Source of the DNA: a phage
Sequence record: PZ452578.1
Length of the DNA stretch: 64,000 bases
Direction: 5' to 3' (one strand)
Shown here: one piece after another, positions 1 to 64,000 of the stretch
How the letters are laid out: the number at the start of each line of letters is the position of its first letter
Position numbering within the stretch: position 1 is the first letter of the stretch
Program-made: the position numbers and the translations under genes
Notes under the pieces: generated by a model
Database searches by the model: none
Told to the model about the DNA's origin: nothing
What the model saw: only the letters and a program-made list of their open reading frames with translations

Positions 1-168
1 GATTGAAACCGTGATACCGTTTTCAAATCGCATATAAACGTAGTTAGGAGTCATATACTGTTCAATTTCGCATACTGATCCATTTTGATGTTTCCAAAGG
101 CAAATAGTATCAATAGAACCTGCAATACCATTAGAAACATATTTACGTTCAAAGTTGATGTAGTTCAT
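1..168 (-). CDS. hypothetical protein, partial (first 56 codons; 3' end beyond window edge)
   Basis: ATG at 168 with GGAGAA SD; reading frame open to position 1 on minus strand; early-promoter-like -35/-10 at 205-234. Confidence 0.4.
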   Translation of the reverse strand, partial: MNYINFERKYVSNGIAGSIDTICLWKHQNGSVCEIEQYMTPNYVYMRFENGITVSI

Positions 169-204
169 TTTATTCTCCAAGATGTTTAATTGCGGTACAG
201 GTAT

Positions 205-234
205 ATAATATCATATCCTGTACCAAAGTAAACA
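205..234 (-). promoter_or_regulatory. T4-type early promoter (-35 GTTTAC, -10 TATTAT) embedded in inverted repeat
   Basis: GTTTAC and TATTAT 17 nt apart; GGTACAGG...CCTGTACC flanks the -10. Confidence 0.5.
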
Positions 235-235
235 A

Positions 236-568
236 TTATTTTACTACTTTCCAATGCTGCATGTCAAGTTTACCAACTTTTTTCATCTTCTCAATTAAGC
301 GTTCTGCACGTTGACGAGCTGTAACATAATGCCATTCGCCTAATTCATTTTGTTCAATTTTTCCAACGATTACTGTATTCAATTCATAAATCCAACCAGT
401 AAAGAAATTATGAACTTGAATTGTAAAGGTGAAATCTGTTCCCATACCTTCTGTTGTTTCTACTTCAATAATATCACCTTCAACTGCCATTAAGAACCAC
501 ATAGTTTCATTATATTTACCATTGAAGCATTTAGTTTTAACTGCAGCGTTCAGATTAATCGTTTTCAT
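236..568 (-). CDS. hypothetical protein (110 aa), T4 gene-30.x-region type
   Basis: Track ORF; AAGGAG SD upstream of ATG 568; early promoter 596-625 upstream. Confidence 0.5.
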   Translation of the reverse strand: MKTINLNAAVKTKCFNGKYNETMWFLMAVEGDIIEVETTEGMGTDFTFTIQVHNFFTGWIYELNTVIVGKIEQNELGEWHYVTARQRAERLIEKMKKVGKLDMQHWKVVK

Positions 569-595
569 TTTATTCTCCTTTGTTTGTGTAAGATA

Positions 596-625
596 ATACT
601 ATCACAAAGGAACCATACTGTAAAC
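596..625 (-). promoter_or_regulatory. T4-type early promoter (-35 GTTTACA, -10 TAGTAT)
   Basis: 17-nt spacer; upstream of ORF 236-568. Confidence 0.55.
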
Positions 626-640
626 AACTTTATGCAATCT

Positions 641-673
641 TTGGAAAATAAAAAAGGACTCCCGAAGGAGTCC
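641..673 (-). terminator. rho-independent terminator (GGACUCC-UUCG-GGAGUCC plus U-run)
   Basis: Perfect 7-bp stem, UUCG loop, UUUUUUAUUUU on minus strand. Confidence 0.7.
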
Positions 674-678
674 TCAAC

Positions 679-855
679 TTATGCTTTCTGCTTACCAAAA
701 CGAGAAGCATCATCTCGAAGAACCGCACGTGCTCGACGCATGATCTTCTCAACAGTTTGATTGATACGAGAGTTCGACCCACGCTTGTAGCCAGCGCGTT
801 TAGAATCACCAACTTTCTTTTCAACTGCTTTCTTTGCTTTAACTTGTTTTGCCAT
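679..855 (-). CDS. small Lys/Arg-rich basic protein (58 aa)
   Basis: Track ORF 679..897; internal ATG at 855 chosen as start (weak GAGA SD-like upstream); followed by terminator 641-673. Confidence 0.4.
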   Translation of the reverse strand: MAKQVKAKKAVEKKVGDSKRAGYKRGSNSRINQTVEKIMRRARAVLRDDASRFGKQKA

Positions 856-1143
856 TATAAATTCTCTTTTAAATGAAAATGCAGGACTTATTGACATTGC
901 CTGCGCAAGCCCTCAAGGGGAACATAGGTTTTTGGATATTTAACGACCAGGATAACCATAAACCCGTCATCATACCACCAAGACTTACACAGATAACACT
1001 TTTCTGACGCATGATAGTAACATTCAAGAGGTACACCGTAAAACTGCCGGGGTCTTAAAACTATAATGATTCGCAAATCATTAATCAGACAGTTCGACGG
1101 CTCCTCGATTTAGCTCACACTAAGGCAGTGAATCTCCAATAAA

Positions 1144-1392
1144 TTACTTCAATGTTACCACAAAGTGACGAACTGCTTTTCGCGCAGCAGAAGCCAAAGG
1201 CTTAGCATATTTAAGTTCATCTTTTTCCTGAAGCTCAGCAGCTAGTGCAGTTTGAGCAGGATTCAGATGTTTGAAATAACGCAGGATTTCAAGAGCTTCG
1301 GCTTCAACATCAATAGATGCGCCATAGTTTTCGTGACCATTATTCCATGCGTTTCGTTGCAGTTCAAGAGCGTGTTGTAATTGTTTAATCAT
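1144..1392 (-). CDS. rIII: rIII lysis-inhibition accessory protein (82 aa)
   Basis: Length and sequence match my memory of T4 rIII; position next to gene 31. Confidence 0.8.
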   Translation of the reverse strand: MIKQLQHALELQRNAWNNGHENYGASIDVEAEALEILRYFKHLNPAQTALAAELQEKDELKYAKPLASAARKAVRHFVVTLK

Positions 1393-1531
1393 TTAAAAAT
1401 TCTCGTTAGAGATTAAAACTCGGTAGTCACGTTCTTCTGAATTTCATCTTCTTTCGACAGATCTCTCAGTTGTAGACTACCACATAGAATTGTTCGGTTA
1501 ACTTATTATTCCGACACCCAATTCATATTAT

Positions 1532-1539
1532 TATTTATA
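1532..1539 (-). promoter_or_regulatory. late promoter TATAAATA upstream of rIII
   Basis: Exact TATAAATA on minus strand. Confidence 0.45.
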
Positions 1540-1875
1540 TCACTTATAAAGACACGGAATAGCTTTATAGTGACAAGTAACGAATTTTTGTTTAATTTCT
1601 TTTGGCTGCTTAAGACCCAGAGCTACAAAAGGATGCGGAACATTTCGAATTTGACCAACTGGAAGAGAAGTCAAATCACCAACTTCGCAGAAACCTTCAG
1701 GAACATCAGGACCGACAGAGTGAACTACACACAGTTCAGGAACTTCACCTTGAACACGTTTACCGATAATAAGTCCTGATTCTGTAACTTCTTCATCACC
1801 GGCTTGTGCAGGTTCAGAAACTAAAATAACATATTCACCGACAGCACGAATTGGTAGCTGTTGTACTTCAGACAT
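1540..1875 (-). CDS. 31: gp31 co-chaperonin (GroES-like, 111 aa)
   Basis: 111 aa, same as T4 gp31; sequence recognised from memory; MotA-box middle promoter upstream. Confidence 0.85.
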
Positions 1876-1905
1876 CGTTTTTCCTTTTTGTTAACAGATG
1901 AATTA

Positions 1906-1932
1906 ATAATAACAAATAATTCTTAAAGCATT
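1906..1932 (-). promoter_or_regulatory. candidate middle promoter (MotA box AATGCTTTA, 12-nt spacer, TATTAT) for gene 31
   Basis: Match to MotA-box consensus about 12 nt upstream of a -10 element. Confidence 0.5.
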
Positions 1933-2240
1933 TATTTACCAATAAATTGGAGCAAATGCTCAACTTTCATACCATTAACGGAAATCAATTTGTCAATAGA
2001 AAAACCTCGCCATGCACCAAGCTCAACATCAAATACTGGAATCATGTCAGTAGATTCTTTCCGAGTAGATTCAGTCAATTTGCCAGTTTGCATGGTTGGC
2101 ATAAAGTCCGCGTCGCGAGTACCTTTCATAACACGAATAGTACCGTCAGACTTTTCAAAAACTACGTTTGAAACACCCATGGACAATTTAGTTTTCAAAA
2201 TTTCACGAATTGCTACTTTCTGCTCAGTTGTCAGTTTCAT
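1932..2240 (-). CDS. hypothetical protein (102 aa)
   Basis: Track ORF between gene 31 and cd, same strand, compact spacing. Confidence 0.45.
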   Translation of the reverse strand: MKLTTEQKVAIREILKTKLSMGVSNVVFEKSDGTIRVMKGTRDADFMPTMQTGKLTESTRKESTDMIPVFDVELGAWRGFSIDKLISVNGMKVEHLLQFIGK

Positions 2241-2244
2241 TTAT

Positions 2245-2484
2245 TTACCATTTACCTATTACAGTTTTAATATGAGTTGTTCCACGTTCTTTAAGGGTGG
2301 AAAGTAATTTTTGGCATTTTTCTAAATCAGATTTCCAACTATATGGTTTATCAATACAAACCCAATTTGTCTTATAATACTGTTTCCATTTAGAGAAAAA
2401 ATATTTCTTATACTCTACAGCAAACGAGATGTTCTCATTAGAATAAGAACTAATTGCTGTGAGCTTTACCAAACGAAATTTCAT
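2245..2484 (-). CDS. hypothetical protein (79 aa)
   Basis: Track ORF abutting cd start; start codon may be an alternative start. Confidence 0.4.
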   Translation of the reverse strand: MKFRLVKLTAISSYSNENISFAVEYKKYFFSKWKQYYKTNWVCIDKPYSWKSDLEKCQKLLSTLKERGTTHIKTVIGKW

Positions 2485-3065
2485 TATTCACCGCAGAATT
2501 CGTTGATATTTTCCCAGTTTAACTTATTCAAGTTTTTCTTAGGAACATTAAACACTTCAATACCTGCATTTCGCAGAATATCATCCCAGCCAGGTTTATT
2601 TTTATCATATGTTTCGCAATAAACCAGCTTTTTAATACCCGATTGAGCTATCGCTTTTGCACAATCTGGACAAGGAGAAAGTGTTACATACATAGTAGCA
2701 CCTTCAATAGAAGAACCATTTCGTGCAGCAAACAAAATTGCATTTAGCTCAGCATGAATTTCATTTTTAGACGACCATTCAGAGTGAGCGCTGCGGTGTT
2801 CTTTCGCCAAGACAAAACGATCAGTTGAACTAAATGATACACATTCGGGCTTATGACCTTGGATGATAGTATGTTTAGGTTTATTTAGCAACCAACCTTG
2901 CTCAGCAGCATAATCACAACAGTTCACACCCCCTGCGGGGGAACCATTATACCCAGTAGAAATAATACGTCCATTCTTTTCAATTACTGCTCCTACCTTC
3001 CAGGAGCAACATTTGGATTCTTGTGATACTAAATATGCAATTTGAAGTACTGTACTCGCTTTCAT
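2484..3065 (-). CDS. cd: dCMP deaminase (193 aa)
   Basis: Zinc-dependent deaminase motifs HAE and PCxxC (SPCPDCAKAI); 193 aa as T4 Cd. Confidence 0.9.
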   Translation of the reverse strand: MKASTVLQIAYLVSQESKCCSWKVGAVIEKNGRIISTGYNGSPAGGVNCCDYAAEQGWLLNKPKHTIIQGHKPECVSFSSTDRFVLAKEHRSAHSEWSSKNEIHAELNAILFAARNGSSIEGATMYVTLSPCPDCAKAIAQSGIKKLVYCETYDKNKPGWDDILRNAGIEVFNVPKKNLNKLNWENINEFCGE

Positions 3066-3400
3066 TTCATAATCACCAGATAAGCAGATTTAGCAGTTTC
3101 AACACGATAAATTTCGTGACGAAGTTTAGTTATACTTTTAATAACAGAACTAATTATATTCTGCCCATCTTTAAAGCGGTTTTTCTTATCAATAAAAACT
3201 GCGCCAACCATCTTTTTGTGAAGCTCAACTGGATACTTCGTCACAATAATAGCATCATACACAGAAGGATGAATACTATTCACCAGAGTATCATTCATTA
3301 AAGTTATTCTAATGAACTGTGCTGTTTCAGAATCAAGCGCTCTATGATCGCCAGTATCATTTTCAAGACAATTATCAATTATATCAGTTAAATTCATCAT
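3062..3400 (-). CDS. hypothetical protein (112 aa)
   Basis: Track ORF, start overlaps upstream gene stop (coupled arrangement). Confidence 0.45.
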   Translation of the reverse strand: MMNLTDIIDNCLENDTGDHRALDSETAQFIRITLMNDTLVNSIHPSVYDAIIVTKYPVELHKKMVGAVFIDKKNRFKDGQNIISSVIKSITKLRHEIYRVETAKSAYLVIMK

Positions 3401-3636
3401 AGTACGCCATACACCCTTTGTGCTTCAACTAATCCATCAAAATCCAGTTTAAGATGCGATATTTGATCGCCATCACCTGGATTTACAATTACTAATACTG
3501 AACGAGGAGTTTCGGTAATAACACGAACCGATGTTTCAGGAAATCGTTCAGAAACCTTATTTACTAATTCCTGTGCAAATAGTTTAACTTTTTCTTGGAA
3601 TTCTTTAACAGTAATTGGTTTTTCACTTAGTAGCAT
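3397..3636 (-). CDS. hypothetical protein (79 aa)
   Basis: Track ORF in overlapping gene chain. Confidence 0.45.
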   Translation of the reverse strand: MLLSEKPITVKEFQEKVKLFAQELVNKVSERFPETSVRVITETPRSVLVIVNPGDGDQISHLKLDFDGLVEAQRVYGVL

Positions 3637-4157
3637 GTTGATCCAAGCTCCTTACTTTCAACGTTTTTAACTAATTTGACAGAAACTAATTCAGCATCTT
3701 GAGTAATCATTACCGGGCCTTCTTCATACTCTTCAAGATATTCTAGAGCTTTCTTTTTAGCTTCTTCCTTCGTATCAGTTTGAGCATAGATATAGAACAT
3801 ACAACCAGTAATACCTACTACTTTCCACTTAATTTCTTTATCAGTTTTAATTTCAAATTTACTTACAGAATCATCTTTTTGAACTTCTTCGAAAAAAGAA
3901 TATTCTAACATATAAGCAATTGAAAATAGCGGGCTAACTTTATAGGATTCACCCATTACATCAACAGCTTTATACCAACAATCATCAATTTCGCGTTTAA
4001 TGCTAATAACATTTTTCGCAGGATCTATTTTTACTTTAAATGAATTTTCCCCAATAAACTGGGCAATTCGTTTATTAGCCCCGCAAGTTTCATTAAAAAT
4101 ATCTTTATATCCAGCTTTAAAGCGATAAACCTTATCTTCTTCAAACCATTCGCTCAT
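3627..4157 (-). CDS. hypothetical protein (176 aa)
   Basis: Track ORF, no recognised motif. Confidence 0.5.
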   Translation of the reverse strand: MSEWFEEDKVYRFKAGYKDIFNETCGANKRIAQFIGENSFKVKIDPAKNVISIKREIDDCWYKAVDVMGESYKVSPLFSIAYMLEYSFFEEVQKDDSVSKFEIKTDKEIKWKVVGITGCMFYIYAQTDTKEEAKKKALEYLEEYEEGPVMITQDAELVSVKLVKNVESKELGSTCY

Positions 4158-4219
4158 TTCAATTTCCTCATTTGTTTTGGTAGAGCTATAATATCATAAC
4201 TCTACCGTAAAGTAAACTA

Positions 4220-4525
4220 TTAAATCGCTTTAAATTCTGACGTCTGTGATTTAAAGCGAATGTCGCCTTTGATAACTAGCTCAGCATCAAGACCAAATAC
4301 AACAATGATATGCGCGGAACCTGGATACAGCGTAATGGCAACAGAATCCACCTGGTCTGGAAGCAAAGTGTTCAATACATGAGTCACTTGAGCATGGATT
4401 CGAAGCTCAGCTGCGTTATCAAGTTTTTCAAACATATTATTAGCGATAATTTGGCTAAACACTACTTCTACGATTTTAGAATAAGTCGGAAACATATTTA
4501 CCTCACATAATTTTCTTCGAGCCAA
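4220..4525 (-). CDS. hypothetical protein (101 aa)
   Basis: Track ORF upstream of pseT. Confidence 0.45.
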   Translation of the reverse strand: MARRKLCEVNMFPTYSKIVEVVFSQIIANNMFEKLDNAAELRIHAQVTHVLNTLLPDQVDSVAITLYPGSAHIIVVFGLDAELVIKGDIRFKSQTSEFKAI

Positions 4526-4558
4526 TTAATAATACCCAAGTTTCATGGTGCAAAGCCA

Positions 4559-5759
<1,201 letters not shown>

Positions 5760-5763
<4 letters not shown>

Positions 5764-5990
5764 TTATTTTTCTCAACCAATGATTGAATATAATCATGCA
5801 GGTCTTTAGATGCTTTACCCCACTTATTTTGATATTCATTTTTGAGATTAGCACGTGATTGAGCTAATAAAACATCATTAGTTGGAGGTAAAGATTCTAA
5901 TCGTTGAATCTGGCGACCATAAATCATCGCTGCCATCTCGGATTCATAAATCAATCCTTTGAGATGTTCAAATTGATGCCATGAAATCAT
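5760..5990 (-). CDS. hypothetical protein (76 aa)
   Basis: Track ORF in coupled chain. Confidence 0.4.
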
Positions 5991-6286
5991 TTACATTTAT
6001 CCTCTTTTAGCTCTTGACGATAATAACATATCATAGTTTTTTGGTCATGTACATATCGTTTTACATCATTAAGCCAAATACGAAATTCCTGAGAATCTTC
6101 AAATGGCATACCAACCCAAGCTTTACCATCAATAACTTTAACTTGCCAAGATAATTTAGCTTCGTCATATGACTTTATTTGTACAGGCCAATTAGGATGA
6201 ACTGTTTCTTTCTTTACTTCTAGAGGCTTTGTCGAACAACCAACTAGAAGACCAATAGATAATATTACTGCTGATAATTTAATCAT
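5987..6286 (-). CDS. putative outer-membrane lipoprotein, o-spanin (Rz1-like) candidate (99 aa)
   Basis: Signal peptide plus lipobox LLVGC-S; position corresponds to T4 pseT.2 as I recall it. Confidence 0.5.
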   Translation of the reverse strand: MIKLSAVILSIGLLVGCSTKPLEVKKETVHPNWPVQIKSYDEAKLSWQVKVIDGKAWVGMPFEDSQEFRIWLNDVKRYVHDQKTMICYYRQELKEDKCK

Positions 6287-6636
6287 TTAGAAAGGTCCTG
6301 GATGTCTTCTGCGAACTTGTTGAAGGAGTTGTTGATTTGTTTTTCAACCAATCCTGGCTTATGAGCCACCACATCCGCCTTCTTTGCATCTTTGCGCAGT
6401 TTTTCATTTTCACGCTCAATAGCAGCAATTGCCTCACGATTTTTATTATTCATCGCATCAATATAATTATACTGAATTCGCAAATTATCTAATGCTAAAG
6501 CGTTTTCATTGGCCGTTTTTGTAATTTCTACAACAGACGTTTCTAATCTTTCAATTTTATTTTTTAAAATTAAAGAAGTTCCGCCTAATGCAATTACAAT
6601 TAATAGCAAACCTGCTGTCGTATTACTTAATTGCAT
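6283..6636 (-). CDS. putative i-spanin (Rz-like) candidate: N-terminal TM segment plus coiled coil (117 aa)
   Basis: Hydrophobic N-terminus LLLIVIALGG followed by charged helical sequence; position corresponds to T4 pseT.3. Confidence 0.5.
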   Translation of the reverse strand: MQLSNTTAGLLLIVIALGGTSLILKNKIERLETSVVEITKTANENALALDNLRIQYNYIDAMNNKNREAIAAIERENEKLRKDAKKADVVAHKPGLVEKQINNSFNKFAEDIQDLSK

Positions 6637-7133
6637 AAAGTTTTAATAACCTCTATAATATCGTCTTGAGAAAGACCGTTAATTAAAATATGATGTTCAG
6701 CTGGAGATTTAGAAATTTTAAAGCATGCCTCAACATCTTCTGCCATATCCGATGCACTACGATTTGGATTACTAATACCAAGGCGGTGTTTTCCCGTCAA
6801 AGGATTAACGATGATATAGCATTTGCAGCTATTGATATGAACATTGGGTTGAGTCTGATTAATGAACACTTCACAATCATACTTAGCGAGTTGATTTTCT
6901 AAAAAGACTTTCATCTCTTCAACCGCATCAGGAAGCATATCACGGGCTTGCTCAAGACGACGATTTCGATATTCTTTAATGGTCGTTTTCCGCTTGACTT
7001 GCTTAGCTAAATCTTTCTTAAGATCGGTGATATATCCAACTCGACGATTTCCTTTGAATACAGAAATCCCATCTGTAGTATCACCGTATGCTTCAACGAC
7101 CATTTCAGTAGTAATAAGCTGCAAATCCATCAT
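6627..7133 (-). CDS. alc: Alc-like protein (168 aa), assigned by position between pseT and 63
   Basis: Length near T4 Alc (167 aa) and map position; sequence not confidently recognised; early promoter 7162-7191 upstream. Confidence 0.45.
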   Translation of the reverse strand: MMDLQLITTEMVVEAYGDTTDGISVFKGNRRVGYITDLKKDLAKQVKRKTTIKEYRNRRLEQARDMLPDAVEEMKVFLENQLAKYDCEVFINQTQPNVHINSCKCYIIVNPLTGKHRLGISNPNRSASDMAEDVEACFKISKSPAEHHILINGLSQDDIIEVIKTLCN

Positions 7134-7161
7134 AAAGTCCTCATGTTATGTCAGTAAGACT

Positions 7162-7191
7162 ACTATAACACAACACGAGGGACTTGTAAAC
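7162..7191 (-). promoter_or_regulatory. T4-type early promoter (-35 GTTTACA, -10 TATAGT)
   Basis: 17-nt spacer, upstream of alc-like ORF. Confidence 0.55.
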
Positions 7192-7194
7192 AAC

Positions 7195-8782
<1,588 letters not shown>

Positions 8783-8810
8783 AATAAAATGGGCCTTGCG
8801 GCCCACTCCT
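8783..8810 (-). promoter_or_regulatory. stem-loop (GGGCC-GCAA-GGCCC) between SD-like GGAG and denA start codon
   Basis: GGAG about 23 nt before ATG with hairpin between; U-rich tail. Confidence 0.4.
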
Positions 8811-9979
8811 TAAAAATATTTTTTAAAACTCATCATAACTTTATCATCAACATCATTATCAATCTGTGCAACAAGGTAAGATGACAGTTCTACTTCTTGC
8901 GGCGCGGATTGAACATTATCAGAATTAAGGTATTCACGAATCCAAGGATATGGATGTTTAACCGGAGCATCGGTAATTGGGCATGGAAGACCACACTGTT
9001 TCATACGAGATACAGTTAAGTAATCAATAAAGCTCCACATGCTATTTGTATTTAATCCAGGAACATCACCATCTTTAAATAAATGAACTGCCCAATCTTT
9101 TTCTTGGCGGTTAACTTCCATGAAAATATCAACTGCTTCTTGTTCACACTCTTGAGCAATTTTAACCCATTCATTGCCATCAATGCCAAGCTGAAGTTGA
9201 CGAATAATATATTGAGTGCCTTTAAGGTGAAGCTGTTCATCACGAGCAATGAACTTCATAATCTTGGCATTACCTTCCATGATTTCCATATTCTTGTGGA
9301 AGTTAAAGGTACATGCAAAAGATACATAAAAACGAATAGCTTCCAATGCGTTGATTACATGGAGGCAAAGATAAAGAGATTTCATCAGCTCTCGTTTGGC
9401 GTATTCAACGACTTTACCAAGTTCATCTTTGCGCCAACCTTCAGACAAAATTCCTTCGTATTCTTCTTTAGCGTTTTCCCATTCACGGGTTTTAACCAAG
9501 ACATCATCGTAATATCGCCCAATGGACTCAGCACGTTTCATAATAGCTTCATCTAATACAATCTCATCAAACACCTTCGATGGATCAGTATAAAGATTTC
9601 GCATGATATGAGTATATGAACGACTGTGAATAGTTTCACTAAAAGTCCATGTAGCAACCCATGTATCAAGGCTTGGGTCTGAAATTAATGACATAAGTAC
9701 AGCAGATGGTGCACGACCCTGAATGCTATCCAAAAGTGATTGATACTTCAGGTTGTTAGTAAAAATATTTTGCTGATACTGAGGAAGCTTATTAAATTGT
9801 GCAGCATCCATCATCAAGTTTACTTCTTCAGGACGCCAGAAAAATGACAATTGCTTTTCGGTTAAATCTTCAAAAACTTTATGACGTTGAATATCATAAC
9901 GTGCAATACCAAGACCTGAACCGAAGAACATAGGTTCTTTTAAAACATCAACTGGATTTGTATTAAAAACTGTGCTCAT
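8810..9979 (-). CDS. nrdB: ribonucleotide reductase small subunit (389 aa), uninterrupted
   Basis: Continuous 389-aa ORF of T4 NrdB length; position next to nrdA. Confidence 0.9.
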   Translation of the reverse strand: MSTVFNTNPVDVLKEPMFFGSGLGIARYDIQRHKVFEDLTEKQLSFFWRPEEVNLMMDAAQFNKLPQYQQNIFTNNLKYQSLLDSIQGRAPSAVLMSLISDPSLDTWVATWTFSETIHSRSYTHIMRNLYTDPSKVFDEIVLDEAIMKRAESIGRYYDDVLVKTREWENAKEEYEGILSEGWRKDELGKVVEYAKRELMKSLYLCLHVINALEAIRFYVSFACTFNFHKNMEIMEGNAKIMKFIARDEQLHLKGTQYIIRQLQLGIDGNEWVKIAQECEQEAVDIFMEVNRQEKDWAVHLFKDGDVPGLNTNSMWSFIDYLTVSRMKQCGLPCPITDAPVKHPYPWIREYLNSDNVQSAPQEVELSSYLVAQIDNDVDDKVMMSFKKYF

Positions 9980-10030
9980 AAATTTTCCACTTAGTTAATA
10001 GATAGTGACTCGTCCGTGAGTCAAATTATA

Positions 10031-12295
10031 TCATAATTTACAGGATGAACAATCTTCAGCTTTTGGAGTTTCTATTTCATAATCATCAGTACCAGAACCA
10101 TCACGGGTATTATGATAATAGAAATTTTTTCCGCCAAAATACCAAAAATACAAAAGGTCATCAATCATTATTGACATTGGAACCTTTCCTTTTGGAAAAA
10201 TCTGTGGGTCATAATATGTATTCGCTGAAGCTGATTGACATACCCATTTCAGCATAATAGCTACCTGCGTAAGATAAGGTTTATTACCTTTCTTAGCTAA
10301 TTTCCATGTATAATCATAGAGGTCTATGTTATGCTCAATATTGGGCACGACTTGATTAAAGGAGCCCTCTTTTGATTCTTTAACAGAGACTGGTCCACGT
10401 GGAGGCTCGATACCGTTTGTACTGTTAGAAACTTGGGAAGATGACTCACATGGCATAAGTGCTGATAATGTGCTATTACGGATGCCAAAGAGCTTAAGGT
10501 CTTCCCGCAGCGACGACCAGTCACAAACGTATTTTGGAGCTGCGATTTGGTCAATCTTTTTATTGTACCAGTCGATAGGTAATTCGCCTCGAGACCAACG
10601 AGTGTCTGAATAATATTCACAAGGTCCTTTTTCTTTGGCGAGCTTAATGGATGCTTTAATGAGTCCATACTGTAATCTCTCAAATAGTTCATGTGTTAAA
10701 TCGTTAGCATCTTCATAAGAAGCAAAGTTACTTGCCAGCCAAGCTGCATAGTTAGTAACACCTACACCGAGGTTACGACGCTTTTTAGCTTTTTCTGCTT
10801 CAGGAACTGGATATCCTTGGTAATCCAAAAGATTATCAAGAGCACGAACTTGGACTTCTGCCAATTCATTAATTTTATCTTGGTCTTGCCAGTCAAAATT
10901 ATCCAGTACGAATGCAGAGAGAGTACACAATCCAATTTCAGCATCAGGACTATTCACATCATTTGTTGGAATAGCAATTTCACAGCACAAGTTACTCTGA
11001 CGAATAGGTGCCTTTTCACGAATAAACGGAGTATAGTTATTCGTATTATCAATGAACTGTACATAAATCCTTGCTGTTCCTGAACGTTCAGTCATGAGCA
11101 ATTCAAATAGTTCACGGGCTTTAATACGCTTTTTACGAATATTAGGGTCTTTTTCTGCTGCTTCATATAATTCACGGAAACGGTCTTGGTCTTTAAAATA
11201 AGAATAATAAAGCTCGCCACCCATTTCATGCGGACTGAACAAAGTAATGTAATCGTTCTTTCCGAATCGTTCCATCATCAAATCATTCAGTTGAACACCA
11301 TAATCCATATGACGAATGCGGTTTTCTTCTACGCCTTTGTTATTTTTCAAAACGAGAAGATTTTCAACTTCCAAATGCCAAATAGGATAATAAGCAGTAG
11401 CAGCGCCGCCACGAATTCCACCCTGTGAGCATGATTTAACAGCAGTCTGAAAATGTTTCCAAAAAGGAATAACACCAGTATGGCGTACTTCACCCATGCC
11501 AATCTTAGAACCTTCGGCACGAATCATACCAACGTTAATACCAATTCCAGCGCGTTTAGAGATATATTCTACAATCGAAGCGGAAGCCTTATTGATAGAC
11601 TTCAATGAATCACCTGCCTCAATAACAACGCATGAACTAAACTGCCGAGTCGGAGTACGGCAACCAGCCATAATAGGAGTTGGCAATGAAATCTGTCGAG
11701 TAGATACTGCTTCATAAAAACGGATAACGTGTTTTAGTCTATCAACAGGTTCATCTTGATGCAATGCCATTCCAATAGTCATAAATGCAAACTGCGGAGT
11801 TTCATAAATTTGACCAGTGGTTTTATCTTTAACTAGATATTTTTCTTTTAATTGCATCGCTCCGGAATAAGTAAATTCCATATCCCGCTCGTGCTTAATT
11901 TTTGATTCTAAAAATGTAATTTCTTCCGCAGAATATTTTGACAATAATTCAGGGTCATATTTACCTTCATTTACACAGTAAGAAATATGGTCAATAAATG
12001 AACGTGGTTCATACTGCCCATAAACATGCTTACGAAGAGCAAACATTAAACAGCGCGCAGCTACGTATTGATAATCAGGCTCTTCAACTGAAATAGAATT
12101 CGCAGCAGCCTTAATTACAATGGTTTGAATATCATCAGTTGTCATTCCATCACGGAGATAAGATTTAATATTTTCATATAATTCATAAGGATCTACTGAT
12201 GTTCCTTCAGCTGCCCAAGACAAAACTTTAATAATTTTTTGCGGGTCAAAGCTCTGAGAAACACCACTACTTTTGATAACATTAATTAATTGCAT
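10031..12295 (-). CDS. nrdA: ribonucleotide reductase large subunit (754 aa)
   Basis: 754 aa as T4 NrdA; class I RNR large subunit. Confidence 0.9.
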   Translation of the reverse strand: MQLINVIKSSGVSQSFDPQKIIKVLSWAAEGTSVDPYELYENIKSYLRDGMTTDDIQTIVIKAAANSISVEEPDYQYVAARCLMFALRKHVYGQYEPRSFIDHISYCVNEGKYDPELLSKYSAEEITFLESKIKHERDMEFTYSGAMQLKEKYLVKDKTTGQIYETPQFAFMTIGMALHQDEPVDRLKHVIRFYEAVSTRQISLPTPIMAGCRTPTRQFSSCVVIEAGDSLKSINKASASIVEYISKRAGIGINVGMIRAEGSKIGMGEVRHTGVIPFWKHFQTAVKSCSQGGIRGGAATAYYPIWHLEVENLLVLKNNKGVEENRIRHMDYGVQLNDLMMERFGKNDYITLFSPHEMGGELYYSYFKDQDRFRELYEAAEKDPNIRKKRIKARELFELLMTERSGTARIYVQFIDNTNNYTPFIREKAPIRQSNLCCEIAIPTNDVNSPDAEIGLCTLSAFVLDNFDWQDQDKINELAEVQVRALDNLLDYQGYPVPEAEKAKKRRNLGVGVTNYAAWLASNFASYEDANDLTHELFERLQYGLIKASIKLAKEKGPCEYYSDTRWSRGELPIDWYNKKIDQIAAPKYVCDWSSLREDLKLFGIRNSTLSALMPCESSSQVSNSTNGIEPPRGPVSVKESKEGSFNQVVPNIEHNIDLYDYTWKLAKKGNKPYLTQVAIMLKWVCQSASANTYYDPQIFPKGKVPMSIMIDDLLYFWYFGGKNFYYHNTRDGSGTDDYEIETPKAEDCSSCKL

Positions 12296-12612
12296 AAGTC
12301 CTCAACTTGAAAATCGTCTTTAAACAATCGGTTAACTATATGAGCTATTATATCACCATGACACGGCTTTGGTTTACATGTGCATCCTAGCCTCATTCCA
12401 CGTAAAGGCTCTAAATGTGCTTTAGTTATTTCTCCGGATTTAATTCGACGTATAAAATCTTTTTTGAATAATTCAATGGCAGCCTCCCGGCTGCCAGCAT
12501 CTTTACCGACGTAATTTCCCCAAAATGTACCACGGTGAATATTAACATCAAAGTCGGATTTATATTTATTCACTACCTGGCATAGACGGCCCGCGCGGTG
12601 ATAATTCGTCAT
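12286..12612 (-). CDS. hypothetical protein (108 aa) with C-terminal Cys/His cluster ([13 protein letters not shown]), DUF4326-like
   Basis: Track ORF; stop overlaps nrdA start; motif resemblance only. Confidence 0.45.
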
Positions 12613-12841
12613 ATTGTTTTTCCGTTAAAACAGTAATATCATAGTAACAATCTGAAGAAGTTTTAACTGTAGAAATTTTATTATCAAAATACTCACGAGT
12701 CATTTTATGAGTATAATATTTTTTGCCATAAATGATAATAGGCTGATTTGGTCCTGGAACTTCTAACTCGCTTGGATTAGGAAGTGTAAAAAGAACGACA
12801 CCAGAAGTATCTTTAAATCGTAAAATCATATATCCTCGCAA
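12566..12841 (-). CDS. hypothetical protein (91 aa)
   Basis: Track ORF between td and nrdA; overlaps neighbour by about 45 nt; start uncertain. Confidence 0.35.
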
Positions 12842-12852
12842 TTAAATTAAAA

Positions 12853-13713
12853 TTATACCGCCATTTTTCCTTTCAAGACACCGTGGGACTGATAATCTTT
12901 GAGAACGAAATCTTTAGGCCTGAGTTTAAGAATGTATTCCAATTGTTCTTTAGTAGAAAGATAGCGGAATTTATAAGGCAATCCGCCTATTACCAGTTCA
13001 CAAAGCTCTTTAGGTTCACGACGCAAAATTTCTTTACACTGTTCTACGTGATTCATATAGATATGAGTATTACCGCCAGAAAATATCAAATCTCCAGGAA
13101 TAAGATTACACATCTTAGCTACAATATGAACTAACGCAGCATATGATGCAATATTAAATGGAAGACCGAGGAAAACATCTACCGAACGTTGATACCACTG
13201 CAAATCTAAATAGCCATTACGCACATTAAACTGATAGAACATATGACAAGGCGGTAATGCCATATATTTAAGTTCAGCTGGATTCCACGCAGAAACAATT
13301 TGACGCCTATCATTTGGCAGTTTTTTAATACGATCAACAACTTCTATAATTTGGTCTACACCGCCAAAATCACGCCACTGTTTTCCATAAATTGGACCAA
13401 GTTCACCGCTATGGTATCCTAAATCTTTTGCCTGATTTTCGTAATTTTCATCCCAGACTGTTTTGCCTTGGATTAACGAATCGTGTTGAATTAATCGTAA
13501 ATCATTAACATTTGTGCTTCCTGATAAAAACCATATTAGCTCAGCAATGCATGCATTCCAGGCGAGCTTTTTAGTTGTTACTGCAGGAAAGCCTTTAGTT
13601 AAATCCCAACGCAATTTAGTACCGAACAGAGCAATTGTTCCTGTGCCCGTTCGGTCATCGGTTTCATAGCCATTTTCAAAAATGTCTTTAATTAAATCTT
13701 GGTATTGTTTCAT
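12853..13713 (-). CDS. td: thymidylate synthase (286 aa), uninterrupted
   Basis: Continuous 286-aa ORF with T4 Td N-terminus MKQYQDLIKDIFENGYET; no intron. Confidence 0.9.
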   Translation of the reverse strand: MKQYQDLIKDIFENGYETDDRTGTGTIALFGTKLRWDLTKGFPAVTTKKLAWNACIAELIWFLSGSTNVNDLRLIQHDSLIQGKTVWDENYENQAKDLGYHSGELGPIYGKQWRDFGGVDQIIEVVDRIKKLPNDRRQIVSAWNPAELKYMALPPCHMFYQFNVRNGYLDLQWYQRSVDVFLGLPFNIASYAALVHIVAKMCNLIPGDLIFSGGNTHIYMNHVEQCKEILRREPKELCELVIGGLPYKFRYLSTKEQLEYILKLRPKDFVLKDYQSHGVLKGKMAV

Positions 13714-13758
13714 TTAGTACCTTATATAAATTATAATACATTTTATGAAGCTAAATAA

Positions 13759-14106
13759 TCAATACGGTTTAGCATCAAATTTTCTCTCAATTTCAGGTGT
13801 GAAATATAATTCTTTACCACGTTTGGAAAAGCGACCAATAATATGATAATTATTCTCATCAAACGTAATATTACCAATATCCATAGCTTTCAACCAAATA
13901 TCGATATTTCTATCCAGCTTTATGTCAAAATTCCAATACAGAGAACTATTACCGAAAATACTGCAAGCGGATTCAGTGAAACAACTGCTATAAATCTTGT
14001 CTTTAGGAACTACTAATTGATAGACACCTTTAATAAACTGAGGACCCTGCCACTTTGGCTGTTTCTCGTCTTTTTCTAATAGAATAGGGTAATAATTAAA
14101 ATTCAT
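13759..14106 (-). CDS. hypothetical protein (115 aa) lying between frd and td
   Basis: Track ORF; no recognised motif. Confidence 0.45.
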   Translation of the reverse strand: MNFNYYPILLEKDEKQPKWQGPQFIKGVYQLVVPKDKIYSSCFTESACSIFGNSSLYWNFDIKLDRNIDIWLKAMDIGNITFDENNYHIIGRFSKRGKELYFTPEIERKFDAKPY

Positions 14107-14125
14107 ATTTCCGCCACGCGTTATT

Positions 14126-14710
<585 letters not shown>

Positions 14711-14965
14711 TCAAAACCCCCTTTCAATAAACCATTCAGTGGCTTTATTAGCATCAAAGAATAATTCTTCATATGTCTTTTCTTTGTTTTCAAAAACTGT
14801 CACACAAACACGTTGACATTCTCCACAGTATTCTTCTGACATACTTAAAGCGTCAGAAAACATTTCTTTAAATTCATTTAAATCAGGATTATGCAATGCG
14901 TTAAAAATTGCATAATCGAATTCATCATTCATAAATTCAAATACAAAAATCATATTACCTCCCAC
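14711..14965 (-). CDS. hypothetical acidic protein (about 80-84 aa)
   Basis: Track ORF upstream of frd; start uncertain. Confidence 0.4.
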   Translation of the reverse strand: MGGNMIFVFEFMNDEFDYAIFNALHNPDLNEFKEMFSDALSMSEEYCGECQRVCVTVFENKEKTYEELFFDANKATEWFIERGF

Positions 14966-15309
14966 TGAAAGGGGCCAGAAGCAAATCCGCTATCTTTAAT
15001 CATTTTAACTAAAGTTACCATTCCTCTGTTAACTGCTTGTGAGATTTCATCAAAAACTTCATCACTATCACCATAAAGATCGCTAAAAAGTTCTAACACG
15101 TTCTTCTGAACTTTTAATTTACAGCCAACAAATTCGCCTACAGTAAATTCGTTTCCGCCAACTCCAGCGTAAAACGTAATTACACCAGTTAATGGTCTTT
15201 CACTAGAACATAGGTCGTGTGATAAATTAATATAAGCCGTCCCGGGTGCAGTTTTAAGTTGGCAACGAATACTTACTCGAGCAATTCCAGCTACACGAAT
15301 GTCAGACAT
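14950..15309 (-). CDS. hypothetical protein (119 aa)
   Basis: Track ORF. Confidence 0.45.
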   Translation of the reverse strand: MSDIRVAGIARVSIRCQLKTAPGTAYINLSHDLCSSERPLTGVITFYAGVGGNEFTVGEFVGCKLKVQKNVLELFSDLYGDSDEVFDEISQAVNRGMVTLVKMIKDSGFASGPFQWEVI

Positions 15310-15319
15310 ATTATTTTCC

Positions 15320-15562
15320 TCAAACAGACTTTTTCACAATTTTCCAATCAGCTTTAAACTGCTCGACGTCAGAATGGTAAATCCAAAATCCTGCGCTTTC
15401 TCCATCCTCATAAAGAGGGCATCCATCACATTCATCTTCCCACCCCATATCGCGTAAAAGGTGTTCAGCTTTTTCAACAAGTTCAGAATCTTTACCGATG
15501 ATATTATAATACCATTTACCTCTAACTTCCGAGTCTTTGATGCTCTGACGTTGTAATCTCAT
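15320..15562 (-). CDS. hypothetical protein (80 aa)
   Basis: Track ORF; early promoter 15589-15618 upstream. Confidence 0.45.
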   Translation of the reverse strand: MRLQRQSIKDSEVRGKWYYNIIGKDSELVEKAEHLLRDMGWEDECDGCPLYEDGESAGFWIYHSDVEQFKADWKIVKKSV

Positions 15563-15588
15563 TTTATTCTCCTCAAGTTGATAAGGCT

Positions 15589-15618
15589 ATAGTATCATTA
15601 CCATAGCCTGTTGTAACA
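15589..15618 (-). promoter_or_regulatory. T4-type early promoter (-35 TGTTACA, -10 TACTAT) within palindrome
   Basis: 17-nt spacer; GGCTAT...ATAGCC inverted repeat. Confidence 0.45.
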
Positions 15619-15619
15619 T

Positions 15620-15847
15620 TTATTTTTGGATTAAGCCCATATAAAATTTAGCATCTTCAGGATACATGCCATCACAATACTCATTGGTCATAAAACTAAT
15701 AAGGTCTTCAAGAGGACCTTGGACCTCAATTTGAATACTAAAGAATTGGGTATCTTTAATGTAAGCCATACTCAAAGAAGGATAACGATTGCGGATAACT
15801 TCGTAAGTGTATTCAAAATCAACAATATCAATATTAACCTTAGCCAT
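15620..15847 (-). CDS. hypothetical protein (75 aa), paralogue of 16334-16564
   Basis: Internal ATG 15847 ([13 protein letters not shown]...) preceded by GAGGAAAATAAA; own early promoter 15877-15907. Confidence 0.5.
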
Positions 15848-15876
15848 TTTATTTTCCTCATGTAGTTGATAGGGTA

Positions 15877-15907
15877 ATAGTATCACACTACTACCCTTAC
15901 TGTAAAC
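15877..15907 (-). promoter_or_regulatory. T4-type early promoter (-35 GTTTACA, -10 TACTAT)
   Basis: Upstream of 75-aa paralogue. Confidence 0.5.
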
Positions 15908-16287
15908 TACTTTTTGAAAGTTTTTCGCAAAAGTTCAATGATTTCATCTACATTGTTTTCATCTACAATGCAGTGAATTTTTGTTACGCCAGAAACCTTG
16001 TCTTTGACTTCAACTTCTTCAGAAGTCGGTTCTTTATACTCACGAAAACAATGAAATTCGTCTTCGCAAATTTCTAAAAGTCTATCTTTGAGGTAAAAAT
16101 GCTTTCCATTTGCGCATTCAATGTGTTTTACTGCTTTATATCCATTAGCGACGGAAACTTCTTTAACTTCAAACCATCCGCCATTATCTCGAATCGCTTT
16201 AACTATTGATGAATTAGAACGTGGGCTATAATTAATAAATGTATCAATAAGTCTTGGAACAAGCTCATACTTTTTACCGGTATACAT
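15907..16287 (-). CDS. hypothetical protein (126 aa)
   Basis: Track ORF; GAGGAAAACGTA SD; stem-loop 16309-16325 just upstream. Confidence 0.5.
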
Positions 16288-16333
16288 TACGTTTTCCTCA
16301 TTTTAATAGGGGCTGTAATAGCCCCCTCGATAA

Positions 16334-16564
16334 TTATTGTTCAATCAGTCCCATGTAAAATTCTGCGTCTTCAGAATCCATGCCATCACAATATTCATTA
16401 GCCATAAAGCGGGTAAGGTCTTCAAGAGGACCTTCAATGACAATAGAAAAATTGCAATAATTGGGATCATCATGAATACTTGTGATACTAAGTTCAGGAT
16501 AACGATTACGAATAATTTCTTCGATATATTCAAAATCAACGATGTCAATATCAACTTTAGCCAT
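16334..16564 (-). CDS. hypothetical protein (76 aa), paralogue of 15620-15847
   Basis: Internal ATG 16564 ([13 protein letters not shown]...) preceded by AAGAGGAAAATAAT; early promoter 16608-16637. Confidence 0.5.
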
Positions 16565-16607
16565 ATTATTTTCCTCTTTAATCATCAGCAGTATTGCCGA
16601 TAGTTGT

Positions 16608-16637
16608 ATAGTACCATGGAAGAACAGGGATGTAAAC
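16608..16637 (-). promoter_or_regulatory. T4-type early promoter (-35 GTTTACA, -10 TACTAT) with A/T-rich UP module
   Basis: 17-nt spacer; part of repeated module. Confidence 0.55.
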
Positions 16638-16654
16638 AGTTTTGTGAAAAAATT

Positions 16655-16687
16655 TTTGAAATAAAAAAGGGGACCCTAGAGGTCCCC
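16655..16687 (-). terminator. rho-independent terminator after gene 32
   Basis: GGGGACC...GGUCCCC stem followed by U-run. Confidence 0.7.
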
Positions 16688-16709
16688 AATTAATTAGTAA
16701 TATAATCTA

Positions 16710-17618
16710 TTAAAGGTCATTCAAAAGGTCATCCAGGTCCGTGTCATCAGCACTAGATGAACTGCCAGAGCTTGAGCTCATAAAATCATCTTCAGTTTTT
16801 GTATTGAAGTCATCAACATTGAATGCATCCAAATCATCAGCAACTTTATCAGCTTTCTTAGCAGCAGTTGCAGCGGCACCGCCCATCACAGCAGTTCCCA
16901 TAACTTGACCGAATTTAGTATTCAGTTCTTCAAACGATTTGAATTTATCTTTAGAAGTCATTTCAGAAAGGTCAACCATTTGTTCGAACAGTTCTTTCTG
17001 GAAAGATTCATCATCAATGTTTGGAATCGCAGATTGATTCAGGAATTTAGATTCGTCGTAGTTACTAAAACCAGAAACTTGTTTAACTTTCAGTACAAAG
17101 TTAGCACCTTCCCATGGACAAGTTACATCAACCGGAGTTTCACCCATTTCAACATCAACCGCAATCATCGCGTTGATTTTATCCCAGATTTTCTTACCGA
17201 AACGGTATTTAAATACTTTACCTTCGTTTTCTGGAGCAGCTGGGTCTTTTACTACAAGAATGTTAGCCCAGTAAGAAGTTTTACGTTTAACAAGACCGTA
17301 CTCTTTATTGTCAGTGTTGTACAAATCATTTTTACTGATGTACTGACATACTGGACAAGAATCGTAATCACCGTGGGTAGATGAACAGTTTTCAATATAC
17401 CATTTACCATTTTTCTTGAAACCGTGATTTACAAGAATTGCGAATGGTGCTTGTTCATCATTTTTAGACGGAAGAAAACGAATTACTGCTTGACCGTTAC
17501 CCGCATTATCGAGTTTCAGTTTCCACTCGCCTTTATCTTCAGAAGAAAAACCACCCTTATTTCCAGCCAGTTTAGCCATTTGTGCAGCGAGTTCAGCAGT
17601 AGATTTACGTTTAAACAT
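16710..17618 (-). CDS. 32: single-stranded DNA-binding protein gp32 (302 aa)
   Basis: N-terminus [17 protein letters not shown] as T4 gp32; known autoregulatory leader upstream. Confidence 0.9.
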
Positions 17619-17649
17619 TTTTATTTCCTTTTAATTTAATTAACAGTTG
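17619..17649 (-). promoter_or_regulatory. gene 32 translational operator (unstructured A/U-rich leader)
   Basis: UUAAUUAAAUUAAAAGGAAAUAAAA immediately 5' of the gene 32 ATG, as in T4. Confidence 0.7.
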
Positions 17650-17684
17650 GTGCTATGACGATGTATGACCTCATAGCTGGTCAG
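17650..17684 (-). ncRNA. gene 32 mRNA leader pseudoknot
   Basis: UGACCAGCUAUGAGGUCAUACAUCGUCAUAGC matches my memory of the T4 gene 32 pseudoknot. Confidence 0.65.
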
Positions 17685-17700
17685 TGAGATAATTATAATC

Positions 17701-17708
17701 TATTTATA
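17701..17708 (-). promoter_or_regulatory. late promoter TATAAATA for gene 32
   Basis: Exact TATAAATA on minus strand upstream of leader. Confidence 0.55.
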
Positions 17709-17716
17709 ATAAGCAA

Positions 17717-18370
17717 TTAATACTTACAAGATTTCACAGTTTCAATGAAAACACTTTTAGCTTTCTGTGAATCAATATTTAAAATTTTTCTATAAGCTTT
17801 TAACTTTATAGAATAATTATTCCAAACTAAATTATCAGTCTGTTCATCATGTTTATCAATTATATTTAAAAACGAATCAAGTAAGATAAATGTCTCAAAC
17901 GAAATTATATTCGATTGAAGCAGTTTAAAAATATAACTTGACTGAACCTTTGGATTATATTCAAAGATTTCTTTAAAAGCAGAAACTTCAACTTTCTTAC
18001 TAAAATAATAAATGTTGCGAATATCTTCTTCAAACTTAAATTTAATTTGCTTTAAGCGTCCGATATATTCACGATAAAACACAAGTGCATCAGCGTCAGA
18101 GATGTCACCAATCCAAGCATCTTGGTTAGCAACAAGATTGCTTATAAAGATTAAAGCAAGTTCCTTTAATTTATATTTTTCTGATAACTTCTGGAAAAAA
18201 TACTTATCCCTTCGCTTTTGATAAGCGGCATCAGACACCCGCATGCACCAATTATACTTAATTACATCATACTTTCCATTCATATGTTGTTTTATCATTA
18301 AGTATAATTTATAAACTGATTTACCATCAATGTATCTTTCACCACCAGCAGGCATGCGGAGTTTAATCAT
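17717..18370 (-). CDS. 59: helicase-loading protein gp59 (217 aa)
   Basis: 217 aa as T4 gp59; position between 32 and 33. Confidence 0.8.
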   Translation of the reverse strand: MIKLRMPAGGERYIDGKSVYKLYLMIKQHMNGKYDVIKYNWCMRVSDAAYQKRRDKYFFQKLSEKYKLKELALIFISNLVANQDAWIGDISDADALVFYREYIGRLKQIKFKFEEDIRNIYYFSKKVEVSAFKEIFEYNPKVQSSYIFKLLQSNIISFETFILLDSFLNIIDKHDEQTDNLVWNNYSIKLKAYRKILNIDSQKAKSVFIETVKSCKY

Positions 18371-18705
18371 AGCAGAAAATCTAATGTATTAGTTTTTTCA
18401 CAACGAACAACAGAAGGACGTAAAAGATTTTCGTCAATGGCTTCTGACTGAATTTTTTCAATTATACCCGAAGGAATAAATTTAGCAAATTGAGTTTCAG
18501 GAATAGAGTTTTCTTCCAAGAATGCTGTCGTAGCTTCAAGATAACTCATTCCAAACTCTTCTACCATTTTTTCAATAATAAATCCATTTTCTTGACGATC
18601 AAGAAGCTTTGCTATTTCATCCTTTTCTTTCTTAATTGAAAGTTCTTTTTCTGAAAGACCGGTCTCATCGACCGGACGAATATCATTTAGAGAAAACTGT
18701 GTCAT
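18367..18705 (-). CDS. 33: late transcription co-activator gp33 (112 aa)
   Basis: ATG 18705 (MTQFSLNDIRPVDE...) gives the T4-length 112-aa protein; the track start at 18714 is a TTG. Confidence 0.7.
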   Translation of the reverse strand: MTQFSLNDIRPVDETGLSEKELSIKKEKDEIAKLLDRQENGFIIEKMVEEFGMSYLEATTAFLEENSIPETQFAKFIPSGIIEKIQSEAIDENLLRPSVVRCEKTNTLDFLL

Positions 18706-18952
18706 AAAGTTCAACTACCTCTTCAGTTTCAGCTTCAAACACATCACGATTATCTTTATGATACAAAGCTAATAGACGATTAAACATCTTACCATCAACG
18801 CCAAGTTCATCTTTGGCACGAATTCGAATATCTTTAATCAGTTCATTATAACCGGAAATTTTCAGTTTATGATCAGATGCTTCTTTAATAAATTTAGCTA
18901 AGTCTTCGCCGTGGATAGCTTCATCAAATTCAACCATTTCTTTTTTAGCCAT
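18683..18952 (-). CDS. dsbA: dsDNA-binding protein DsbA (89 aa)
   Basis: 89 aa, position between rnh and 33 as in T4. Confidence 0.65.
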   Translation of the reverse strand: MAKKEMVEFDEAIHGEDLAKFIKEASDHKLKISGYNELIKDIRIRAKDELGVDGKMFNRLLALYHKDNRDVFEAETEEVVELYDTVFSK

Positions 18953-18960
18953 TATTCACC

Positions 18961-19878
18961 TCAAAATTCATTAATGCTATTAGTTAATTTAGAAAGACCC
19001 GCTTTTACAAAATATGAATAAATTTTGCCACGCGGTGGTAATTTATATGAATTATAGTAATTCACAATGTTTGAAGCAATATTATCAGGAATATAATCAA
19101 AATCAATTAGAACTAAATTTTCTTTATAACGATTATATTCAGATTCTGTGAGAAGCACCTTAGCTTGCTCACGGTCATTAGCAATAGCTTCAACGATTGA
19201 AGTTTTCATTGAAGGAGTTCGTTCACCTTCAACTCTGGTAAACCAAAAGTCAGATCGTACTTTAACTGAAGCAACGTTATCCTTTTTGTCGCCTTTAAGG
19301 ATTTTAGTCATACAGTCAATTTCAGCAGAACCGCTTTTAATTTTAACCCATTTCTTATGCATCGGTGACCATTGCTTAACATTTGGATATTTGTGAAGCT
19401 GTGTAAAGTCACCATCCGATGAAATGATTAAAATCTTGTGTCCTTCTAAAGAGAACTTTTTAACAAGAACAGCAATGTGGTCATCTGCTTCATACTTATC
19501 AATATCCATAACAATGTATGGCATATAAGCTTTTAATTCATCTATAACTTTGTGGCTGGATTCAAAATAACCTTCCCAGTCCCAAGTCGATTCTTCTCGT
19601 GCTTTTCCACGGTTTTTCTTGTAATAATACGCGAAATCACGACGCCAGTATCCAGATTTCGCGTTATCAATACACAGTACAATTTTAGTGTATCCAAGCG
19701 TTTTTGCTTTTTTGACATTAAACTTAATTGAGTTCAATATCAAATGACGAACCATTGATAAATTAATTTTTTCTTTATCTGGGAAGTTTACCAGAGCAGT
19801 TGAAAGCGCAATTTGACTAAAGTCAATAAAGCAAATTCCTTCTTTGTAATCTTCATCCAGCATCATTTCTAAATCCAT
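18961..19878 (-). CDS. rnh: RNase H / 5'-3' exonuclease (305 aa)
   Basis: ATG 19878 (MDLEMMLDEDYK...) gives the 305-aa T4 RNase H length; FEN-family. Confidence 0.85.
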   Translation of the reverse strand: MDLEMMLDEDYKEGICFIDFSQIALSTALVNFPDKEKINLSMVRHLILNSIKFNVKKAKTLGYTKIVLCIDNAKSGYWRRDFAYYYKKNRGKAREESTWDWEGYFESSHKVIDELKAYMPYIVMDIDKYEADDHIAVLVKKFSLEGHKILIISSDGDFTQLHKYPNVKQWSPMHKKWVKIKSGSAEIDCMTKILKGDKKDNVASVKVRSDFWFTRVEGERTPSMKTSIVEAIANDREQAKVLLTESEYNRYKENLVLIDFDYIPDNIASNIVNYYNSYKLPPRGKIYSYFVKAGLSKLTNSINEF

Positions 19879-19907
19879 ATGAACCTCGTTCAATTAGTGA
19901 GATTTCT

Positions 19908-19938
19908 ATTATATACCATCCAAATCTTAAAGTAAACA
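19908..19938 (-). promoter_or_regulatory. T4-type early promoter for rnh (-35 GTTTAC, -10 TATAAT)
   Basis: Overlaps the divergent gene 34 late promoter. Confidence 0.5.
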
Positions 19939-19940
19939 AG

Positions 19941-19948
19941 TATAAATA
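19941..19948 (+). promoter_or_regulatory. late promoter TATAAATA for genes 34-35
   Basis: Exact TATAAATA about 35 nt upstream of gene 34 ATG. Confidence 0.7.
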
Positions 19949-19982
19949 CTTATTATTGAAAACACAATAGGAGCCCGGGAGA

Positions 19983-22900
19983 ATGGCCGAGATTAAAAGA
20001 AAGTTCAGAGCAGAAGATGGTCTGGACGCAGGTGGCGATAAAATAATCAACGTAGCTTTAGCTGATCGTGCCGTAGGAACTGACGGTGTTAACGTTGATT
20101 ACTTAATTCAAGAAAACACAGTTCAACAATACGATCCAACTCGTGGATATTTAAAAGATTTTGTAATCATTTATGATAACCGCTTTTGGGCTGCTATAAA
20201 TGATATTCCAAAACCAGCAGGAGCTTTTAATAGCGTACGCTGGAGAGCGTTACGTACTGATGCAAACTGGACAACTGTTTCATCAGGACCTTATCAATTA
20301 AAATCGGGTGAATCAATTTCAGTTGATACTGCAGCTGGTAATGACATTACATTTACTTTACCATCTACCCCAATTGACGGTGATACTATCGTTCTCCAAG
20401 ATATTGGAGGAAAACCTGGAGTTAATCAAGTTTTAATTACAGCTCCGGTACAAAGCATTGTAAATTTTAGAGGTCAGCAAGTACGTTCAGTACTAATGAC
20501 TCATCCAAAATCACAGATAGTTTTAATTTTTAGTAATCGTCTGTGGCAAATGTATGTCGCTGATTATAGTAGAGAAGCTGTAGTTGTAACGCCTGCGAGT
20601 CTCTATCAGGCTCAATCAAACGATTTTATCGTACGTAGATTTACTTCTGCTTCAGCAATTAATATTAAACTTCCAAGATTTGCCAATCATGGCGATATTA
20701 TTAATTTCGTTGATTTGGATAAATTAAATCCTCTTTATCACACAATTGTTACTACATATGATGAAACAACTTCAGTACAAGAAGTTGGAACTCATTCCAT
20801 TGAAGGTCGTACATCGATTGACGGTTTCTTGATGTTTGATGATAATGAGAAATTGTGGAGATTGTTTGACGGGGATAGTAAAGCACGTTTACGCATTATA
20901 ACAACTAATTCTAATATTCGTCCAAATGAAGAAGTCATGGTATTTGGCGCGAATAATGGAACAACCCAAACAATTGAACTTCAGCTTCCGACTGATATTT
21001 CTGTTGGTGATACTGTCAAAATTTCCATGAATTACATGAGAAAAGGACAAACGGTTAAAATCAAAGCTGCAGGTGAAGATAAAATTGCTTCTTCAGTTCA
21101 ATTGCTGCAATTCCCAAAACGCTCAGAATATCCACTTGAAGCTGAGTGGGTTACAGTTCAAGAATTAGTTTTTAACGGTGAAACTAATTATGTTCCAGTT
21201 TTGGAGCTTGCTTATATTGAAGATTCTGATGGAAAATATTGGGTTGTACAGCAAAACGTTCCAACTGTAGAAAGAGTAGATTCTTTAAATGATTCTACTA
21301 GAGCAAGATTAGGGGTAATTGCTTTAGCTACACAAGCTCAAGCTAATGCTGATTTAGAAAATTCTCCACAAAAAGAATTGGCAATTACTCCAGAAACGTT
21401 AGCTAATCGTACTGCTACAGAAACTCGTAGAGGTATTGCAAGAATAGCAACTACTGCTCAAGTTAACCAGGATACTACATTCTCTTTTGCTGATGATATT
21501 ATCATCACTCCTAAAAAGCTGAATGAAAGAACAGCTACTGAAACTCGCAGAGGTGTTGCTGAAATTGCTACACAGCAAGAAACTAATACAGGAACCGATG
21601 ATACTACAATCATCACTCCTAAAAAGCTTCAAGCTCGACAAGGTTCTGAATCATTATCTGGTATTGTAACTTTTGTATCTACTGCAGGTGCTACTCCAGC
21701 TTCTAGCCGTGAATTAAATGGTACGAATGTTTATAATAAAAACACTAATAATTTAGTTGTTTCACCTAAAGCTTTGGATCAGTATAAAGCTACTCCAACA
21801 CAGCAAGGTGCAGTAATTTTAGCAGTTGAAAGTGAAGTAATTGCTGGACAAAGTCAGGAAGGATGGGCAAATGCGGTTGTAACGCCAGAAACGTTACATA
21901 AAAAGACATCAACTGATGGAAGAATTGGTTTAATTGAAATTGCTACGCAAAGTGAAGTTAATACAGGAACTGATTATACTCGTGCAGTCACTCCTAAAAC
22001 TTTAAATGACCGTAGAGCAACTGAAAGTTTAAGTGGTATAGCTGAAATTGCTACGCAAGTTGAATTCGACGCAGGCGTCGACGATACTCGTATCTCTACA
22101 CCATTAAAAATTAAAACCAGATTTAATAGTACTGATCGTACTTCTGTTGTTGCTCTATCTGGATTAGTTGAATCAGGAACTCTCTGGGACCATTATACCC
22201 TTAATATTCTTGAAGCAAACGAGACACAACGTGGTACACTTCGTGTAGCTACACAGGTCGAAGCTGCTGCAGGAACATTAGATAATGTTTTAATAACTCC
22301 TAAAAAGCTTTTAGGTACTAAATCTACTGAAGCGCAAGAAGGTGTTATTAAAGTTGCAACTCAGTCTGAAACTGTGACTGGAACGTCAACAAATACTGCT
22401 GTATCTCCAAAAAATTTAAAATGGATTGTGCAGAGTGAACCTACTTGGGCAGCAACTACTCTGATAAGAGGTTTTGTTAAAACTTCATCTGGTTCAATTA
22501 CATTCGTTGGTAATGATACGGTAGGTTCAACACAGCCATTAGAATCATATGAGAAAAATAGCTATGCAGTATCACCATATGAATTAAACCGTGTATTAGC
22601 AAATTATCTGCCGTTAAAAGCAAAAGCTGTAGATAGTAATTTATTGGATGGTCTAGATTCATCTCAGTTCATTCGTAGGGATATTGCACAGACGGTTAAT
22701 GGTTCACTAACCTTAACCCAACAAACGAATCTGAGTGCCCCTCTTGTATCATCTAGTACTGCTACGTTTGGTGGTTCAGTTACGGCAAATAGTGTACTAA
22801 CTATTTCTAATACTGGAACAGAAACTCATCTGATTTTTGAGAAAGGACCTCAAACTGGAACTAACCAAGCACAGACGGTGACTATTAGAGTGTGGGGTAA

Positions 22901-23852
22901 TCAATTTAGTGGGGAATCAGATACAACACGTTCTACTGTATTTGAAGTTGGTGATGAAACGTCTAATCACTTTTATTCTCAGCGCAATAAAGCTGGAAAT
23001 ATAACATTTAATATCAATGGTACAGTAACACCTATAAATGTTAATGCTTCAGGAACATTGAATGCAAATGGTGTAGCAACATTTGGTAATTCAGTCACTG
23101 CAACTGGTGAAATTATTTCTCGAAGCGCAAATGCTTTCCGTGCTATTAACGGAAATTATGGTTTCATTGTTCGCAATGATGGATCAGTAACGAATTTTAT
23201 GCTTACTGCATCGGGTGATCAGACTGGTGGATTTAATGGATTACGTCCTTTAGCTATTAATAATGCATCTGGCCAAGTAACGATTGGCGAAAGCTTAATT
23301 ATTGCCAAAGGTGCTACTATAAATTCAGGCGGTTTAACTGTTAACTCGAGAATTCGTTCTCATGGTACTAAAACATCTGATTTATACACCCGCGCGCCAA
23401 CATCTGATACTGTAGGATTCTGGTCAATCGATATTAATGATTCAGCTACTTATAACCAGTTCCCAGGTTATTTTAAGATGGTTGAAAAAACTAATGAAGT
23501 GACTGGACTTCCATACTTAGAACGTGGCGAAGAGGTTAAATCTCCTGGTACATTGACTCAGTTTGGTAACACACTTGATTCGCTTTACCAAGATTGGATT
23601 ACTTATCCAACTACCCCAGAAGCACGCACCACTCGCTGGACACGTACATGGCAGAAAACCAAAAATTCTTGGTCAAGTTTTGTTCAGGTATTTGATGGGG
23701 GTAACCCTCCTCAGCCATCTGATATTGGTGCTTTACCATCTGATAATGCTATAATGGGGAATCTTACTATTCGTGATTTCTTACGAATTGGTAATGTTCG
23801 CATTATTCCTGACCCAGTGAATAAAACGGTTAAATTTGAATGGGTTGAATAA
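19983..23852 (+). CDS. 34: long tail fibre proximal subunit gp34 (1289 aa)
   Basis: 1289 aa as T4 gp34; late promoter TATAAATA 19941-19948; internal approx 40-aa repeats. Confidence 0.9.
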   Translation: MAEIKRKFRAEDGLDAGGDKIINVALADRAVGTDGVNVDYLIQENTVQQYDPTRGYLKDFVIIYDNRFWAAINDIPKPAGAFNSVRWRALRTDANWTTVSSGPYQLKSGESISVDTAAGNDITFTLPSTPIDGDTIVLQDIGGKPGVNQVLITAPVQSIVNFRGQQVRSVLMTHPKSQIVLIFSNRLWQMYVADYSREAVVVTPASLYQAQSNDFIVRRFTSASAINIKLPRFANHGDIINFVDLDKLNPLYHTIVTTYDETTSVQEVGTHSIEGRTSIDGFLMFDDNEKLWRLFDGDSKARLRIITTNSNIRPNEEVMVFGANNGTTQTIELQLPTDISVGDTVKISMNYMRKGQTVKIKAAGEDKIASSVQLLQFPKRSEYPLEAEWVTVQELVFNGETNYVPVLELAYIEDSDGKYWVVQQNVPTVERVDSLNDSTRARLGVIALATQAQANADLENSPQKELAITPETLANRTATETRRGIARIATTAQVNQDTTFSFADDIIITPKKLNERTATETRRGVAEIATQQETNTGTDDTTIITPKKLQARQGSESLSGIVTFVSTAGATPASSRELNGTNVYNKNTNNLVVSPKALDQYKATPTQQGAVILAVESEVIAGQSQEGWANAVVTPETLHKKTSTDGRIGLIEIATQSEVNTGTDYTRAVTPKTLNDRRATESLSGIAEIATQVEFDAGVDDTRISTPLKIKTRFNSTDRTSVVALSGLVESGTLWDHYTLNILEANETQRGTLRVATQVEAAAGTLDNVLITPKKLLGTKSTEAQEGVIKVATQSETVTGTSTNTAVSPKNLKWIVQSEPTWAATTLIRGFVKTSSGSITFVGNDTVGSTQPLESYEKNSYAVSPYELNRVLANYLPLKAKAVDSNLLDGLDSSQFIRRDIAQTVNGSLTLTQQTNLSAPLVSSSTATFGGSVTANSVLTISNTGTETHLIFEKGPQTGTNQAQTVTIRVWGNQFSGESDTTRSTVFEVGDETSNHFYSQRNKAGNITFNINGTVTPINVNASGTLNANGVATFGNSVTATGEIISRSANAFRAINGNYGFIVRNDGSVTNFMLTASGDQTGGFNGLRPLAINNASGQVTIGESLIIAKGATINSGGLTVNSRIRSHGTKTSDLYTRAPTSDTVGFWSIDINDSATYNQFPGYFKMVEKTNEVTGLPYLERGEEVKSPGTLTQFGNTLDSLYQDWITYPTTPEARTTRWTRTWQKTKNSWSSFVQVFDGGNPPQPSDIGALPSDNAIMGNLTIRDFLRIGNVRIIPDPVNKTVKFEWVE
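21291..22430 (+). repeat. tandem approx 40-codon repeats within gene 34
   Basis: About nine copies of TxxRRG(I/V)AxIATQxExNTGTDDTxxITPKKL-like units. Confidence 0.6.
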
Positions 23853-23860
23853 GAGGTATT

Positions 23861-24976
23861 ATGGAAAAATTTATGGCAAAGTTTGGACAAGGATATGTCC
23901 AAACGCCATTTTTATCGGAAAGTAATTCAGTAAGATATAAAATAAGCATAGCGGGTTCTTGCCCGCTTTCTACAGCAGGACCATATGTCAAATTTCAGGA
24001 TAATCCTATTGGAAGTCAAACATTTAGCACAGGACTTCATTTAAGAGTTTTTGACCCTTCTACAGGAGCATTAGTTGATAGTAAGTCATATGCTTTTTCG
24101 ACTTCAAATGATACTACATCAGCTGCTTTTGTTAGTTTCATGAATTCTTTTTCAAACAACAGACTTGTTGCTATATTAACAAGTGGAAAGGTTAATTTTC
24201 CTCCTGAGGTAGTATCTTGGCTAAGATCCGCGGGAACGTCTGCTTTTCCATCTGATTCTATATTGTCAAGATTTGACGTATCATATGCTGCCTTTTATAC
24301 TTCTTCTAAAAGAGCTATTGCATTAGAACATGTTAAACTAAGTAATAGAAAAAGCACAGATGATTATCAAACTATTTTAGATGTTGTATTTGATAGTTTA
24401 GAAGACGTTGGAGCTACCGGGTTTCCAAGAAGAACGTATGAAAGCGTTGAGCAATTTATGTCAGCGGTTGGTGGAACTAATAACGAAATTGCACGTTTAC
24501 CAACTTCATCCGCGATAAGTAAATTATCTGATTATAATTTAATTCCTGGCGATGTTCTTTATCTTAAAGCGCAGCTATATGCTGATGCCGATTTACTTGC
24601 GCTTGGAACTACAAATATATCTATCCGTTTTTATGATGAATCGAATGGATATATTTCTTCAACACATGCTGAGTTTACTGGACAAGCTGAGTCATGGGAA
24701 TTAAAGGAAGACTATGTAGTTGTTCCTGAAAATGCAGTAGGATTTACGATATATGCACAAAGAACTGCACAAGCAGGTCAAGGTGGCATGAGGAATTTAA
24801 GTTTTTCTGAAGTATCAAGAAATGGCGGAATTTCAAAACCTGCAGAATTTGGCGTCAATGGTATTCGAGTTAATTATGTCTGTGAATCTGCTTCACCTCC
24901 AGATATAATGGTACTTCCTACACAAGCATCGTCTAAAACTGGTAAAGTGTTTGGACAAGAATTTAGAGAAGTTTAA
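23861..24976 (+). CDS. 35: long tail fibre hinge protein gp35 (371 aa)
   Basis: Length and position after gene 34; terminator 24981-25007 follows. Confidence 0.85.
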   Translation: MEKFMAKFGQGYVQTPFLSESNSVRYKISIAGSCPLSTAGPYVKFQDNPIGSQTFSTGLHLRVFDPSTGALVDSKSYAFSTSNDTTSAAFVSFMNSFSNNRLVAILTSGKVNFPPEVVSWLRSAGTSAFPSDSILSRFDVSYAAFYTSSKRAIALEHVKLSNRKSTDDYQTILDVVFDSLEDVGATGFPRRTYESVEQFMSAVGGTNNEIARLPTSSAISKLSDYNLIPGDVLYLKAQLYADADLLALGTTNISIRFYDESNGYISSTHAEFTGQAESWELKEDYVVVPENAVGFTIYAQRTAQAGQGGMRNLSFSEVSRNGGISKPAEFGVNGIRVNYVCESASPPDIMVLPTQASSKTGKVFGQEFREV

Positions 24977-24980
24977 ATTG

Positions 24981-25007
24981 AGGGAGCCTTCGGGTTCCCT
25001 TTTTCTT
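24981..25007 (+). terminator. rho-independent terminator after gene 35
   Basis: GGGAGCC-UUCG-GGUUCCC then UUUUUCUUU. Confidence 0.65.
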
Positions 25008-25015
25008 TATAAATA
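25008..25015 (+). promoter_or_regulatory. late promoter TATAAATA for genes 36-37-38-t
   Basis: Exact TATAAATA about 24 nt upstream of gene 36 ATG. Confidence 0.7.
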
Positions 25016-25038
25016 CTATTAAAATAAAGGGGCATACA

Positions 25039-25695
25039 ATGGCTGATTTAAAAGTAGGTTCAACAACCGGAGGCTCTGTCATTTGGCATCAAGGAAATTT
25101 TCCATTGAATCCAGCCGGTGACGATGTACTCTATAAATCATTTAAAATATATTCAGAATATAACAAACCGCAGGCTGCTGATAACGATTTTGTTTCTAAA
25201 GCTAATGGTGGTACTTATTTAAATAAAGTAATTTTTAATAAAGGAATGACTGTTCCTGGCGCAGGGTCAGGCGATAATGGTATTTTTGCTGGTCCTGGTG
25301 ATAGTGCCACGTATGATACTACAAATATGGATATTGTTTCGTGGTATGGTATTGGTTTTAAATCATCACAAGGAACAGCAGGTAGAACTGTAGTAATTAA
25401 CACACGAAATGGAGATATTAGCTCAAAGGGCGTAATTGAAGCATCACAAATCCGTGTAACTTCGTTATCACCAGTAAATAATTATGACCTTACGCGGAAA
25501 GATTATGTTGATGGAGCAATAAATATTGTTACAGCAAACGCAAACTCTAGGGTATTACGCTCTGGAGACACTATGACAGGAAATTTAACTGCGCCAAACC
25601 TTTTTTCACAGAATCCTGCATCTCAACCCTCACATGTTCCACGATTTGATCAAATTGTTATTAAGGATTCTGTTCAAGATTTCGGCTATTATTAA
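25039..25695 (+). CDS. 36: long tail fibre distal connector gp36 (218 aa)
   Basis: N-terminus MADLKVGSTTGGSVIWHQGNF as T4 gp36; late promoter 25008-25015. Confidence 0.85.
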   Translation: MADLKVGSTTGGSVIWHQGNFPLNPAGDDVLYKSFKIYSEYNKPQAADNDFVSKANGGTYLNKVIFNKGMTVPGAGSGDNGIFAGPGDSATYDTTNMDIVSWYGIGFKSSQGTAGRTVVINTRNGDISSKGVIEASQIRVTSLSPVNNYDLTRKDYVDGAINIVTANANSRVLRSGDTMTGNLTAPNLFSQNPASQPSHVPRFDQIVIKDSVQDFGYY

Positions 25696-25703
25696 GAGGA
25701 CTT

Positions 25704-28700
25704 ATGGCTACTTTAAAACAAATACAATTTAAAAGAAGCAAAACTGCAGGAGCACGTCCTGCCGCTTCAGTATTAGCCGAAGGTGAATTGGCTATAAACT
25801 TAAAAGACCGTGTACTTTTTACTAAAGATGACCAAGGAAATATTATTGATTTAGGTTTTGCTAAAGGCGGTAGCATTGACGGGAATGTTATTCATAAAGG
25901 CAATTATAACCAAACTGGTGATTATACTTTAAATGGCACATTCACTCAGACAGGTAATTTTAATTTAACTGGTATTGCTCGAGTAACTCGTGATATTATT
26001 GCCGCCGGGCAGATTATGACTGAAGGCGGAGAACTTATTACAAAAAGTTCAGGTACAGCGCATGTTCGTTTTTTCGATGGCAATAGTCGCGAACGTGGAA
26101 TCATTTATGCCCCGGCTAATGACGGTTTAACTACACAAGTACTTAATATCAGGGTTCAAGACTATGCCGCTGGTAGCGAAAGCACTTATGCATTTTCAGG
26201 CAGTGGCCTATTTACTTCACCTGAAGTATCAGCATGGAAATCTATTTCGTCTCCACAAATTCTGACCGACAAAGTCATTACAGACGGGAAGAAGGCAGGC
26301 GATTATGACATCTATTCATTAGCAAATAACACCCCATTATCTGAAAGCACTACTGCTATTAATCATCTTCGTGTCATGCGTAATGCAGTCGGTTCTGGTA
26401 TTTTCCATGAAGTTAAAGATAATGATGGGATAACCTGGTATGCCGGTGACGGGTTGGAGGCTTATCTTTGGTCGTTTACGTGGTCCGGTGGGTTGAAAGC
26501 GGGTCATTCTATTTCTATAGGTACCCCAGGCGGTCCAAAAGGATATTCTGAATTAGGAACGGCCTCAATTGTTCTTGGGGATAATGATACCGGATTTAAA
26601 TGGCATCAGGACGGATATTATTTCAGCGTTAATAATGGAACAAAAACGTTTTTATTTAGTCCCAGCGAAACAACTAGCCTAAGAAAATTTGTAGCTGGAT
26701 ATTCTACTAATGGAACCGATTTAACTACTCCTCCAACTGAAAATTATGCTCTTGCTACTGTCGTGACATATCACGATAATAACGCGTTTGGAGATGGCCA
26801 GACTCTTTTAGGATATTATCAAGGCGGTAATTATCATCATTATTTCCGCGGTAAGGGTACCACAAACATTAATACTCATGGCGGTTTGTTAGTTACTCCA
26901 GGTAATATTGATGTTATTGGCGGTTCTGTTAATATTGATGGTATAAATAATGCTTCTACCCTGCTATTTAGAGGCAACACAACTGGTAGTAGTTCAGTTG
27001 ATAATATGACAATTTCCGTTTGGGGCAATACGTTTACTAATCCTAGTGTAGGTAATCGTAAAAACGTCATGGAAATTTCTGATGCAACTAGTTGGATGAG
27101 CTATATTCAAAGACTTACAACAGGTGAAGTAGAAATGAACGTTAATGGTTCATTTGAATCATCTGGTGTTACTGCTGGAAATAGAGGAGTTCACACAACA
27201 GGCGAAATTTCATCTGGTGCAGTGAATGCGCTTCGCATTTGGAATGCAGATTATGGAGCCATTTTTAGACGTTCAGAAGGTAGTCTTCATATTATTCCAA
27301 CTGCTTACGGTGAAGGTAAACACGGCGATATCGGTCCACTTCGCCCATTTAGTATGGCTTTAGATACTGGTAAAGTTACTATTCCAGATTTACAATCAAG
27401 TTACAATACGTTCGCTGCTAACGGTTATATTAAATTTGTTGGTCATGGAGCGGGTGCCGGCGGTTATGACATTCAATATGTTCAAGCGGCTCCTATTTTC
27501 CAGGAAATCGATGATGATGCTGTAAGCAAATATTATCCTATTGTTAAACAGAAGTTTCTAAACGGTAAATCCGTTTGGTCTTTAGGTACTGAAATTAATT
27601 CAGGTACATTCGTTATTCATCATCTGAAAGAAGATGGTTCACAAGGCCATACGTCTCGTTTTAATCAAGACGGTACTGTTAACTTCCCAGATAACGTTCA
27701 GGTCGGCGGCGGTGAAGCTACTATTGCTCGTAATGGTAATATTTTCTCAGATATTTGGAAACCGTTTACTTCTGCCGGTGATACTACAAATATTCGCGAT
27801 GCTATTGCGACTCGTGTTTCGAAAGAAGGCGACACGATGACCGGTAAGTTGATTATTAGAAGAGATTCTGACGCTATTAACTTAGCTGCGCCTTCGACAA
27901 CTGATGCAAGTTACCTTCTTTCTACAGGAGCTGGTGAAAATCTATGGTATATTGGTAAAGGCGGCGCTGATAATACTGTATCATTCTACAACTATAAAAC
28001 CAGTGGGGCTGTGCAAATTAACTCTATTGGTGAAATCGCGCTGATTCCACAAGGTGCTGCAACATTTAACTTCAACCGCGATCGTCTCTATATAAATGGG
28101 TCTCAATGGACTGCACATCAAGCTGGTGACTGGGTTAACCAATGGCGTCAAGAAGCTCCTATATTTGTGGATTTTGGTAGTGTCGGCAATGACTGCTATT
28201 ATCCTATTATTAAAGGAAAATCTGTTATTACGAATGAAGGATACGTATCTGGTGTTGATTTCGGTATGCGCCGTATCACTAACCAATGGGCTCAGGCTAT
28301 TATTCGTGTTGGTAACCAGGAAAATGCTAGCGATCCGCAAGCTATCTTCGAATTCCACCATAATGGAAACATGTACGTTCCTGACATGGTTAAAGCTGGA
28401 GTAAGATTATCAGCTGGTGGAGGTGACCCTGCATGGACAGGCGCATGTGTTGTTATTGGTGATAATGACACTGGGTTAGTTCATGGCGGTGACGGTCGTA
28501 TTAACATGGTTGCAAATGGAGTGCATATTGCTTCATGGTCGGCCGCTTACCATCTCCATGAAGGTCTTTGGGATACCACTGGTGCTTTGTGGACTGAACA
28601 AGGAAGAGCTATTATTTCTTTTGGTCATTTAGTCCAACAAAGCGATGCCTATTCCACATTTGTCCGCGATGTTTATGTCCGTTCTGATATTCGTGTTAAA

Positions 28701-29018
28701 AAAGACCTTGTTAAATTTGAAAATGCTTCTGAGAAGCTTTCTAAAATTAACGGTTACACTTATATGCAGAAGCGAGGCCTAGATGAAGAAGGCAATCAGA
28801 AATGGGAACCTAACGCCGGTTTGATAGCTCAAGAAGTTCAAGCTATTTTGCCTGAATTAGTTGAAGGTGACCCTGATGGCGAAGCTTTACTTCGTTTGAA
28901 CTATAACGGTGTAATTGGTTTAAATACAGCTGCAATCAATGAGCATACTGCAGAAATTGCGGAACTTAAATCAGAAATTGAAGAACTTAAAGCATTAGTT
29001 AAATCATTGTTAAAATAA
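25704..29018 (+). CDS. 37: long tail fibre distal subunit gp37 (1104 aa) with C-terminal intramolecular-chaperone-like domain
   Basis: N-terminus [13 protein letters not shown] as T4 gp37; C-terminal SDIRVKK...coiled-coil segment. Confidence 0.9.
28644..29018 (+). other. C-terminal intramolecular-chaperone-like (autoproteolytic) domain of gp37
   Basis: SDIRVKKDL motif around 28683 followed by conserved region and terminal coiled coil. Confidence 0.5.
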
Positions 29019-29023
29019 TAAGA

Positions 29024-29037
29024 GGGGCTTCGGCCCC
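29024..29037 (+). other. stable stem-loop (GGGGC-UUCG-GCCCC) between genes 37 and 38
   Basis: Perfect 5-bp GC stem with UUCG loop, no U-run, just 5' of gene 38 SD. Confidence 0.5.
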
Positions 29038-29049
29038 TTGGAGGTTTAT

Positions 29050-29826
29050 ATGGCAGTAACAGGACCGTGGGTAGGATCGTCTGCAGTAGTTAATACAGGA
29101 CAAAATTGGATGGGTGGCGCGGCCCAACGATTAAGAATGGGTGCTCCATTTTGGATGAGTAATATGATAGGTCGATCTGTTGAAATAATTCACACGCTTG
29201 GAGCAGACCATAACTTCAATGGTCAATGGTTCCGAGATAGATGTTTTGAGGCAGGTAGTGCACCTATAGTGTTTAATATCACTGGAGATTTAGTATCATA
29301 TTCTAAAGATGTTCCTTTATTCTTCATGTATGGAGATACACCGAATGAATATGTTCAGTTGAATATACACGGCGTAACGATGTATGGACGTGGCGGTAAT
29401 GGCGGTAGCAATAGTCCTGGTTCAGCTGGGGGTCATTGTATTCAAAATGATATTGGTGGGAGACTAAGAATTAATAATGGCGGAGCTATTGCTGGAGGTG
29501 GCGGTGGCGGCGGCGGCGGATATTATTCTCCTTTTTCACGAATGAGATTGACTTTTGGCGGGGGCGGCGGGCGTCCGTTTGGCGCACCGGGCGGATCTAT
29601 TGATATGCAATCAGGAGCAACTGCTGGTACTATTTCTGCGCCTGGCGCAGGGTCTGTGAACGGTATCTATAGCGGCGGTGGCGGTGGCGAAGTTGGCTCC
29701 GCAGGAGGTAGATGTAATATTCGTGGTCAAGGATCTGAATACGACGGCGGAGCTGCTGGTTATGCCGTCATAGGGTCTACACCGACATGGCAAAACGTTG
29801 GAGCAATATATGGTCCAAGAGTATAA
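29050..29826 (+). CDS. 38: gp38 receptor-binding adhesin, T2/T6 type with glycine-rich motifs (258 aa)
   Basis: ATG 29050 with GGAGG SD (track start 29038 is TTG); poly-Gly blocks separating variable segments. Confidence 0.8.
29390..29790 (+). repeat. glycine-rich motifs of gp38 separated by short variable segments
   Basis: Runs [34 protein letters not shown]. Confidence 0.6.
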
Positions 29827-29856
29827 TTTGAATAAATATCCTTAAAAGGAGGGTCT

Positions 29857-30513
29857 ATGGCAGCACCTAGAATATCATTTTCGCCCTCTGATATTCTGTT
29901 GGGTGTTCTAGATCGCTTGTTCAAAGATAACGCTACCGGGAAGGTTCTTGCTTCCCGAGTAGCTGTCGTAATTCTTTTATTTATGATGGCGATTGTTTGG
30001 TATAGGGGAGATAGTTTCTTTGAGTACTATAAGCAATCAAAGTATGAAACATACAGTGAAATTATTGAAAAGGAAAGAAATGCACGCTTTGAATCTGTCG
30101 CCCTGGAACAACTCCAGATAGTTCATATATCATCTGAGGCAGACTTTAGTGCGGTGTATTCTTTCCGCCCTAAAAACTTAAACTATTTTGTTGATATTAT
30201 AGCATACGAAGGAAAATTACCTTCAACAATAAGTGAAAAATCACTTGGAGGATATCCTGTTGATAAAACTATGGATGAATATACAGTTCATTTAAATGGA
30301 CGTCATTATTATTCCAACTCAAAATTTGCTTTTTTACCAACTAAAAAGCCTACTCCCGAAATAAACTACATGTACAGTTGTCCATATTTTAATTTGGATA
30401 ATATCTATGCTGGAACGATAACCATGTACTGGTATAGAAATGATCATATAAGTAATGACCGCCTTGAATCAATATGTGCTCAGGCGGCCAGAATATTAGG
30501 AAGGGCTAAATAA
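29857..30513 (+). CDS. t: holin T (218 aa)
   Basis: N-terminus MAAPRISFSPSDILLGVLDRLF and single TM segment as T4 holin; AAGGAGGG SD. Confidence 0.9.
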   Translation: MAAPRISFSPSDILLGVLDRLFKDNATGKVLASRVAVVILLFMMAIVWYRGDSFFEYYKQSKYETYSEIIEKERNARFESVALEQLQIVHISSEADFSAVYSFRPKNLNYFVDIIAYEGKLPSTISEKSLGGYPVDKTMDEYTVHLNGRHYYSNSKFAFLPTKKPTPEINYMYSCPYFNLDNIYAGTITMYWYRNDHISNDRLESICAQAARILGRAK

Positions 30514-30786
30514 TTATTTGTTCGTATACATCTCTAGATATCGATATACACCCTCAAAACCCTCGTTGAATTCGTCGATGAGGGTTTTCTTATCTTCTTG
30601 GGTTAATTCAGAAACAATTTTACGGAATGAATTCTGATTTAACTTTCTACCTTCATGCATTACTCCAATCTCATTCAGAAATGCAATAAAATTAGCACGA
30701 TTCTCAACAATATCTTCTCTGGAAAATTTAATCAAAATAGACGCAATAGTAATAATTTCACGAACTGTATCAATGTTTTTATTCAT
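30514..30786 (-). CDS. asiA: anti-sigma70 factor AsiA (90 aa)
   Basis: Full-length sequence recognised as T4 AsiA; early promoter 30818-30847. Confidence 0.9.
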   Translation of the reverse strand: MNKNIDTVREIITIASILIKFSREDIVENRANFIAFLNEIGVMHEGRKLNQNSFRKIVSELTQEDKKTLIDEFNEGFEGVYRYLEMYTNK

Positions 30787-30798
30787 TAACTATACCAC

Positions 30799-30951
30799 TC
30801 AATTAGTTGACTTTATTATAATATCATCAGACACTTGATTTGTAAACTGGTCTGTGTTATTTTCTTCAAAAATTTTTTCTACGAATTCCTTGAACGACTC
30901 GCGTTCCTGAGCTGCATTATGCTCGATTACCATTTCAAGATTATGACTCAT
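30799..30951 (-). CDS. possible small acidic ORF (50 aa), coupled to arn by ATGA overlap
   Basis: ATG 30951 overlaps arn stop; below track size cutoff; runs through the asiA promoter; no SD checked. Confidence 0.25.
   Translation of the reverse strand: MSHNLEMVIEHNAAQERESFKEFVEKIFEENNTDQFTNQVSDDIIIKSTN
30818..30847 (-). promoter_or_regulatory. T4-type early promoter for asiA
   Basis: GTTTACA, 17-nt spacer, TATTAT. Confidence 0.5.
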
Positions 30952-31226
30952 TCGAAATAATCTTCAATTTCGTAATCATTGACATAAAACATTATAGTTT
31001 TTAATACATCATCAATACTTTTTCCTGGAGCTGGAATTACGTAAAAATATCCTGCTTTTGAGAGGTCTTTATAAGTTCCAATCAAGAAATCATTATTCTC
31101 AAGATGTAGTTCTTCAACTAATTCATTGACAATTGAATGGTATAAATTTGGTAGAAACTTATATAGCTTTTCTAAAATATCAATTTTGATTGTGTATTGA
31201 ACCACGGACTGAGAATCAATAATCAT
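30948..31226 (-). CDS. arn: Arn-like anti-restriction protein (92 aa)
   Basis: 92 aa and position between asiA and motA as T4 Arn; acidic composition. Confidence 0.55.
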   Translation of the reverse strand: MIIDSQSVVQYTIKIDILEKLYKFLPNLYHSIVNELVEELHLENNDFLIGTYKDLSKAGYFYVIPAPGKSIDDVLKTIMFYVNDYEIEDYFE

Positions 31227-31309
31227 AGACCTTCCCCTTATGTTTCTGTTTGCGATTAGATTCTTTAAACGCTTTCTTCTTATCTTTATGGACAGAAGCT
31301 TTATTAAAA

Positions 31310-31528
31310 TTATGCTTTGCGACTAAATTGTTCATAGTGCTGAATTACCTCTCTTAAACATTTGCATGTGAATGAAAACTTTTTAGCTACACCACATTCA
31401 AATATATGTTCTCTTAAATCGCATGTATCGGTATATCCCATCTCAACAATAAAATGCCGTATTAGATTTTTATCTTTATCATTGAGAGAATTAAAATAAT
31501 CAGATTTTGAATTAATTTCCCTGGCCAA
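31310..31528 (-). CDS. hypothetical Cys-containing protein (72 aa)
   Basis: Track ORF. Confidence 0.4.
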   Translation of the reverse strand: MAREINSKSDYFNSLNDKDKNLIRHFIVEMGYTDTCDLREHIFECGVAKKFSFTCKCLREVIQHYEQFSRKA

Positions 31529-31808
31529 ATTGAATCACCTTCAGTTGACGTTTTAATTCTTTTATCATTTCTTCGTTCATCGCAATATAAAGATCGCGTA
31601 AAGCAGGTTTTAACATTCCATTTACTGGAGAACTAAATGGACATACATAATCTTTTCCTACGAGCTTTTTGGTGAATTCCATATCACAGAACTTAAATCC
31701 CGGCTCATTGGTATAAATTCCCCAATTAGTTGACATCATTTTATTAGCATATTCCAGTGCCTGGATTTGATTCATAATTCCATCAATTTGAAACTTTTTA
31801 ATATTCAT
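31512..31808 (-). CDS. hypothetical protein (98 aa)
   Basis: Track ORF. Confidence 0.4.
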   Translation of the reverse strand: MNIKKFQIDGIMNQIQALEYANKMMSTNWGIYTNEPGFKFCDMEFTKKLVGKDYVCPFSSPVNGMLKPALRDLYIAMNEEMIKELKRQLKVIQFGQGN

Positions 31809-32269
31809 TAGTAAAGGTCCTCAGAGTAAAGTTCTTTTTCACTACCACCACGTTCAATACGTACTTGTCCAGCGTAAGTTGCAATAATCATTGCTTCTTC
31901 ACGTGTCCAATAATTACTATATTGGTCAATAAACCCTTGGTCATCATCACAAACTTGTTGAGTAACTAATTGAGGTTTAACTACATCTAAAACTTCTGCC
32001 ATATCTTTAGAATAATGACGAGCACCTGGAATAATAAGAGTTCGTCCATCTTTTAATTTAAAACGGTTGGCTGCACAAACAATTCGTCGTTGATACTTTT
32101 GGTTTTCATCCCAATACGCAGTCTGCCAACAGATTTCAGGAACTTCTTTCAGAATATCTTCTTCTGTGCATTTATAACCATGCGCTTTAAATTTTTCAAC
32201 AAGACTTTCTGGAGTTTCACGAGATAAAGGAACATTCAGCATTTTTAAACGATTGATAAATGGGTTCAT
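31808..32269 (-). CDS. hypothetical protein (153 aa)
   Basis: Track ORF, overlapping-stop chain. Confidence 0.45.
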
Positions 32270-32595
32270 TTAAACCATCCTTTAATACGCTGCCACAAAG
32301 TTTTCTGCTGAGCTTTGTTAACACCAATTGAACGAATAACTGGTTGAGATTCCTGGAATTCTTTATAATCAGCAAGGTAAATTTCGTAAGCTGCATCTGT
32401 AAATGAACTTATCGCTGCCATAAAATTATTGCGAATACCTACTGGAGCATCTTTACTTTCACGAATAATCATGTATTTACCAGTCTTAATCTTTACAATA
32501 GTTCCAAGATAAGCTCCATGATACCAGATGTCCCAACCCTCTTGAGTAGGTTCTGCACAACGACGAAGTTCATTGATAATTTCTAACTTGTTCAT
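32266..32595 (-). CDS. hypothetical protein (109 aa)
   Basis: Track ORF immediately downstream of motA. Confidence 0.45.
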
Positions 32596-32605
32596 TATTT
32601 ATTCC

Positions 32606-33241
32606 TCACAGTTCAGATGCTACAGTGATTACTGCTTCAATGTTTTCTGCCGAGCGTTTAATGTCAAGATACACATTACCGTTTTTAGCGATTTTACATG
32701 ACATTCCGATGTCAGTAAATTTCTGAATATGATGTTCCATCATTTTGTATCCAAAAATTCGCATATTTCCATTGTTGTTAATTTCAAAATTACGAATTCC
32801 GTGAGTACGTTTTTCTAAAATAGCGAGATAGTTACTACGATAAGTTTCAACCTTTTTAAGAACAAATCCATTTTCATCTAAAAGTTTTAACATGAAGTCT
32901 TTATCTTCTTCCATATCAGAAGTAATCTCACGAGCTTTACGAGTTGCTCGTTTTTTCAGTAGTTCCGGAGCATTTTCCTGTGCGTATAAAGTTGCTGCGT
33001 TTGAAATAATATCCTGAGCTTCACCAGTAATGATTAATCCATCACCAGATTTCTCCACCAGGCCTTTTTTAATCAATACCCCAATATTACTATTAACTAC
33101 TGCGTTACCTAAATCTGGATGCACCTCACGAACTTCTGCAGCTGTAATGAAATCTTTCTTAGCAATGGTAATTAAAATCGCAGCAGTTTTTTCATTCAGA
33201 ACATCGTTAGAAGCTTTGATGATGTAAGTTACTTTAGACAT
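32606..33241 (-). CDS. motA: middle-transcription activator MotA (211 aa)
   Basis: Sequence recognised as T4 MotA; early promoter 33283-33312. Confidence 0.9.
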   Translation of the reverse strand: MSKVTYIIKASNDVLNEKTAAILITIAKKDFITAAEVREVHPDLGNAVVNSNIGVLIKKGLVEKSGDGLIITGEAQDIISNAATLYAQENAPELLKKRATRKAREITSDMEEDKDFMLKLLDENGFVLKKVETYRSNYLAILEKRTHGIRNFEINNNGNMRIFGYKMMEHHIQKFTDIGMSCKIAKNGNVYLDIKRSAENIEAVITVASEL

Positions 33242-33282
33242 TTTCTAATCTCCGTAATTCTGTATCAGCAGTTGATAGTTGT

Positions 33283-33312
33283 ATAGTACCACAGTATGCT
33301 TTGGTTGTAAAC
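33283..33312 (-). promoter_or_regulatory. T4-type early promoter for motA
   Basis: GTTTACA, spacer, TACTAT; same module as 16608-16637. Confidence 0.55.
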
Positions 33313-33336
33313 CGTTTTGTGAAAAAAAATTTTTGA

Positions 33337-33365
33337 AATAAAAAAGGGAGAGCCTCGGCTCTCCC
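33337..33365 (-). terminator. rho-independent terminator upstream of motA promoter
   Basis: GGGAGAGC-CGAG-GCUCUCCC plus long U-run. Confidence 0.65.
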
Positions 33366-33370
33366 TAAAA

Positions 33371-33520
33371 TTACTGCATGACTGTGATAACTGTCATGAT
33401 AACACGTTGAATTCCGAACGCAAGAAGACCTCCTGCTACGGCTGGAACAACGCCTAAACCCGCTAGTAAAATGCTACCAGATACTAATGCAGCGCTTGTA
33501 ATACCTATGAATGGACTCAT
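33371..33520 (-). CDS. small hydrophobic membrane protein (49 aa)
   Basis: ATG 33520 overlaps gene 52 stop (ATGA); below track cutoff; terminator follows. Confidence 0.4.
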   Translation of the reverse strand: MSPFIGITSAALVSGSILLAGLGVVPAVAGGLLAFGIQRVIMTVITVMQ

Positions 33521-34845
33521 TTGATTTCCTCTAAATCTTTGGTGTATTCTGTAACTACATCAGTAGTTTTCCAATATTCGTTTTCTTCTTTTTTGGCTTT
33601 AGCTTCTTCAGCAAGTTTCTTCGCTTCATCGGAAGTCATATGAAAAATATTCATTCCAACTAGTTTATCAACATAAGAAGAATACATATCGATTTTCGAA
33701 AGTTCTTCGGTCAGTTCTTTACGAGTTTTACCCTGTACAACGATTTCACCTGAAATTACTTTCTTAATGAAATGTGCCTTGGCAAAGGCTAAACGAAAAG
33801 CTGATTCAGTTTCTTTAATTTTGTTATCAATTCGTTTTTGGACATAAGTTTTACGAACTTCAACAAAGTCTTTAATTAAATCAACTACGTTATCGTAAAC
33901 TTGTAGTTTTCCTTTCTCATTAATAACCGTAATATTCTGAGAACGACGTTCAATCAATCCGAAGTCTTTCATAATTTTTGCATGGCGTTCTTCTTCGTTA
34001 TCGCTCAAAGAGTATTCTTTGCGGAATTTAACTTTGAAGCCAAAACCATGCTCACCACAAGCATCATCCCATGTAATGAAGCCTTTATCTTCAAGCGGGT
34101 CTAAGATTTTACTCACATAAGTTTCACGATCATACTTATACGGAATCTCAGTGATATGCATTTGAGTTCGTGAAGTAAACTTATATGTTCCACGAATTTC
34201 ATATTGACCGTCAATCTCAACGACTTCACCACGAAATTCTGGGAATTCTACCTTTGGTTTAGTTACTTTCTTTCCTTGAAGAGCTTGTAATACAGCTTTC
34301 TTGACAGAAGAAACACTATGAGGAAGAATGTAAGTTGCATAACCAGTTGCAATACCGGAAACGCCATTAAGAAGAACAGTAGGAATAATAGGCAAATAGA
34401 AAGCAGGCGGAATATGTTCTTTATCTTGATGTACCGGAGCATATTCAGTATCTTTATATACGTTATAGAAATTTTTACTTACACGAGCAAAAATATAACG
34501 ACTTGCCGCTGCCTTTTGGACAGTACGAGAACCAAAGTTTCCTTGACCGTCTAACAAAGGAAAGTTATTATTCCAAGTATTAGCCATCAAAGCCCCCGCA
34601 TCTTGTGCAGAGTTTTCACCATGATGATATCCAAGGTCCGCTACACCGCCTGCGATAGAAGCGAGTTTGTGAAACTTATCTTTATTTCCTCGTGCCAAAT
34701 CAAGAGCTCGAGCAATAACAAATCGTTGAACTGGCTTAAATCCGTCAATCATATTTGGGATAGCACGATTTTCAACCGTGTACATAGCATAAGCCAGTGC
34801 TTCATTATCAATGATACTTTTTAAATCGCGATTATTCAGTTGCAT
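33517..34845 (-). CDS. 52: DNA topoisomerase II medium subunit gp52 (442 aa)
   Basis: 442 aa as T4 gp52; GyrA-like. Confidence 0.9.
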   Translation of the reverse strand: MQLNNRDLKSIIDNEALAYAMYTVENRAIPNMIDGFKPVQRFVIARALDLARGNKDKFHKLASIAGGVADLGYHHGENSAQDAGALMANTWNNNFPLLDGQGNFGSRTVQKAAASRYIFARVSKNFYNVYKDTEYAPVHQDKEHIPPAFYLPIIPTVLLNGVSGIATGYATYILPHSVSSVKKAVLQALQGKKVTKPKVEFPEFRGEVVEIDGQYEIRGTYKFTSRTQMHITEIPYKYDRETYVSKILDPLEDKGFITWDDACGEHGFGFKVKFRKEYSLSDNEEERHAKIMKDFGLIERRSQNITVINEKGKLQVYDNVVDLIKDFVEVRKTYVQKRIDNKIKETESAFRLAFAKAHFIKKVISGEIVVQGKTRKELTEELSKIDMYSSYVDKLVGMNIFHMTSDEAKKLAEEAKAKKEENEYWKTTDVVTEYTKDLEEIK

Positions 34846-34982
34846 AAATTTACCATACTAGTGAATGTAGTGCCATAATAACATCAGAAATGAAAAGCAC
34901 GACTTGAATTAATCCGAACATTACTCCATAATATAGTGCTACCAATAAAGTAGCAAGGGCTAATGAATAGCCCAAGATTTTC

Positions 34983-35141
34983 TTAATCATTAGTAGATAA
35001 CAACACAAATGTTAAATATGCACACATACCCTGGGCTAAAGCTTGTGAAAACACACTGCTAGCATCGATACAGATAGTTAAAACACATGCTACTATCCAA
35101 CAAATAAATGAAATAACTCCTAATAATTTTGCGATATTCAT
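34983..35141 (-). CDS. small membrane protein (52 aa), paralogue of the ac-like ORF
   Basis: Internal ATG 35141 with GAGGAG SD (track ORF 34983..35171 starts at TTG); shares SVF-QA-AQG core with the 35152-35307 ORF. Confidence 0.45.
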   Translation of the reverse strand: MNIAKLLGVISFICWIVACVLTICIDASSVFSQALAQGMCAYLTFVLLSTND

Positions 35142-35151
35142 AATATTCTCC

Positions 35152-35307
35152 TCAACTATTTTTAGAACCAATGTACGCGAATAATGATAAAATCGCTAAT
35201 ACGCCCTGAGCTGATGCTTGCAAAAATACTGAAGTTTCTCCAGTTATTACTGTTCCGATGCATAAAAAGAACCAACAGAAAAAGGCTATACCGTGAACAA
35301 ATTTCAT
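35152..35307 (-). CDS. ac: small membrane protein (51 aa), candidate ac
   Basis: 51 aa (length I recall for T4 ac), position next to stp; GAGGAAAAT SD; below track cutoff. Confidence 0.4.
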   Translation of the reverse strand: MKFVHGIAFFCWFFLCIGTVITGETSVFLQASAQGVLAILSLFAYIGSKNS

Positions 35308-35314
35308 ATTTTCC

Positions 35315-35395
35315 TCACTGGCGTCCGAAGACGCCTTTGGTTTTAAGATTGTTACGATAGAACTGCATCACATGTTCGTTATGGAAATTACTCAT
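35315..35395 (-). CDS. stp: Stp peptide (26 aa)
   Basis: Hand translation gives [26 protein letters not shown], matching my memory of T4 Stp; ATG overlaps ndd stop. Confidence 0.7.
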
Positions 35396-35853
35396 TAATA
35401 TGCCTGCAAAACAAATTTAAAGTTATCAGCCAACATACGGTTCATTTCTTCAAGTGTTTGATACTCAGAATGATGATTACGAGTAAACGCCAAAGCTAAC
35501 TGACCTTTTCCAAATCCCGTCGTCAGAGGTTTCATCTTAGAAGCAGGCAGATAAAATACTGTGTATGGAACATTGTTATTTGCAATAGTACGTGCAAGCT
35601 GAGACCGACGTTGACGAATATGACTTAGAACTGCACTGAATCCTTGCTTAGAACGCTGATTACCTACATAAAATCGTGCTGACACACATGGATTACTAAA
35701 TGGACGACCATCTAATTTACTTACTAAAAAGTAAAATCCAGGTTTAGATAAAATATCTTTATGCGGAGTTCCCAAAAACCACTCACCACCCTTGATTGTA
35801 CCAATAACAGTAGCGCCTGCGTTGTTCAGATCAGTAACAGTCATGTATTTCAT
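35395..35853 (-). CDS. ndd: nucleoid disruption protein Ndd (152 aa)
   Basis: From internal ATG 35853 ([15 protein letters not shown]...) with GAGGAAATTAAT SD; track ORF extends to 35907. Confidence 0.75.
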
Positions 35854-35911
35854 ATTAATTTCCTCTAAATTATTTTCTACTCCATGGCCGCATGAATACG
35901 CGGCCATTAAA

Positions 35912-36127
35912 TTAATCGTCGCAGTCGACGCTCAATTCCCAAAACTCTTCTACAGTATAAGTTTCAGTATCATTTTCAATACAGAAACGTTCATTACTGT
36001 TATTTGCTAAAGTAGCATTAACTGTCGGTTTCTCGCTAGTGCTCTTAAGAGGTGAAATACGAATTAACTGATCACCGTTATCTAAACAGAAAATTTCACC
36101 AACTTTTACATCTTTAAAACTTTTCAT
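35912..36127 (-). CDS. hypothetical protein (71 aa)
   Basis: Track ORF with GAGGTGA SD. Confidence 0.45.
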
Positions 36128-36242
36128 AATTCACCTCAAGGAGTATAAAATCCGAATGCAGTTGTTGACCATCCCATCCAATATGGAAAATTTGCACCAA
36201 TGTAAAACATAAGAATATAAAACCAACCGCTCAGCAAATTCA

Positions 36243-36440
36243 TCATTTTACACCGTTCCAAATTGTTTCAACCACAGATTTTAAACCATTTTGATGAATA
36301 TCCATTCCGACTACCGCCATCAAATAAATTCCAACTACAACTGAACCTAAGGCAAAAATCAGCATGAAAATGAATAAAGCCGGAAAAATATTATCGAAAA
36401 ACCATTCAATAAATGTAAAAGCACTGCGTTTACGCTTCAT
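36243..36440 (-). CDS. small membrane protein (65 aa)
   Basis: Internal ATG 36440 with GAGGAAA SD; hydrophobic core. Confidence 0.4.
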   Translation of the reverse strand: MKRKRSAFTFIEWFFDNIFPALFIFMLIFALGSVVVGIYLMAVVGMDIHQNGLKSVVETIWNGVK

Positions 36441-36447
36441 ATTTTCC

Positions 36448-36561
36448 TCACATAAATCCAAAGTAAACGTTTAATACATCAATCATTAAAACGATTGGGA
36501 ATATACTCAAAACTACTAGTATTATAACTACATTCCATATAGCTTTAACAATCTTTTTCAT
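36448..36561 (-). CDS. small membrane peptide (37 aa)
   Basis: Internal ATG 36561 with GGAGGA SD; upstream part of track ORF contains the promoter 36589-36619. Confidence 0.35.
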   Translation of the reverse strand: MKKIVKAIWNVVIILVVLSIFPIVLMIDVLNVYFGFM

Positions 36562-36588
36562 TTTCTGTTCCTCCGTAGTTGATAGTTG

Positions 36589-36619
36589 TATAGTACCACA
36601 GAGGAACAGTCTTGTAAAC
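36589..36619 (-). promoter_or_regulatory. T4-type early promoter in ndd-denB region
   Basis: GTTTACA and TACTAT. Confidence 0.45.
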
Positions 36620-36835
36620 AACTTTTTAAAAATATTCGTAATAAATGTGAATACCAACTACTACCGCTGAAACCTGTGCAACCCACCACGCACAAGCAAT
36701 AAGTACAGAATTCAAAATTTTCATAATAACCTCATCACAAAAGTAAATGTTAAACAAATTAATGGAATACTAATTAACCAAACAAAACACCACCATAATG
36801 AACTCATAGTTCAATCTCAACGATTTTCATTTTAC

Positions 36836-37042
36836 TCAATAATCCGCTAAAAGATCGACGATTGTATCACGAAGACACTTATTCGCAATACGTTTAAGAG
36901 CAATTTCAGTTTCTGGAGCATTTTGAATAATCATTGAATTCAATTCAGCCTCAGCAAACTGAAGTTCTTTAACTAATTCAGCTTTATATTTTCCTTGCCC
37001 TTTCTTAGCTTTTGCTCGTTTTAATTCAGCTGTAGTAAACAT
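36836..37042 (-). CDS. hypothetical protein (68 aa)
   Basis: Internal ATG 37042 with GGAGAA SD; track ORF N-terminus overlaps promoter module. Confidence 0.4.
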   Translation of the reverse strand: MFTTAELKRAKAKKGQGKYKAELVKELQFAEAELNSMIIQNAPETEIALKRIANKCLRDTIVDLLADY

Positions 37043-37074
37043 TTTATTCTCCAAATCCGTATCAGTTGATAATT

Positions 37075-37104
37075 GTATATTACCACAGTCCTTGTGGTAT
37101 GTAA
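37075..37104 (-). promoter_or_regulatory. T4-type early promoter in ndd-denB region
   Basis: GTTTACA and TAATAT plus UP-like module. Confidence 0.45.
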
Positions 37105-37125
37105 ACCGTTTTGTGAAAAAATTTT

Positions 37126-37683
37126 TTAAATGGAAAGATACCATCCATTGTAGTTGCTTTTTCTTACAACCTTACGAAGGTCTTCTCTATCACCGATGAA
37201 TTTCGGAGTGTACTGGATGACACCTGGATGAATTTCTTTAGTGTTGAATATAATTATACAGTCAGCGACTTGATGATTTAGAATGGGCCCTAGATTTATT
37301 CCAGAACCATATGGATATTCTCCGCTGCATCCGGTTGTTACCGAAATCCATCGTGAGTCAGTTTGATGTGTTTTGACTTCTACACGAAGCCCACAGTATT
37401 TTGGATGCGCCAATACATCCCATGCATATGTGTACGGATCATCGACATCTTCTTGACCTTTATTAACATACCCGCTTAACCAATCTGCTACAAAAAACTC
37501 TGCGTACACAGCGATACGACATCTTTCGATAACTTCTGCCTTATCCTGGTTCGGGTTTTGTTTTAAAGAGTATCTTGCTGTATCAGCAATTTTGACTTTC
37601 ATTTCACTAGTCAAGTCACTGTTCGATAGGGTAAATGTCGGAATCTGAAATAGTCTCTGTAGCCCCGGATTCGTTTTCTGCAT
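37126..37683 (-). CDS. denB: endonuclease IV (185 aa)
   Basis: 185 aa as T4 DenB, position adjacent to rIIB. Confidence 0.7.
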   Translation of the reverse strand: MQKTNPGLQRLFQIPTFTLSNSDLTSEMKVKIADTARYSLKQNPNQDKAEVIERCRIAVYAEFFVADWLSGYVNKGQEDVDDPYTYAWDVLAHPKYCGLRVEVKTHQTDSRWISVTTGCSGEYPYGSGINLGPILNHQVADCIIIFNTKEIHPGVIQYTPKFIGDREDLRKVVRKSNYNGWYLSI

Positions 37684-37740
37684 TTAAACTTTCCTTTATG
37701 TCGGAATCACTGATATTCATATAAATCATAATTTCTCTTA

Positions 37741-37759
37741 AAACAAAAGGGCCGAAGCC
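37741..37759 (-). terminator. stem-loop / terminator GGGCUUCGGCCC plus UUUUGUU
   Basis: Identical hairpin also at 37967-37978. Confidence 0.55.
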
Positions 37760-37765
37760 CTTATT

Positions 37766-37960
37766 TTATTTGAATTGCGCAATTCTTTTCTCTAGACATT
37801 CAGCATAAGATTTCATTGAGATGAACTGTGAAAGCAGCAGTTCTTGCTCAACTGCACTAACTGTTAGAAACTTTGCGCTTTCTAAAAATTTACTCAGTGC
37901 ATTAATTTTGAGCATTAATTGATCGTATTCTTCTTTTACTCGTGCTTGATAACCTAACAT
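37766..37960 (-). CDS. hypothetical protein (64 aa) flanked by identical stem-loops
   Basis: Track ORF; AAGGAAAATT SD; hairpins at 37748-37759 and 37967-37978. Confidence 0.45.
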   Translation of the reverse strand: MLGYQARVKEEYDQLMLKINALSKFLESAKFLTVSAVEQELLLSQFISMKSYAECLEKRIAQFK

Positions 37961-37966
37961 AATTTT

Positions 37967-37978
37967 CCTTAGTTAAGG
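37967..37978 (-). other. stem-loop GGGCUUCGGCCC, second copy, after rIIB
   Basis: Same 20-nt sequence as at 37744-37763; no U-run. Confidence 0.5.
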
Positions 37979-37988
37979 GCCGAAGCCC

Positions 37989-38927
37989 TTATTTAAATTG
38001 TTCAGTAACGTCTTCAACTACTTCGTATTGGCAGGTACGCATTTTAGCATCGTTGTAATCAATCGGAATTGATACTACATCACGCGGATGTACTTTAACT
38101 TTTACAACTCGGCTAGTTGAACTGCCAAAGTGACGAATATAAGATTTAGAACACACGTGCAGACCACGAGAACAAGTTTGTGTATCATCGTCATTCACAC
38201 GAGTACGTGGCATTTTAACTACTTTACCAGGACTGTTATCAAAGGTATTTGAGTGGCAGTCAAAGTAATTGCTGCGAACTACTTTCCAAGCATAGAAGTA
38301 ACCATCTTCTGTAATTTCAATATCATTTGCTACCAAGAAATCAAAGAGTCGAGATACCGCTTTTTGGCTTGGGTTTTCCAACAGATTTTCCAAGAACGGA
38401 AAATAAAATTCAAAGTTTTCACCTTTTTCCATCGAGTCAAGAATACGATCAACCAAACCAGACCGCAATTCAATATTTTGATAGAACAAGCTTCCACCTT
38501 CAATTCGAACATCGCCGGAAATATATTTTTCAACAGCGCGACGAACATTAATTTTTTGTGCCGCTTCTTCCAACTTATCTGCTACGAGCAGATTAAGAAT
38601 TTCCTGGAAGTTTGAATGAGTATTAGGAGTTGCGTTATAAGTTACGCCATCAACAGTAATTGAAATGAATTTTTTAGATGCATTCCAAATAATGTCAGAT
38701 TTAGCAACTGGAGCAATAACTGCATCGCTATTAACTTTAACTGTAATATCACCGCTAATAGTAACTTTAGGGTGTTTAGCTTCTTCAGCATTTTTCAAAA
38801 CACGACGGATTGTGTCAACCGATACACCTTGCCAATCAGCCAATTCCTGTTGGGTGTAATTACCACTTGAATACAGTTTAACAATTTCAGCTTGTTCGTT
38901 TTTGGTCAGGCATTTAATATTGTACAT
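37989..38927 (-). CDS. rIIB: rIIB protein (312 aa)
   Basis: 312 aa, N-terminus MYNIKCLTKNEQAEIVKLY as T4 rIIB. Confidence 0.9.
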   Translation of the reverse strand: MYNIKCLTKNEQAEIVKLYSSGNYTQQELADWQGVSVDTIRRVLKNAEEAKHPKVTISGDITVKVNSDAVIAPVAKSDIIWNASKKFISITVDGVTYNATPNTHSNFQEILNLLVADKLEEAAQKINVRRAVEKYISGDVRIEGGSLFYQNIELRSGLVDRILDSMEKGENFEFYFPFLENLLENPSQKAVSRLFDFLVANDIEITEDGYFYAWKVVRSNYFDCHSNTFDNSPGKVVKMPRTRVNDDDTQTCSRGLHVCSKSYIRHFGSSTSRVVKVKVHPRDVVSIPIDYNDAKMRTCQYEVVEDVTEQFK

Positions 38928-38938
38928 AATTTTCCTTA

Positions 38939-41116
38939 TTAGGCCGCAAGGGCCTTCATAGTTTTAGCGATTTGGGAAACTTCATCATCACTTAAAGAGT
39001 TGCGATAACTGATGAAGTCGGAAACAATACGGAATTTCTTGGTAAACTCAGCAACCATTTTATCACTGTTTTTTGAAGCATTATTTGATAATACATCAAA
39101 AAGATTAGTTACTGTCCAGATGTCATGACCGATGGTATCTTTTCCACCATTAAAATATACACCCTGTAATGAACTAACCATATTAGCGAGTCGTGTATAT
39201 TCTTCAGAAACTTCATCTACACTGAAGTACTTCATCATAAAATCTAACTCAGGATACTTGATAATTTTATCAATATATCGTTTAGCTGAACTTGAATAAC
39301 CTACATACTTATCATAATCTACATCATCAAAAGCATCTACATATAAATCACGCAGAGTTTCAAAAATACATTGGCACTGACCAAGTTCTTTTACCTTTTT
39401 CTGTAAAAGCGGACGAATAACATAAAATTCATTAATGCCAATAAGATTAGCCATACGAATCAAAATATTCATAGATGGATGACAAAGAGATGTAGTACCA
39501 TCCATAGAGAAAATATCAGAACGATGCATATACGCTACATAACCAGTAATTTCATCTGCTTCTGATGTGAGCGTAAATAATTCCTCTTTTTCCCAGCGCC
39601 CGTCTTTAATTTCAAACTTAAATGCTGTAGCAGCTTTAGGACGAGGAGCTTTACTTTTAACTACCTTTGGAATATAGCTTTTAACTAAAGCTTCGATTTC
39701 TGACAAATAATGAATGTTAACTTCATCACTTTCAAACATTGCCATAATATCAGGAAGCAAATCAATCTGCGATTCTACTTCCGGATTAATAAACAGAAGA
39801 CGCTCATTGTGATGAATATTCAAAGTGTTATTAAATTCACTATCATCTAACGCGTGTGCTAATCCACGGACAATATTAACACGATTTTTAATATTATCAA
39901 TAACGATATTAATTTTTGTTGTATTAATACCAAACAGACGATAACTTGATGCAACGGCTGAAGTTTCATGACTTTGCTTAATGCGTTTCAGTCGAGGGTC
40001 AAGATTTACTTCATACACCACGCCTGCATTACATAACTTACTGTCAGGTTCAAACATGCTCTGCATCTTTTTATATGACAGATTTTTAGTCGTGAATTTG
40101 ACTGAATTACTAATCATATAATCTCGAGCAGAATACCCCATCTTCATCAATTCACGATATGTGTGACGGGGAGATGTAGATTCTTTAAATCGTTTTACAT
40201 CTTCATTAAATGCTTTCTCACTAAGCTCTTTAACTCGTTCAATAATATTTTTACGAGTACGATCATCCAATGAAAGAGCTTCACGTGATGGAGCAATATC
40301 AAGTGAACCCATTGGAAACTTAATGTAATTCACTTCATTGCGAATGCTTAGCCAGTTACGGTCTCTAATAACACCATCGATAGGATAAACAATACCGCCA
40401 TAGATAGCATATAATCCACCACGATCAGGCCAGTATCTTTCTGGATTTACACCATAATAATCATCAAAATCAGGAAAATAATCAATTTCGCGGTCAAGAC
40501 CATTAATGATAGCCAAATCTTTGAACGGTCGCATGATATAAGAAACTTCATAAGCAAAGTTTCTAAAGTCTTTTTCTTCAACTGGAACTACGATTTCAAT
40601 ACCAGTTTTATCATCTGGACCCATTTCTTTTACGAATGTAGGTTTAATCTGTGGACCATCACCATCCATATAAGCTACATAACCACGAATTTCACCTTTA
40701 TGATACGAAGTAATACTAAACGTATCAGTATAACTAAACGGAGATTTAGAACCTAAACCAAATCCGCCAATGAAATCGTTAGATTCAGCCTTAGATGAAC
40801 TGAAGTATGAATTATACAAACCAGGAGAATTATCATCACCCTGAATATCAAAATCACTCATACCCGGACCAAAATCTCGGCAAACAAATCGTGGATCTAA
40901 ACGTCCAGGAACTTGAATGATAAATTTTTCAGGATTTCCATTGAGAGCATGGGCATCAATCATGTTGGTAATCAATTCACGGACTACTGCGCGAATTTTG
41001 TTTGTATACAAATCAGATGACAGAATTTTAAATACTTTAGGAGATGCTGTGATGCTAAATGCTTTTGATTTAGAACCATTACCAAGAATTGTTTCTTTTT
41101 CAGTGGTGATAATCAT
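38939..41116 (-). CDS. rIIA: rIIA protein (725 aa)
   Basis: 725 aa as T4 rIIA; position. Confidence 0.9.
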
Positions 41117-41126
41117 AATTTCCTCA

Positions 41127-41330
41127 TTAATTCATATTACGCTTAATAACTTCAGCAACTTCTAGTAGTTCATCTTTAGTTGCGGTGTCGGATTGAATTT
41201 TATCTCTAATATCTTTAAAGCGGTTTTTAAATTCTTCGGCTTCTCCCATATCGAAAAAGCGTTGAATGATTCTATATTCTCGATAAACTGCTTTATCAAA
41301 AAGTTCTAAATTTACTCTATATGATTTCAT
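41127..41330 (-). CDS. hypothetical protein (67 aa), rIIA.1 position
   Basis: Track ORF; early promoter 41356-41385. Confidence 0.5.
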
Positions 41331-41355
41331 TTCAATATCCTCATTTGCCCAATTA

Positions 41356-41385
41356 ATTATACCACATCCTTGTGGTAAAGTAAAC
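41356..41385 (-). promoter_or_regulatory. T4-type early promoter upstream of rIIA.1
   Basis: GTTTAC and TATAAT. Confidence 0.45.
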
Positions 41386-43205
41386 TACTGGCTCATCCAT
41401 TCTTTACGAAGGTCAGCATTATCTCCCATGAGCATTTCAAAAAGCTCTTTCCAGTTCTCAGGAAGTTTAACAACATCATATACTGGATTTTGAATCATCT
41501 CACGATATTCAGATTTTTCCAAAGAGCCAAGTCCCTTAATATAACGGATACTATGTTTAGGTAGAGCATCTTTAGCACTCTCATATTCAGCGACTGTATA
41601 AAACCATTCTTGTTTTTTACCGACCTGAGCGATGATTACAGGAGTTTTGACAAAGCGAATTCGTCCTTGCTCAAACAATTCTGGCCAATTACTAAAAAAT
41701 CCGAGCAGAGAAGGATAAATGCTTCCTAAACCATCATGGTCAGCATCAGTCATAATAGCAATATTATGATAATTCAAGTTTTCAGCTTTTTCACCTAGAA
41801 CTAAACCCGTGATTGCGCAAATATCAAACAGTTCTTTGTTTTTAAGCATATCAGCATATGACATACCCCAACTGTTGAGAACTTTACCACGCAATGGATA
41901 ACCACCATGAAGTTCTTTATCACGAACATCAATAAGATATCCGATAGCAGAATCACCCTCAGTCAAGAAAAGAGTAGTGTCAGCATCTTTACCACAAAGA
42001 TTCGCTTTAATATGTTTATGAACCTTAGCTTTAGAAGCCTTTTTAGCTGCTTTAGTTTCTGCTGCTTTTTCTGCTGCCAATTTACGAGCTAATGCTGCTT
42101 CAATAATTGGCATCAAAATTGCTTCATTATTTAGAATAGCGCGTGAAATCTTTTTAGCATCAAGTTGAATATGACTACGGATTTCACCAAATGGAGAAGT
42201 CAAACGCTCTTTAGTTTGAGAATCAAATCGCATGTTTTTCATATCACGAACAAACATAACGATAGTCAAACATTCTTTGACACGTGCTTTAGTTACATCA
42301 ATTTTGAACTTACGTTTGATTTGTGGAATAAGGTCTTCACAAATATCATCCATAACACAGTCAATGTGATGGCCACCATTCTTAGTGTGAATGTTATTCA
42401 CATAAGTTAATTGACGAAATCCATCCGGTGAACGACCAACCGCAATAGAACAATTTTCTTGTTCTTGAACAATAGCATGTTCATCATACTGTCGTGCATA
42501 TTTCTTAAAATTGCCCTGAACCTTTTTACCATTAAAGGTAAATTGAATATCAGGATAAACAACAGCAAGTGTCTGGAGACGATCCAGTGTAATGTCAAGA
42601 TAAACTTGGGACAGCTCATTAGTTTCAAATGACATAAAATCAGGAATGAAAGTAACACGAGTTCCTTTCCATTTTCCAGGAATATCTTCCCATGATTTAT
42701 TTTCCATGCCATTTGAACAACGAACTACAATATTATTTTGACCATCACCAGTTTCACCGACAAACATCACAGAAAAAATGTTTGTCAAACTAGAACCAAC
42801 ACCATTCATACCACCGGTGACGCGTTCTTTATCATCACCGAAGTTACCACCTGCTTTTGGAATAGTCCACGCAGCAACAGGACCAGGAATTTCTTCACCT
42901 GTAGGTGTTTTAACCATCGCCTGTGGAATACCGCGACCGTTATCTTCAACTGTTACCTGATTATTTTTAATAGTAACATTAATTTTATTTGCGAATTTAA
43001 ACTTAGTACGAATACCTTCATCTACTGAGTTATCAATAATTTCATCAATAAGCTTAACAAGACCAGGTACATACTGAACACTTTCCCATTTACCAAACAG
43101 AAAGCGCTCATGCATTTCATTAGCAGAAGAGCCAATATACATGCCGCTACGCTTTTTGATATGTTCAATATCGCTCAGAATTTTAATTTCATTCTTAATC
43201 ATCAC
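41385..43205 (-). CDS. 39: DNA topoisomerase II large subunit, unsplit gp39 (606 aa)
   Basis: Continuous 606-aa GyrB-like ORF covering what T4 encodes as genes 39 plus 60. Confidence 0.9.
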   Translation of the reverse strand: MMIKNEIKILSDIEHIKKRSGMYIGSSANEMHERFLFGKWESVQYVPGLVKLIDEIIDNSVDEGIRTKFKFANKINVTIKNNQVTVEDNGRGIPQAMVKTPTGEEIPGPVAAWTIPKAGGNFGDDKERVTGGMNGVGSSLTNIFSVMFVGETGDGQNNIVVRCSNGMENKSWEDIPGKWKGTRVTFIPDFMSFETNELSQVYLDITLDRLQTLAVVYPDIQFTFNGKKVQGNFKKYARQYDEHAIVQEQENCSIAVGRSPDGFRQLTYVNNIHTKNGGHHIDCVMDDICEDLIPQIKRKFKIDVTKARVKECLTIVMFVRDMKNMRFDSQTKERLTSPFGEIRSHIQLDAKKISRAILNNEAILMPIIEAALARKLAAEKAAETKAAKKASKAKVHKHIKANLCGKDADTTLFLTEGDSAIGYLIDVRDKELHGGYPLRGKVLNSWGMSYADMLKNKELFDICAITGLVLGEKAENLNYHNIAIMTDADHDGLGSIYPSLLGFFSNWPELFEQGRIRFVKTPVIIAQVGKKQEWFYTVAEYESAKDALPKHSIRYIKGLGSLEKSEYREMIQNPVYDVVKLPENWKELFEMLMGDNADLRKEWMSQ

Positions 43206-43255
43206 TTATCCTCGTTTGGTTTCGGGAATATTATACTCCGGTAATCATAAAGCTA

Positions 43256-43271
43256 AAGGCCCGAAGGCCTT
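43256..43271 (-). other. stem-loop AAGGCC-UUCG-GGCCUU between lipoprotein ORF and gene 39
   Basis: Perfect palindrome; T-run lies on the plus-strand side. Confidence 0.45.
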
Positions 43272-43541
43272 TTATTTAAAACGAATAGTTGAATCCTTAA
43301 AGAACAGCCCAGAACATACTGTTCCTTCTACTTTCTGCCCGGTAGGTCCAATAGCACGAAATCCAGTATGCTGGAAATCATTTTCAGAGCAACCGAACCA
43401 ATTATATCCAGTGATTTCAATATTAGTAAAACCACTTGAAGACAAAACTTTAGTTGCATTATCAGCATCAGTACATCCTACTAAAGACACTGCTAATACT
43501 AATGCTGCGATAGAACGATTAATATATTTCATAATTTTCAC
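43272..43541 (-). CDS. putative lipoprotein (89 aa)
   Basis: Signal peptide and lipobox SLVGC; hairpin immediately downstream. Confidence 0.5.
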   Translation of the reverse strand: MKIMKYINRSIAALVLAVSLVGCTDADNATKVLSSSGFTNIEITGYNWFGCSENDFQHTGFRAIGPTGQKVEGTVCSGLFFKDSTIRFK

Positions 43542-43909
43542 TTAAATTTAATGGCTTGAAGAAGACTAATAACTCTCAAGCGACTTCTTTCATCTTTAAC
43601 TGTAAAGGAAAGAGGGTCACCAGATTTCATAGTGATAGTACATGCAAAATCAAAATCTTCTGTGACTTCTTCGAAGAAGTCAAATTCTTCATCATAAATT
43701 AGAACACTACTTTGCAGACTGTGAAGAGTTTTTCCAGCATTTCCAGATGCTGTACCAATCATTGTAACATTATGACCTTTCATATCTTCAACGATAAATT
43801 CACTAGTCAATATTACAGCATTAATAGAACTATTCCTATTACTAGCAGAAAGTAGAAATTTCTGTTCTTCACCTTCGCGAATACGATATTTCTTACCCAT
43901 TTTAAACAT
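43538..43909 (-). CDS. hypothetical protein (123 aa)
   Basis: Track ORF. Confidence 0.45.
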   Translation of the reverse strand: MFKMGKKYRIREGEEQKFLLSASNRNSSINAVILTSEFIVEDMKGHNVTMIGTASGNAGKTLHSLQSSVLIYDEEFDFFEEVTEDFDFACTITMKSGDPLSFTVKDERSRLRVISLLQAIKFK

Positions 43910-43911
43910 AA

Positions 43912-44088
43912 TTATCCCTTAAGTAAGTCGTAAAATCCGCCATTCACATGCTTAGGAGCAGAAGCCCGACGAGTAGACAAACGATGACATTTAGGGCAAA
44001 CATCATTTTCTCGTTCAGAAATCTTTTTAATTTTTTCATATTCATGCCCGCAATCTTCAGATTGGCATTTATAATCATACATTGGCAT
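43912..44088 (-). CDS. small zinc-ribbon protein (58 aa)
   Basis: Hand translation MPMYDYKCQSEDCGHEYEKIKKISERENDVCPKCHRL...; CxxxxC...CxxC; AAGGAA SD; below track cutoff. Confidence 0.45.
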   Translation of the reverse strand: MPMYDYKCQSEDCGHEYEKIKKISERENDVCPKCHRLSTRRASAPKHVNGGFYDLLKG

Positions 44089-44090
44089 AA

Positions 44091-44510
44091 TTATTCCTTA
44101 AAATGTGCTTTCAACATCTGATACAAGGACCATGCCTGTTCATTATTTTCAATAGTAACTTTCATTACCGGGAATTCTGTGAAATCTTCTATTTGTTCTT
44201 GCTCTTCCTGCTCTTGTTCTTTAGCATCCTGATATGGATTTTCAACTTCATCAAAGAACCCAGCTTCGTTAGTAGAAAGCCAGATAAAGTTTTCGTCAAG
44301 GATATCACCATGTGTTGCATATCCAACTGTGCCAGTAGATGTCACAATTTTAGTAGGACGACCAAGATAGTCAACATCTAAAATTTTAAAAGGATGCATA
44401 CCTAAACGGCGTGCATAGATTCCGTTATCAGTATGGTCTTTAATAAAATTTTCTTGAGCCTGTTTATTTTTAAATTGATACCATTTATTAACTTCAAATT
44501 TAATAGCCAT
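44091..44510 (-). CDS. hypothetical protein with acidic EQEQEEQEQ tract (139 aa); goF position
   Basis: Track ORF; naming by position only. Confidence 0.4.
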
Positions 44511-44725
44511 TAATAAATTTCCTTCCAGTAAGTTGTGCCATCTTCAGTAATTTCACGAAATACACCGTAAATTGGTTGTTTATCACCAACCTTTTCATAC
44601 ACATAAACCGAAGTCAAGTGAGTAAACTTGATGGTGTGTTCCTTTTGAACTACTACCAAATCTGGATCGAATAATACATCTTCAAATTCGTCATTAGTGC
44701 AGTTCTGAACAATTTTACGTTTCAT
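44510..44725 (-). CDS. hypothetical protein (71 aa); cef position
   Basis: Track ORF; length equals what I recall for T4 Cef. Confidence 0.4.
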
Positions 44726-44738
44726 TACAATTTCCTCA

Positions 44739-45020
44739 TTAATTGAACAGTGGAGCGATACGTTTCAGAAGAGTAGCAGCACCTTTAGCGAATTTTACAT
44801 CATGAAAAACAGTTTCTTCTTCTGTAACAACTCGAACTTTAATATTTTCGCAATCCCAATTTTTGCGAACAATCTTCAAAAGCTGCAGTAAATCTTTACA
44901 TTCAGCAATATCGATAACACATCCACGAGAATCTTCCATTATCGCACGATAACCGTAAGCTATACCATAATCGTTGAAAGATTGCTCGATGATGATTAAG
45001 TTTTCCATTTTATTCTCCAA
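44739..45020 (-). CDS. hypothetical protein (93 aa)
   Basis: Track ORF with GGAGAATAAA SD. Confidence 0.45.
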   Translation of the reverse strand: MENKMENLIIIEQSFNDYGIAYGYRAIMEDSRGCVIDIAECKDLLQLLKIVRKNWDCENIKVRVVTEEETVFHDVKFAKGAATLLKRIAPLFN

Positions 45021-45105
45021 GTTGTTTTCTATATCAGTAGTTGATATTGATATAGTACCATAATCAACTACTGATGTATATAGTTTTATGAAAAAATTTT
45101 AAACT

Positions 45106-45594
45106 TTATGCATAGAGAGCATTGCTATAGTGTTTAATCCAACTTTCAGGAATGACTTTGTATGTTCCTAAAAATACCACGTTGTACAACTTAACGCCAT
45201 CTTCTACCCATTGATCGGTAATGTATCCACACATAGCGCGAGTATAAACAGCCTTTCCATCATCTTTGATAAATTTAAATTCACAAGGAGCAATGAACTT
45301 AATAGCTTGACCGAGTTTCCACTTAAAGTCTACACCTACATGCGAAGTATCAATCGTTTCAATTCCTTTAGCGGGAACAGCTTTCAAAAACGCAGATTCA
45401 AGAAATTTCGCACGAACATAGCCAAACTGAGGTTTAGACTTTCCATCTTTAGGAATGATACGCACTTTTACTTCAGAATCTTCATCTTTAACACCATGTT
45501 TAAGCTGAATGCTTACAATTTCGACCAATTTTCCTGCTGCTTTAGAACGGGATTTATCAGATACACGAGCAATTTCACCAATATTAATAATCAT
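45106..45594 (-). CDS. motB: MotB-like protein (162 aa)
   Basis: 162 aa and position as T4 MotB; early promoter 45639-45668. Confidence 0.5.
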   Translation of the reverse strand: MIINIGEIARVSDKSRSKAAGKLVEIVSIQLKHGVKDEDSEVKVRIIPKDGKSKPQFGYVRAKFLESAFLKAVPAKGIETIDTSHVGVDFKWKLGQAIKFIAPCEFKFIKDDGKAVYTRAMCGYITDQWVEDGVKLYNVVFLGTYKVIPESWIKHYSNALYA

Positions 45595-45638
45595 AGTTAT
45601 CTCTCACTTGTTAAAAAGATTTTATACTCCACAGGACC

Positions 45639-45668
45639 ATTATACTCTGGCCCCAAGAGTTTGTAAAC
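45639..45668 (-). promoter_or_regulatory. T4-type early promoter for motB
   Basis: GTTTACA, 17-nt spacer, TATAAT. Confidence 0.55.
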
Positions 45669-45670
45669 TA

Positions 45671-46210
45671 TTAATTCAAAATAGCTACCACTGCACTACG
45701 AGGTACTACACTAAAATCGCCTGCATGAACAACATTCAGAAGTTCAACGCCATCTTCAATCCATTGGTCTGTTACCCAACCACAGACCGAAATAAATGGA
45801 GTCTTGATAGCTACCGCATGAGTTAGAAGGTCAGTAGGATCAACTTCTTTGAAGAGGATAAGCTCTGCTTCAAAAACTATAGTTTTAATTACTTCATCAT
45901 TATCTAAACGTTGTACTCGAATCACGTAAGCTTTATTCTTATCATACCAGTTACTTTTTGAAAAGCTTTTAACCACAAACTCGCCTTCACCAAAAGCATT
46001 AGTCAATGCTTTATAACCCAAATTTAGTTCAGTAGTTTTAATTTCAGTTTCAACCAGTTTGTAGGTTTTGCCGATTTCAATAGCGGTAGTCATAGTAGGT
46101 TCCTTAATTTCCAGTGGTTTAACAGGGCATACATAAGTGCTTACAACATCAAAATCAATCAGTTTAGCTACCGGATTTGGTATGTATTCAGGATTATAAT
46201 TAAATTTCAT
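45671..46210 (-). CDS. hypothetical protein (179 aa) sharing C-terminal domain with MotB-like ORF
   Basis: C-terminal CGWVTDQWIEDGVELLNVV aligns with CGYITDQWVEDGVKLYNVV of 45106-45594. Confidence 0.5.
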   Translation of the reverse strand: MKFNYNPEYIPNPVAKLIDFDVVSTYVCPVKPLEIKEPTMTTAIEIGKTYKLVETEIKTTELNLGYKALTNAFGEGEFVVKSFSKSNWYDKNKAYVIRVQRLDNDEVIKTIVFEAELILFKEVDPTDLLTHAVAIKTPFISVCGWVTDQWIEDGVELLNVVHAGDFSVVPRSAVVAILN

Positions 46211-46212
46211 AA

Positions 46213-46713
46213 TTATCTCATTTCAATAAAATCTACGAGTTCAGCATGCGATTTGCGGAACATTACTTGATGCCCACCAATGATAACTTCATCTTCAGGA
46301 ACTTCGTATACAGCGAGATAAAATCCTTTAGAAGATAATTCTTCCCGCTCTTCTCGTGTGAACCATCTCATCATATCATATTCGCTAGCGAAACCAAAAT
46401 GATAAAGAGCTATAAACCATCCTGGAATATGATATTCTACTCCAACATAATCTTTCTTGAACTTAGTATTAATTACTATATTAGCGTTTTTAACTAATAG
46501 TTTATCTTCGTGTGGTAAAGGAATTCTTTTATTATTATCGCTATGATGCATAAAATTAGGTCTGTCATAACCTACGTGTAATAGCCACTCTTCGCTCCAT
46601 GAATCTATTATACTTCTATACGGCGTTATTTGAACACAAAGATTTCGACGTATTGTTATAGCATCTTCATAATTAAGAATACTAAACGATGATTCAACAC
46701 GATAAATTTTCAT
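46213..46713 (-). CDS. hypothetical protein (166 aa)
   Basis: Track ORF; early promoter 46742-46771. Confidence 0.45.
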   Translation of the reverse strand: MKIYRVESSFSILNYEDAITIRRNLCVQITPYRSIIDSWSEEWLLHVGYDRPNFMHHSDNNKRIPLPHEDKLLVKNANIVINTKFKKDYVGVEYHIPGWFIALYHFGFASEYDMMRWFTREEREELSSKGFYLAVYEVPEDEVIIGGHQVMFRKSHAELVDFIEMR

Positions 46714-46741
46714 TTTTATTATCCTCAGTAGCTATGGTGTT

Positions 46742-46771
46742 ATAATACCATAACTAACCGAGGAAGTAAAC
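46742..46771 (-). promoter_or_regulatory. T4-type early promoter upstream of 166-aa ORF
   Basis: GTTTAC and TATTAT. Confidence 0.45.
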
Positions 46772-46777
46772 AACTTT

Positions 46778-47461
46778 TTATCGTTTTGTTGGAAGAGATA
46801 GAGGATCGCATTCTTCCTCTGATGGAGCGTCTTCTAGACCCATAGCATAGCGCAAAGCATACTTCATCATCAGGATGTCTTTTGCACAGTCATGAATGGA
46901 ATCATGCGCAACAAATCCATCTAAAGTTCCCTTTGGAAGTGGGCAAGTGGTCATATCACGAACAAGGAGAAGTGCTTCAATTCTAGTACGAATATCACGC
47001 TGATTCCAGAATTTACATGGTTCTAACTTAAACGTATCAAGCTCATTCTCAGAAACACCATTAAGGCGTTGAATATCACGAATGAGATCGACTAAAATTG
47101 GAAAATCAAACGACATTCCACGGCACCAGCCTTGAGATTTCCAAGGATCGATATTATGTGCATTGATGTAATCATTAAATTTTGCAATACCGTCAATAGT
47201 GCTTACATCTTCATCTGATGGTGCAATATTTTTTCTAGCTTCAGGTGATTGATTTTTCCACCATTCAATAGTGCTTTTAGTAAAAAGACGATGTCCTTTT
47301 TGGCTTTTTAAATCAAATTTGATTTTAATGCCACGTGAAACTAATTCATCAAATGTTTCAACAACTTCTGGGTTAGGGTCAAAGGCAATAACAGCCAAAT
47401 CAATAACCGCTGCTTTTTCACCGCTTCCCATTGTTTCAAAATCTATAATAAAATCAAACAT
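46778..47461 (-). CDS. dexA: exonuclease A (227 aa)
   Basis: 227 aa; DEDD-like N-terminus FDFIIDFETMG; position. Confidence 0.8.
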   Translation of the reverse strand: MFDFIIDFETMGSGEKAAVIDLAVIAFDPNPEVVETFDELVSRGIKIKFDLKSQKGHRLFTKSTIEWWKNQSPEARKNIAPSDEDVSTIDGIAKFNDYINAHNIDPWKSQGWCRGMSFDFPILVDLIRDIQRLNGVSENELDTFKLEPCKFWNQRDIRTRIEALLLVRDMTTCPLPKGTLDGFVAHDSIHDCAKDILMMKYALRYAMGLEDAPSEEECDPLSLPTKR

Positions 47462-47718
47462 TAAATTTTCCTTGCTAAATCGCGAATTTGACCTACAGTA
47501 TAGTCTTGAATATAAACTTTATTAATAGGTTCATCAATAAATTTTGCCATAGATTCAATATCTTTTTGCATCTCTTCAAGACTGTATACTATCTTTAAAG
47601 CTTTTTCGCGAATAGTAATATTTTCAGGACCCTGATTTTCTTCAATGACAGCTTTAACATTTGTCATAAGAGATTTAAATTGGTACCAACTTAATTCAAT
47701 CATTAATAATCGCCTCAT
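47461..47718 (-). CDS. hypothetical protein (85 aa)
   Basis: Track ORF, first of three tandem approx 85-aa ORFs. Confidence 0.45.
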   Translation of the reverse strand: MRRLLMIELSWYQFKSLMTNVKAVIEENQGPENITIREKALKIVYSLEEMQKDIESMAKFIDEPINKVYIQDYTVGQIRDLARKI

Positions 47719-47956
47719 AAAGATAGCTAATTTCGCCTAAAACATAATCATTAATTGTAACAGTTTTCACTTCACCGCAAAAGAATTCTAACGCAATTAA
47801 ATCTCGTTCAATTTCTTCTAATTGAAGCATCAACTTACTAGATTCAATTTTTACAGTTTCACGATTTTTACCATGAGCAATTTCATAAATTTCGCTAACT
47901 TTATCCTGAAGAAGATAAAACTGATCTTTAGTTATTTCCACGAATAGCTTCCTCAA
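47696..47956 (-). CDS. hypothetical protein (86 aa)
   Basis: Track ORF, similar pattern to 47461-47718. Confidence 0.45.
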   Translation of the reverse strand: MRKLFVEITKDQFYLLQDKVSEIYEIAHGKNRETVKIESSKLMLQLEEIERDLIALEFFCGEVKTVTINDYVLGEISYLYEAIIND

Positions 47957-48188
47957 ATTTAATTAGTAATTTACAGACACTTTCATCTAGTGTAATTACC
48001 GTATCTGTATTACTGTGATATGATTGTTTTTCAATTCGTTTAATTGCTAATATAGTATCACTTATAAGATAAAGCTTATGAAGGAGCTCAGCTCCTGTTA
48101 CCATAACATTAAGATTATCTTGCTTATTAGTATGCTTCCTTATACCATCTATTAGACGATTTAAATATTTTGAATTGATGTTAATCAT
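47928..48188 (-). CDS. hypothetical protein (86 aa)
   Basis: Track ORF. Confidence 0.4.
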   Translation of the reverse strand: MININSKYLNRLIDGIRKHTNKQDNLNVMVTGAELLHKLYLISDTILAIKRIEKQSYHSNTDTVITLDESVCKLLIKFEEAIRGNN

Positions 48189-48194
48189 ATAGCC

Positions 48195-49514
48195 TCACAC
48201 ATAAAACACATCATAACGACCACGGGTAACACCAACATAAAGAAGTTGTTGGGCCAATTCAGCATCTGCATAATGAATACAAGGCGTATAAATGAAAGCA
48301 CGGTCTACAGACATACCCTGAGCTTTATGGAATGTTGATGCAGGAAGTGCTTTCACTTTACTAAACTGTGATTTAGCATCCCAAAAATCACTCCATGGAG
48401 CTTTTCCGCCTTTGTTCCAATTTTTATAAGTTTCTGCCGTTTTACCTAAAAATAGGTTAAACTTATATAGCTCTTCATCAGATGAAATTATTTTAATCTT
48501 TTCACGATAATATTCATCATCGCCATAAGTTTCTACTGTTAAATCCCAATGACGAATTAGATATTCTCCAGGAACACCACGAGCTTTAACAAACGTTGAT
48601 GTATACTCTGCTTCTATAATACGAACTAATTGTCCGTTATTAAAAATAATTTCTGACACAGGCTTTCCATCAATTTTATATGTTTTAATTAATGGTTCCT
48701 GCATTACAATAATTTCACCGACAATAAAATCTTTATCAGTTTCAAAAATCTTTTTACGAATAATGCTATTTAACTTGTCAACAGATTTATTCGTAAATGC
48801 CATTACGCGATTTTCAAACAAATCATCTAGAGATTTGACGATTGAAAAATAATTTACCATAAAATCGCGTAAAGCGGTATCACCAGTAAATCCACGTACT
48901 CCATGCCCGTCAACAACTTTATCATAAATCCACTTACCGTTACGAACGTCAGTAGCTACATCAATAATAGGAGCATTACTACGTTTAACTTCAGTGAGTT
49001 CACACTGATAAAAATCTTTATGTGTAAAGAATGGACTGATATAAGCAGTGTTTTCTCCTGGGTCAACAGGTCTAATTTGCTTATTATCACCTATTCCAAT
49101 TATAGTACACCACGGCGGGATAGTTGAAAGCAGAATTTTAAATAGCTTTCTATCATACATTGACACTTCGTCGCAGATTAATACCCTACATTTAGCTAAA
49201 TCTGGTACTTCCTTCTGCTCAAAGAGGACATTTTCTTCATATGTTACTGGGTTAATTTTAAGAATACTATGAATAGTACTCGCTTCTTTCCCCGACAGTT
49301 TTGAAAGAATCTTTTTAGCTGCATGTGTAGGAGCTGCTAAAATAATACCAGTTTCACCCGTAGATATTAAAGCTTCAATGATGAATTTAGTAAGAGTAGT
49401 CTTACCGGTACCAGCAGGTCCATTAATAGTTACATGATGTTTCTTTTCTTTAATAGCCTTCATAACAATGTTAAAGGCATTTTTCTGGCCTTCGGTCAAA
49501 TCATCAAATGTCAT
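48195..49514 (-). CDS. dda: DNA helicase Dda (439 aa)
   Basis: 439 aa; Walker A GPAGTGKT; SF1B helicase. Confidence 0.9.
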   Translation of the reverse strand: MTFDDLTEGQKNAFNIVMKAIKEKKHHVTINGPAGTGKTTLTKFIIEALISTGETGIILAAPTHAAKKILSKLSGKEASTIHSILKINPVTYEENVLFEQKEVPDLAKCRVLICDEVSMYDRKLFKILLSTIPPWCTIIGIGDNKQIRPVDPGENTAYISPFFTHKDFYQCELTEVKRSNAPIIDVATDVRNGKWIYDKVVDGHGVRGFTGDTALRDFMVNYFSIVKSLDDLFENRVMAFTNKSVDKLNSIIRKKIFETDKDFIVGEIIVMQEPLIKTYKIDGKPVSEIIFNNGQLVRIIEAEYTSTFVKARGVPGEYLIRHWDLTVETYGDDEYYREKIKIISSDEELYKFNLFLGKTAETYKNWNKGGKAPWSDFWDAKSQFSKVKALPASTFHKAQGMSVDRAFIYTPCIHYADAELAQQLLYVGVTRGRYDVFYV

Positions 49515-49822
49515 CGTAAATTCCCTGCAATTGGTATACTAACAATACGCCCAGTATCTAAAATTCGCTGATATAATCTTTGTGTGTCTACGTCAGGCTT
49601 AACATGTTTAACTTCTATTTTATTAAACCAAAATTTACGTGGAGTCTCAACTAATCTTGGAATTCCCTTACCTAAAGCTAGTCGATACTGCTCTTTAAGA
49701 GTAGTAAATACTTTATCAGCAATATTCCATTCAAAAAATACAGCAGGACGATGTTCATCAAGTGGAACTGGCGCTGTAAATCCGTCTTTGTCTCGGTAAA
49801 CTATCGCATATACATAAACCAT
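49511..49822 (-). CDS. hypothetical protein (103 aa)
   Basis: Track ORF. Confidence 0.45.
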   Translation of the reverse strand: MVYVYAIVYRDKDGFTAPVPLDEHRPAVFFEWNIADKVFTTLKEQYRLALGKGIPRLVETPRKFWFNKIEVKHVKPDVDTQRLYQRILDTGRIVSIPIAGNLR

Positions 49823-49823
49823 A

Positions 49824-50570
49824 TTATCCTCGGATAAGTTTAAAAATTGAACAATTCAGCGGATATCCTCTTTTCAGTTTAAGTTTATCAATAAAAGACA
49901 AGTTTTGATACCGCTCTACACCTTGAATAATTTTATCACACATATCATATTGCATTTCTGCTTCTGACAACTTTTTCACAGTTTTCCAATCCGAGCCTTT
50001 AAGAAGAACGTTCAATTTAACAACTTCAGCGCCTTCTGCTATACGAGAACCATCAATACGAGCTTTAAGTGCTATAATTCTTAGCTTAATGTCAGAGGTC
50101 TGTTTTGATTTAGAAAGCTGAGAAATGTGTTCAATTCGGTTTTCACGTTTTTTCTGTATAGCTTTAATTTGATTATAAGTCTTTTTGATTTTAGCCCATT
50201 TCTTTTCATCTAAATTTAGTTTATGAACTTTTTTCGCAGATGAACGACCAATTCGCAAAGCAAACAAATCACGTTTTTCAATTAACTCCTCTAAAGTATA
50301 ATCAGAACGAAATGTATTATACTTTTTCTTTACTGCAATAACATTCCCTTTAATGTATCCAACGTTATTATCAAAACGTTCTAATGATAATTTCTCTCCT
50401 TCAATACGATTATCAAAAGGTTCTCCCGAGTAAGCACAAACTTTCTGATCTAAAATGTTCTTAATGTAATTGAAGTCTAAGTTAAAATCTTTAGAACGTC
50501 TTTTTGCAGATGCCTGAGTATGCTCTAAACGACGTTTAATTTTACGAATTTGGTTATTAGACAGCTTCAT
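49824..50570 (-). CDS. srd: Srd-like protein (248 aa), assigned by position
   Basis: Size and location between dda and modA; contains CAYSG...LERFDNNVGYIKGN motif; early promoter 50607-50636. Confidence 0.45.
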   Translation of the reverse strand: MKLSNNQIRKIKRRLEHTQASAKRRSKDFNLDFNYIKNILDQKVCAYSGEPFDNRIEGEKLSLERFDNNVGYIKGNVIAVKKKYNTFRSDYTLEELIEKRDLFALRIGRSSAKKVHKLNLDEKKWAKIKKTYNQIKAIQKKRENRIEHISQLSKSKQTSDIKLRIIALKARIDGSRIAEGAEVVKLNVLLKGSDWKTVKKLSEAEMQYDMCDKIIQGVERYQNLSFIDKLKLKRGYPLNCSIFKLIRG

Positions 50571-50606
50571 ATTTTTCTCACATCTTACGGACGGTTAACT
50601 ACTTAT

Positions 50607-50636
50607 ACTATAACATTTTTACTTTAACTTGTAAAC
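50607..50636 (-). promoter_or_regulatory. T4-type early promoter upstream of srd-like ORF
   Basis: GTTTACA, 17-nt spacer, TATAGT. Confidence 0.5.
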
Positions 50637-50693
50637 AACTTTATGTAAAAATGCTTTAAAAATTTCATGGTATAATGAATCTAAGTCCTTCCA

Positions 50694-51296
50694 TTATAGA
50701 TTAAATCCTTCAAAATCAAGAGTATAGATAGTGTATGTTGAATACTTTTTGTACTCATATCTATCTGCAATTCTAAATACACTTCCAGCTGGTATCATTA
50801 CTTCTTGTTCATCTGAAACTAATTCCATATTACGATAACGATGGCTATCCGGAAACTTAAAGTTTGGATTGTATTCTTTACAGCGTAGAGCTTTTATAGC
50901 ATACTCCTGGAAATTGAATACCATAGGAGCTTTGAATTCAAAAATAACTTGTGTGTTATACTCTAAACCGGAAGCAAAATGTAGAGCTATATTTTTATCA
51001 TATGAAGCTGATACTACTTTATCAAATGTAATAATATCAATTCCTTGATTTAATATTTGTTTAGTCTCAACTGGAACACCTCTCCAAAGAGGTTTATCGT
51101 TTGGAACCAAACGAGATTTGATTATTTCATTTAACCAAGTATGGTCATCTGGTTTGTTGGTAATACAATGAATTAAAAGTTCAATTTCAGATAAATTAAA
51201 CCCTTCAGAAAGTAATTCTTCACGAATAGAAGCACGCACCGATGCATCCATTGATTTTATTTTAAAATCTTTTAGTTGCATTACTGAGTATTTCAT
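50694..51296 (-). CDS. modA: ADP-ribosyltransferase ModA (200 aa)
   Basis: 200 aa; R / S-x-S / E-x-E triad (WRG, SAS, EQEVMIP). Confidence 0.75.
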   Translation of the reverse strand: MKYSVMQLKDFKIKSMDASVRASIREELLSEGFNLSEIELLIHCITNKPDDHTWLNEIIKSRLVPNDKPLWRGVPVETKQILNQGIDIITFDKVVSASYDKNIALHFASGLEYNTQVIFEFKAPMVFNFQEYAIKALRCKEYNPNFKFPDSHRYRNMELVSDEQEVMIPAGSVFRIADRYEYKKYSTYTIYTLDFEGFNL

Positions 51297-51916
51297 TCAA
51301 CTACCTCAATATCATAAACTTTAAATGTTCCAAATGAATCGTGTAATTTTTCTTTTGAAATAGAAGTTATTTTATACTTTCCAATTGGAATCATCCATTC
51401 TTGTTCATGCACAATCATCATTAAGTTATCAGTACGCTCTGAATCTAATCCATCAGTATCTTCATACGTGTACTTAAACTCAGTATTAGGAGAAGAAAGT
51501 ATAATATCGCTGATATGGTCAGAGTAATTAAAAGCTTTATCAGTTTTTAAACGAAATATTGTTTCAGTGAAATATTCAGCATAAGAAAAAGAACACGCTG
51601 TATGCAAACTAGTAGTAAATGAATCTACCCTGTTCGTTGAAAACACTTCTCCAACCTGTAAATCTTTAATAAGTTCTTTTGTCGATTTTGATATACCACG
51701 ATATAACTGATATGGCGATTTAGTTAAATGCTTTTTAATGATTTCATTTAAATGCTTATGAAGAGCTTCATTCTTTTTAGCTTCCATACATTGCCAAAGA
51801 ACAGACTGTTCAAAGTCAGTAAATTTTTCACAGACCTTTTTATACATATCATATTGAAAATCAACGCTTTCAGCTTTTATAGATAACTGTTCAACATCTG
51901 CAGGATTAATAATCAT
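51293..51916 (-). CDS. modB: ADP-ribosyltransferase ModB (207 aa)
   Basis: 207 aa; YRG, STN, EQEWMIP motifs; tandem with modA. Confidence 0.75.
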   Translation of the reverse strand: MIINPADVEQLSIKAESVDFQYDMYKKVCEKFTDFEQSVLWQCMEAKKNEALHKHLNEIIKKHLTKSPYQLYRGISKSTKELIKDLQVGEVFSTNRVDSFTTSLHTACSFSYAEYFTETIFRLKTDKAFNYSDHISDIILSSPNTEFKYTYEDTDGLDSERTDNLMMIVHEQEWMIPIGKYKITSISKEKLHDSFGTFKVYDIEVVE

Positions 51917-51942
51917 GATAGCCTCCGTATACTTCAGAAGCT

Positions 51943-51972
51943 ATCATATCATCGTTAGAAAGGAAAGTAAAC
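51943..51972 (-). promoter_or_regulatory. T4-type early promoter for modB-modA
   Basis: GTTTAC and TATGAT. Confidence 0.45.
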
Positions 51973-51983
51973 AACTTTTTGAA

Positions 51984-52166
51984 TTATTTTGCCCAGGGAG
52001 CCCAAGGCGGAGGGTCAAGATGGTATGAAGCTAGTTCTTCTAGAAGAGCATCTGGGGCTTCAATTCCATAATTCTGTAATACTATACGGTACTCTTTCTT
52101 ATAATCACTAGAATCATTCTGGATATTCGTAGAATGATTATCTTCTAACATCTCAAATAAATCCAT
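51984..52166 (-). CDS. hypothetical protein (60 aa)
   Basis: Track ORF. Confidence 0.4.
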   Translation of the reverse strand: MDLFEMLEDNHSTNIQNDSSDYKKEYRIVLQNYGIEAPDALLEELASYHLDPPPWAPWAK

Positions 52167-52174
52167 ATTAATTC

Positions 52175-52645
52175 CTAGCGATAAAAACCAAAGTGACGAT
52201 TAGCTTCAACAATCTTTCTTTCTTCTTCAGACATTCTCCAGCGTAGTCCAACATCAAAATGAGCCCAGACCATCCTAACAAATGCATTTATATCTTTAAT
52301 ATCTTCAATAATGAATGTTTTACTTTTAGAAGGTTGACTCGCTAATTTAACTTTATCGTCTTCAAATAGGTCAAAAAGACCATATTCATGAGCTCTTTTA
52401 TAGCCTTTAATAGTTAAAGCTTCAGAAGAAGAAAATGGTGAATCTGTATTCTGCAAAATATCTTCAGTATGCTTTATAATTAGAATAATATTTTCTGGAT
52501 ATTTTCTTTCTTTTATATCTTTAATTAAAATATCAGGATTTTCTGCTAAAGGAATAATTAACGAGCAATTTTTATCAAGTGTATTTACTGATTTACCTTC
52601 TTTAGACATAAATCCTATTGAATACAGTTTTGCTACTTCAATCAT
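52175..52645 (-). CDS. hypothetical protein (156 aa)
   Basis: Track ORF. Confidence 0.45.
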
Positions 52646-52798
52646 GTGATTTCCTCTTGCCTACTAATGGACCATCAGGAATTTTGTTTTCCTGAATGTA
52701 TTTCTCATTTTCTTCCATCATTTTACTACCGATTTTAAGAAGCAAATCTAAGGCTTCATTTGCTTTAGCTTTAGCCTCTTCTAACGTCATGTTCTTGT

Positions 52799-53002
52799 TC
52801 ATGATTTATCCCCATAGATGTCTCTCATCAATTTGAGCGCTGAGCGTTCTAATTTCTTTTCTTTCTCAGCACTAATCATTGATTTCATCCATTCTTCCGA
52901 TTCGTTCTGCATTTCTTTATTTGCTTGTTCAACCCAACCATCATCAATGTACATTGAGTTTGGTCTATTGAACCATTCAAGAATCTTCTTGAGAGCTTTC
53001 AT
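52799..53002 (-). CDS. hypothetical protein (67 aa)
   Basis: Track ORF. Confidence 0.4.
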
Positions 53003-53474
53003 TTATTTTACCTAAAACAATAGTAGGAGCATCGTCAAATTCATGAATTTTTAGCAATTTTGGATTTAAATTATTCCATACATAATAAATAAAGTATGAT
53101 AAAGCATCTTCACTCGCAATTATAAATTTATTTCCTTCATTTATTTTCCAATCATATACTGAATCATACGAATAAAAAGATAAAGGATTACCATTATATT
53201 GTTCTGCGCTAACATTAATGTATTCGGATTTAGTAAATGCTTCAATTGCTCTAAACGGACTATTTGGCACAGTTTCAATAATTCCGATCTTTTTAAGTTT
53301 TATTTTAACATCTTCTGGAACTGGCATTGAAACGAAATTTTCTACGAGATACATAGGGTTACAATAACCCTTATCAATCACTACGGCTACAGTAATTGGA
53401 ACATCTTTAGCAAACGACATGCTATTACTGCTAATATACATTTCAAACAAAATTGCTTCCATAATTTTCCTCAA
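52977..53474 (-). CDS. hypothetical protein (165 aa)
   Basis: Track ORF. Confidence 0.45.
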
Positions 53475-53803
53475 TCACAAGATGTAGATGAACAGCTAGA
53501 ATCACAAGAACTTCCGCATGAATCACCTGCCCATACATGAACAGGGACATTTGTATCATATGAAGAATTAGAACTTTTAACTTCGTTAGAAGATGTAGGT
53601 GTTGACCAGCGCCAGGGATTTTTATAATATTCCTGGGCTTCTTCATAAGTCATAGTAACTGCTTCTACTGTTCCATCTCCCATATAAACATACTCAACTA
53701 CAGTTAAAGGAAGGTAGTCATTTGAAATAGGAACTACACCTTCTCCAGGAGTCGTAGAGAAAAAATCTGTAAAGAAACTTTTAAACCAATTAAAGATAAA
53801 CAT
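53471..53803 (-). CDS. hypothetical protein (110 aa) with Cys/Ser-rich C-terminal tail
   Basis: Track ORF; C-terminus [18 protein letters not shown]. Confidence 0.45.
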
Positions 53804-54009
53804 TACAAAAAGCCTCTCTTAAATTCGACTTGCTTCTCGCCATAATCATATCGAATCTCTGCATTAAATTCGACAGAACCATCTGCGTACATCATAAATG
53901 AATGCACAACAACTTCTGTAGACCATGGCTGTAGTTCATATTTCTTCATTACATGTCGTGAAATGATAATATCTAAATCTTCATTTGGTTTAATCCAGCG
54001 ATTTAACAT
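53803..54009 (-). CDS. hypothetical protein (68 aa)
   Basis: Track ORF; early promoter 54036-54065. Confidence 0.45.
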   Translation of the reverse strand: MLNRWIKPNEDLDIIISRHVMKKYELQPWSTEVVVHSFMMYADGSVEFNAEIRYDYGEKQVEFKRGFL

Positions 54010-54035
54010 AGTGCTCTCCTCTATAAGATAATTCT

Positions 54036-54065
54036 ATTATACCATACTCATTTTGGAAAGTAAAC
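54036..54065 (-). promoter_or_regulatory. T4-type early promoter downstream of soc terminator
   Basis: GTTTAC and TATAAT. Confidence 0.45.
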
Positions 54066-54070
54066 CATTT

Positions 54071-54099
54071 AAATGAAAAAAGGACTCCCGAAGGAGTCC
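54071..54099 (-). terminator. rho-independent terminator after soc (same sequence as 641-673)
   Basis: GGACUCC-UUCG-GGAGUCC plus UUUUUUCAUUU. Confidence 0.7.
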
Positions 54100-54105
54100 T
54101 TGAAT

Positions 54106-54351
54106 TTATTCACCAGTTACTTTCCACAAATCTTCATTTGCAGCAATCCATTCAGTACGTTGATTTTCTTCATATACTGTAGAATATGCTGCTTTTTCTG
54201 AAGGGAATGTCTGATAATGAGCACCAGAAATTTTGTGAACGTCAGAATAAAGAGGGAAAGCTACAGAAATTTCCTTTCCTTCAATTTTCTTATTTCCATC
54301 TAATTTCTGCTCAAATGTTTTGATATTAACATAACCGCGAGTACTAGCCAT
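54106..54351 (-). CDS. soc: small outer capsid protein Soc (81 aa)
   Basis: Sequence MASTRGYVNIKTFEQKLDGNKKIEG recognised as T4 Soc; late promoter and terminator flank it. Confidence 0.9.
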   Translation of the reverse strand: MASTRGYVNIKTFEQKLDGNKKIEGKEISVAFPLYSDVHKISGAHYQTFPSEKAAYSTVYEENQRTEWIAANEDLWKVTGE

Positions 54352-54367
54352 GTAATTCTCCTTTTAT

Positions 54368-54577
54368 TTAAATTACATGATTATTTATAATAAATTCTCG
54401 CGGAACGTTAAAATACCCAATTTTAGTTAATATAACAATATCGCCGTTAATAATTACCGGAGAATAATCGGCTGGAGCATTAAATTTCCAATGGGCTCTA
54501 ATATTATATCCATCAGAACCAAATGCTCGACTAGCCGGTCTCCCGGCTTTTTGCCATGCATAAAAATCAAATTTCAT
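54368..54577 (-). CDS. hypothetical protein (69 aa)
   Basis: Track ORF. Confidence 0.4.
   Translation of the reverse strand: MKFDFYAWQKAGRPASRAFGSDGYNIRAHWKFNAPADYSPVIINGDIVILTKIGYFNVPREFIINNHVI
54382..54389 (-). promoter_or_regulatory. late promoter TATAAATA for soc
   Basis: Exact TATAAATA about 30 nt upstream of soc ATG. Confidence 0.65.
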
Positions 54578-54777
54578 TTTGAATGCTCTATAATTAATTT
54601 TAAGGCTTCTTCACGCACCAACTTGTCTAATGGTATATGCCCAGTTTTAATTGTGTAAGCTTTGTGGAGCTGATTAGATAAGAGCTCGTATGTGAGCTCT
54701 TTGTCATAATCTTTAAATAGCTGGTCAATACGTTTCTTGCGGGCTTTCTTAAGCTGGCGTTTATTTAAACGAGCCAT
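54574..54777 (-). CDS. hypothetical basic protein (67 aa)
   Basis: Track ORF. Confidence 0.4.
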   Translation of the reverse strand: MARLNKRQLKKARKKRIDQLFKDYDKELTYELLSNQLHKAYTIKTGHIPLDKLVREEALKLIIEHSK

Positions 54778-55295
54778 TAATATCCTCTGTCTTGACGAGC
54801 GAAGTTTTCAGCATTTTTCAGATAATAAAGTTTAAATATTTCTTCAGCTGACATTCCAAGAGCAATGAATTTATTCATGAAAAAGTGAAATTGATCAATC
54901 AGTTCAAATTTAATTTCAAGTTGATCTTCAGGAGATAAATCTTGAATTTTCTTGGATTGCATTTCAGAATAACGTTTCTTCCAAGGTTTCCATACAGCAG
55001 AAGCTTCTTTTTCACCATTACTCATACCACCAAGAGAAGTATATAGCTCGCGAGTTTCGTCTGCGATATAATCGTCTTGGTTTCGCAACCAAGCAAGAAC
55101 TTCTCCTGCAGTTTCAAGTGAATCGGGATGACGATTTGTTTCTGGTTTATCATTAGCCAAACGAATCTGTAAATGCCGCTGCATGTCAAGCATAACCTGC
55201 AGTGGGTCAATATTGTGCATAATATTCTCAGCATATGCACGATTTGCTTTATCAACACCTTCGATCAAATGAGCGCATTCATTAAAGTAAGCCAT
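54777..55295 (-). CDS. 56: dCTPase-dUTPase gp56 (172 aa, MazG-like)
   Basis: ATG 55295 (MAYFNECAHLIEG...) with AAGGAAAAATA SD; track ORF extends to 55388. Confidence 0.75.
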   Translation of the reverse strand: MAYFNECAHLIEGVDKANRAYAENIMHNIDPLQVMLDMQRHLQIRLANDKPETNRHPDSLETAGEVLAWLRNQDDYIADETRELYTSLGGMSNGEKEASAVWKPWKKRYSEMQSKKIQDLSPEDQLEIKFELIDQFHFFMNKFIALGMSAEEIFKLYYLKNAENFARQDRGY

Positions 55296-55329
55296 TATTT
55301 TTCCTTTCAATTCGTGGGTTAGTAGATTA

Positions 55330-55355
55330 ATTATACAATAAATATATAAAGCAAT
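55330..55355 (-). promoter_or_regulatory. candidate middle promoter for gene 56 (MotA box ATTGCTTTA, 11-nt spacer, TATAAT)
   Basis: Consensus-like MotA box and -10; overlaps the SD of the plus-strand ORF. Confidence 0.45.
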
Positions 55356-55366
55356 AAGGAGGACAT

Positions 55367-55567
55367 ATGGTACAAAAATTAATGGCACTTGTTAATGCCA
55401 TCAAAGGTAATAAAAAACGTATAGCTTTTACTATTTCTGCTATGGTAGGAATTTTACTCTGGAACTTTATTTTATCACCTGTTGCAATTGCACATGGTAT
55501 TAATATTCCAGTAGTTACTCTTGATACATTTGTAGATTTAGCATTTGCTTTAGTTGGGTTAATTTAA
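55367..55567 (+). CDS. candidate small membrane protein (66 aa) on the opposite strand
   Basis: AAGGAGG 4 nt before ATG 55367; hydrophobic; stop overlaps gene 61 stop convergently. Confidence 0.35.
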   Translation: MVQKLMALVNAIKGNKKRIAFTISAMVGILLWNFILSPVAIAHGINIPVVTLDTFVDLAFALVGLI

Positions 55568-56592
55568 ATCTTAGCATATTTAGATAGCCGCATTTTAGCC
55601 ATCAACCCCTGTGCAATATTATTTTTCATATATTCCATAATTTGTTCAGGGGTTGCACCTTCCTTTCTAATCATATCATTAACATCTTTTGATTTCCAGG
55701 GAGATTTATCCCAAAACATAACCCTTTCTCCTGCATCAACTAATTTAGTCATTCGTTTGATAGTGTCAGGGTGACGAGGTTCATTATCTAAAACCCACAC
55801 TCGTCTATCTTTAAATGGAACAACTTCTAAGTCTAATTGACCACCCGTAATAGCTATACCATTTTCAATAAAAAGTGAATCTATAGGTCCTTCTAGAACA
55901 TATACATCACCATCTTTAACCCGTTCGACACCATAGATTTTTGTTGCTTCAGGATAAGCTTTGATAGTGATATATTTTTGGGGAGCATCTTTCTTTAATG
56001 CACGTCCTTGAAAAGACTCGGCTTTTCCATTAGCATTATAAATTGGAATAACAAGACGAGGCTCAGGTATTTCCTTTTTATATGTTCCCGGTGCTATGCT
56101 ATTAACCAATTTAGGCCATTCGGTTGTAAACCAAAGATATTTCCATTTATCCTTTGGAATACAACGAGCTTTTACATATTTTATAATTGGATGGTCTTCC
56201 GCCAGTTTATCTAATCGAACACATGACGGAAGAGATTTAATTATTTTCTTCTCAGGTTGTTTAGGAAGTTCTTTAGGTTTTTCTACTGGACGACTTTTAC
56301 CTTTTTCTTTTCTTATTTCAAAGATATACTCACGATATAAATCAGGTTCAAACTCCTTTAAATATATTCCGATTGGTGCATGATAGTTACAGTTATAACA
56401 ATGAATATTTCCTTCATTATTATCACCATAATACCATCCACGAGCTTTATTCTGGTCGGTTTTTGAATCTCCACAAACAGGGCATCTAAACCGCAATTTA
56501 AAAGTTGAACTATTATTTACTTGTGTGAATTTAGGTAAATGAGCTAATGCACGATACGCAAACTCATTATCAATCCAAGGTATTGATGACAT
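55564..56592 (-). CDS. 61: DNA primase gp61 (342 aa)
   Basis: 342 aa; zinc finger CPVCGDS...CYNC and TOPRIM region. Confidence 0.9.
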   Translation of the reverse strand: MSSIPWIDNEFAYRALAHLPKFTQVNNSSTFKLRFRCPVCGDSKTDQNKARGWYYGDNNEGNIHCYNCNYHAPIGIYLKEFEPDLYREYIFEIRKEKGKSRPVEKPKELPKQPEKKIIKSLPSCVRLDKLAEDHPIIKYVKARCIPKDKWKYLWFTTEWPKLVNSIAPGTYKKEIPEPRLVIPIYNANGKAESFQGRALKKDAPQKYITIKAYPEATKIYGVERVKDGDVYVLEGPIDSLFIENGIAITGGQLDLEVVPFKDRRVWVLDNEPRHPDTIKRMTKLVDAGERVMFWDKSPWKSKDVNDMIRKEGATPEQIMEYMKNNIAQGLMAKMRLSKYAKI

Positions 56593-56594
56593 TT

Positions 56595-56759
56595 TTAATC
56601 TTCTTTTTCTTTAGATTCCTCTTTTTTCTTTTTAGGAATCTGTTCAGGACCTTTATTTACTACAGCGCCTGACGTTGTTCCAGTAGAGATATTTTCAGGA
56701 TTACCACCTGAATCTCCAGCGACCATATCTTCTTTAATAAATTCTTTATATGTTTTCAT
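56595..56759 (-). CDS. possible small hydrophilic protein (54 aa)
   Basis: ATG 56759 preceded by the same upstream sequence as the 118-aa ORF; below track cutoff. Confidence 0.35.
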   Translation of the reverse strand: MKTYKEFIKEDMVAGDSGGNPENISTGTTSGAVVNKGPEQIPKKKKEESKEKED

Positions 56760-56804
56760 ATTAACCTCTATTCATAAAAGCATTAAAAATTTGGTCATCA
56801 ATAG
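56757..56804 (-). repeat. 48-bp direct repeat, copy 1
   Basis: 47 of 48 nt shared with 57115-57161; one mismatch and one 1-nt indel. Confidence 0.75.
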
Positions 56805-57117
56805 ATGGAATAGCAACCTTTTCGGCATCATTTAGCAAATCATTAATTTCATCGGATAGCATAACACATGTACCTTTATTTCCTGTAATTGTTACTGCGC
56901 AATTACGAACGTTTTCTTTATTAAATTTTAGGTTAATATTTTCGTAATGAAAATCCTTTAATGCTGAATATATTTTTAAAATAAAATTGTCTTTTACTAC
57001 AATAAACCCAACCTCACTATTAAAACGCGGTTCATGGAAACTGTAATAAACCTTTTCATCTATAAAATCGTATGAAATTTTTTCCATTTTTAAATATGAA
57101 AATTCAGAACTATACAT
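56761..57117 (-). CDS. hypothetical protein (118 aa) flanked by 48-bp direct repeats
   Basis: Track ORF; C-terminus shares SIDDQI with the 204-aa ORF. Confidence 0.5.
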   Translation of the reverse strand: MYSSEFSYLKMEKISYDFIDEKVYYSFHEPRFNSEVGFIVVKDNFILKIYSALKDFHYENINLKFNKENVRNCAVTITGNKGTCVMLSDEINDLLNDAEKVAIPSIDDQIFNAFMNRG

Positions 57118-57161
57118 ATTAACCTTTATTCATAAAAGCATTAAAATTTGGTCATCAATAG
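57115..57161 (-). repeat. 47-bp direct repeat, copy 2
   Basis: Pairs with 56757-56804. Confidence 0.75.
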
Positions 57162-57744
57162 AAACATTTACTTTAGACTGTTTTTCTGATGGTAATTCAT
57201 ATCCACATATTACAATTTTGTGATCAATATCAAAATACACAGAAGCAATATGATTAATGATATTTTCAGTGAAGTCTAAATCAACATCAATATCTTTTTG
57301 ACCAAAGCCCAAAGGATAAATAATGCGAGTAATTCGATTATCTTTAACAAAGATTCCACCGACATACTCTGTACTGCGTTTAAAGTCTACACGCCGACGA
57401 AATGAAAAATATTCAGGCTCTTTATGAGCTCGGCTCATAGGACACAACGAGTAACTAGAATAAGAGATGTCAAATCCTACGCCTTCGATATGAGCCAAAG
57501 TGTCATGATTAAACCAATTATAATCGTACGCCAAATCCATTAGATTATAATATGTAAAAGGCACCGGATTAACATCATTAGTCACAAGCATGTAATTAGC
57601 AACTGCTATAATTTCATTGTTTTTAACGAATACAAACCGTGATTGATGCGAATGACCTGGACCCGCGTTTTCACGATTAATGATATAACACTGGGCACCT
57701 TTATATTTGTATGTATCTTTGCACTTGTGCATTTGATAGAGCAT
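57130..57744 (-). CDS. hypothetical protein (204 aa), 61.2 position
   Basis: Track ORF; any equivalence to T4 61.2 is positional only. Confidence 0.45.
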   Translation of the reverse strand: MLYQMHKCKDTYKYKGAQCYIINRENAGPGHSHQSRFVFVKNNEIIAVANYMLVTNDVNPVPFTYYNLMDLAYDYNWFNHDTLAHIEGVGFDISYSSYSLCPMSRAHKEPEYFSFRRRVDFKRSTEYVGGIFVKDNRITRIIYPLGFGQKDIDVDLDFTENIINHIASVYFDIDHKIVICGYELPSEKQSKVNVSIDDQILMLL

Positions 57745-58037
57745 TATTCACCTACCACTTCAGCGATGATATTTTTGTTATTAAAGTTTTTATCGCAATA
57801 CAGAACATAATTATACTGCATTACACCACCAGACTTAAGCTGTTTTTGCACTTCAGCTTTCATTTCAGGACGATCGCGCTCAACGATATTCATAATATCT
57901 GCTTCAATTTGAGTTTCAACCTCAGTCTGATCCGCAGTCATAGACCATTCGCACAAATCTTTATCATAACCTGCCACAGCAGGCTGAGCAGCACAAGAAG
58001 CTAAAGCAAAAATTGTGGCAAAGATAAATTTTTTCAT
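57744..58037 (-). CDS. sp: Spackle periplasmic superinfection-exclusion protein (97 aa)
   Basis: Signal peptide MKKFIFATIFALASCAAQPAVAG; 97 aa; early promoter 58066-58095. Confidence 0.65.
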   Translation of the reverse strand: MKKFIFATIFALASCAAQPAVAGYDKDLCEWSMTADQTEVETQIEADIMNIVERDRPEMKAEVQKQLKSGGVMQYNYVLYCDKNFNNKNIIAEVVGE

Positions 58038-58065
58038 GATAATCTCCTCAGTAGTTTATGTTTAT

Positions 58066-58095
58066 ATAGTATCTCAATTTCCAACAAAAGTAAAC
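58066..58095 (-). promoter_or_regulatory. T4-type early promoter for sp
   Basis: GTTTAC and TACTAT. Confidence 0.45.
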
Positions 58096-58097
58096 AG

Positions 58098-58355
58098 TTA
58101 TTTTAAAACTTCTGCGTAATCACATGTTACAAACTGTTTCTCTAGCTTGACGATTTTACGAAAGTATCTTTTGCATTGGCGAATCTGCCGCTTCGTAGGG
58201 CGAACAGCAAACTTAATAAATTCCACTCGACCAAATGGAGGGCTTTCTTCTGCTGGAATATCTAACACCAATTCCCACGTATCTGCAATAAGTGCTTTGA
58301 ATTGCGTATTTTTCCTGACGTTATACGGAGTAGGTTTAAATAAAACAATATGCAT
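58098..58355 (-). CDS. hypothetical protein (85 aa), 61.4 / tifA position
   Basis: Internal ATG 58355 lies 1 nt after the dmd stop; track ORF from 58397 would overlap dmd. Confidence 0.4.
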   Translation of the reverse strand: MHIVLFKPTPYNVRKNTQFKALIADTWELVLDIPAEESPPFGRVEFIKFAVRPTKRQIRQCKRYFRKIVKLEKQFVTCDYAEVLK

Positions 58356-58356
58356 A

Positions 58357-58539
58357 TTATCCTCGGCAATCCACTTCACATACTTTCTTGTCATCAATGA
58401 AAGCTTTAACTAATGCTTTATTAACTTCAGCATACTGAGTAGTAGCCCATTGAACGTCATCTTTCATCATTGTGGTTTCTTTAGTAAACATGCTTTCATT
58501 CTTAAACCACCCCATAAAAACTACCTTTACCAATTCCAT
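58357..58539 (-). CDS. dmd: Dmd-like antitoxin (60 aa)
   Basis: 60 aa and position upstream of the 61.x cluster; GAGGAG SD; early promoter 58579-58608. Confidence 0.55.
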   Translation of the reverse strand: MELVKVVFMGWFKNESMFTKETTMMKDDVQWATTQYAEVNKALVKAFIDDKKVCEVDCRG

Positions 58540-58578
58540 AACAATCTCCTCATTTAACCAACAAGACTACTATACCAT

Positions 58579-58608
58579 AGTCTCGTCAGCTTGTAAACTA
58601 AAATTTTA
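58579..58608 (-). promoter_or_regulatory. T4-type early promoter for dmd cluster
   Basis: GTTTACA, 17-nt spacer, TATAGT; overlaps 3' end of gene 41. Confidence 0.5.
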
Positions 58609-60025
58609 ATTCATTCGCCAAAGCATCTAACTGAGCTCGAGTGGATTCATTTCTTTGATAGCGATTCTGTTCAGCCTGAATCTGCTGTGAACCTGCTACT
58701 TCACTCACTTCAGTTGGAGTAGAATCTTGTTCAATTTCTACCCATTTCTGATTTCCCTTTTGAACACCCATCAAAAACTTATTCCATTTGTTCTTATCGC
58801 CATATCGTGATTTGATTTGCTTAATGAGTTGTTGTTCAGCAGCTGCTAGCTCCTCGGTTTCAATGACCGCAAGCATAAAATCAGCTGTTGCTGGAAGACC
58901 GGCAGATTCTGCGATATCACTCATGTTAACATCAGAAGAATCCCAAGCTTGTTTACCAACCTGTGCTGCAGTCCAAAGAACAGTTTCGGTTTCAACAGCC
59001 AGAGCACGCAATTCCTCTGCAATAGCTTTAACAGTTGTGTAACTATTTTCTGAATAAACTCTAATGCGGCAAGATTTACAAATACCTAGATAATCGACAA
59101 TAATGATTGTTGGAACAAAATTCTTCTTGAGCTTCAATTCGTTTAAAAGTGATCGAAATGTATTAGCATCTGCTCCACCAGTAGGATACTGTTTAACGAT
59201 TAAACGACCAAGAGTAGATTTCTCACGCCATTTTTCCATTTTTCCTTTATACTCAGCGTAAGAAATATGCCCATCATCAATGTCATCAAGAGAAACATCG
59301 AGCATATTAGCGTCAATACGTTTAGCACAGACTTCTTCTGCCATTTCCATGGAGATATAAAGAACGTTATGTCCGAGCTGTAAATAATCTGCTGCTAATG
59401 AACAAAGTCCTAATGATTTACCAACGTTAACGCCAGCCATTAAAACGTTCAGTGTTCCAGTCTCAGCTCCGCCTTTAGTAATTTTGTTTAGAATTCTGAG
59501 TTTAAATGGAACCTTACGAGCTTTATTCATATAAGATAGCCAACGTGCTTCATAGTCATCCATCCAATCATGGCCAACGTAGCTATCAAATGAAATTGAT
59601 AATGCTTGGCGCATGATGTCAGGAATAGCACCTACATCTGGCATTTTCTTATTTCGTTTTTCTGGAGGAAGCTCAGCATTAGTTTGAATTTCGATTATTT
59701 TAGACGTAGCATTAAACATCGCCCTTTGCTGAACATATTTTTCTGTTTCTTTTACTAACCAGCTGTGGTCTTCTGGAGAATCAGCCAGTTTTGAAATAAG
59801 TGTTTTTACACCAGAATATTCTGTTTCAGTAAATGAACTATTTTCTAATGCAACATTTAACGCATTAATAGATGGAACGCTATGATACTCATTGACATGA
59901 GATTTAATTAATTTGAATGTATTTTTAGCTGGACCACTTTCAAAATATTCTGAATCCATATATGGCCAAACTTTTGAAAAATAAGCTTGATCAAATATGA
60001 GATGAGAAAGAATAATTTCTACCAC
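58598..60025 (-). CDS. 41: replicative helicase gp41 (475 aa)
   Basis: 475 aa; DnaB-family Walker A GVNVGKS. Confidence 0.9.
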   Translation of the reverse strand: MVEIILSHLIFDQAYFSKVWPYMDSEYFESGPAKNTFKLIKSHVNEYHSVPSINALNVALENSSFTETEYSGVKTLISKLADSPEDHSWLVKETEKYVQQRAMFNATSKIIEIQTNAELPPEKRNKKMPDVGAIPDIMRQALSISFDSYVGHDWMDDYEARWLSYMNKARKVPFKLRILNKITKGGAETGTLNVLMAGVNVGKSLGLCSLAADYLQLGHNVLYISMEMAEEVCAKRIDANMLDVSLDDIDDGHISYAEYKGKMEKWREKSTLGRLIVKQYPTGGADANTFRSLLNELKLKKNFVPTIIIVDYLGICKSCRIRVYSENSYTTVKAIAEELRALAVETETVLWTAAQVGKQAWDSSDVNMSDIAESAGLPATADFMLAVIETEELAAAEQQLIKQIKSRYGDKNKWNKFLMGVQKGNQKWVEIEQDSTPTEVSEVAGSQQIQAEQNRYQRNESTRAQLDALANELKF

Positions 60026-60034
60026 ACTTACTCC

Positions 60035-60397
60035 TTAAAAGAATTTAAATTTTTTCTTTGACCTTTTATTAAATGCATCTTGTAGTTGCATTGTAATACA
60101 TTTTTCTACATGAGGAGCTAACTCAGCTTTTCTTTCTTGGTCAAGAACAGCAAAGTCCATTACAACCTTTCCATCAACCCAATCTAATTTTGTCACATAC
60201 ACTATATGTGTAGAACCATCTTCTAGTTTAATGATAATCTCCTGGATAACATTTTCCATAGCGGATTTAATTATCTTAAGAGATTCATTAAAAAGACGTT
60301 CTTTTCTTTCTTCTTCCCCCTCCGAAGAGGGGGATTCATCGATAATTTCTAGGTCTAAATCTAAATCATCTTTATTCATTAAATTCTTCCATATCAC
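60035..60397 (-). CDS. 40: gp40 head-assembly protein (120 aa)
   Basis: Size and position between uvsX and 41. Confidence 0.65.
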   Translation of the reverse strand: MIWKNLMNKDDLDLDLEIIDESPSSEGEEERKERLFNESLKIIKSAMENVIQEIIIKLEDGSTHIVYVTKLDWVDGKVVMDFAVLDQERKAELAPHVEKCITMQLQDAFNKRSKKKFKFF

Positions 60398-61553
60398 TTA
60401 ACTGTTCTAGGTCAGTTTCTAAATCAGCAGCTGATTTACTTTTACTTTCTGGAGATTTAAATTTTTCAACCTTTGAGTTAATTAATTCATCGACTTCAGC
60501 TTCAACAATTTCATTACTATCAATAGCACCTAACTGATAAGCACGTTTAATAGCATCTCGGAATGGTTGATGCTTAAATAAAGGACCCCAGAATGTAGTG
60601 CAGTTGGTATCTTTTGCACGCCAAGATTTTTCTTCGCGAATCATCTCGCCGGTTTCTTCATCAAGAAATTCACGAGCATACCAGCCATTTTTAGGTTTTA
60701 CAACAAATCCTAATTCTAGAGCCATATCTAACAATCCAGAATAAGGATCGATACCACCGTCAAATTTAACATCAATAAAGAATTTACTTTTTTCTTTAAC
60801 GGTACGAGATTTTTCTACATTTAGAACAAATTGATACCCCTGAAGATCAGAACCATCTTTAATCTGGCGTTTACCGATAATGAATACAGTATCAGCCGAA
60901 TACATTACGCCTGTACCACCTGTCATCACGGTTTTACTAAACATTTCAATTGTTTCAATTGTATGGTTAACCGCAACACATGGAATATTTTTAATGCTAA
61001 AATAAGGAGTAACAATACGGAATAATGACTTCAGTGATTTAGCACGAGTCATATCTGCCACAGATTTTTCATTCAAGGCATCTTCCGTTTCTTTCTTAGA
61101 AGCCATATTACCGATTGAGTCGATGAATACAATAACCTTTTCACCACGCTCAATAGCTTCAAGCTGGTTCACCATATCAATTTTCAGCTGTTCAACTGAC
61201 TGGATTGGCGTATGAATTACACGTTCCGGGTCAACTCCCATGGATCGCAAATAAGCTGGAGTAATACCAAATTCGCTATCATAGAATAGACAAACCGCGT
61301 CAGGATATTTGTTTAAATATGCCGCAACCATAGTCAAAGACATATTTGATTTAAAGTGTTTAGAAGGCCCTGCGAAAATAGTTAAACCAGACTGCATGCC
61401 GCCATCAATCGCACCAGAAATAGCAATATTAAGCATTGGGATTTTTGTACGGATTACATCCTTTTCATTAAAGAATTTAGATGTAGTCAGTTCAGCAGTC
61501 ATTTTAGAAGTGGAAGCTTTAATCAAACGGGATTTTAAATCTGCAATAGACAT
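60372..61553 (-). CDS. uvsX: recombinase UvsX (393 aa, RecA-like)
   Basis: Sequence recognised as T4 UvsX; Walker A GPSKHFKS. Confidence 0.9.
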   Translation of the reverse strand: MSIADLKSRLIKASTSKMTAELTTSKFFNEKDVIRTKIPMLNIAISGAIDGGMQSGLTIFAGPSKHFKSNMSLTMVAAYLNKYPDAVCLFYDSEFGITPAYLRSMGVDPERVIHTPIQSVEQLKIDMVNQLEAIERGEKVIVFIDSIGNMASKKETEDALNEKSVADMTRAKSLKSLFRIVTPYFSIKNIPCVAVNHTIETIEMFSKTVMTGGTGVMYSADTVFIIGKRQIKDGSDLQGYQFVLNVEKSRTVKEKSKFFIDVKFDGGIDPYSGLLDMALELGFVVKPKNGWYAREFLDEETGEMIREEKSWRAKDTNCTTFWGPLFKHQPFRDAIKRAYQLGAIDSNEIVEAEVDELINSKVEKFKSPESKSKSAADLETDLEQLSDMEEFNE

Positions 61554-61630
61554 TCATTTTTTCCATAGGCATCATTATATTTTCCTCACTGGTTAAAGAT
61601 AGAGTAATTATAACACAATAAATTTAGGCA

Positions 61631-62383
61631 TTAATCAACTGCTATCGGATGAATAGCATTAAACTTATGAAATGCTTCTGATTTTTCTTTGCGCGAAACA
61701 CACATGCGAAGAACCTTTAATGGCTCGTCTTCTTCACCCAACGATTTTCGTTTTTCAATATTAGAAGTTTTCCAACGAGCTTGCTCTGGAAACTCTCTAT
61801 TGATTTGCTCAAGCGCTCTATTATGTTTAGAATTACTACGAATTGAACTGCACCCGCCAGGAGCTTGTGCTTTTCCAGATACAACCAGATATTTGAACAA
61901 GGCCAAATGCGGATAACCTTGATTAATTAAATTGAGAAATGCATACATATCTTCGCACAAATCAATTTTTCCATACCCAATTTGTTCTGTCGTAAGTTTT
62001 CCAAGGTCATACCATGTATTCGTGAATCCATATGAATTTTCACGATAATTACCCCAAGATGAAGTAATTTTAAAAATTGGTAGACGAGCATGACCGTGAT
62101 AATACCCACAATCCATGGCATCCTCAACATATTGAATCAATTCATAGAACTGTTCACGAGTCAATTGATTGACTTTATCTACGCAACGACGATCATCTCT
62201 TTTTCGCATTGAACTCATACGAATAGTAGTATCATCGTCAATCATCCAGATTCGTTGACCTGCATACATATCAGTAATTGCTTTACGAGTACCGGCAATT
62301 CCGTTTACATCATCAGGAATAGTTACAATTTTAGCTCTAGACCCATAGGCATCATAATAAGCTTTTTCTTCGTGTTCACGCAC
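61631..62383 (-). CDS. putative DNA glycosyltransferase, GT-A fold with DDD motif (250 aa as annotated; GTG start)
   Basis: Occupies the T4 beta-gt locus between uvsX and 42 but is not T4 beta-gt by sequence; IWMIDDDTT DxD-like motif; starts at GTG with no SD. Confidence 0.55.
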   Translation of the reverse strand: MREHEEKAYYDAYGSRAKIVTIPDDVNGIAGTRKAITDMYAGQRIWMIDDDTTIRMSSMRKRDDRRCVDKVNQLTREQFYELIQYVEDAMDCGYYHGHARLPIFKITSSWGNYRENSYGFTNTWYDLGKLTTEQIGYGKIDLCEDMYAFLNLINQGYPHLALFKYLVVSGKAQAPGGCSSIRSNSKHNRALEQINREFPEQARWKTSNIEKRKSLGEEDEPLKVLRMCVSRKEKSEAFHKFNAIHPIAVD

Positions 62384-62472
62384 TACAATATGGGTTCATA
62401 ATCAGTCGGAAACATATCAAGGGCAGAAACTGCCCCAACACGCTGATAACTTGGAATTACGAATTGAATCAT
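62383..62472 (-). pseudogene. 28-codon ORF encoding a GT-A N-terminal motif (MIQFVIPSYQR...), likely frameshifted 5' end of the glycosyltransferase
   Basis: ATG 62472 overlaps gene 42 stop; TAG at 62383-62385 overlaps the GTG of the 250-aa ORF by 1 nt. Confidence 0.45.
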
Positions 62473-63209
62473 TTCCACTCACCTTTATAGTCTTTTTTCA
62501 CAATATGAGTTTCGCCCGTATTCCACCAATGATCAACCAAGTAAAAATGACGAGAATATACATGAAGACTTCCAACATTCCATATAATAGAACCTGCTTT
62601 ATACTGACGAGTTGAATCGCCTGCATTCAAATCAGATACTAATTTATCTAATACGTATTTTTGCCATGCATAATCATTACGGAATCCGAAGACCACGTCA
62701 TTTGAGCGCATGCTTACTACTGCATTGACTTTCTTGTCACGAATCAGATACTGTACGGTATTCGTACACATGAAATCTGACATACCGTCTTTATTATAGT
62801 CAAACTGCATAGATGGACGAGTATAAATCATGATACCACGTCGAGAATCAGGATTTTGACCAAGTTCAGCTAAACACATATCATACTGGGCATAGTTATC
62901 TTCTGACCAGATAGCCCAACCATAATTCGAGTTAATTTCACCTTTAGAAGATGCTACTTGTTGCCAAATCTTCGGTGTTTCACCCGGAATATCTTTAACG
63001 AACAAGCTCTTAGATTTATACCATTCAAGTTCACGCTGAATGTATTCATCATTAAGAGCGCCAAAAATAAACGGTTCATCTGCTACAAATGATGCGCCAA
63101 TAATTTCAATAGTTTTAACACCAGTTTTATCAACTACGAAATCTTTTTCCTTTAATGCAGTTCCCAAATAAAAACGGATTTCTTCAACTGTCATAGAGTC
63201 ATTAATCAT
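62469..63209 (-). CDS. 42: dCMP hydroxymethylase gp42 (246 aa)
   Basis: Sequence recognised as T4 gp42. Confidence 0.9.
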   Translation of the reverse strand: MINDSMTVEEIRFYLGTALKEKDFVVDKTGVKTIEIIGASFVADEPFIFGALNDEYIQRELEWYKSKSLFVKDIPGETPKIWQQVASSKGEINSNYGWAIWSEDNYAQYDMCLAELGQNPDSRRGIMIYTRPSMQFDYNKDGMSDFMCTNTVQYLIRDKKVNAVVSMRSNDVVFGFRNDYAWQKYVLDKLVSDLNAGDSTRQYKAGSIIWNVGSLHVYSRHFYLVDHWWNTGETHIVKKDYKGEWK

Positions 63210-63216
63210 TTAAACC

Positions 63217-63366
63217 TCAATTGATGCATTCATATTTAAATTGTAACAGTAATAAACCCCACCCTATGATAAGAGTTGGAATCATAGCAGGAACTGTTAC
63301 GCTATAGTATATACTTATTATAACCATCAAGATTAAAAGCAACACTGCTATAATTTTGCTTTTCAT
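63217..63366 (-). CDS. small hydrophobic membrane protein (49 aa)
   Basis: ATG 63366 overlaps imm stop (ATGA); stop 7 nt before gene 42 ATG; below track cutoff. Confidence 0.4.
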   Translation of the reverse strand: MKSKIIAVLLLILMVIISIYYSVTVPAMIPTLIIGWGLLLLQFKYECIN

Positions 63367-63614
63367 TCTTTCTCTCTGATGATAATTACCTGATTTGGCT
63401 GTACAGACTTTTTAGTTTCACCTGCAATTGACCAAATAAATGTAATAAACCAACCAATAATTGACCAGTTAAACAGTAAAGACGTGAAAAAGATTCCTAC
63501 TGTCGATTTTGACCCACGCATCAAGGCGATAAACCATGGAAGCATGTATATAATAATAGCCAACACGCCTGAAACTAAAACCATAAAAATTGAACCTGCT
63601 ACTAAAGTTTCCAT
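63363..63614 (-). CDS. imm: immunity (superinfection exclusion) membrane protein Imm (83 aa)
   Basis: 83 aa, two hydrophobic segments, position upstream of 42 as in T4. Confidence 0.75.
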   Translation of the reverse strand: METLVAGSIFMVLVSGVLAIIIYMLPWFIALMRGSKSTVGIFFTSLLFNWSIIGWFITFIWSIAGETKKSVQPNQVIIIREKE

Positions 63615-63621
63615 GTTTTCC

Positions 63622-64000
63622 TCACTTAGTCAAATTTTTTACACATGAATTATAAGAATTCACTACATACTCCATCGGAGCATTTTTACCAGTACGCCAT
63701 TGGTAATTATTAGCCCAATTAGCCCAAATTTCGGCGCAGTAGTTTTCAATTTTTTCTTCGCGTGTAATTACATCAGAATTACGATATGCTTGAGCAGATT
63801 CATCTGGACGAATAGCCTCGTCAAAATTCGCCTGCATTTGTTCTACTGTCTGTTTTGGAGCTTCTTTATAACACTTGACATTAGGATTATAAAACTTGCT
63901 TGAACAGTTTACAATTTTTCCTACATCAGACTGATTTACTACCGGTCCTTGAGCTACACAACCAGTAAGACCTAATGCAATAACTAAAATAGCGATTTTC
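63622..64000 (-). CDS. putative lipoprotein, partial (5' end beyond window)
   Basis: Frame of track ORF 63622..63837 stays open to the window edge and encodes ...KIAILVIALGLTGC lipobox. Confidence 0.45.
   Translation of the reverse strand, partial: KIAILVIALGLTGCVAQGPVVNQSDVGKIVNCSSKFYNPNVKCYKEAPKQTVEQMQANFDEAIRPDESAQAYRNSDVITREEKIENYCAEIWANWANNYQWRTGKNAPMEYVVNSYNSCVKNLTK

What the first reader, a model, noticed from the sequence alone, without database searches (positions are those of the whole stretch)
55296..55567. Opposite-strand small ORF in the 56-61 interval, with no dam-sized ORF
In a region where every other gene is on the minus strand, a plus-strand 66-aa hydrophobic ORF has an AAGGAGG SD 4 nt before its ATG and a stop overlapping the gene 61 stop convergently. 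In T4 I recall the dam methyltransferase gene lying between 56 and 61; here the interval is only about 270 bp and holds no methyltransferase-sized ORF on either strand. A MotA-box promoter for gene 56 overlaps the SD of the plus-strand ORF.
Basis: partly seen in the sequence, partly recalled or inferred. Interest (0 to 1): 0.55.

Follow-up and report, generated by a model that had tools for sequence, protein, structure and literature searches.

The report
Known small late gene beside primase
The plus-strand 66-codon ORF is a real, already catalogued T-even phage gene ("dam.1") of unknown function that probably encodes a small late-expressed membrane protein, and the missing dam methyltransferase is a common, ordinary variant also seen in phage T6.

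Summary
A 66-aa ORF lies at 55367-55567 (+), with AAGGAGG 4 nt before its ATG. Its TAA shares a TTAA with the stop of primase gene 61. No dam-sized ORF lies between genes 56 and 61.

None of this is new. The protein is identical to RB14 ACP30675.1 (RB32ORF030w, similar to RB69ORF029w, "dam.1" in T4T and T6; PHROG 2024, unknown function). T4 itself carries the intact ORF between dam and 61, but RefSeq NC_000866 does not annotate it.

The gene is under purifying selection (dN/dS about 0.15-0.2). Relatives sit in the same convergent position beside primase in at least eight further genera.

An ATAAATA late-promoter core is kept just upstream of the SD in all 25 loci examined except Merlin (ATTAAATA). 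The window has AATAAATA at 55337-55344. The same variant precedes the holin gene t in this window, and t, 15, inh and 49 in RB18. So this is probably a gp55-dependent late gene, which would explain its strand.

The protein is predicted to be a single-pass, N-in membrane protein. Its function is unknown.

Dam is accessory. About a third of Tequatrovirus records carry it, while T6, RB14 and RB18 lack it, and the whole RB18 genome has no Dam homologue. Interest is low to moderate.

The parts
55367..55567 (+). dam.1 / RB32ORF030w ORF: 66 aa plus stop, predicted small inner-membrane protein
   Evidence: ORF listing. PHROG 2024, E 1.4e-31. Identical to ACP30675.1, seen on 259 contigs. dN/dS about 0.15-0.2. 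Variable columns by codon position 9/2/15, p = 0.008.
55356..55362 (+). Shine-Dalgarno AAGGAGG, 4 nt before the ATG
   Evidence: Read from the sequence. A GGAG/GGAGG core is kept upstream of the ATG in every genus examined.
55337..55344 (+). Late-promoter-like AATAAATA (T4 consensus TATAAATA); expected transcription start near 55350
   Evidence: One of only 13 [AT]ATAAATA sites on both strands of the window. Others precede genes 34, 36, t, soc and 32. The same variant precedes t, 15, inh and 49 in RB18. The ATAAATA core is conserved in 24 of 25 loci examined. The activity itself is inferred.
55347..55354 (-). MotA box (TTGCTTTA on the - strand) of the gene 56 middle promoter
   Evidence: Sequence. 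Corresponds to the mot-box of T4 P(M)16.53 annotated in X01416.
55330..55335 (-). -10 hexamer TATAAT of the gene 56 middle promoter, 11 nt downstream of the MotA box
   Evidence: Sequence. T4 counterpart annotated in X01416.
55564..55567 (.). TTAA shared by the convergent stop codons of dam.1 and gene 61
   Evidence: The same 4-nt tail-to-tail overlap is present in Mosigvirus, Gaprivervirus (b copy), Dhakavirus, Marfavirus, Kanagawavirus and Moonvirus loci.
55379..55404 (-). Terminator-like hairpin plus U5 on the - strand, about 160 nt downstream of the gene 61 stop, inside dam.1 codons 5-13
   Evidence: Consensus scan. RNAfold dG -12.4 kcal/mol. Present in Tequatrovirus; by eye it is not evident in Mosigvirus or Gaprivervirus.
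54777..55295 (-). Gene 56, dCTPase/dUTPase
   Evidence: phrog_173, E 2.4e-44. RB14 and RB18 annotation.
55564..56592 (-). Gene 61, DNA primase
   Evidence: phrog_47, E 7.9e-107. RB14 and RB18 annotation.

Best explanation
The ORF is the T-even gene catalogued as dam.1 / RB32ORF030w / RB69ORF029w (PHROG 2024).

Shown by the analysis:
- It is a real protein-coding gene under purifying selection.
- It is conserved in the same convergent, stop-overlapping position beside the primase gene across many Tevenvirinae genera.

Inferred:
- It is probably a late gene. A gp55-type late-promoter core (AATAAATA, 55337-55344) lies 12 nt upstream of the SD, inside the spacer of the divergent MotA-dependent middle promoter of gene 56. 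That middle promoter is the homologue of the T4 oriA primer promoter.
- Late RNA polymerase (gp55/gp33/gp45) would start near 55350 and make a short-leader mRNA. Because the two stop codons overlap, this mRNA must run on antisense into gene 61.
- The product is predicted to have a cytoplasmic basic amphipathic N-terminus (net +5), one transmembrane helix (about residues 20-42), and a short acidic periplasmic loop and helix. The invariant motif is W-N-x4-P-x5-G-x3-P-x-V.

Speculative, with low confidence: its job is most likely at the cell envelope late in infection, for example lysis timing or membrane integrity.

The absence of dam is the common state. The slot between gene 56 and dam.1 is variable and can be empty or hold dam, dam plus a PHROG 8706 ORF, or a homing endonuclease.
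For: Identity:
- PHROG 2024, E 1.4e-31.
- Annotated as RB32ORF030w in RB14 and RB18, and as dam.1 in T4T and T6.
- Exact protein is ACP30675.1, found on 259 contigs.
- 693 phage records by tblastn, plus 135 records of a paralogous b type.

Coding:
- dN/dS mostly 0.07-0.3 among 12 distinct Tequatrovirus sequences.
- Variable columns by codon position 9/2/15 (p = 0.008) and 37/15/46 (p = 0.0004).
- Between genera, dN is 0.15-0.49 while dS is about 1 or more, or saturated.
- The ORF is intact in all 25 loci examined.

Late promoter:
- Only 13 [AT]ATAAATA sites occur in the window's 128 kb of two strands. Others precede genes 34, 36, t, soc and 32.
- In RB18, AATAAATA precedes genes 15, t, inh and 49.
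- The ATAAATA core lies 5-12 nt upstream of the SD in 24 of 25 loci, although the flanks are unalignable and its position relative to the - strand MotA box shifts between genera. Marfa and Kosakonia phage 305 have the canonical TATAAATA. Merlin has ATTAAATA.
- Nolan et al. 2006 report that A or T is common at -13 of late promoters in T4-like phages (PMC1524935).

Membrane protein:
- Hydropathy and charge distribution.
- AlphaFold2 mean pLDDT 82, helices 2-12, 16-42 and 52-63.
- Nolan et al. predicted a TM at residues 21-41 for RB69ORF029w.

Dam is accessory.
Against: - No transcript, ribosome or peptide evidence was available. No paper in the searchable library mentions the gene by any of its names.
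- The late-promoter match is 7 of 8. T4 itself has GATAAATA and Gaprivervirus has CATAAATA, variants with little precedent.
- Nolan et al.'s HMM did not call a late promoter on this strand in RB69.
- There is no Pfam, NCBIfam, PDB or informative structural match, so the function is a guess.
- In T6 the first ATG is ATT, so the exact start, or the level of expression, may differ between phages.
Confidence: 0.8

Rival explanations
1. The ORF is not translated. Its conservation reflects nucleic-acid features instead: the terminator or 3' region of gene 61 on the minus strand, the overlapping promoters, or origin-related sequence.
For: A terminator-like hairpin for minus-strand transcripts lies inside codons 5-13. 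The promoter region of the oriA homologue abuts the ORF. T4 RefSeq, JS10 and PEi20 annotators did not call the ORF.
Against: dN/dS is about 0.15-0.2 and changes are biased to the third codon position. The frame is intact and the SD is kept down to about 20-30% amino-acid identity across genera, with eight invariant residues. By eye, the hairpin is not evident outside Tequatrovirus. No Rfam family matches.
Confidence: 0.07
2. The main role of the plus-strand promoter is to make late antisense RNA across the 3' part of gene 61, shutting down primase expression late. On this view the small protein is secondary.
For: The stop codons overlap, so there is no room for a terminator between the genes, and this layout is conserved in many genera. 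No canonical intrinsic terminator was found on the + strand in 54700-56700. Only a long-range stem lies at 55603-55655.
Against: Antisense function alone does not explain protein-level constraint or the conserved strong SD. In DK-13 a homing endonuclease gene separates the ORF from primase without loss of the ORF. The two roles are not mutually exclusive.
Confidence: 0.12
3. The locus records a recent deletion of dam in this phage, so the arrangement is a derived oddity with consequences for GATC methylation.
For: T4 and T2 have dam here. The homology with T4 breaks exactly around the promoter region, at window 55336-55355.
Against: The dam-less arrangement is the majority in Tequatrovirus: 182 Dam records against about 503 dam.1 records. 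It is shared by T6, RB14 and RB18 and is the state in Mosigvirus, Gaprivervirus and Dhakavirus. The slot also holds other cargo, such as a homing endonuclease or a PHROG 8706 ORF. Dam therefore looks like an acquired accessory cassette.
Confidence: 0.1
4. The protein is a holin or holin-like lysis protein, as one UniProt entry for a homologue is labelled.
For: One homologue (phage vB_EcoM_OE5505) is named 'Holin' in UniRef and BFVD. The protein is small, has a TM segment, and probably has a late promoter of the same AATAAATA type as gene t.
Against: It matches no holin family in Pfam, PHROGs or NCBIfam. Every other source calls it hypothetical. These phages already encode the T holin. The label is probably automatic.
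Confidence: 0.1

Closest known systems
dam.1 / RB32ORF030w / RB69ORF029w (PHROG 2024), hypothetical protein of Tevenvirinae
   Same: Identical protein to RB14 ACP30675.1. Same size, same position between genes 56 and 61, same strand, and the same stop overlap with primase.
   Different: Nothing differs. This is that gene. The family has no assigned function and is not annotated in T4 RefSeq NC_000866, JS10 or PEi20.
T4 late genes driven by gp55-dependent TATAAATA promoters, such as t, 15, inh, 49 and soc
   Same: An (A/T)ATAAATA motif lies 18-30 nt before the ATG with a strong SD. The orientation is clockwise, as for most late genes. The AATAAATA variant is the same one that precedes t, 15, inh and 49 in RB18.
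   Different: It is embedded alone in an otherwise leftward early/middle region. The promoter is nested in the spacer of a divergent middle promoter. T4's own copy has G at the first position. Late timing has not been demonstrated.
T4 Dam (GATC N6-adenine methyltransferase) cassette between genes 56 and 61
   Same: Same chromosomal slot.
   Different: It is absent here. There is no Dam homologue in the window or in the complete RB18 genome. T6 lacks it at this locus too.
Small T4 membrane proteins such as Imm, Ac, RI and the T holin
   Same: Small size, a predicted inner-membrane location, and scattered positions among unrelated genes.
   Different: No sequence or fold similarity to any of them was detected. 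Imm and Ac lie on the early/middle strand, whereas this gene appears to be late.

Membership tests
PHROG 2024 (dam.1 / RB69ORF029w family) | Significant full-length match to the family profile | tested here: met
   E 1.4e-31, residues 2-66 against profile positions 1-65 of 65. Mosigvirus and Gaprivervirus a and b types also match.
PHROG 2024 (dam.1 / RB69ORF029w family) | Position: opposite strand, convergent with the primase gene and overlapping its stop | tested here: met
   TTAA overlap at 55564-55567. The same layout occurs in 8 other genera.
PHROG 2024 (dam.1 / RB69ORF029w family) | Conserved residues W32, N33, P38, G44, P48, V50 and G64, and one TM helix preceded by a basic cluster | tested here: met
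   Ten-sequence alignment across genera. Hydropathy and charge. AlphaFold2 helices.
T4-type late gene (gp55/gp33/gp45-dependent) | TATAAATA at -13 to -6 upstream of the gene | tested here: inconclusive
   AATAAATA is a 7 of 8 match. The same variant precedes t, 15, inh and 49 in RB18. The ATAAATA core is conserved across genera, and is canonical TATAAATA in Marfa and Kosakonia phage 305. A or T at -13 is reported for T4-like phages. Nolan et al. did not predict a late promoter here in RB69.
T4-type late gene (gp55/gp33/gp45-dependent) | Transcript appears late and depends on gp55/gp33 and DNA replication | not testable with these tools
   The T4 dRNA-seq TSS table of bioRxiv 10.1101/2024.04.04.588121 is not held as text.
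MotA-dependent middle promoter (for gene 56) | MotA box (a/t)(a/t)(a/t)TGCTT(t/c)A near -30, plus a sigma-70-type -10 hexamer about 12 bp downstream and no -35 | tested here: met
   ATTGCTTTA, an 11-nt spacer, then TATAAT on the - strand. Corresponds to T4 P(M)16.53 (ATTGCTT...TATAAT) as annotated in X01416. Activity was not tested.
Dam-family GATC methyltransferase | Sequence homology to T4 Dam anywhere in the sequence available | tested here: not met
   tblastn best E 4.6 in the window and 0.056 in the whole RB18 genome. The remaining 100 kb or so of this phage's own genome was not available.
Holins | Membership of a recognised holin family, or demonstrated hole formation that controls endolysin release | tested here: not met
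   No holin family hit in Pfam, PHROGs or NCBIfam. The only 'Holin' label is one UniRef name. Function is not testable here.

The most novel reading that the evidence does not exclude
A late-expressed membrane microprotein is conserved beside primase in many Tevenvirinae genera but is missing from the T4 reference annotation, so studies that rely on that annotation would not score it. On this reading it is an unrecognised player in late envelope events such as lysis timing, lysis inhibition or membrane integrity. In addition or instead, its obligatory read-through transcript acts as a late antisense switch on primase mRNA.
Probability: 0.15. Interest if true: 0.55.

Novelty: already known. Interest (0 to 1): 0.28.

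Why it matters
As it stands this is housekeeping. The ORF is a catalogued hypothetical gene, and the lack of dam is a routine accessory-gene polymorphism.

The modest value lies in three points:
- The T4 reference annotation (NC_000866) omits an intact ORF whose homologues are selectively constrained, so T4 datasets that rely on that annotation would not score it.
- The conserved late-promoter core explains why a lone gene points the "wrong" way in an early region.
- A late promoter is nested in the spacer of the oriA-type middle promoter, and the stop codons overlap with primase. Together these make a compact case of temporally separated convergent transcription that could be tested easily in T4.

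Tried and rejected
- Large-database protein search and exhaustive HMMER search. These found only close relatives, two diverged clusters (Mosigvirus and Gaprivervirus types) and spurious repeat proteins, with no informative names.
- Pfam and NCBIfam: no hits.
- Foldseek of the AlphaFold2 model. BFVD returned only family members plus a 33%-identical protein from Enterobacter phage CIP9. PDB returned nothing meaningful. The afdb50 library was unavailable.
- Paralogue search in the window and in RB18: none beyond the locus itself.
- Rfam scan of 54700-56700: only a chance snoRNA hit at E 0.32.
- Sigma-70 promoter scan: no more sites than in shuffled sequence, and none suitably placed for the ORF.
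- Literature searches for dam.1, RB69ORF029w, RB32ORF030w, T4Tp032, T4 ribosome profiling and T4 Dam distribution: nothing specific.
- Miller et al. 2003 is not held. The T4 dRNA-seq TSS table is not held as text.
- The old T4 record X01416 annotates neither the ORF nor a counter-strand promoter.
- I considered that the ORF might be a remnant or replacement of dam. This is rejected because T4 and T2 carry both genes.

Full report
**What is in the sequence**

The window is a Tequatrovirus (T-even) genome segment. Over 54700-56700 it is closest to RB18, RB14 and RB32-type phages, at 98.5% identity.

- Gene 56 (dCTPase) is 54777..55295 on the minus strand.
- Gene 61 (primase) is 55564..56592 on the minus strand.
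- The 268-bp interval between them holds one ORF: 55367..55567 on the plus strand, 66 aa.
- AAGGAGG lies at 55356-55362, four bases before the ATG.
- The ORF's TAA shares the tetranucleotide TTAA (55564-55567) with the stop codon of gene 61.
- No other ORF of 30 aa or more lies wholly inside the interval, and T4 Dam finds nothing in the whole window by tblastn.

One detail needs correcting. The MotA box of the gene 56 middle promoter (TTGCTTTA, reverse complement of 55347-55354, followed by an 11-nt spacer and TATAAT at 55335-55330) abuts the SD rather than overlapping it. That promoter is the counterpart of T4 P(M)16.53, the promoter whose transcript primes oriA according to the GenBank annotations.

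**The ORF is already catalogued**

- It matches PHROG 2024 (unknown function) over its full length, E 1.4e-31.
- It is annotated as RB32ORF030w ("similar to RB69ORF029w") in RB14 and RB18, and as dam.1 in T4T and T6.
- The exact 66-aa sequence is RB14 protein ACP30675.1 and occurs on 259 contigs. Every source calls it hypothetical.
- T4 itself carries the intact ORF at 97% amino-acid identity, in the 310-bp stretch between dam and 61 at about 17738-17938. RefSeq NC_000866 leaves this stretch unannotated. The exact T4 variant is found only in raw assemblies, not as an NCBI protein.

So the ORF does not replace dam. T4 and T2 have both genes.

**The ORF is a real coding gene**

- Among 12 distinct Tequatrovirus sequences, pairwise dN/dS is mostly 0.07-0.3, and the replacements are conservative (V/I, N/S, N/D).
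- Variable alignment columns fall 9/2/15 by codon position in Tequatrovirus (p = 0.008), and 37/15/46 in Mosigvirus plus Gaprivervirus (p = 0.0004).
- tblastn finds the protein in 693 phage records: Tequatrovirus at 90-100% identity, Mosigvirus at about 55%, and Gaprivervirus at 44-50%.
- A paralogous "b" type is found in 135 further records, covering Gaprivervirus, Dhakavirus, Marfavirus, Kanagawavirus and Moonvirus. A structural search also found a 33%-identical protein in Enterobacter phage CIP9.
- In every locus I fetched, the ORF is on the strand opposite to its neighbours and convergent with primase. Except where a homing endonuclease gene intervenes (DK-13), its stop overlaps the primase stop by 4 nt, either directly or through the tandem b copy.
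- A ten-sequence alignment across genera, with identities down to about 20-30%, keeps M1, W32, N33, P38, G44, P48, V50 and G64.
- An open 66-codon frame has a chance probability of about 0.011 at this composition.
- No Rfam family matches the region.

**Why the ORF points the other way**

In T4, early and middle genes run leftward and late genes mostly run rightward (PMC1524935). Twelve bases upstream of the SD lies AATAAATA (55337-55344), one mismatch from the T4 late-promoter consensus TATAAATA.

- [AT]ATAAATA is rare: there are 13 sites on both strands of the 64-kb window. Several others lie just upstream of genes 34, 36, t (which has the AATAAATA variant), soc and 32.
- In the complete RB18 genome, AATAAATA followed by an SD and ATG precedes genes 15, t, inh and 49, all of them genes with late expression, as well as this ORF.
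- Nolan et al. report that A or T is common at -13 of late promoters in T4-like phages.
- The ATAAATA core is kept 5-12 nt upstream of the SD in 24 of the 25 loci examined, although the surrounding sequence is not alignable. The variants are:
  - AATAAATA in dam-less Tequatrovirus, Mosigvirus and JS10;
  - GATAAATA in T4 and other dam-bearing phages;
  - CATAAATA in Gaprivervirus and PEi20;
  - canonical TATAAATA in Marfa and Kosakonia phage 305;
  - ATTAAATA in Merlin, the one exception.
- The core's position relative to the minus-strand MotA box changes between genera: inside the spacer here, overlapping the box in Gaprivervirus, and upstream of it in Mosigvirus. In T4 it is about 900 bp away from that promoter. 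Its position relative to the ORF stays constant. This argues that the motif serves the plus-strand gene.

I conclude that dam.1 is probably a gp55-dependent late gene. This is inference. No transcript data could be consulted, and Nolan et al.'s HMM did not call a late promoter here in RB69.

**What the product looks like**

- The N-terminal 19 residues are amphipathic and carry a net charge of +5.
- Residues 20-42 are strongly hydrophobic.
- The C-terminal 24 residues carry a net charge of -2 and form a hydrophobic/amphipathic helix.
- AlphaFold2 (mean pLDDT 82) gives helices 2-12, 16-42 and 52-63, with the conserved H-G-x3-P-x-V loop between the last two.
- Nolan et al. predicted one TM at residues 21-41 for RB69ORF029w.

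By the positive-inside rule, the likely topology is N-in/C-out. The invariant residues would then lie at the periplasmic end of the TM helix and in the loop.

There is no Pfam, NCBIfam, PDB or informative BFVD match. One homologue is labelled "Holin" in UniRef, but nothing supports that label. The function is therefore unknown. A role at the envelope late in infection is my best guess, held with low confidence.

**Consequences of the layout**

Because the stop codons overlap, a late plus-strand transcript must continue antisense into gene 61. No canonical plus-strand terminator was found. Only a long-range stem lies at 55603-55655.

On the minus strand, a terminator-like hairpin (dG -12.4 kcal/mol, followed by U5) lies at 55404-55379, inside dam.1 codons 5-13.

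A regulatory antisense role for the late transcript is possible, but it is not needed to explain the data, and it does not account for the protein-level constraint.

**The missing dam**

The stretch between gene 56 and dam.1 is a variable slot:
- empty in this window, RB14, RB18, T6, phiC600P9, ECP2301, Mosigvirus, Gaprivervirus and Dhakavirus;
- dam alone in T4;
- dam plus a PHROG 8706 ORF in T2, BF15 and CHD2BS1;
- a homing endonuclease in vB_Eco-B1.1.

T4-type Dam at 90% identity or more occurs in 182 records, against about 503 records with dam.1 at 90% or more.

The complete RB18 genome has no Dam homologue (best E 0.056) and no annotated methyltransferase.

About 100 kb of this phage's own genome is outside the window, so a dam gene elsewhere cannot be formally excluded. 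Nothing suggests one.

**Verdict**

The finding is accurate as an observation but ordinary in meaning. The ORF is a known hypothetical gene, and dam is a common accessory-gene polymorphism. The useful by-products are the case for a conserved late promoter, the wide conservation of the primase-convergent arrangement, and the gap in the T4 reference annotation.

Noticed in passing
L002 (T4 NC_000866) 4239-4439, which is T4 genome 17738-17938 (+); also L026 (JS10) 701-901 and L030 (PEi20) 686-871: The reference T4 RefSeq record, and the JS10 and PEi20 records, leave this intact and conserved ORF unannotated. T4T, T6, T2, RB14 and RB18 annotate it.
   Followed up: yes
window 55379-55404 (-): A terminator-like hairpin (dG -12.4 kcal/mol, followed by UUUUU) for minus-strand transcripts leaving gene 61. 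It is embedded in codons 5-13 of the plus-strand ORF. By eye it appears specific to Tequatrovirus.
   Followed up: partly
whole window; L021-L024 (RB18 genome): GATC is strongly under-represented: 68 observed against about 212 expected in the window, and 188 against about 557 in RB18. RB18 encodes no Dam and none is found in the window. From memory, selection against GATC in enterobacterial phages has been described before.
   Followed up: partly
L007 1495-1901, L012 and L013 1995-2401 (Gaprivervirus); hits H157, H182, H185-H187: Gaprivervirus carries two tandem paralogues of the small gene (a type, then b type). The b copy overlaps the primase stop. It looks truncated or degraded in several isolates (VR7, SP18, TH57, TH22, TH40, DK-13).
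   Followed up: partly
L032 (T6) about 1732-1932: In T6 the first codon of dam.1 is ATT instead of ATG, behind the same AAGGAGG. The record therefore starts the CDS at Met6. Either ATT initiates translation or T6 makes a 61-aa form without an evident SD.
   Followed up: no
window 55330-55354: The late-promoter-like AATAAATA lies inside the 11-nt spacer of the divergent MotA-type middle promoter of gene 56, the homologue of the T4 oriA primer promoter. Two promoters of different temporal classes therefore share about 25 bp.
   Followed up: partly
window 55603-55655 (+): A long-range 9-bp GC-rich stem (CAACCCCUG ... CAGGGGUUG) in the plus-strand RNA within the 3' end of gene 61. It could pause or end the dam.1 transcript. 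Its conservation was not examined.
   Followed up: no
L017 850-1410 (-), L020 841-1401 (-), L031 742-1287 (locus + strand): A 181-186-aa ORF of unknown function (PHROG 8706) travels with dam in T2, BF15 and CHD2BS1 but is absent from T4.
   Followed up: no
window 29831 (+): The likely late promoter of the holin gene t in this phage is the AATAAATA variant, not the canonical TATAAATA.
   Followed up: partly

Follow-up and report, generated by a model that had tools for sequence, protein, structure and literature searches.

A shared 3' coding module repeated at the ends of two AdfA-family genes in the sp-61.1 slot of a Tequatrovirus

The 48-bp direct repeat in the gene 61 region of this phage is one 3' module of two paralogous genes, seen twice, and is coding rather than non-coding DNA. 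We consider it likely that the two genes form an old paralogue pair with a shared 3' module, and that recombination between the upstream copy of the repeat (U) and the downstream copy (D) removes the shorter gene in T4 and T6. What the locus shows clearly is a set of processes already known (tandem paralogues, concerted evolution and repeat-mediated modular change), and no new kind of element. It offers a natural example of a T-even anti-defence island changing its gene content by ordinary homologous recombination, in which a short identical junction module lets tandem paralogue copies be lost and, probably, exchanged.

The whole analysed stretch of DNA, 64 kb long and hereafter called the window, carries the sp-61.2-61.1-61 region of a Tequatrovirus on its minus strand, and the closest INPHARED records are 98-99% identical over this stretch. 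In the order of transcription, all on the minus strand, the genes are gp41 (58598-60025), dmd (58357-58539), the spackle gene sp (57744-58037), adfA (gene 61.2, 57130-57744, 204 aa here), a 118-aa open reading frame (56761-57117), the downstream cistron 61.1 (56595-56759, 54 aa) and the gp61 primase gene (55564-56592). The left border of the variable slot is sp, whose stop overlaps the adfA start, and the start codon of 61.1 is the end of copy D. The literature names this region an anti-toxin-antitoxin island (PMC9391042), in keeping with the earlier note on this DNA, which had placed the repeat in an anti-defence region.

On their sequences, the two genes between sp and 61.1 are paralogues. 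The long gene is adfA, encoding Anti-DarT factor A (PF23813), which is T4 gp61.2 (LeRoux et al., 2022, as cited in PMC11825919). It scored 437.3 bits on PF23813 over profile positions 1-204, the final positions being unmatched because of a frameshift described below. The 118-aa ORF scored 34.4 bits on the same profile (E = 1.8e-8), above the gathering threshold of 27. In the family alignment it lines up with AdfA's C-terminal half, without AdfA residues 1-58 and about 77-108, and BLASTP gave 28% identity over 96 aa between the short and long proteins. Conserved motifs (Y.SF, VG.I.VKDN.I and L.F..EN) and an invariant C-terminal tail are common to both. The short gene differs from AdfA in spanning only profile positions 113-211 of the full-length 1-211, and in a Cys aligned to the His/Arg-164 position, where the alignment is weak. 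It is already annotated in RB18 and RB51 as RB32ORF033c, "similar to gp61.2", and forms a separate PHROG, 4122. A nuclease, integrase or transposase domain, looked for as the mark of a homing endonuclease or another mobile cassette, was not found in this flanked gene.

A His at residue 164 of RB69 AdfA has been reported to permit DarT1 neutralisation, RB69 AdfA(R164H) binds DarT1, and this specificity residue is located in the protein body (PMC11825919; PMC11257639). The long gene in the window has His at this position (ENIINHIA, T4 numbering 165). In T4 itself adfA is dispensable, with no phenotype against DarTG1 (PMC11825919). Values of dN/dS for the two genes were 0.02-0.35, and both are under purifying selection. 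Family size came to only 5 and 16 clusters at 90% identity, with 10 representatives among 1.84 billion proteins, and the AdfA family is small and confined to T-even-like phages. T2 has been described as being without an adfA homologue (PMC11825919; PMC11257639), yet it carries the short AdfA-family gene, which is under purifying selection.

The direct repeat itself proved real, as the earlier note had described it. Copy D occupies 56757-56804 (CATATTAACCTCTATTCATAAAAGCATTAAAAATTTGGTCATCAATAG) and copy U 57115-57161 (CATATTAACCTTTATTCATAAAAGCATTAAAATTTGGTCATCAATAG), and the two differ by one mismatch (C56768 in D, T57126 in U) and one 1-nt indel (A5 at 56785-56789 in D versus A4 at 57143-57146 in U). 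Both copies had been placed correctly, with the match running one base longer in each than had been given, to 56805 and 57162. The exact 20-mer core of the repeat occurs twice in the window versus 0.04 occurrences expected from shuffles, and the repeat is far beyond chance. Nucleotide identity between the flanking genes is 23-57% per 30-nt interval and reaches 97% in the last 48 nt only. No further copies of the tail were found elsewhere within the 64-kb window. IMG/VR contigs carry one or two tail copies per genome, and in contigs also fetched with 61.1 as an anchor these copies were located at the sp-61.1 locus.

The two open reading frames and their C-termini (...SIDDQIFNAFMNRG in the 118-aa ORF and ...SIDDQILMLL in 61.2) were likewise borne out. 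The short gene, however, does not sit exactly between the copies, as had been thought: its own ATG is the final three bases of U, and its own last 14 codons and stop lie in D, so that the 358-nt period of the repeat is one gene unit.

Reading the repeat in codons agreed with the earlier description of each copy as the last codons of an upstream gene, a spacer and the ATG of the next gene. Each copy comprises the 14 end codons of one paralogue (SIDDQIFNAFMN[RK][GD]), a TAA stop, one base and the ATG of the next gene. On the coding strand the module reads TCT ATT GAT GAC CAA ATT TTT AAT GCT TTT ATG AAT AGA GGT TAA T ATG, and its peptide is S-I-D-D-Q-I-F-N-A-F-M-N-[R/K]-[G/D], or SIDDQIFNAFMNRG in the 118-aa ORF. 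Both copies being this shared 3' coding module, the repeat is not non-coding DNA. The final two codons of the module double as the Shine-Dalgarno sequence of the next cistron. In copy D the TAA stop (56761-56763) is followed by one base and the ATG of 61.1 (56757-56759), and the Arg-Gly codons supply GAGG (plus-strand CCTC, 56765-56768) as the 61.1 Shine-Dalgarno sequence. Copy U joins the 3' end of adfA to the start codon of the short paralogue (ATG, 57115-57117); here a Lys variant, AAAGG (plus-strand CCTT, 57123-57126), weakens the Shine-Dalgarno sequence to AAGG.

The same tail recurs well outside this genus. Across 31 IMG/VR loci fetched by the 61.1 anchor, with identities ranging from 98% to 58%, the ORFs that follow sp measure 111-216 aa and close with the AdfA tail or a degenerate version (DSQIFNYWMKK, DDDIFNAWMKR or DDQIFNFWIGHV). 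The tail is found in RB69, VR7-like and JS98-like phages (Mosigvirus, Gaprivervirus, JS98-like) and is degenerate in more distant phages. Where it changes from genus to genus, the change is nearly always synonymous (GAT/GAC, CAA/CAG, GCT/GCC/GCA, AGA/CGA): selection acts on the peptide, and the tail is under protein-level selection across genera. When the JS98 ORF030c / VR7ORF039c family was compared with AdfA by hhalign, only the last 16 columns aligned, and in Pfam this family matched only the last 15-19 profile positions. Since nothing but the tail aligns, the same tail stands on bodies without detectable homology. In the Gaprivervirus VR7 the slot opens with sp and the 145-aa VR7ORF039c (tail ...SVDDQIFNAFMKRD). 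Next comes an orthologue of the short gene, 119 aa long and 46% identical (tail ...AIDDQIFNAFMKRG), and then a 61.4-like gene, ORF036c and 61.1; the second tail in VR7 does not adjoin 61.1.

Given the translation signals that it contains, the repeat might instead be an expression signal only, a regulatory spacer (RBS, stop-start coupling, promoter or RNA structure) kept identical with no role in gene gain or loss. Its last 13 nt (GAGGTTAATATG and variants) comprise the Shine-Dalgarno sequence, stop and start, and precede different genes in several genera; moreover, a MotA-box-like TAATGCTTTT, 12 nt and TAATAT can be read by eye within it. We regard this explanation as very improbable. Codons account for 42 of the 48 nt, and the nearly uniform synonymy of the between-genus changes points to selection on the peptide. 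The core of the putative MotA box, TGCTT, is broken (TGCCT) in Gaprivervirus and JS98-like phages with the amino acids unchanged. No sigma-70-like promoter or terminator was found in the repeat on the coding strand, which, together with the lack of DNA-level conservation of the MotA-like string in other genera, led us to reject a promoter or terminator as the reason for conservation. An RNA element was rejected as well: there was no Rfam match, and neither copy folded better than shuffles (z-scores of 0.04, 1.52 and -0.42). Finally, relatives with a single scarless copy, described below, are exactly what recombination between repeats would leave.

These results also bear on a likeness to PeSL mobile regulatory cassettes, in which an intergenic early promoter is paired with a stem-loop terminator (Arbiol et al., 2010, PMC2839356; PMC4122927). 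In both cases the variable regions of T4-type phages hold non-essential genes bordered by short, conserved sequences, and recombination explains insertion, deletion or replacement among close relatives. The module described here differs in being a 3' coding end with a stop-start junction, without promoter, terminator or hairpin. Scanning and folding of the repeat gave no strong sigma-70-like promoter followed by a stem-loop terminator.

Having established the coding nature of the repeat, we turned to the arrangement of the sp-61.1 slot in relatives, of which there are three within Tequatrovirus. The long gene alone, with a single scarless copy of the repeat, occurs in T4, T6 and the IMG/VR loci L006, L007 and L010. 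Long and short genes stand together in RB18, RB51, Sf21, TB37, PinkRuby, Ge15 and Sf22, and also in teqsoen, KAW1E185, KIT03, ESh36 and three metagenome contigs. The short gene alone, with the junction sp-TAA-TTAGAGGTTAGTATG, occurs in T2, PP01 and pSs-1. In INPHARED, approximately 540 records match the region, about 299 of them with the short gene and about 158 with the tandem junction. An assembly duplication, giving rise to the repeat or the extra gene, has a practically negligible probability. The 1-nt homopolymer difference in U alone does resemble a possible sequencing error, but the same arrangement is present in those roughly 158 independently sequenced phages and in the three metagenome contigs, and the proteins of the two flanked genes share only about 28% identity.

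The comparison with the T-evens that the earlier note had proposed came out as recombination between the copies would have it. T4 and T6 are without the 118-aa gene and have exactly one copy of the repeat, at the 61.2/61.1 junction; in both this single copy bears no scar, the state expected from direct-repeat recombination. The likeness of the two copies in the window (over 48 nt, a single mismatch and a single indel) is of the degree sought for homologous recombination. In the tandem relatives the copies differ by 0-3 mismatches, and in ESh36, which has the T4-type 61.1 allele, they share 46 consecutive identical bases. ESh36 could therefore be the kind of genome from which the T4 arrangement arose, given its near-perfect repeat and that allele. 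No simple or exact microhomology deletion of the tandem yields the short-only junction of T2 and PP01 (TAATTAGAGGTTAGTATG).

The repeat had previously been taken as the footprint of a cassette gained or duplicated by recombination. Copy-by-copy recombination does explain the presence and absence of the short gene; the repeat is, however, a conserved module of an old pair and not the footprint of a recent gain. A recent gain would have had an adfA-only, T4-like ancestor take up the 118-aa gene, with the repeat as the mark of insertion. This fits the structure A-R-B-R-C here and A-R-C in T4, as well as the known ability of T4 to rearrange DNA via short homologies, and the short-only phages T2 and PP01 could have served as donors, their RBS-ATG junction (TAGAGGTTAGTATG) resembling the end of the repeat. 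We nevertheless hold it to be improbable. The tandem pair is also present in another genus (VR7), and inside Tequatrovirus it comes in allele families that have diverged deeply. Copy U never has the AGTATG that marks the T2-type junction. The tail is present in every member of both gene families and is no product of insertion. In addition, the sampled long-only genomes carry close alleles (dS of 0.05 between T4 and T6, in a sample of closely related long-only genomes), which fits one recent loss.

The evidence for an old paralogue pair comes from the same comparisons. Between the Sf21 and RB18 allele families the gene bodies have a dS of 0.5-0.8, and a tandem in VR7 together with a Tequatrovirus tandem of such divergent alleles indicates that the pair is old. 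Conservation of the tail as protein, along with the VR7 tandem, indicates that the repeat is not an insertion scar. For the T4/T6 state, the cross-genus peptide tail and the VR7 tandem make loss by repeat recombination likelier than recent gain, a polarity based on parsimony and on a sample of mutually related genomes.

The last two codons of the module served as a test of this polarity. Among 16 tandem genomes, copy U ends in AGA GGT (Arg-Gly) once, in ESh36, in AAA GGT (Lys-Gly) 12 times and in AGA GAT (Arg-Asp) three times, while copy D has AGA GGT in 15 and AAA GGT in one (PinkRuby). The single copy is AGA GGT in all six long-only genomes, as is the single short-adjacent copy in seven of seven sequences. 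The difference between tandem U and the long-only single copy gave a hypergeometric p of about 9e-5, calculated by hand on genomes that are not phylogenetically independent. A crossover of U with D to the left of these end-codon sites would yield the exact T4 junction. In either U variant the short gene has a weaker Shine-Dalgarno sequence, AAGG or GAGA in place of GAGG, and the GAGA form also stands before the short gene of VR7. The Arg-Gly rule next to 61.1 could thus reflect selection for a strong 61.1 Shine-Dalgarno sequence instead of crossover history, and selection on translation, acting through the weakened sequence in U, could give the same end-codon pattern.

We also asked how alike the two copies are as DNA. 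For a fixed peptide and the codon usage of the window, about 6.3 of the 14 codons are expected to differ between independent encodings, and the probability of one or fewer differing codons is 1.7e-3; codon bias alone would not make the tails so alike as DNA. Between U and D, 0-2 synonymous sites differ. Within one genome the two copies differ at 1-3 sites in Tequatrovirus and at 3 sites in L016, versus 7-9 sites between orthologous copies of Tequatrovirus and Gaprivervirus. The two copies of VR7 differ from each other at 6 sites, slightly below that between-genus range. The earlier note had reasoned that the same arrangement with diverged flanks would speak for coincidental conservation of a regulatory spacer; divergence of this sort is found in part, at 3 sites in Sf21-like and RB51-like genomes and at the 6 in VR7. 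Both Gaprivervirus copies have in common an Asn-to-Lys replacement and GAC, GCC and CGA codons, and copy D of PinkRuby has the U-type Lys codon.

Such likeness within genomes is what occasional gene conversion would produce. A common binding partner and the higher GC content of Gaprivervirus could also have contributed to the states shared by its two copies. Orthologous tails show about 2 synonymous differences versus about 3.5 expected from body dS; the tail is thus not clearly slower than the bodies, and we claim no special DNA-level constraint. On tail rates, gene conversion does not appear separable from a single older homogenisation.

Taken together, the sp-61.1 slot holds tandem AdfA paralogues, a full-length adfA and a 118-aa copy whose homology is with the C-terminal half of AdfA. 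We propose that adfA was duplicated in tandem long ago, by an 'accordion' step such as experiments have shown at the nearby dmd-tifA, after which the gene bodies may have diverged to saturation. The tails would have stayed near-identical through peptide selection, overlapping translation signals and occasional gene conversion. The resulting 48-bp identity could then act as a substrate for T4-type homologous recombination, with a crossover of U and D deleting the short gene and giving the T4/T6 arrangement. T4 is known to amplify dmd-tifA, and to delete DNA elsewhere, via 6-10 bp microhomologies (Srikant et al., 2022, PMC9391042). That system lies in the same island, about 1 kb away, and likewise changes anti-defence copy number via short homologies. 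It differs in being a recent laboratory amplification of identical units through 6-10 bp of microhomology, whereas divergence has left the units here with about 28% protein identity, alike in the 48-bp module only.

In the AlphaFold model of the long AdfA (P0006; mean pLDDT 71.7) a tail helix spans residues 196-205, with pLDDT below 50 at 189-193. The model of the short paralogue (mean pLDDT 80.7) has a core of five strands, a helix, a strand and a helix, and a tail helix at 106-115, with pLDDT below 50 at 102-105. In both paralogues, therefore, the tail is predicted as a short helix past a low-confidence hinge. It probably serves an end common to all members, as a constant docking or assembly element attached to heads whose specificity varies. 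No part of the family is better conserved than this invariant 14-residue tail, which sits on what is predicted to be a flexible linker and is found also on bodies without detectable homology, all of which plainly recommends it for mutagenesis and pull-down work.

A more far-reaching and tentative reading, which we think rather unlikely, is that D-D-Q-I-F-N-A-F-M is a portable, constant 'anchor' that docks anti-defence heads, unrelated or hyper-diverged in other respects, on a single partner of phage or host and is at the same time a recombination socket. The heads would be the long AdfA, the short AdfA-like protein and the JS98 ORF030c type, all of them in the Tevenvirinae sp-61.1 slot. The code for the tail and the stop-start junction would together form a socket for duplicating, losing and swapping heads between phages. 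If this were true, the Asn-to-Lys replacement in both Gaprivervirus tails would represent co-evolution with the partner. A similar layout is known from the clamp-binding C-termini of T4 gp43, gp55 and gp33 (SLDFLFG, SLDFLYEAND and TLDFLL; PMC2988020), where a folded body and a divergent flexible linker also precede a conserved, portable acidic/hydrophobic C-terminal peptide. We rejected a sliding-clamp-binding motif for the tail, as [ST]-L-D-F-L-[FYL] is absent from SIDDQIFNAFMNRG; the architecture alone is similar.

The adfA of the window departs from its relatives at the tail itself. The run of four A at 57143-57146 (four T on the coding strand, the minus strand) has five bases in every relative examined. 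With one base deleted, the AdfA C-terminus reads ...QILMLL instead of ...QIFNAFMNKG, and the frameshifted gene stops at a TGA (57130-57132), 12 nt ahead of the next ATG. Because of this frameshift AdfA is shorter here, at 204 aa versus the 208-210 aa of the intact protein in all fetched tandem relatives. The best 201-nt matches (RB32, RB33, teqsoen and CrRp10) are the same as the window bar one extra base, adfA is intact in vB_Eco_T-01, and no instance of the 4-base variant was found in IMG/VR. The absence of the conserved tail from AdfA here stems either from a mutation specific to this strain or from an error in sequencing the homopolymer. If the sequence is correct, the window's phage is a natural tail-less AdfA mutant.

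The Shine-Dalgarno sequence that precedes the short gene, a 118-aa paralogue of the anti-DarT factor gene adfA (61.2), lies in the upstream repeat copy (copy U) and is formed by the last two codons of the adfA reading frame. Among the tandem arrangements, in which both genes are present, GAGG is nearly always replaced at this point by AAGG (Lys-Gly) or GAGA (Arg-Asp), with weakened forms at 57123-57126 of the window and in copy U of loci L002, L051, L056 and L070. The short-gene orthologue of Gaprivervirus VR7 is likewise preceded by the GAGA form. Judged from these motifs, the pattern suggests that the short gene has had a reduced translation signal of long standing. In the tandem of Shigella phage ESh36 (300-720 of the fetched locus; record marked UNVERIFIED), the repeat is almost perfect and Arg-Gly ends both copies. 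The same record carries a 61.1 allele of the T4 type (MKTFKE) and a short gene missing 1 nt close to its 3' end.

Copy U of the window also holds a frameshift in the 3' end of adfA, where a homopolymer run at 57143-57146 is short by 1 nt; the resulting AdfA ends ...QILMLL*, and the conserved C-terminal tail is gone. This 1-nt deletion was absent from the fetched relatives, the best INPHARED matches and IMG/VR, and it represents either a genuine tail-less adfA allele or a sequencing error. A second mosaic boundary lies within the 5' third of the gene (57580-57744). In RB51, RB69 and many other phages, the match to the window adfA is confined to the 3' 409 nt (84-94% identity), and the N-terminal ~55 residues of their AdfA represent a different allele (MIYYMHKNPPFKYGKF... 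vs MLYQMHKCKDTYKYKG...). In Shigella phage CT01, adfA (1160-1722 of its locus) has internal deletions and is split into two annotated ORFs of 101 and 72 aa; it still has the conserved tail, and its junction to 61.1 is preserved.

According to the literature, T2 naturally lacks adfA. Its genome encodes the short AdfA-family paralogue immediately 3' of sp (1443-1799 of the fetched T2 locus; 1457-1813 of the PP01 locus), which the T2 RefSeq annotation labels 61.2 and starts at a later ATG, giving 108 aa. Additional small genes, one annotated as goF-like, lie between sp and 61.4 in PP01-type short-only phages (2223-2727 in PP01; 2027-2281 in L008), and this interval is a further variable point of the same island. 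In Gaprivervirus phages and JS98-like loci (L011-L018, L070), the tail-bearing gene or genes are directly followed by a 73-aa gene that resembles tifA (61.4) and is the second of its kind there (about 2597-2818 or 1859-2080); the island therefore holds paralogue pairs from more than one anti-toxin family. In T4, dam sits between gene 56 (dCTPase) and gene 61; at that position (54777-55567 of the window) this phage, like RB18, has no dam. Its place is taken in both by a plus-strand ORF of 66 aa (55367-55567 in the window), which looks like a membrane protein.

Follow-up and report, generated by a model that had tools for sequence, protein, structure and literature searches.

The interval that separates gene 61 (primase) from gene 41 (helicase) in this phage DNA (sequence record PZ452578.1; the window is the whole stretch of 64,000 nt that was analysed) is almost certainly the orthologue, in a Tequatrovirus (T4-like) phage, of the early anti-TA island of T4. 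Judged by sequence, the four small ORFs dmd, tifA, sp and adfA are orthologues of characterised T4 genes and not open candidates. The idea of an anti-TA island at this T4 locus was published in 2022 in the paper on the T4 dmd-tifA(61.4) operon (Srikant, Guegler & Laub, eLife; PMC9391042), and the cluster was already known. The value of the present analysis is an allele-level annotation of that island. A frameshifted AdfA tail and a paralogue that shares the tail are modest side observations; otherwise the cluster is an ordinary one.

Six tightly packed ORFs on the minus strand occupy positions 56595-58539, flanked by genes 61 and 41, and these two genes as well as uvsX are intact in the window. 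The order of transcription is dmd, tifA, sp, adfA, a 118-aa ORF and 61.1. The features of the locus are the following (genes 61 and 41 as given in the ORF list).

55564-56592: gene 61, primase
56595-56759, minus strand: 61.1, 54 aa, Lys/Glu-rich C-terminus; phrog_1823
56757-56805: copy 1 of the direct repeat; covers the 3' end of the 118-aa ORF with the ribosome-binding site and ATG of 61.1
56761-57117, minus strand: 118-aa ORF (phrog_4122; 'RB32ORF033c'), paralogue of the C-terminal half of AdfA, missing in T4
57115-57162: copy 2 of the direct repeat; covers the 3' end of adfA with the ribosome-binding site and ATG of the following gene (families D1 and D3 of the repeat scan)
57130-57744, minus strand: adfA (61.2), anti-DarT factor A, 204 aa against 208, altered C-terminus
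57143-57146: frameshift site in adfA, a plus-strand run of 4 A where relatives have 5 A
57744-58037, minus strand: sp (61.3), 97-aa periplasmic precursor, gp5 lysozyme inhibitor by orthology
58066-58094, minus strand: putative second early promoter, upstream of sp (GTTTACT, 17 nt, TACTAT)
58098-58355, minus strand: tifA (61.4), 85 aa, ToxN inhibitor by orthology (Pfam, T4 identity)
58357-58539, minus strand: dmd (61.5), 60 aa, antitoxin mimic against RnlA/LsoA by orthology (Pfam and PDB match)
58569-58597, minus strand: early sigma-70 promoter of dmd-tifA (TTTACA, 17 nt, TATAGT, with TG before the -10)
58598-60025: gene 41, helicase

A preliminary description had placed four ORFs between genes 61 and 41, and all four are present in the interval and with the sizes that it gave, on the minus strand at 57130-57744, 57744-58037, 58098-58355 and 58357-58539. 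Its account of the gene content was incomplete in that 61.1 and the 118-aa ORF went unlisted; both lie outside the coordinates that it covered. It had likened the four to the products of T4 61.2, sp, 61.4 and dmd, and on comparison every one matches its own counterpart. This includes the 60-aa and 85-aa proteins, on whose similarity to Dmd and to the 61.4 product the proposal had been made to depend: they are identical to the T4 proteins at 59/60 and 84/85 positions, respectively.

With NC_000866 as the T4 reference for protein comparison, Dmd, TifA, Spackle and AdfA show 97-99% identity to T4 when the adfA tail is left out. Each of the four scores above the curated Pfam cut-off for its own family (Dmd, DUF7279, T4_Spackle and AdfA), and PHROGs family assignments agree with Pfam for the ORFs of the locus. 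The gene order 41, promoter, dmd, tifA, promoter, sp, adfA is identical to that of T4, and synteny extends to the loci of TB37, T2, ECO4 and RB69. The 2-kb locus is present in 540 phage records at 80-99% DNA identity; nearly all are Tequatrovirus phages with an Escherichia, Shigella or Yersinia host, and phage vB_Eco_TB37 is the best match (98.4% DNA identity). What this DNA shows directly is which genes are present and to what they are orthologous, the signals around them, how the alleles differ, how the repeats are arranged, and that the 118-aa protein is a paralogue. In contrast, we infer the functions of Dmd, TifA, Spackle and AdfA in this phage from experiments on the T4, T2 and RB69 proteins, which are 97-100% identical.

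Small ORFs in AT-rich DNA can arise by chance or persist as non-functional leftovers, and the locus, with a GC content of 0.25-0.38 and many spurious antisense ORFs of 30-97 aa listed, is one where such a reading deserves to be weighed. However, the six minus-strand ORFs have strong family matches and are near-identical to expressed T4 proteins, two of which have crystal structures, and the genes carry Shine-Dalgarno sites, coupled stop/start junctions and tight packing, while the antisense ORFs lack family matches. For example, the larger plus-strand ORFs (97, 88 and 55 aa) matched no PHROG family and were rejected as spurious for that reason. Conservation thus rules out a chance origin of the cluster, the probability of which is negligible. 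An Rfam scan of 55000-60500 gave no family match. None of the six proteins had a match in PADLOC or NCBIfam, as is to be expected of libraries devoted to host defence and to bacterial proteins.

Dmd matches its Pfam family (PF17587) with E 1.8e-45 and 153.5 bits against a cut-off of 27, residues 1-60 aligning with profile positions 1-60. It also matches PDB 5hy3_B ('Antitoxin Dmd', crystallised with LsoA) with E 1e-36, the sole difference being I22T. The 60-aa ORF had been called Dmd-like, and the resemblance is in fact complete for T2 (60/60) as well as for ECO4. Threonine at position 22, found here, in T2 and in ECO4, is a common natural allele; T4 has I22. Dmd is a phage antitoxin that acts directly on two HEPN RNase toxins, RnlA and LsoA, and inhibits them (PMC8266594). 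The protein of this phage would be expected to bind RnlA/LsoA and so stand in for labile host antitoxins after host shut-off.

A longer ORF with a TTG start (58098-58397) contains the tifA ATG, at 58355. TifA matches Pfam DUF7279 (PF23945) with E 1.8e-20 and 73 bits against a cut-off of 24.5; a PDB sequence search gave no match. The one difference from T4 gp61.4 is again a common natural allele, V83 being shared with T2, TB37 and ECO4, whereas T4 has I83. The protein carries the T4-type C-terminal extension, which RB69 TifA does not have. A central positively charged cluster is a described feature of TifA (PMC9391042), and the basic cluster R52-K67 (RPTKRQIRQCKRYFRK) is invariant in six phages except at C61 and Y64 and is kept in RB69. 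The gene lies directly 3' of dmd here as in T4, T2, RB69, ECO4, TB37 and MN01. Its start 1 nt past the dmd stop, noted in the preliminary description, is correct: the junction reads TAA-T-ATG, is the same as in T4, and suggests translational coupling of tifA to dmd.

TifA is known to work at the protein level rather than through its RNA; ToxN and TifA co-purify, and TifA relieves the toxicity of ToxN to cells (PMC9391042). ToxN association and neutralisation have been demonstrated for TifA of T4, T2, T6 and RB69 (PMC9391042). A single native copy of tifA beats chromosomal toxIN and fails against plasmid-borne toxIN (PMC9391042), from which T4 escapes by amplification of dmd-tifA (PMC9391042; PMC13096335). 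By analogy, TifA in this phage would associate with ToxN, the endoribonuclease of the type III system toxIN, and neutralise it in a dose-dependent manner. The phage should, by orthology, resist RnlAB/LsoAB and ToxIN at the chromosomal level.

In T4, transcription of dmd-tifA comes from an early promoter that lies 5' of dmd (Srikant et al., PMC9391042). The corresponding promoter is the best match in a promoter scan of 55400-60200 (10/12 plus TG), and the 61-nt region between 41 and dmd has two differences from T4 that leave both promoter hexamers unchanged. A T4 promoter downstream of tifA is also mentioned by Srikant et al. (PMC9391042). The 63-nt region between tifA and sp is the T4 sequence without differences and holds the putative second early promoter, GTTTACT-17-TACTAT, with 8/12 consensus positions, below the scan threshold. 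Both dmd and sp have the ribosome-binding site GAGGAG; the remaining gene junctions are coupled (TAA-T-ATG, TAATG and TAA-T-ATG). The scan found no terminator-like site on the minus strand of the locus. We infer two early transcription units. The first would run from the early promoter through dmd and tifA, and the second from the putative promoter through sp, adfA, the 118-aa ORF and 61.1, probably continuing into gene 61.

The 97-aa product of sp had been described as Spackle-like with a signal peptide, and this proved accurate. It is identical to T4 Spackle at 95/97 positions and matches Pfam T4_Spackle (PF25676) with E 4.7e-44 and 149.4 bits against a cut-off of 27, and PDB 6x6o with E 3e-61. 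The signal peptide, MKKFIFATIFALASCAAQPAVA with G as the next residue, is 22 residues long and consists of MKK, a hydrophobic core and an AVA/G cleavage site; the solved mature chain 7cn6 aligns from residue 23. The T4 protein (PDB 6X6O, 6XC0, 6XC1, 7CN6 and 7CN7) has the same 97 aa, signal-peptide architecture, cysteines and gp5 contacts. In the present protein both cysteines of the mature-chain disulfide pair, Cys29 and Cys81, are present, and the gp5-contact residues S32, M33, T34, A35, Q37 and N76 are all as in T4. The two differences are K53E and M21V. E53 is common to T2, TB37 and ECO4 (K53 in T4). V21 is absent from the other five phages compared; it occupies position -2 of the cleavage site, where the A-x-A motif is kept. 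The sp stop overlaps the start of adfA (TAATG).

Processed T4 Spackle is a 75-aa helical bundle that binds and inhibits the gp5 lysozyme domain (Shi et al. 2020, PMC7677548), and inhibition of the gp5 lysozyme of an incoming phage leads to superinfection exclusion (PMC7677548). The exported protein of this phage would, in the periplasm, clamp the gp5 tail-spike lysozyme domain of superinfecting T-even phages, which should be excluded if orthology is a guide. The suggestion that the four ORFs are candidates for counter-defence functions holds up for Dmd, TifA and AdfA, for which it is established in T-even phages, but not for Spackle. Since gp5 lysozyme inhibition gives superinfection exclusion, Spackle is, by comparison with T4, a superinfection-exclusion factor and not an anti-defence protein.

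AdfA matches its Pfam family (PF23813) with E 9.1e-132 and 437 bits, residues 1-201 aligning with profile positions 1-204 of 211, and 194 of its first 199 residues are identical to T4 gp61.2. A PDB sequence search gave no match. RB69-type AdfA is 68% identical overall. AdfA neutralises DarT1, apparently through binding (PMC11825919). The RB69 protein needs the substitution R164H for DarT1 neutralisation, and T4 AdfA natively has His (Johannesman et al. 2025, PMC11825919). The protein of this phage has His165 (in INHIAS) as T4 does; RB69 has R164 in INRIAS. The two-hybrid and plaque data of that study concern the T4 and RB69 alleles (PMC11825919). By apparently binding DarT1, an ADP-ribosyltransferase, AdfA would keep phage DNA from being modified. 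However, T4 AdfA is a weak DarT1 binder and inhibitor and is dispensable for resistance to DarTG1, the main anti-DarTG1 factor being AdfN (gp30.3) (PMC11825919). No adfN (gp30.3) was found in the 64-kb window by tblastn.

The allele found here differs from T4 at its C-terminus. DNA alignment shows TTTT on the adfA coding strand where relatives have TTTTT, and the 1-nt deletion changes the tail from ...DDQIFNAFMNRG to ...DDQILMLL (in longer context, from ...SIDDQIFNAFMNRG and stop to ...SIDDQILMLL and stop). The last nine residues of T4 AdfA, ...IFNAFMNRG, are thus replaced by ...ILMLL. The tail motif DDQIFNAFM(N/K)(R/K)(G/D), absent here, is present in all 17 other aligned family members, which span three size classes. 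The tail peptide itself is under selection because RB69-type AdfA, for all its divergence, has synonymous changes within the tail codons. The activity of AdfA in this phage is uncertain because the deletion removed this conserved tail; the allele, which keeps the permissive His165, may be inactive or compromised.

The variant is rare. None of 238 phage records that match the 79-nt stretch around the frameshift is 100% identical to it, the best 12 matches showing a 1-nt gap. The same deletion occurs in phage ECO4 (MF001360) alone and is absent from 237 of the 238 records. Exact matches in IMG/VR number zero for the variant and four for the canonical sequence. Such rarity, together with the lack of variation in the tail of 17 other sequences, is what would be expected if sequencing or assembly had wrongly dropped a base from a short homopolymer and the true product were a 208-aa AdfA with FNAFMNRG. 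Only one base of an A5/T5 run is affected, and restoring that base returns the frame to TAA at the canonical stop, with NRG becoming NKG. Against an error stand the short length of the run, since five bases are few for systematic homopolymer error, and the intact state of the essential neighbours 61, 41 and uvsX. In addition, ECO4, an independent GenBank genome with different gene content (it lacks the 118-aa ORF), shares the deletion, and its annotated product is 204 aa long. An error is credible, if on balance improbable.

A real mutation is slightly favoured. On this reading, which is also given a little better than an even chance, adfA is decaying or has changed its function, and the loss would be tolerated as DarTG1 resistance rests on AdfN and not on AdfA. 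Deletion of adfA from T4 has no effect on DarTG1 sensitivity (PMC11825919), and T2 lacks adfA altogether, yet is resistant. The slot is polymorphic, holding adfA only, the 118-aa ORF only, or both, and ECO4 again counts in favour through its shared deletion. Decay fits less well with the rest of the gene, in which the other 199 codons are intact, agree with T4 at 194 of 199 and keep His165.

Of the two ORFs that had gone unlisted, 61.1 is a close T4 counterpart, 51/54 identical to gp61.1 and a match to phrog_1823 (E 9e-34), with no Pfam match. The 118-aa ORF, present in 334 phage records including T2, is related to AdfA in part. It matches the Pfam AdfA profile with 34.4 bits against a cut-off of 27, at profile positions 113-211 only, and PF23813 is precomputed on all five cluster representatives of its family. 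An hhalign comparison of the 118-aa family with the AdfA family gave 97.6% probability (E 3e-12). An AF2 model of the protein has a pLDDT of 81, and a BFVD fold search with this model found a 212-aa protein, likely an RB69-type AdfA (E 6e-5). No convincing PDB fold relative of the family was found. The protein has no counterpart of AdfA residues 1-107, and a Cys stands at the aligned His position. Because the AdfA N-half and the His164 equivalent are missing, the sequence evidence makes it a paralogue of one AdfA domain and not an AdfA orthologue. The 118-aa/AdfA-type family is tiny, with only 10 clusters recovered when 1.84 billion representative proteins were searched exhaustively by profile, and a literature search found no paper on the 118-aa gene.

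What the two proteins share most closely is the end. The 118-aa protein finishes in the same 14-residue tail as the AdfA family, and in the DNA the final 49 nt of adfA and of the 118-aa ORF, with the following ribosome-binding site and ATG, are near-identical, while the remainder of the two genes is unalignable. These are the two copies of the direct repeat, which bracket the 118-aa ORF like a cassette. Positions 4129-4177 of the T4 locus (L001) map to both copies, and the 309 nt between the copies are the only sequence here that T4 lacks. Because the single T4 copy maps to both and the intervening 309 nt are absent in T4, a crossover within the repeat would interconvert the T4-type arrangement and that of the window.

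The content of the slot downstream of sp varies among T-even phages. T4 and ECO4 have adfA without the 118-aa ORF. Both genes are found, in tandem in the window, also in TB37, RB32, RB18 and many others. In contrast, T2 (AP018813), with the order 41-dmd-tifA-sp-118-aa ORF-61.1-61, has no adfA, and the 118-aa ORF stands right after sp; its 118-aa ORF is 95% identical to that of the window, its Dmd is the same, and its TifA and Sp are one residue off each. A simple microhomology deletion of adfA was considered for the T2 junction between sp and the 118-aa ORF, but the junction sequence does not fit a clean crossover. The slot in the Gaprivervirus MN01 holds two genes, of 145 and 122 aa, both with the same tail. 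The tail-sharing slot proteins are AdfA, those of 118-122 aa and, in Gaprivervirus, one of 145 aa.

To judge by the AdfA-domain paralogue and the common tail, the island may diversify through exchange of cassettes at the conserved 49-nt sequence. A tentative and rather unlikely extension of this is that the slot after sp is a recombination-driven cassette site for a T-even-restricted family with a variable body and a constant C-terminal tail helix (DDQIFNAFMNRG). The 118-aa protein would then inhibit some other host toxin or defence, the tail would be a functional module, and the tail DNA would be the crossover site at which cassettes are added or removed. The uncharacterised AdfA-domain paralogue, with its shared tail, is the sole thread of the analysis with discovery potential. 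As a minor observation on the same family, hhalign comparison of the N-half of AdfA with its C-half gave 22% probability and a common FVxVK(N/D)N motif, a weak hint of internal duplication.

The position downstream of sp, between genes 61 and 41, occurs in three natural states: with both adfA and a gene for a 118-aa protein, with the 118-aa ORF only, or with adfA only. The 118-aa gene is found in 334 phage records, T2 among them, but is lacking in T4, and a literature search on it found no paper. Its product is a paralogue of the C-terminal domain of AdfA (gp61.2, anti-DarT factor A), and the tail SIDDQIFNAFMNRG is identical in the 118-aa protein and the AdfA family. Features of this position in the window are:

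56761-57117, minus strand: 118-aa gene, present in T2 and absent from T4
56757-56805 and 57115-57162: two copies of a 49-nt direct repeat, either side of the 118-aa cassette
57143-57146: 1-nt homopolymer deletion, adfA 3' end

The repeat copies differ by one indel and one mismatch. A crossover inside this repeat would produce the T4/ECO4 arrangement.

In the window the otherwise invariant AdfA tail is replaced as a result of the 1-nt deletion, which is common to the window and phage ECO4 (MF001360) only. The change could be genuine, or it could be an artefact of sequencing.

The tail is also found on other proteins. In Escherichia phage MN01 (Gaprivervirus; locus L006, 2062-2869), genes for 145-aa and 122-aa proteins lie in tandem downstream of sp. 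Both products end in ...DDQIFNAFMKR(D/G); therefore at least three different protein bodies carry the conserved tail.

Within AdfA (window 57133-57744), the N- and C-terminal halves have the motif FVxVK(N/D)N(E/R)I in common. In the AF2 model of AdfA both halves have a similar strands-then-helix pattern, and hhalign gives a weak match between them (22% probability). The common motif and similar pattern hint, if weakly, at an internal duplication.

The region between soc/56 and 61 (54389-55356) also differs from T4. T4 has segF (homing endonuclease) and dam (methyltransferase) there, and neither gene has a DNA match anywhere in the window. Around gene 56 the DNA shares only about 75% identity with T4, which suggests a mosaic segment. 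The site next to 61 holds a further gene:

55367-55567, plus strand (opposite to gene 61): 66-aa gene, phrog_2024, unknown function

This gene is convergent with gene 61 and overlaps its end by 4 nt. T4 has dam there instead, whereas RB69, TB37, T2 and MN01 also carry the 66-aa gene.

Follow-up and report, generated by a model that had tools for sequence, protein, structure and literature searches.

Which enzyme does this phage encode between uvsX and gene 42, in the slot where T4 carries beta-gt, and why does its reading frame come in two pieces? The window, by which we mean the whole 64,000-nucleotide stretch of phage DNA that was analyzed, is a mosaic Tequatrovirus segment that runs from gene 30.7 through rIIA/rIIB to imm.1. 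Its left side resembles RB27 and AR1 and its right side RB18, G2133 and NiC89, in each case at 95-97.5% identity, and no record in a collection of 50,697 phage genomes matches it throughout. An earlier note on this DNA, drawn up from the letters alone, had placed a glycosyltransferase gene in the uvsX/gene 42 interval, with a 250-aa ORF that opens on a GTG lacking a Shine-Dalgarno sequence, and all of these elements are present in the sequence (Table 1).

Organization of the locus

Table 1. Features in and around the interrupted ggt gene; positions refer to the window.
Feature	Position	Strand	Description and basis
uvsX	60372-61553	-	downstream neighbor; ORF list and syntenic annotation
ggt 3' fragment	61631-62383	-	250 codons (61634-62383) plus TAA; native V31 to residue 280
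DxD motif D79-D80-D81	62231-62239	-	GAC GAT GAT; read from sequence
ggt 5' fragment	62386-62472	-	native codons M1-P27, then out-of-frame Ile-Leu
1-nt deletion site	62392-62393	-	alignments to relatives and indel census
7-bp hairpin, ggt codons 13-18	62420-62436	-	region invariant in relatives aligned
gene 42 (dCMP hydroxymethylase)	62469-63209	-	upstream neighbor; ORF list and syntenic annotation of RB18, RB27, AV122

On the minus strand the ATG of the upstream ORF (62472-62470) overlaps the TGA of gene 42 (62471-62469) as ATGA, and by way of this overlap ggt is translationally coupled to gene 42, with which it is co-transcribed. The upstream ORF reads MIQFVIPSYQRVGAVSALDMFPTDYEPIL and stops at the TAG in 62385-62383. 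Its native part, MIQFVIPSYQRVGAVSALDMFPTDYEP, comprises 27 residues and is followed by the dipeptide Ile-Leu, so that the ORF has 29 codons; the overlap with the gene 42 stop had been described correctly before, but the length had been given as 28 codons. The GTG with which the 250-codon ORF starts (62383-62381) shares a single G with this TAG, in the arrangement UAGUG, and the 20 nt upstream of it contain no GGAG, GAGG or AGGA and no Shine-Dalgarno-like sequence. This second ORF ends with the TAA in 61633-61631 and would encode everything that follows strand b2, the DxD motif included. As had been stated from the outset, the two frames are jointly open over about 10 nt only (62386-62395), the downstream frame being closed by a TGA in 62398-62396.

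Identity of the interrupted gene

The locus is ggt, the gene for the beta-glucosyl-HMC-alpha-glucosyltransferase (beta-alpha-GT or TAGT) of T2/T6-type Tequatroviruses, situated at the position of T4 beta-gt. When the two pieces were fused, the resulting protein matched a single Pfam family at E <= 1, TAGT (TET-associated glycosyltransferase, PF20691), with 38.8 bits at a cut-off of 27.5, and with 28.6 bits the 250-aa ORF on its own still scored above that cut-off. In PHROGs the 250-aa ORF matched phrog_842, annotated as 'beta-glucosyl-HMC-alpha-glucosyltransferase', with E = 1.6e-73, while an intact homologue reached E = 3.7e-89. A megablast search with the locus found matches in 525 phage records, 475 of which cover at least 80% of the query; these 475 are nearly all Tequatroviruses, at 90-99% identity, and the annotations found among the matching records are ggt, beta-alpha-glucosyltransferase or glucosyl transferase. 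In RB18, RB27, AV122, NiC89, T2 and the T6 record AP018814.1 the gene lies between gene 42 and uvsX, and its start overlaps the gene 42 stop. Intact ggt has 843 nt (280 aa) in the first five of these phages and 840 nt in T6 AP018814.1.

The relationship to these intact genes is close. In a tblastn search the 280-aa ggt of RB18 aligned in two parts, residues 1-27 at 100% identity and, one frame over, residues 28-280 at 98.8%, which agrees with the proposal of the earlier note that one glycosyltransferase of about 280 aa has been split by a 1-nt frameshift. The short ORF, which had been taken for the N-terminus of this enzyme, is indeed a true glycosyltransferase N-terminus, kept in every full-length homologue down to one from a Serratia phage with 47% identity. 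After repair of the frame the protein differs from T2 ggt in 3 of 280 residues and from RB27, AV122 and NiC89 in one; compared to the aligned T6 sequence there are five differences, including the amber codon of record MH550421.1. As the identity to the ggt proteins of T2, T6 and RB18 is 97-99%, there is no need to invoke an arabinosyl-hmC transferase (Aat) of the RB69 type. The repaired gene shares its length (843 nt), its slot and its ATGA overlap with T2/T6 ggt, but the frame that runs there without interruption for some 280 codons is split here into 29 and 250.

The syntenic slot is also shared with T4 beta-gt (PF09198, CAZy GT63; PMC13390438), likewise a UDP-glucose-using modifier of hmC DNA. 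There is, however, no sequence similarity between the two genes, and no match to PF09198 was found at this locus. T4 beta-gt has a GT-B fold and uses hmC as its acceptor, whereas ggt is a GT-A enzyme according to the fold matches of our model and to published work (PMC13216743), and its acceptor is alpha-glucosyl-hmC. That the gene does not resemble T4 beta-gt had been suspected in the earlier note, and with TAGT PF20691 as the one Pfam match this impression proved accurate.

Predicted fold and function of the intact enzyme

A sequence search of the PDB gave no meaningful match (E > 1), and the fold was therefore addressed by modeling. The model was built on an intact homologue with 98% identity to the window gene; it shows a GT-A fold with the DDD motif placed after strand b4, and the Rossmann-like core, to which b1, a1 and b2 belong, was modeled with pLDDT values of 86-95. 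The three aspartates D79-D80-D81 are invariant in the homologue alignment. The fold matches of the modeled homologue are GT-A as well, in line with the fold that had been anticipated from the motif. Note that the GT2-family GT-A enzymes TarP (6H1J), TarS (5TZ8), SpsA (1H7L) and BcsA have only 7-18% sequence identity and act on different acceptors, the acceptor of ggt being DNA. In published work the gene for the T2 and T6 enzyme is placed in synteny with T4 beta-gt, and for the protein a GT-A fold is predicted, as a sister of GT2 (PMC13216743, PMC13390438, PMC6024577).

The intact enzyme transfers a second, beta-1,6-linked glucose from UDP-glucose to alpha-glucosyl-hmC to yield gentiobiosyl-hmC, a modification present on 72% of the cytosines in T6 and on 5% of the cytosines in T2 (PMC13216743, PMC13390438, PMC6024577). 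A counter-defence function of the TAGT enzymes is 'yet to be defined' (PMC13216743). With the gene identified as ggt, the sugar modification different from that of T4 that had been postulated for this phage is therefore the classical gentiobiosyl-hmC. The search for a GT-fold match and the comparison with T2/T6 beta-alpha-gt, both suggested at the time as checks, returned a GT-A fold and a ggt orthologue. The description as a non-T4 GT-A glycosyltransferase had thus been correct, for an enzyme that has been familiar for decades, and with respect to enzyme, fold, synteny and mechanism there is nothing new at this locus.

A private single-nucleotide deletion in codon 27

As evidenced by DNA alignments with NiC89, RB18, T2 and both T6 records, a single T is missing from the window, where GAACCTCAT of the relatives has become GAACC-CAT. 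The relatives read GAA CCT CAT ATT GTA GTG, corresponding to E26 P27 H28 I29 V30 V31. This T occupied the third position of codon 27, between window positions 62393 and 62392, and after its loss Pro27 is retained as CCC and followed by Ile, Leu and a stop codon.

Among the 50,697 phage records this deletion is private to the present genome. A search with 101 nt found 467 matching phage records, none of them identical; the four best matches have 99.0% identity with the gap as their sole difference, and in 30 out of 30 matches listed the 101 nt of the window align to 102 nt of the record. A 32-nt query centered on the deletion, for which a 28-mer across the gap is the only possible seed, had no match in the 50,697 records. 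In viral_contigs, metagenome_contigs and genome_contigs neither the deletion allele nor the intact allele, used as a control, had a match, which leaves the phage records as the informative collection. An exact-protein look-up in public assemblies found the 250-aa ORF not on record.

The remainder of the gene is well preserved. With the T restored, there are 7-29 synonymous codon differences from RB18, RB27, AV122, NiC89, T2 and T6 as opposed to 1-5 non-synonymous ones, where the value of 5 belongs to T6 and includes its own amber codon, while the others range from 1 to 3. The only private substitutions in the ggt of the window are one synonymous change and the conservative replacement I50V, and the repaired gene contains no second lesion. 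From this pattern of purifying selection and the lack of a second lesion it follows that the frameshift is either very recent or artefactual, and an old pseudogene is ruled out on the same grounds.

Indels elsewhere in the window

In a census based on ORFs from RB18 and RB27 with 60 aa or more, 132 of the 141 ORFs with a match in the window run in a single frame and at full length. A break in the middle of a gene was seen for ggt alone, the other multi-frame matches being antisense ORFs that report indels elsewhere in the window. The partial match of mrh.1 was considered as a further broken gene and rejected, since its ORF is intact in the window, at 110 aa, and diverges in its C-terminus. At the nucleotide level, most of the indels against RB18 and RB27 with a length other than a multiple of three are intergenic, compensated within divergent patches or common to other phages.

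Against a panel of four genomes (RB18, RB27, AV122 and NiC89), seven such indels look private to the window, at positions 1112, 2247, 4535, 14713, 46713, 57147 and 62392. Spot checks found those at 1112, 14713 and 46713 to be common to other phages. The indel at 4535 occupies a variable intergenic spot, and the one at 2247 is a harmless tandem duplication of 7 nt (ACCATTT) where genes 31.2 and 31.1 meet; it adds one Trp codon to 31.2 and leaves the start of 31.1 intact. Only two private coding indels were confirmed, the one in ggt (62392) and one in gene 61.2 (around 57147). The latter takes one T from a run of five in the coding strand of gene 61.2 (57130-57744, minus strand), at a distance of 28 nt from the stop; IDDQILMLL takes the place of the conserved C-terminus IDDQIFNAFMNRD, and the stop comes 13 nt earlier. 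Among 337 phage records that match this site there is no identical one, and the best ones differ by the gap alone. Gene 61.2 is small and annotated only as a hypothetical protein, and its paralogous neighbor (56761-57117) retains the C-terminal motif. Both private coding indels lie outside the well-characterized core replication genes of the window. Taken together, the ORF and nucleotide censuses against RB18 and RB27, the four-genome panel and the spot checks led us to reject an error-ridden assembly, and as the window is clean overall, a noisy long-read assembly is therefore argued against.

Origin of the deletion

In the sequence as it stands, translation ends after 29 residues and the allele is null. 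The 250 codons that remain lack strand b1 with its nucleotide-binding motif VIPSYQR, helix a1 and most of b2. Our preferred reading, to which we give about an even chance, takes the deletion for a genuine loss-of-function mutation of very recent date in ggt, a gene dispensable for growth. The DNA of the phage would then carry mono-alpha-glucosyl-hmC only, provided that the phage has an intact alpha-gt, which lies outside the window. In the gene order of T4, alpha-gt is presumably located beyond genes 46 and 47; in T6 these two genes lie some 8-10 kb past the point that corresponds to the end of the window at imm.1.

A serious competitor, which in our estimate falls somewhat short of an even chance, is that the missing T reflects an error in base calling, assembly or polishing; ggt would then be intact in this phage, with 280 aa, and its DNA would carry ordinary gentiobiosyl-hmC of the T2/T6 type. 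The absence of the deletion from all 467 records that match the 101 nt fits this explanation, and the pristine state of the remaining gene is what an artefact predicts too. Moreover, the second private 1-nt deletion about 5 kb away, in the T5 run of gene 61.2, looks like a classic sequencing error and raises the prior for an error here, and public assemblies can contain artefactual frameshifts in ggt, as in the Logan contig ERR4622923_4238. The sequence context CCTC, however, is not a homopolymer, the usual site of indel errors in 454, Ion Torrent and Nanopore data. Neither is there a general excess of errors, given that 132 ORFs match at full length in a single frame and that three other candidates for private indels were natural shared polymorphisms, and random errors would be expected to hit essential genes as well. 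That the indels in ggt and gene 61.2 spare the well-characterized core replication genes favors a real mutation, and so does the finding that ggt is also disrupted in other public stocks. Out of the three origins that had been offered for the interruption, a pseudogene and a sequencing indel are thus both still standing, while a programmed shift is very unlikely. It is improbable, in our view, that the deletion is not only real but was selected, in a natural T6-like phage that has its second glucosylation switched off and possibly escapes a host defence recognizing the disaccharide, with the amber codon in MH550421.1 as a parallel case of recurrent loss.

Recoding would offer a way to make the full-length enzyme from the sequence as it stands, by a programmed -1 ribosomal frameshift within 62386-62395, and its geometry is suitable, as the frames overlap over 10 nt and the fusion product would be the complete enzyme. 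Yet the overlap, GAA CCC AUA UUG UAG, does not hold an X_XXY_YYZ heptamer, no P-site tRNA could re-pair in the -1 frame judging from the codons, and a run of A or T that might support transcriptional slippage is absent. Local RNA folding is unremarkable (z = -2.07; 7 of 200 shuffled sequences fold as well), and a shift is not conserved, the protein being encoded in a single frame in all relatives examined. In view of the absent slippery site, structure and conservation we reject this mechanism as very unlikely. We also consider it highly improbable that ribosomes terminate and reinitiate at the UAG/GUG, with a 250-aa protein that is active either alone or when complemented by the 29-residue peptide in the manner of a split enzyme. 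The overlap of stop and start as UAGUG would allow for this, and in T6 MH550421.1 the annotated ggt is shortened at its N-terminus and begins at M20, but the GTG here has no Shine-Dalgarno sequence and the fragment is missing a part of the Rossmann-like core (b1, a1 and most of b2) that was modeled with high pLDDT (86-95). The missing part contains the QFVIPSY-R motif, which is invariant in the homologue alignment; in GT2-type GT-A enzymes the corresponding N-terminal motif contacts the UDP moiety. Furthermore, no homologue starts near residue 31, and the shorter proteins are fragments or products of frameshifts.

Should our preferred reading of a real null mutation hold, the isolate would amount to a natural knockout of ggt, ready for use, in a T6-like background, and its comparison with an intact sibling on hosts with Brig1, GmrSD, BrxU or other sugar-sensing defence systems could show the benefit of the second glucose. 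If the missing T is an error, the sole consequence is a mis-annotated genome, in which two ORFs or a 250-aa 'hypothetical protein' stand in place of ggt. Neither outcome involves a new enzyme, fold or mechanism.

Other ggt alleles and minor observations

In the T6 record MH550421.1 ggt is also interrupted close to its N-terminus, by a change of CAG to TAG (amber) in codon 10, at about position 2950 of the T6 locus (L005). The lesion there is a nonsense substitution, as opposed to the frameshift in the window. The gene is annotated in that record from Met20, with 261 aa and without strand b1, and in the second T6 record, AP018814.1, it is intact. The T6 TAGT reference protein, YP_010067197.1, was taken from RefSeq (PMC13216743), and if it derives from MH550421.1 it may be the N-terminally shortened form. 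In T2 AP018813.1, codon 11 of ggt encodes His, at a position of the PSYQR motif where Arg is invariant in seven of seven diverse homologues aligned. It is speculation that this R11H exchange might contribute to the low level of gentiobiosyl-hmC in T2 (about 5%, versus 72% in T6).

The Logan contig ERR4622923_4238, from a T-even phage, has gene 42 split into 186 and 65 aa and ggt split into 49 and 183 aa. The 183-aa 'truncated ggt' (P0007) was considered as a biological parallel to the window and rejected as an artefact, the contig having gene 42 fragmented as well; as this contig is error-ridden, frameshifted ggt 'proteins' in large collections can therefore be artefacts. NiC89 (LC620505.1) is the closest relative with respect to ggt; its annotation divides modB into two overlapping coding sequences (2557-3051 and 3012-3182 of locus L012), which suggests a frameshift in that genome.

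The hairpin within ggt (Table 1), GGGGCAG-UUU-CUGCCCU followed by UGAUAUGUUU, is GC-rich and terminator-like and is located immediately 5' of Met20. A structural or regulatory role at the RNA level is conceivable, as is an origin by chance; a hairpin scan yielded two such sites where 0.8 were expected.
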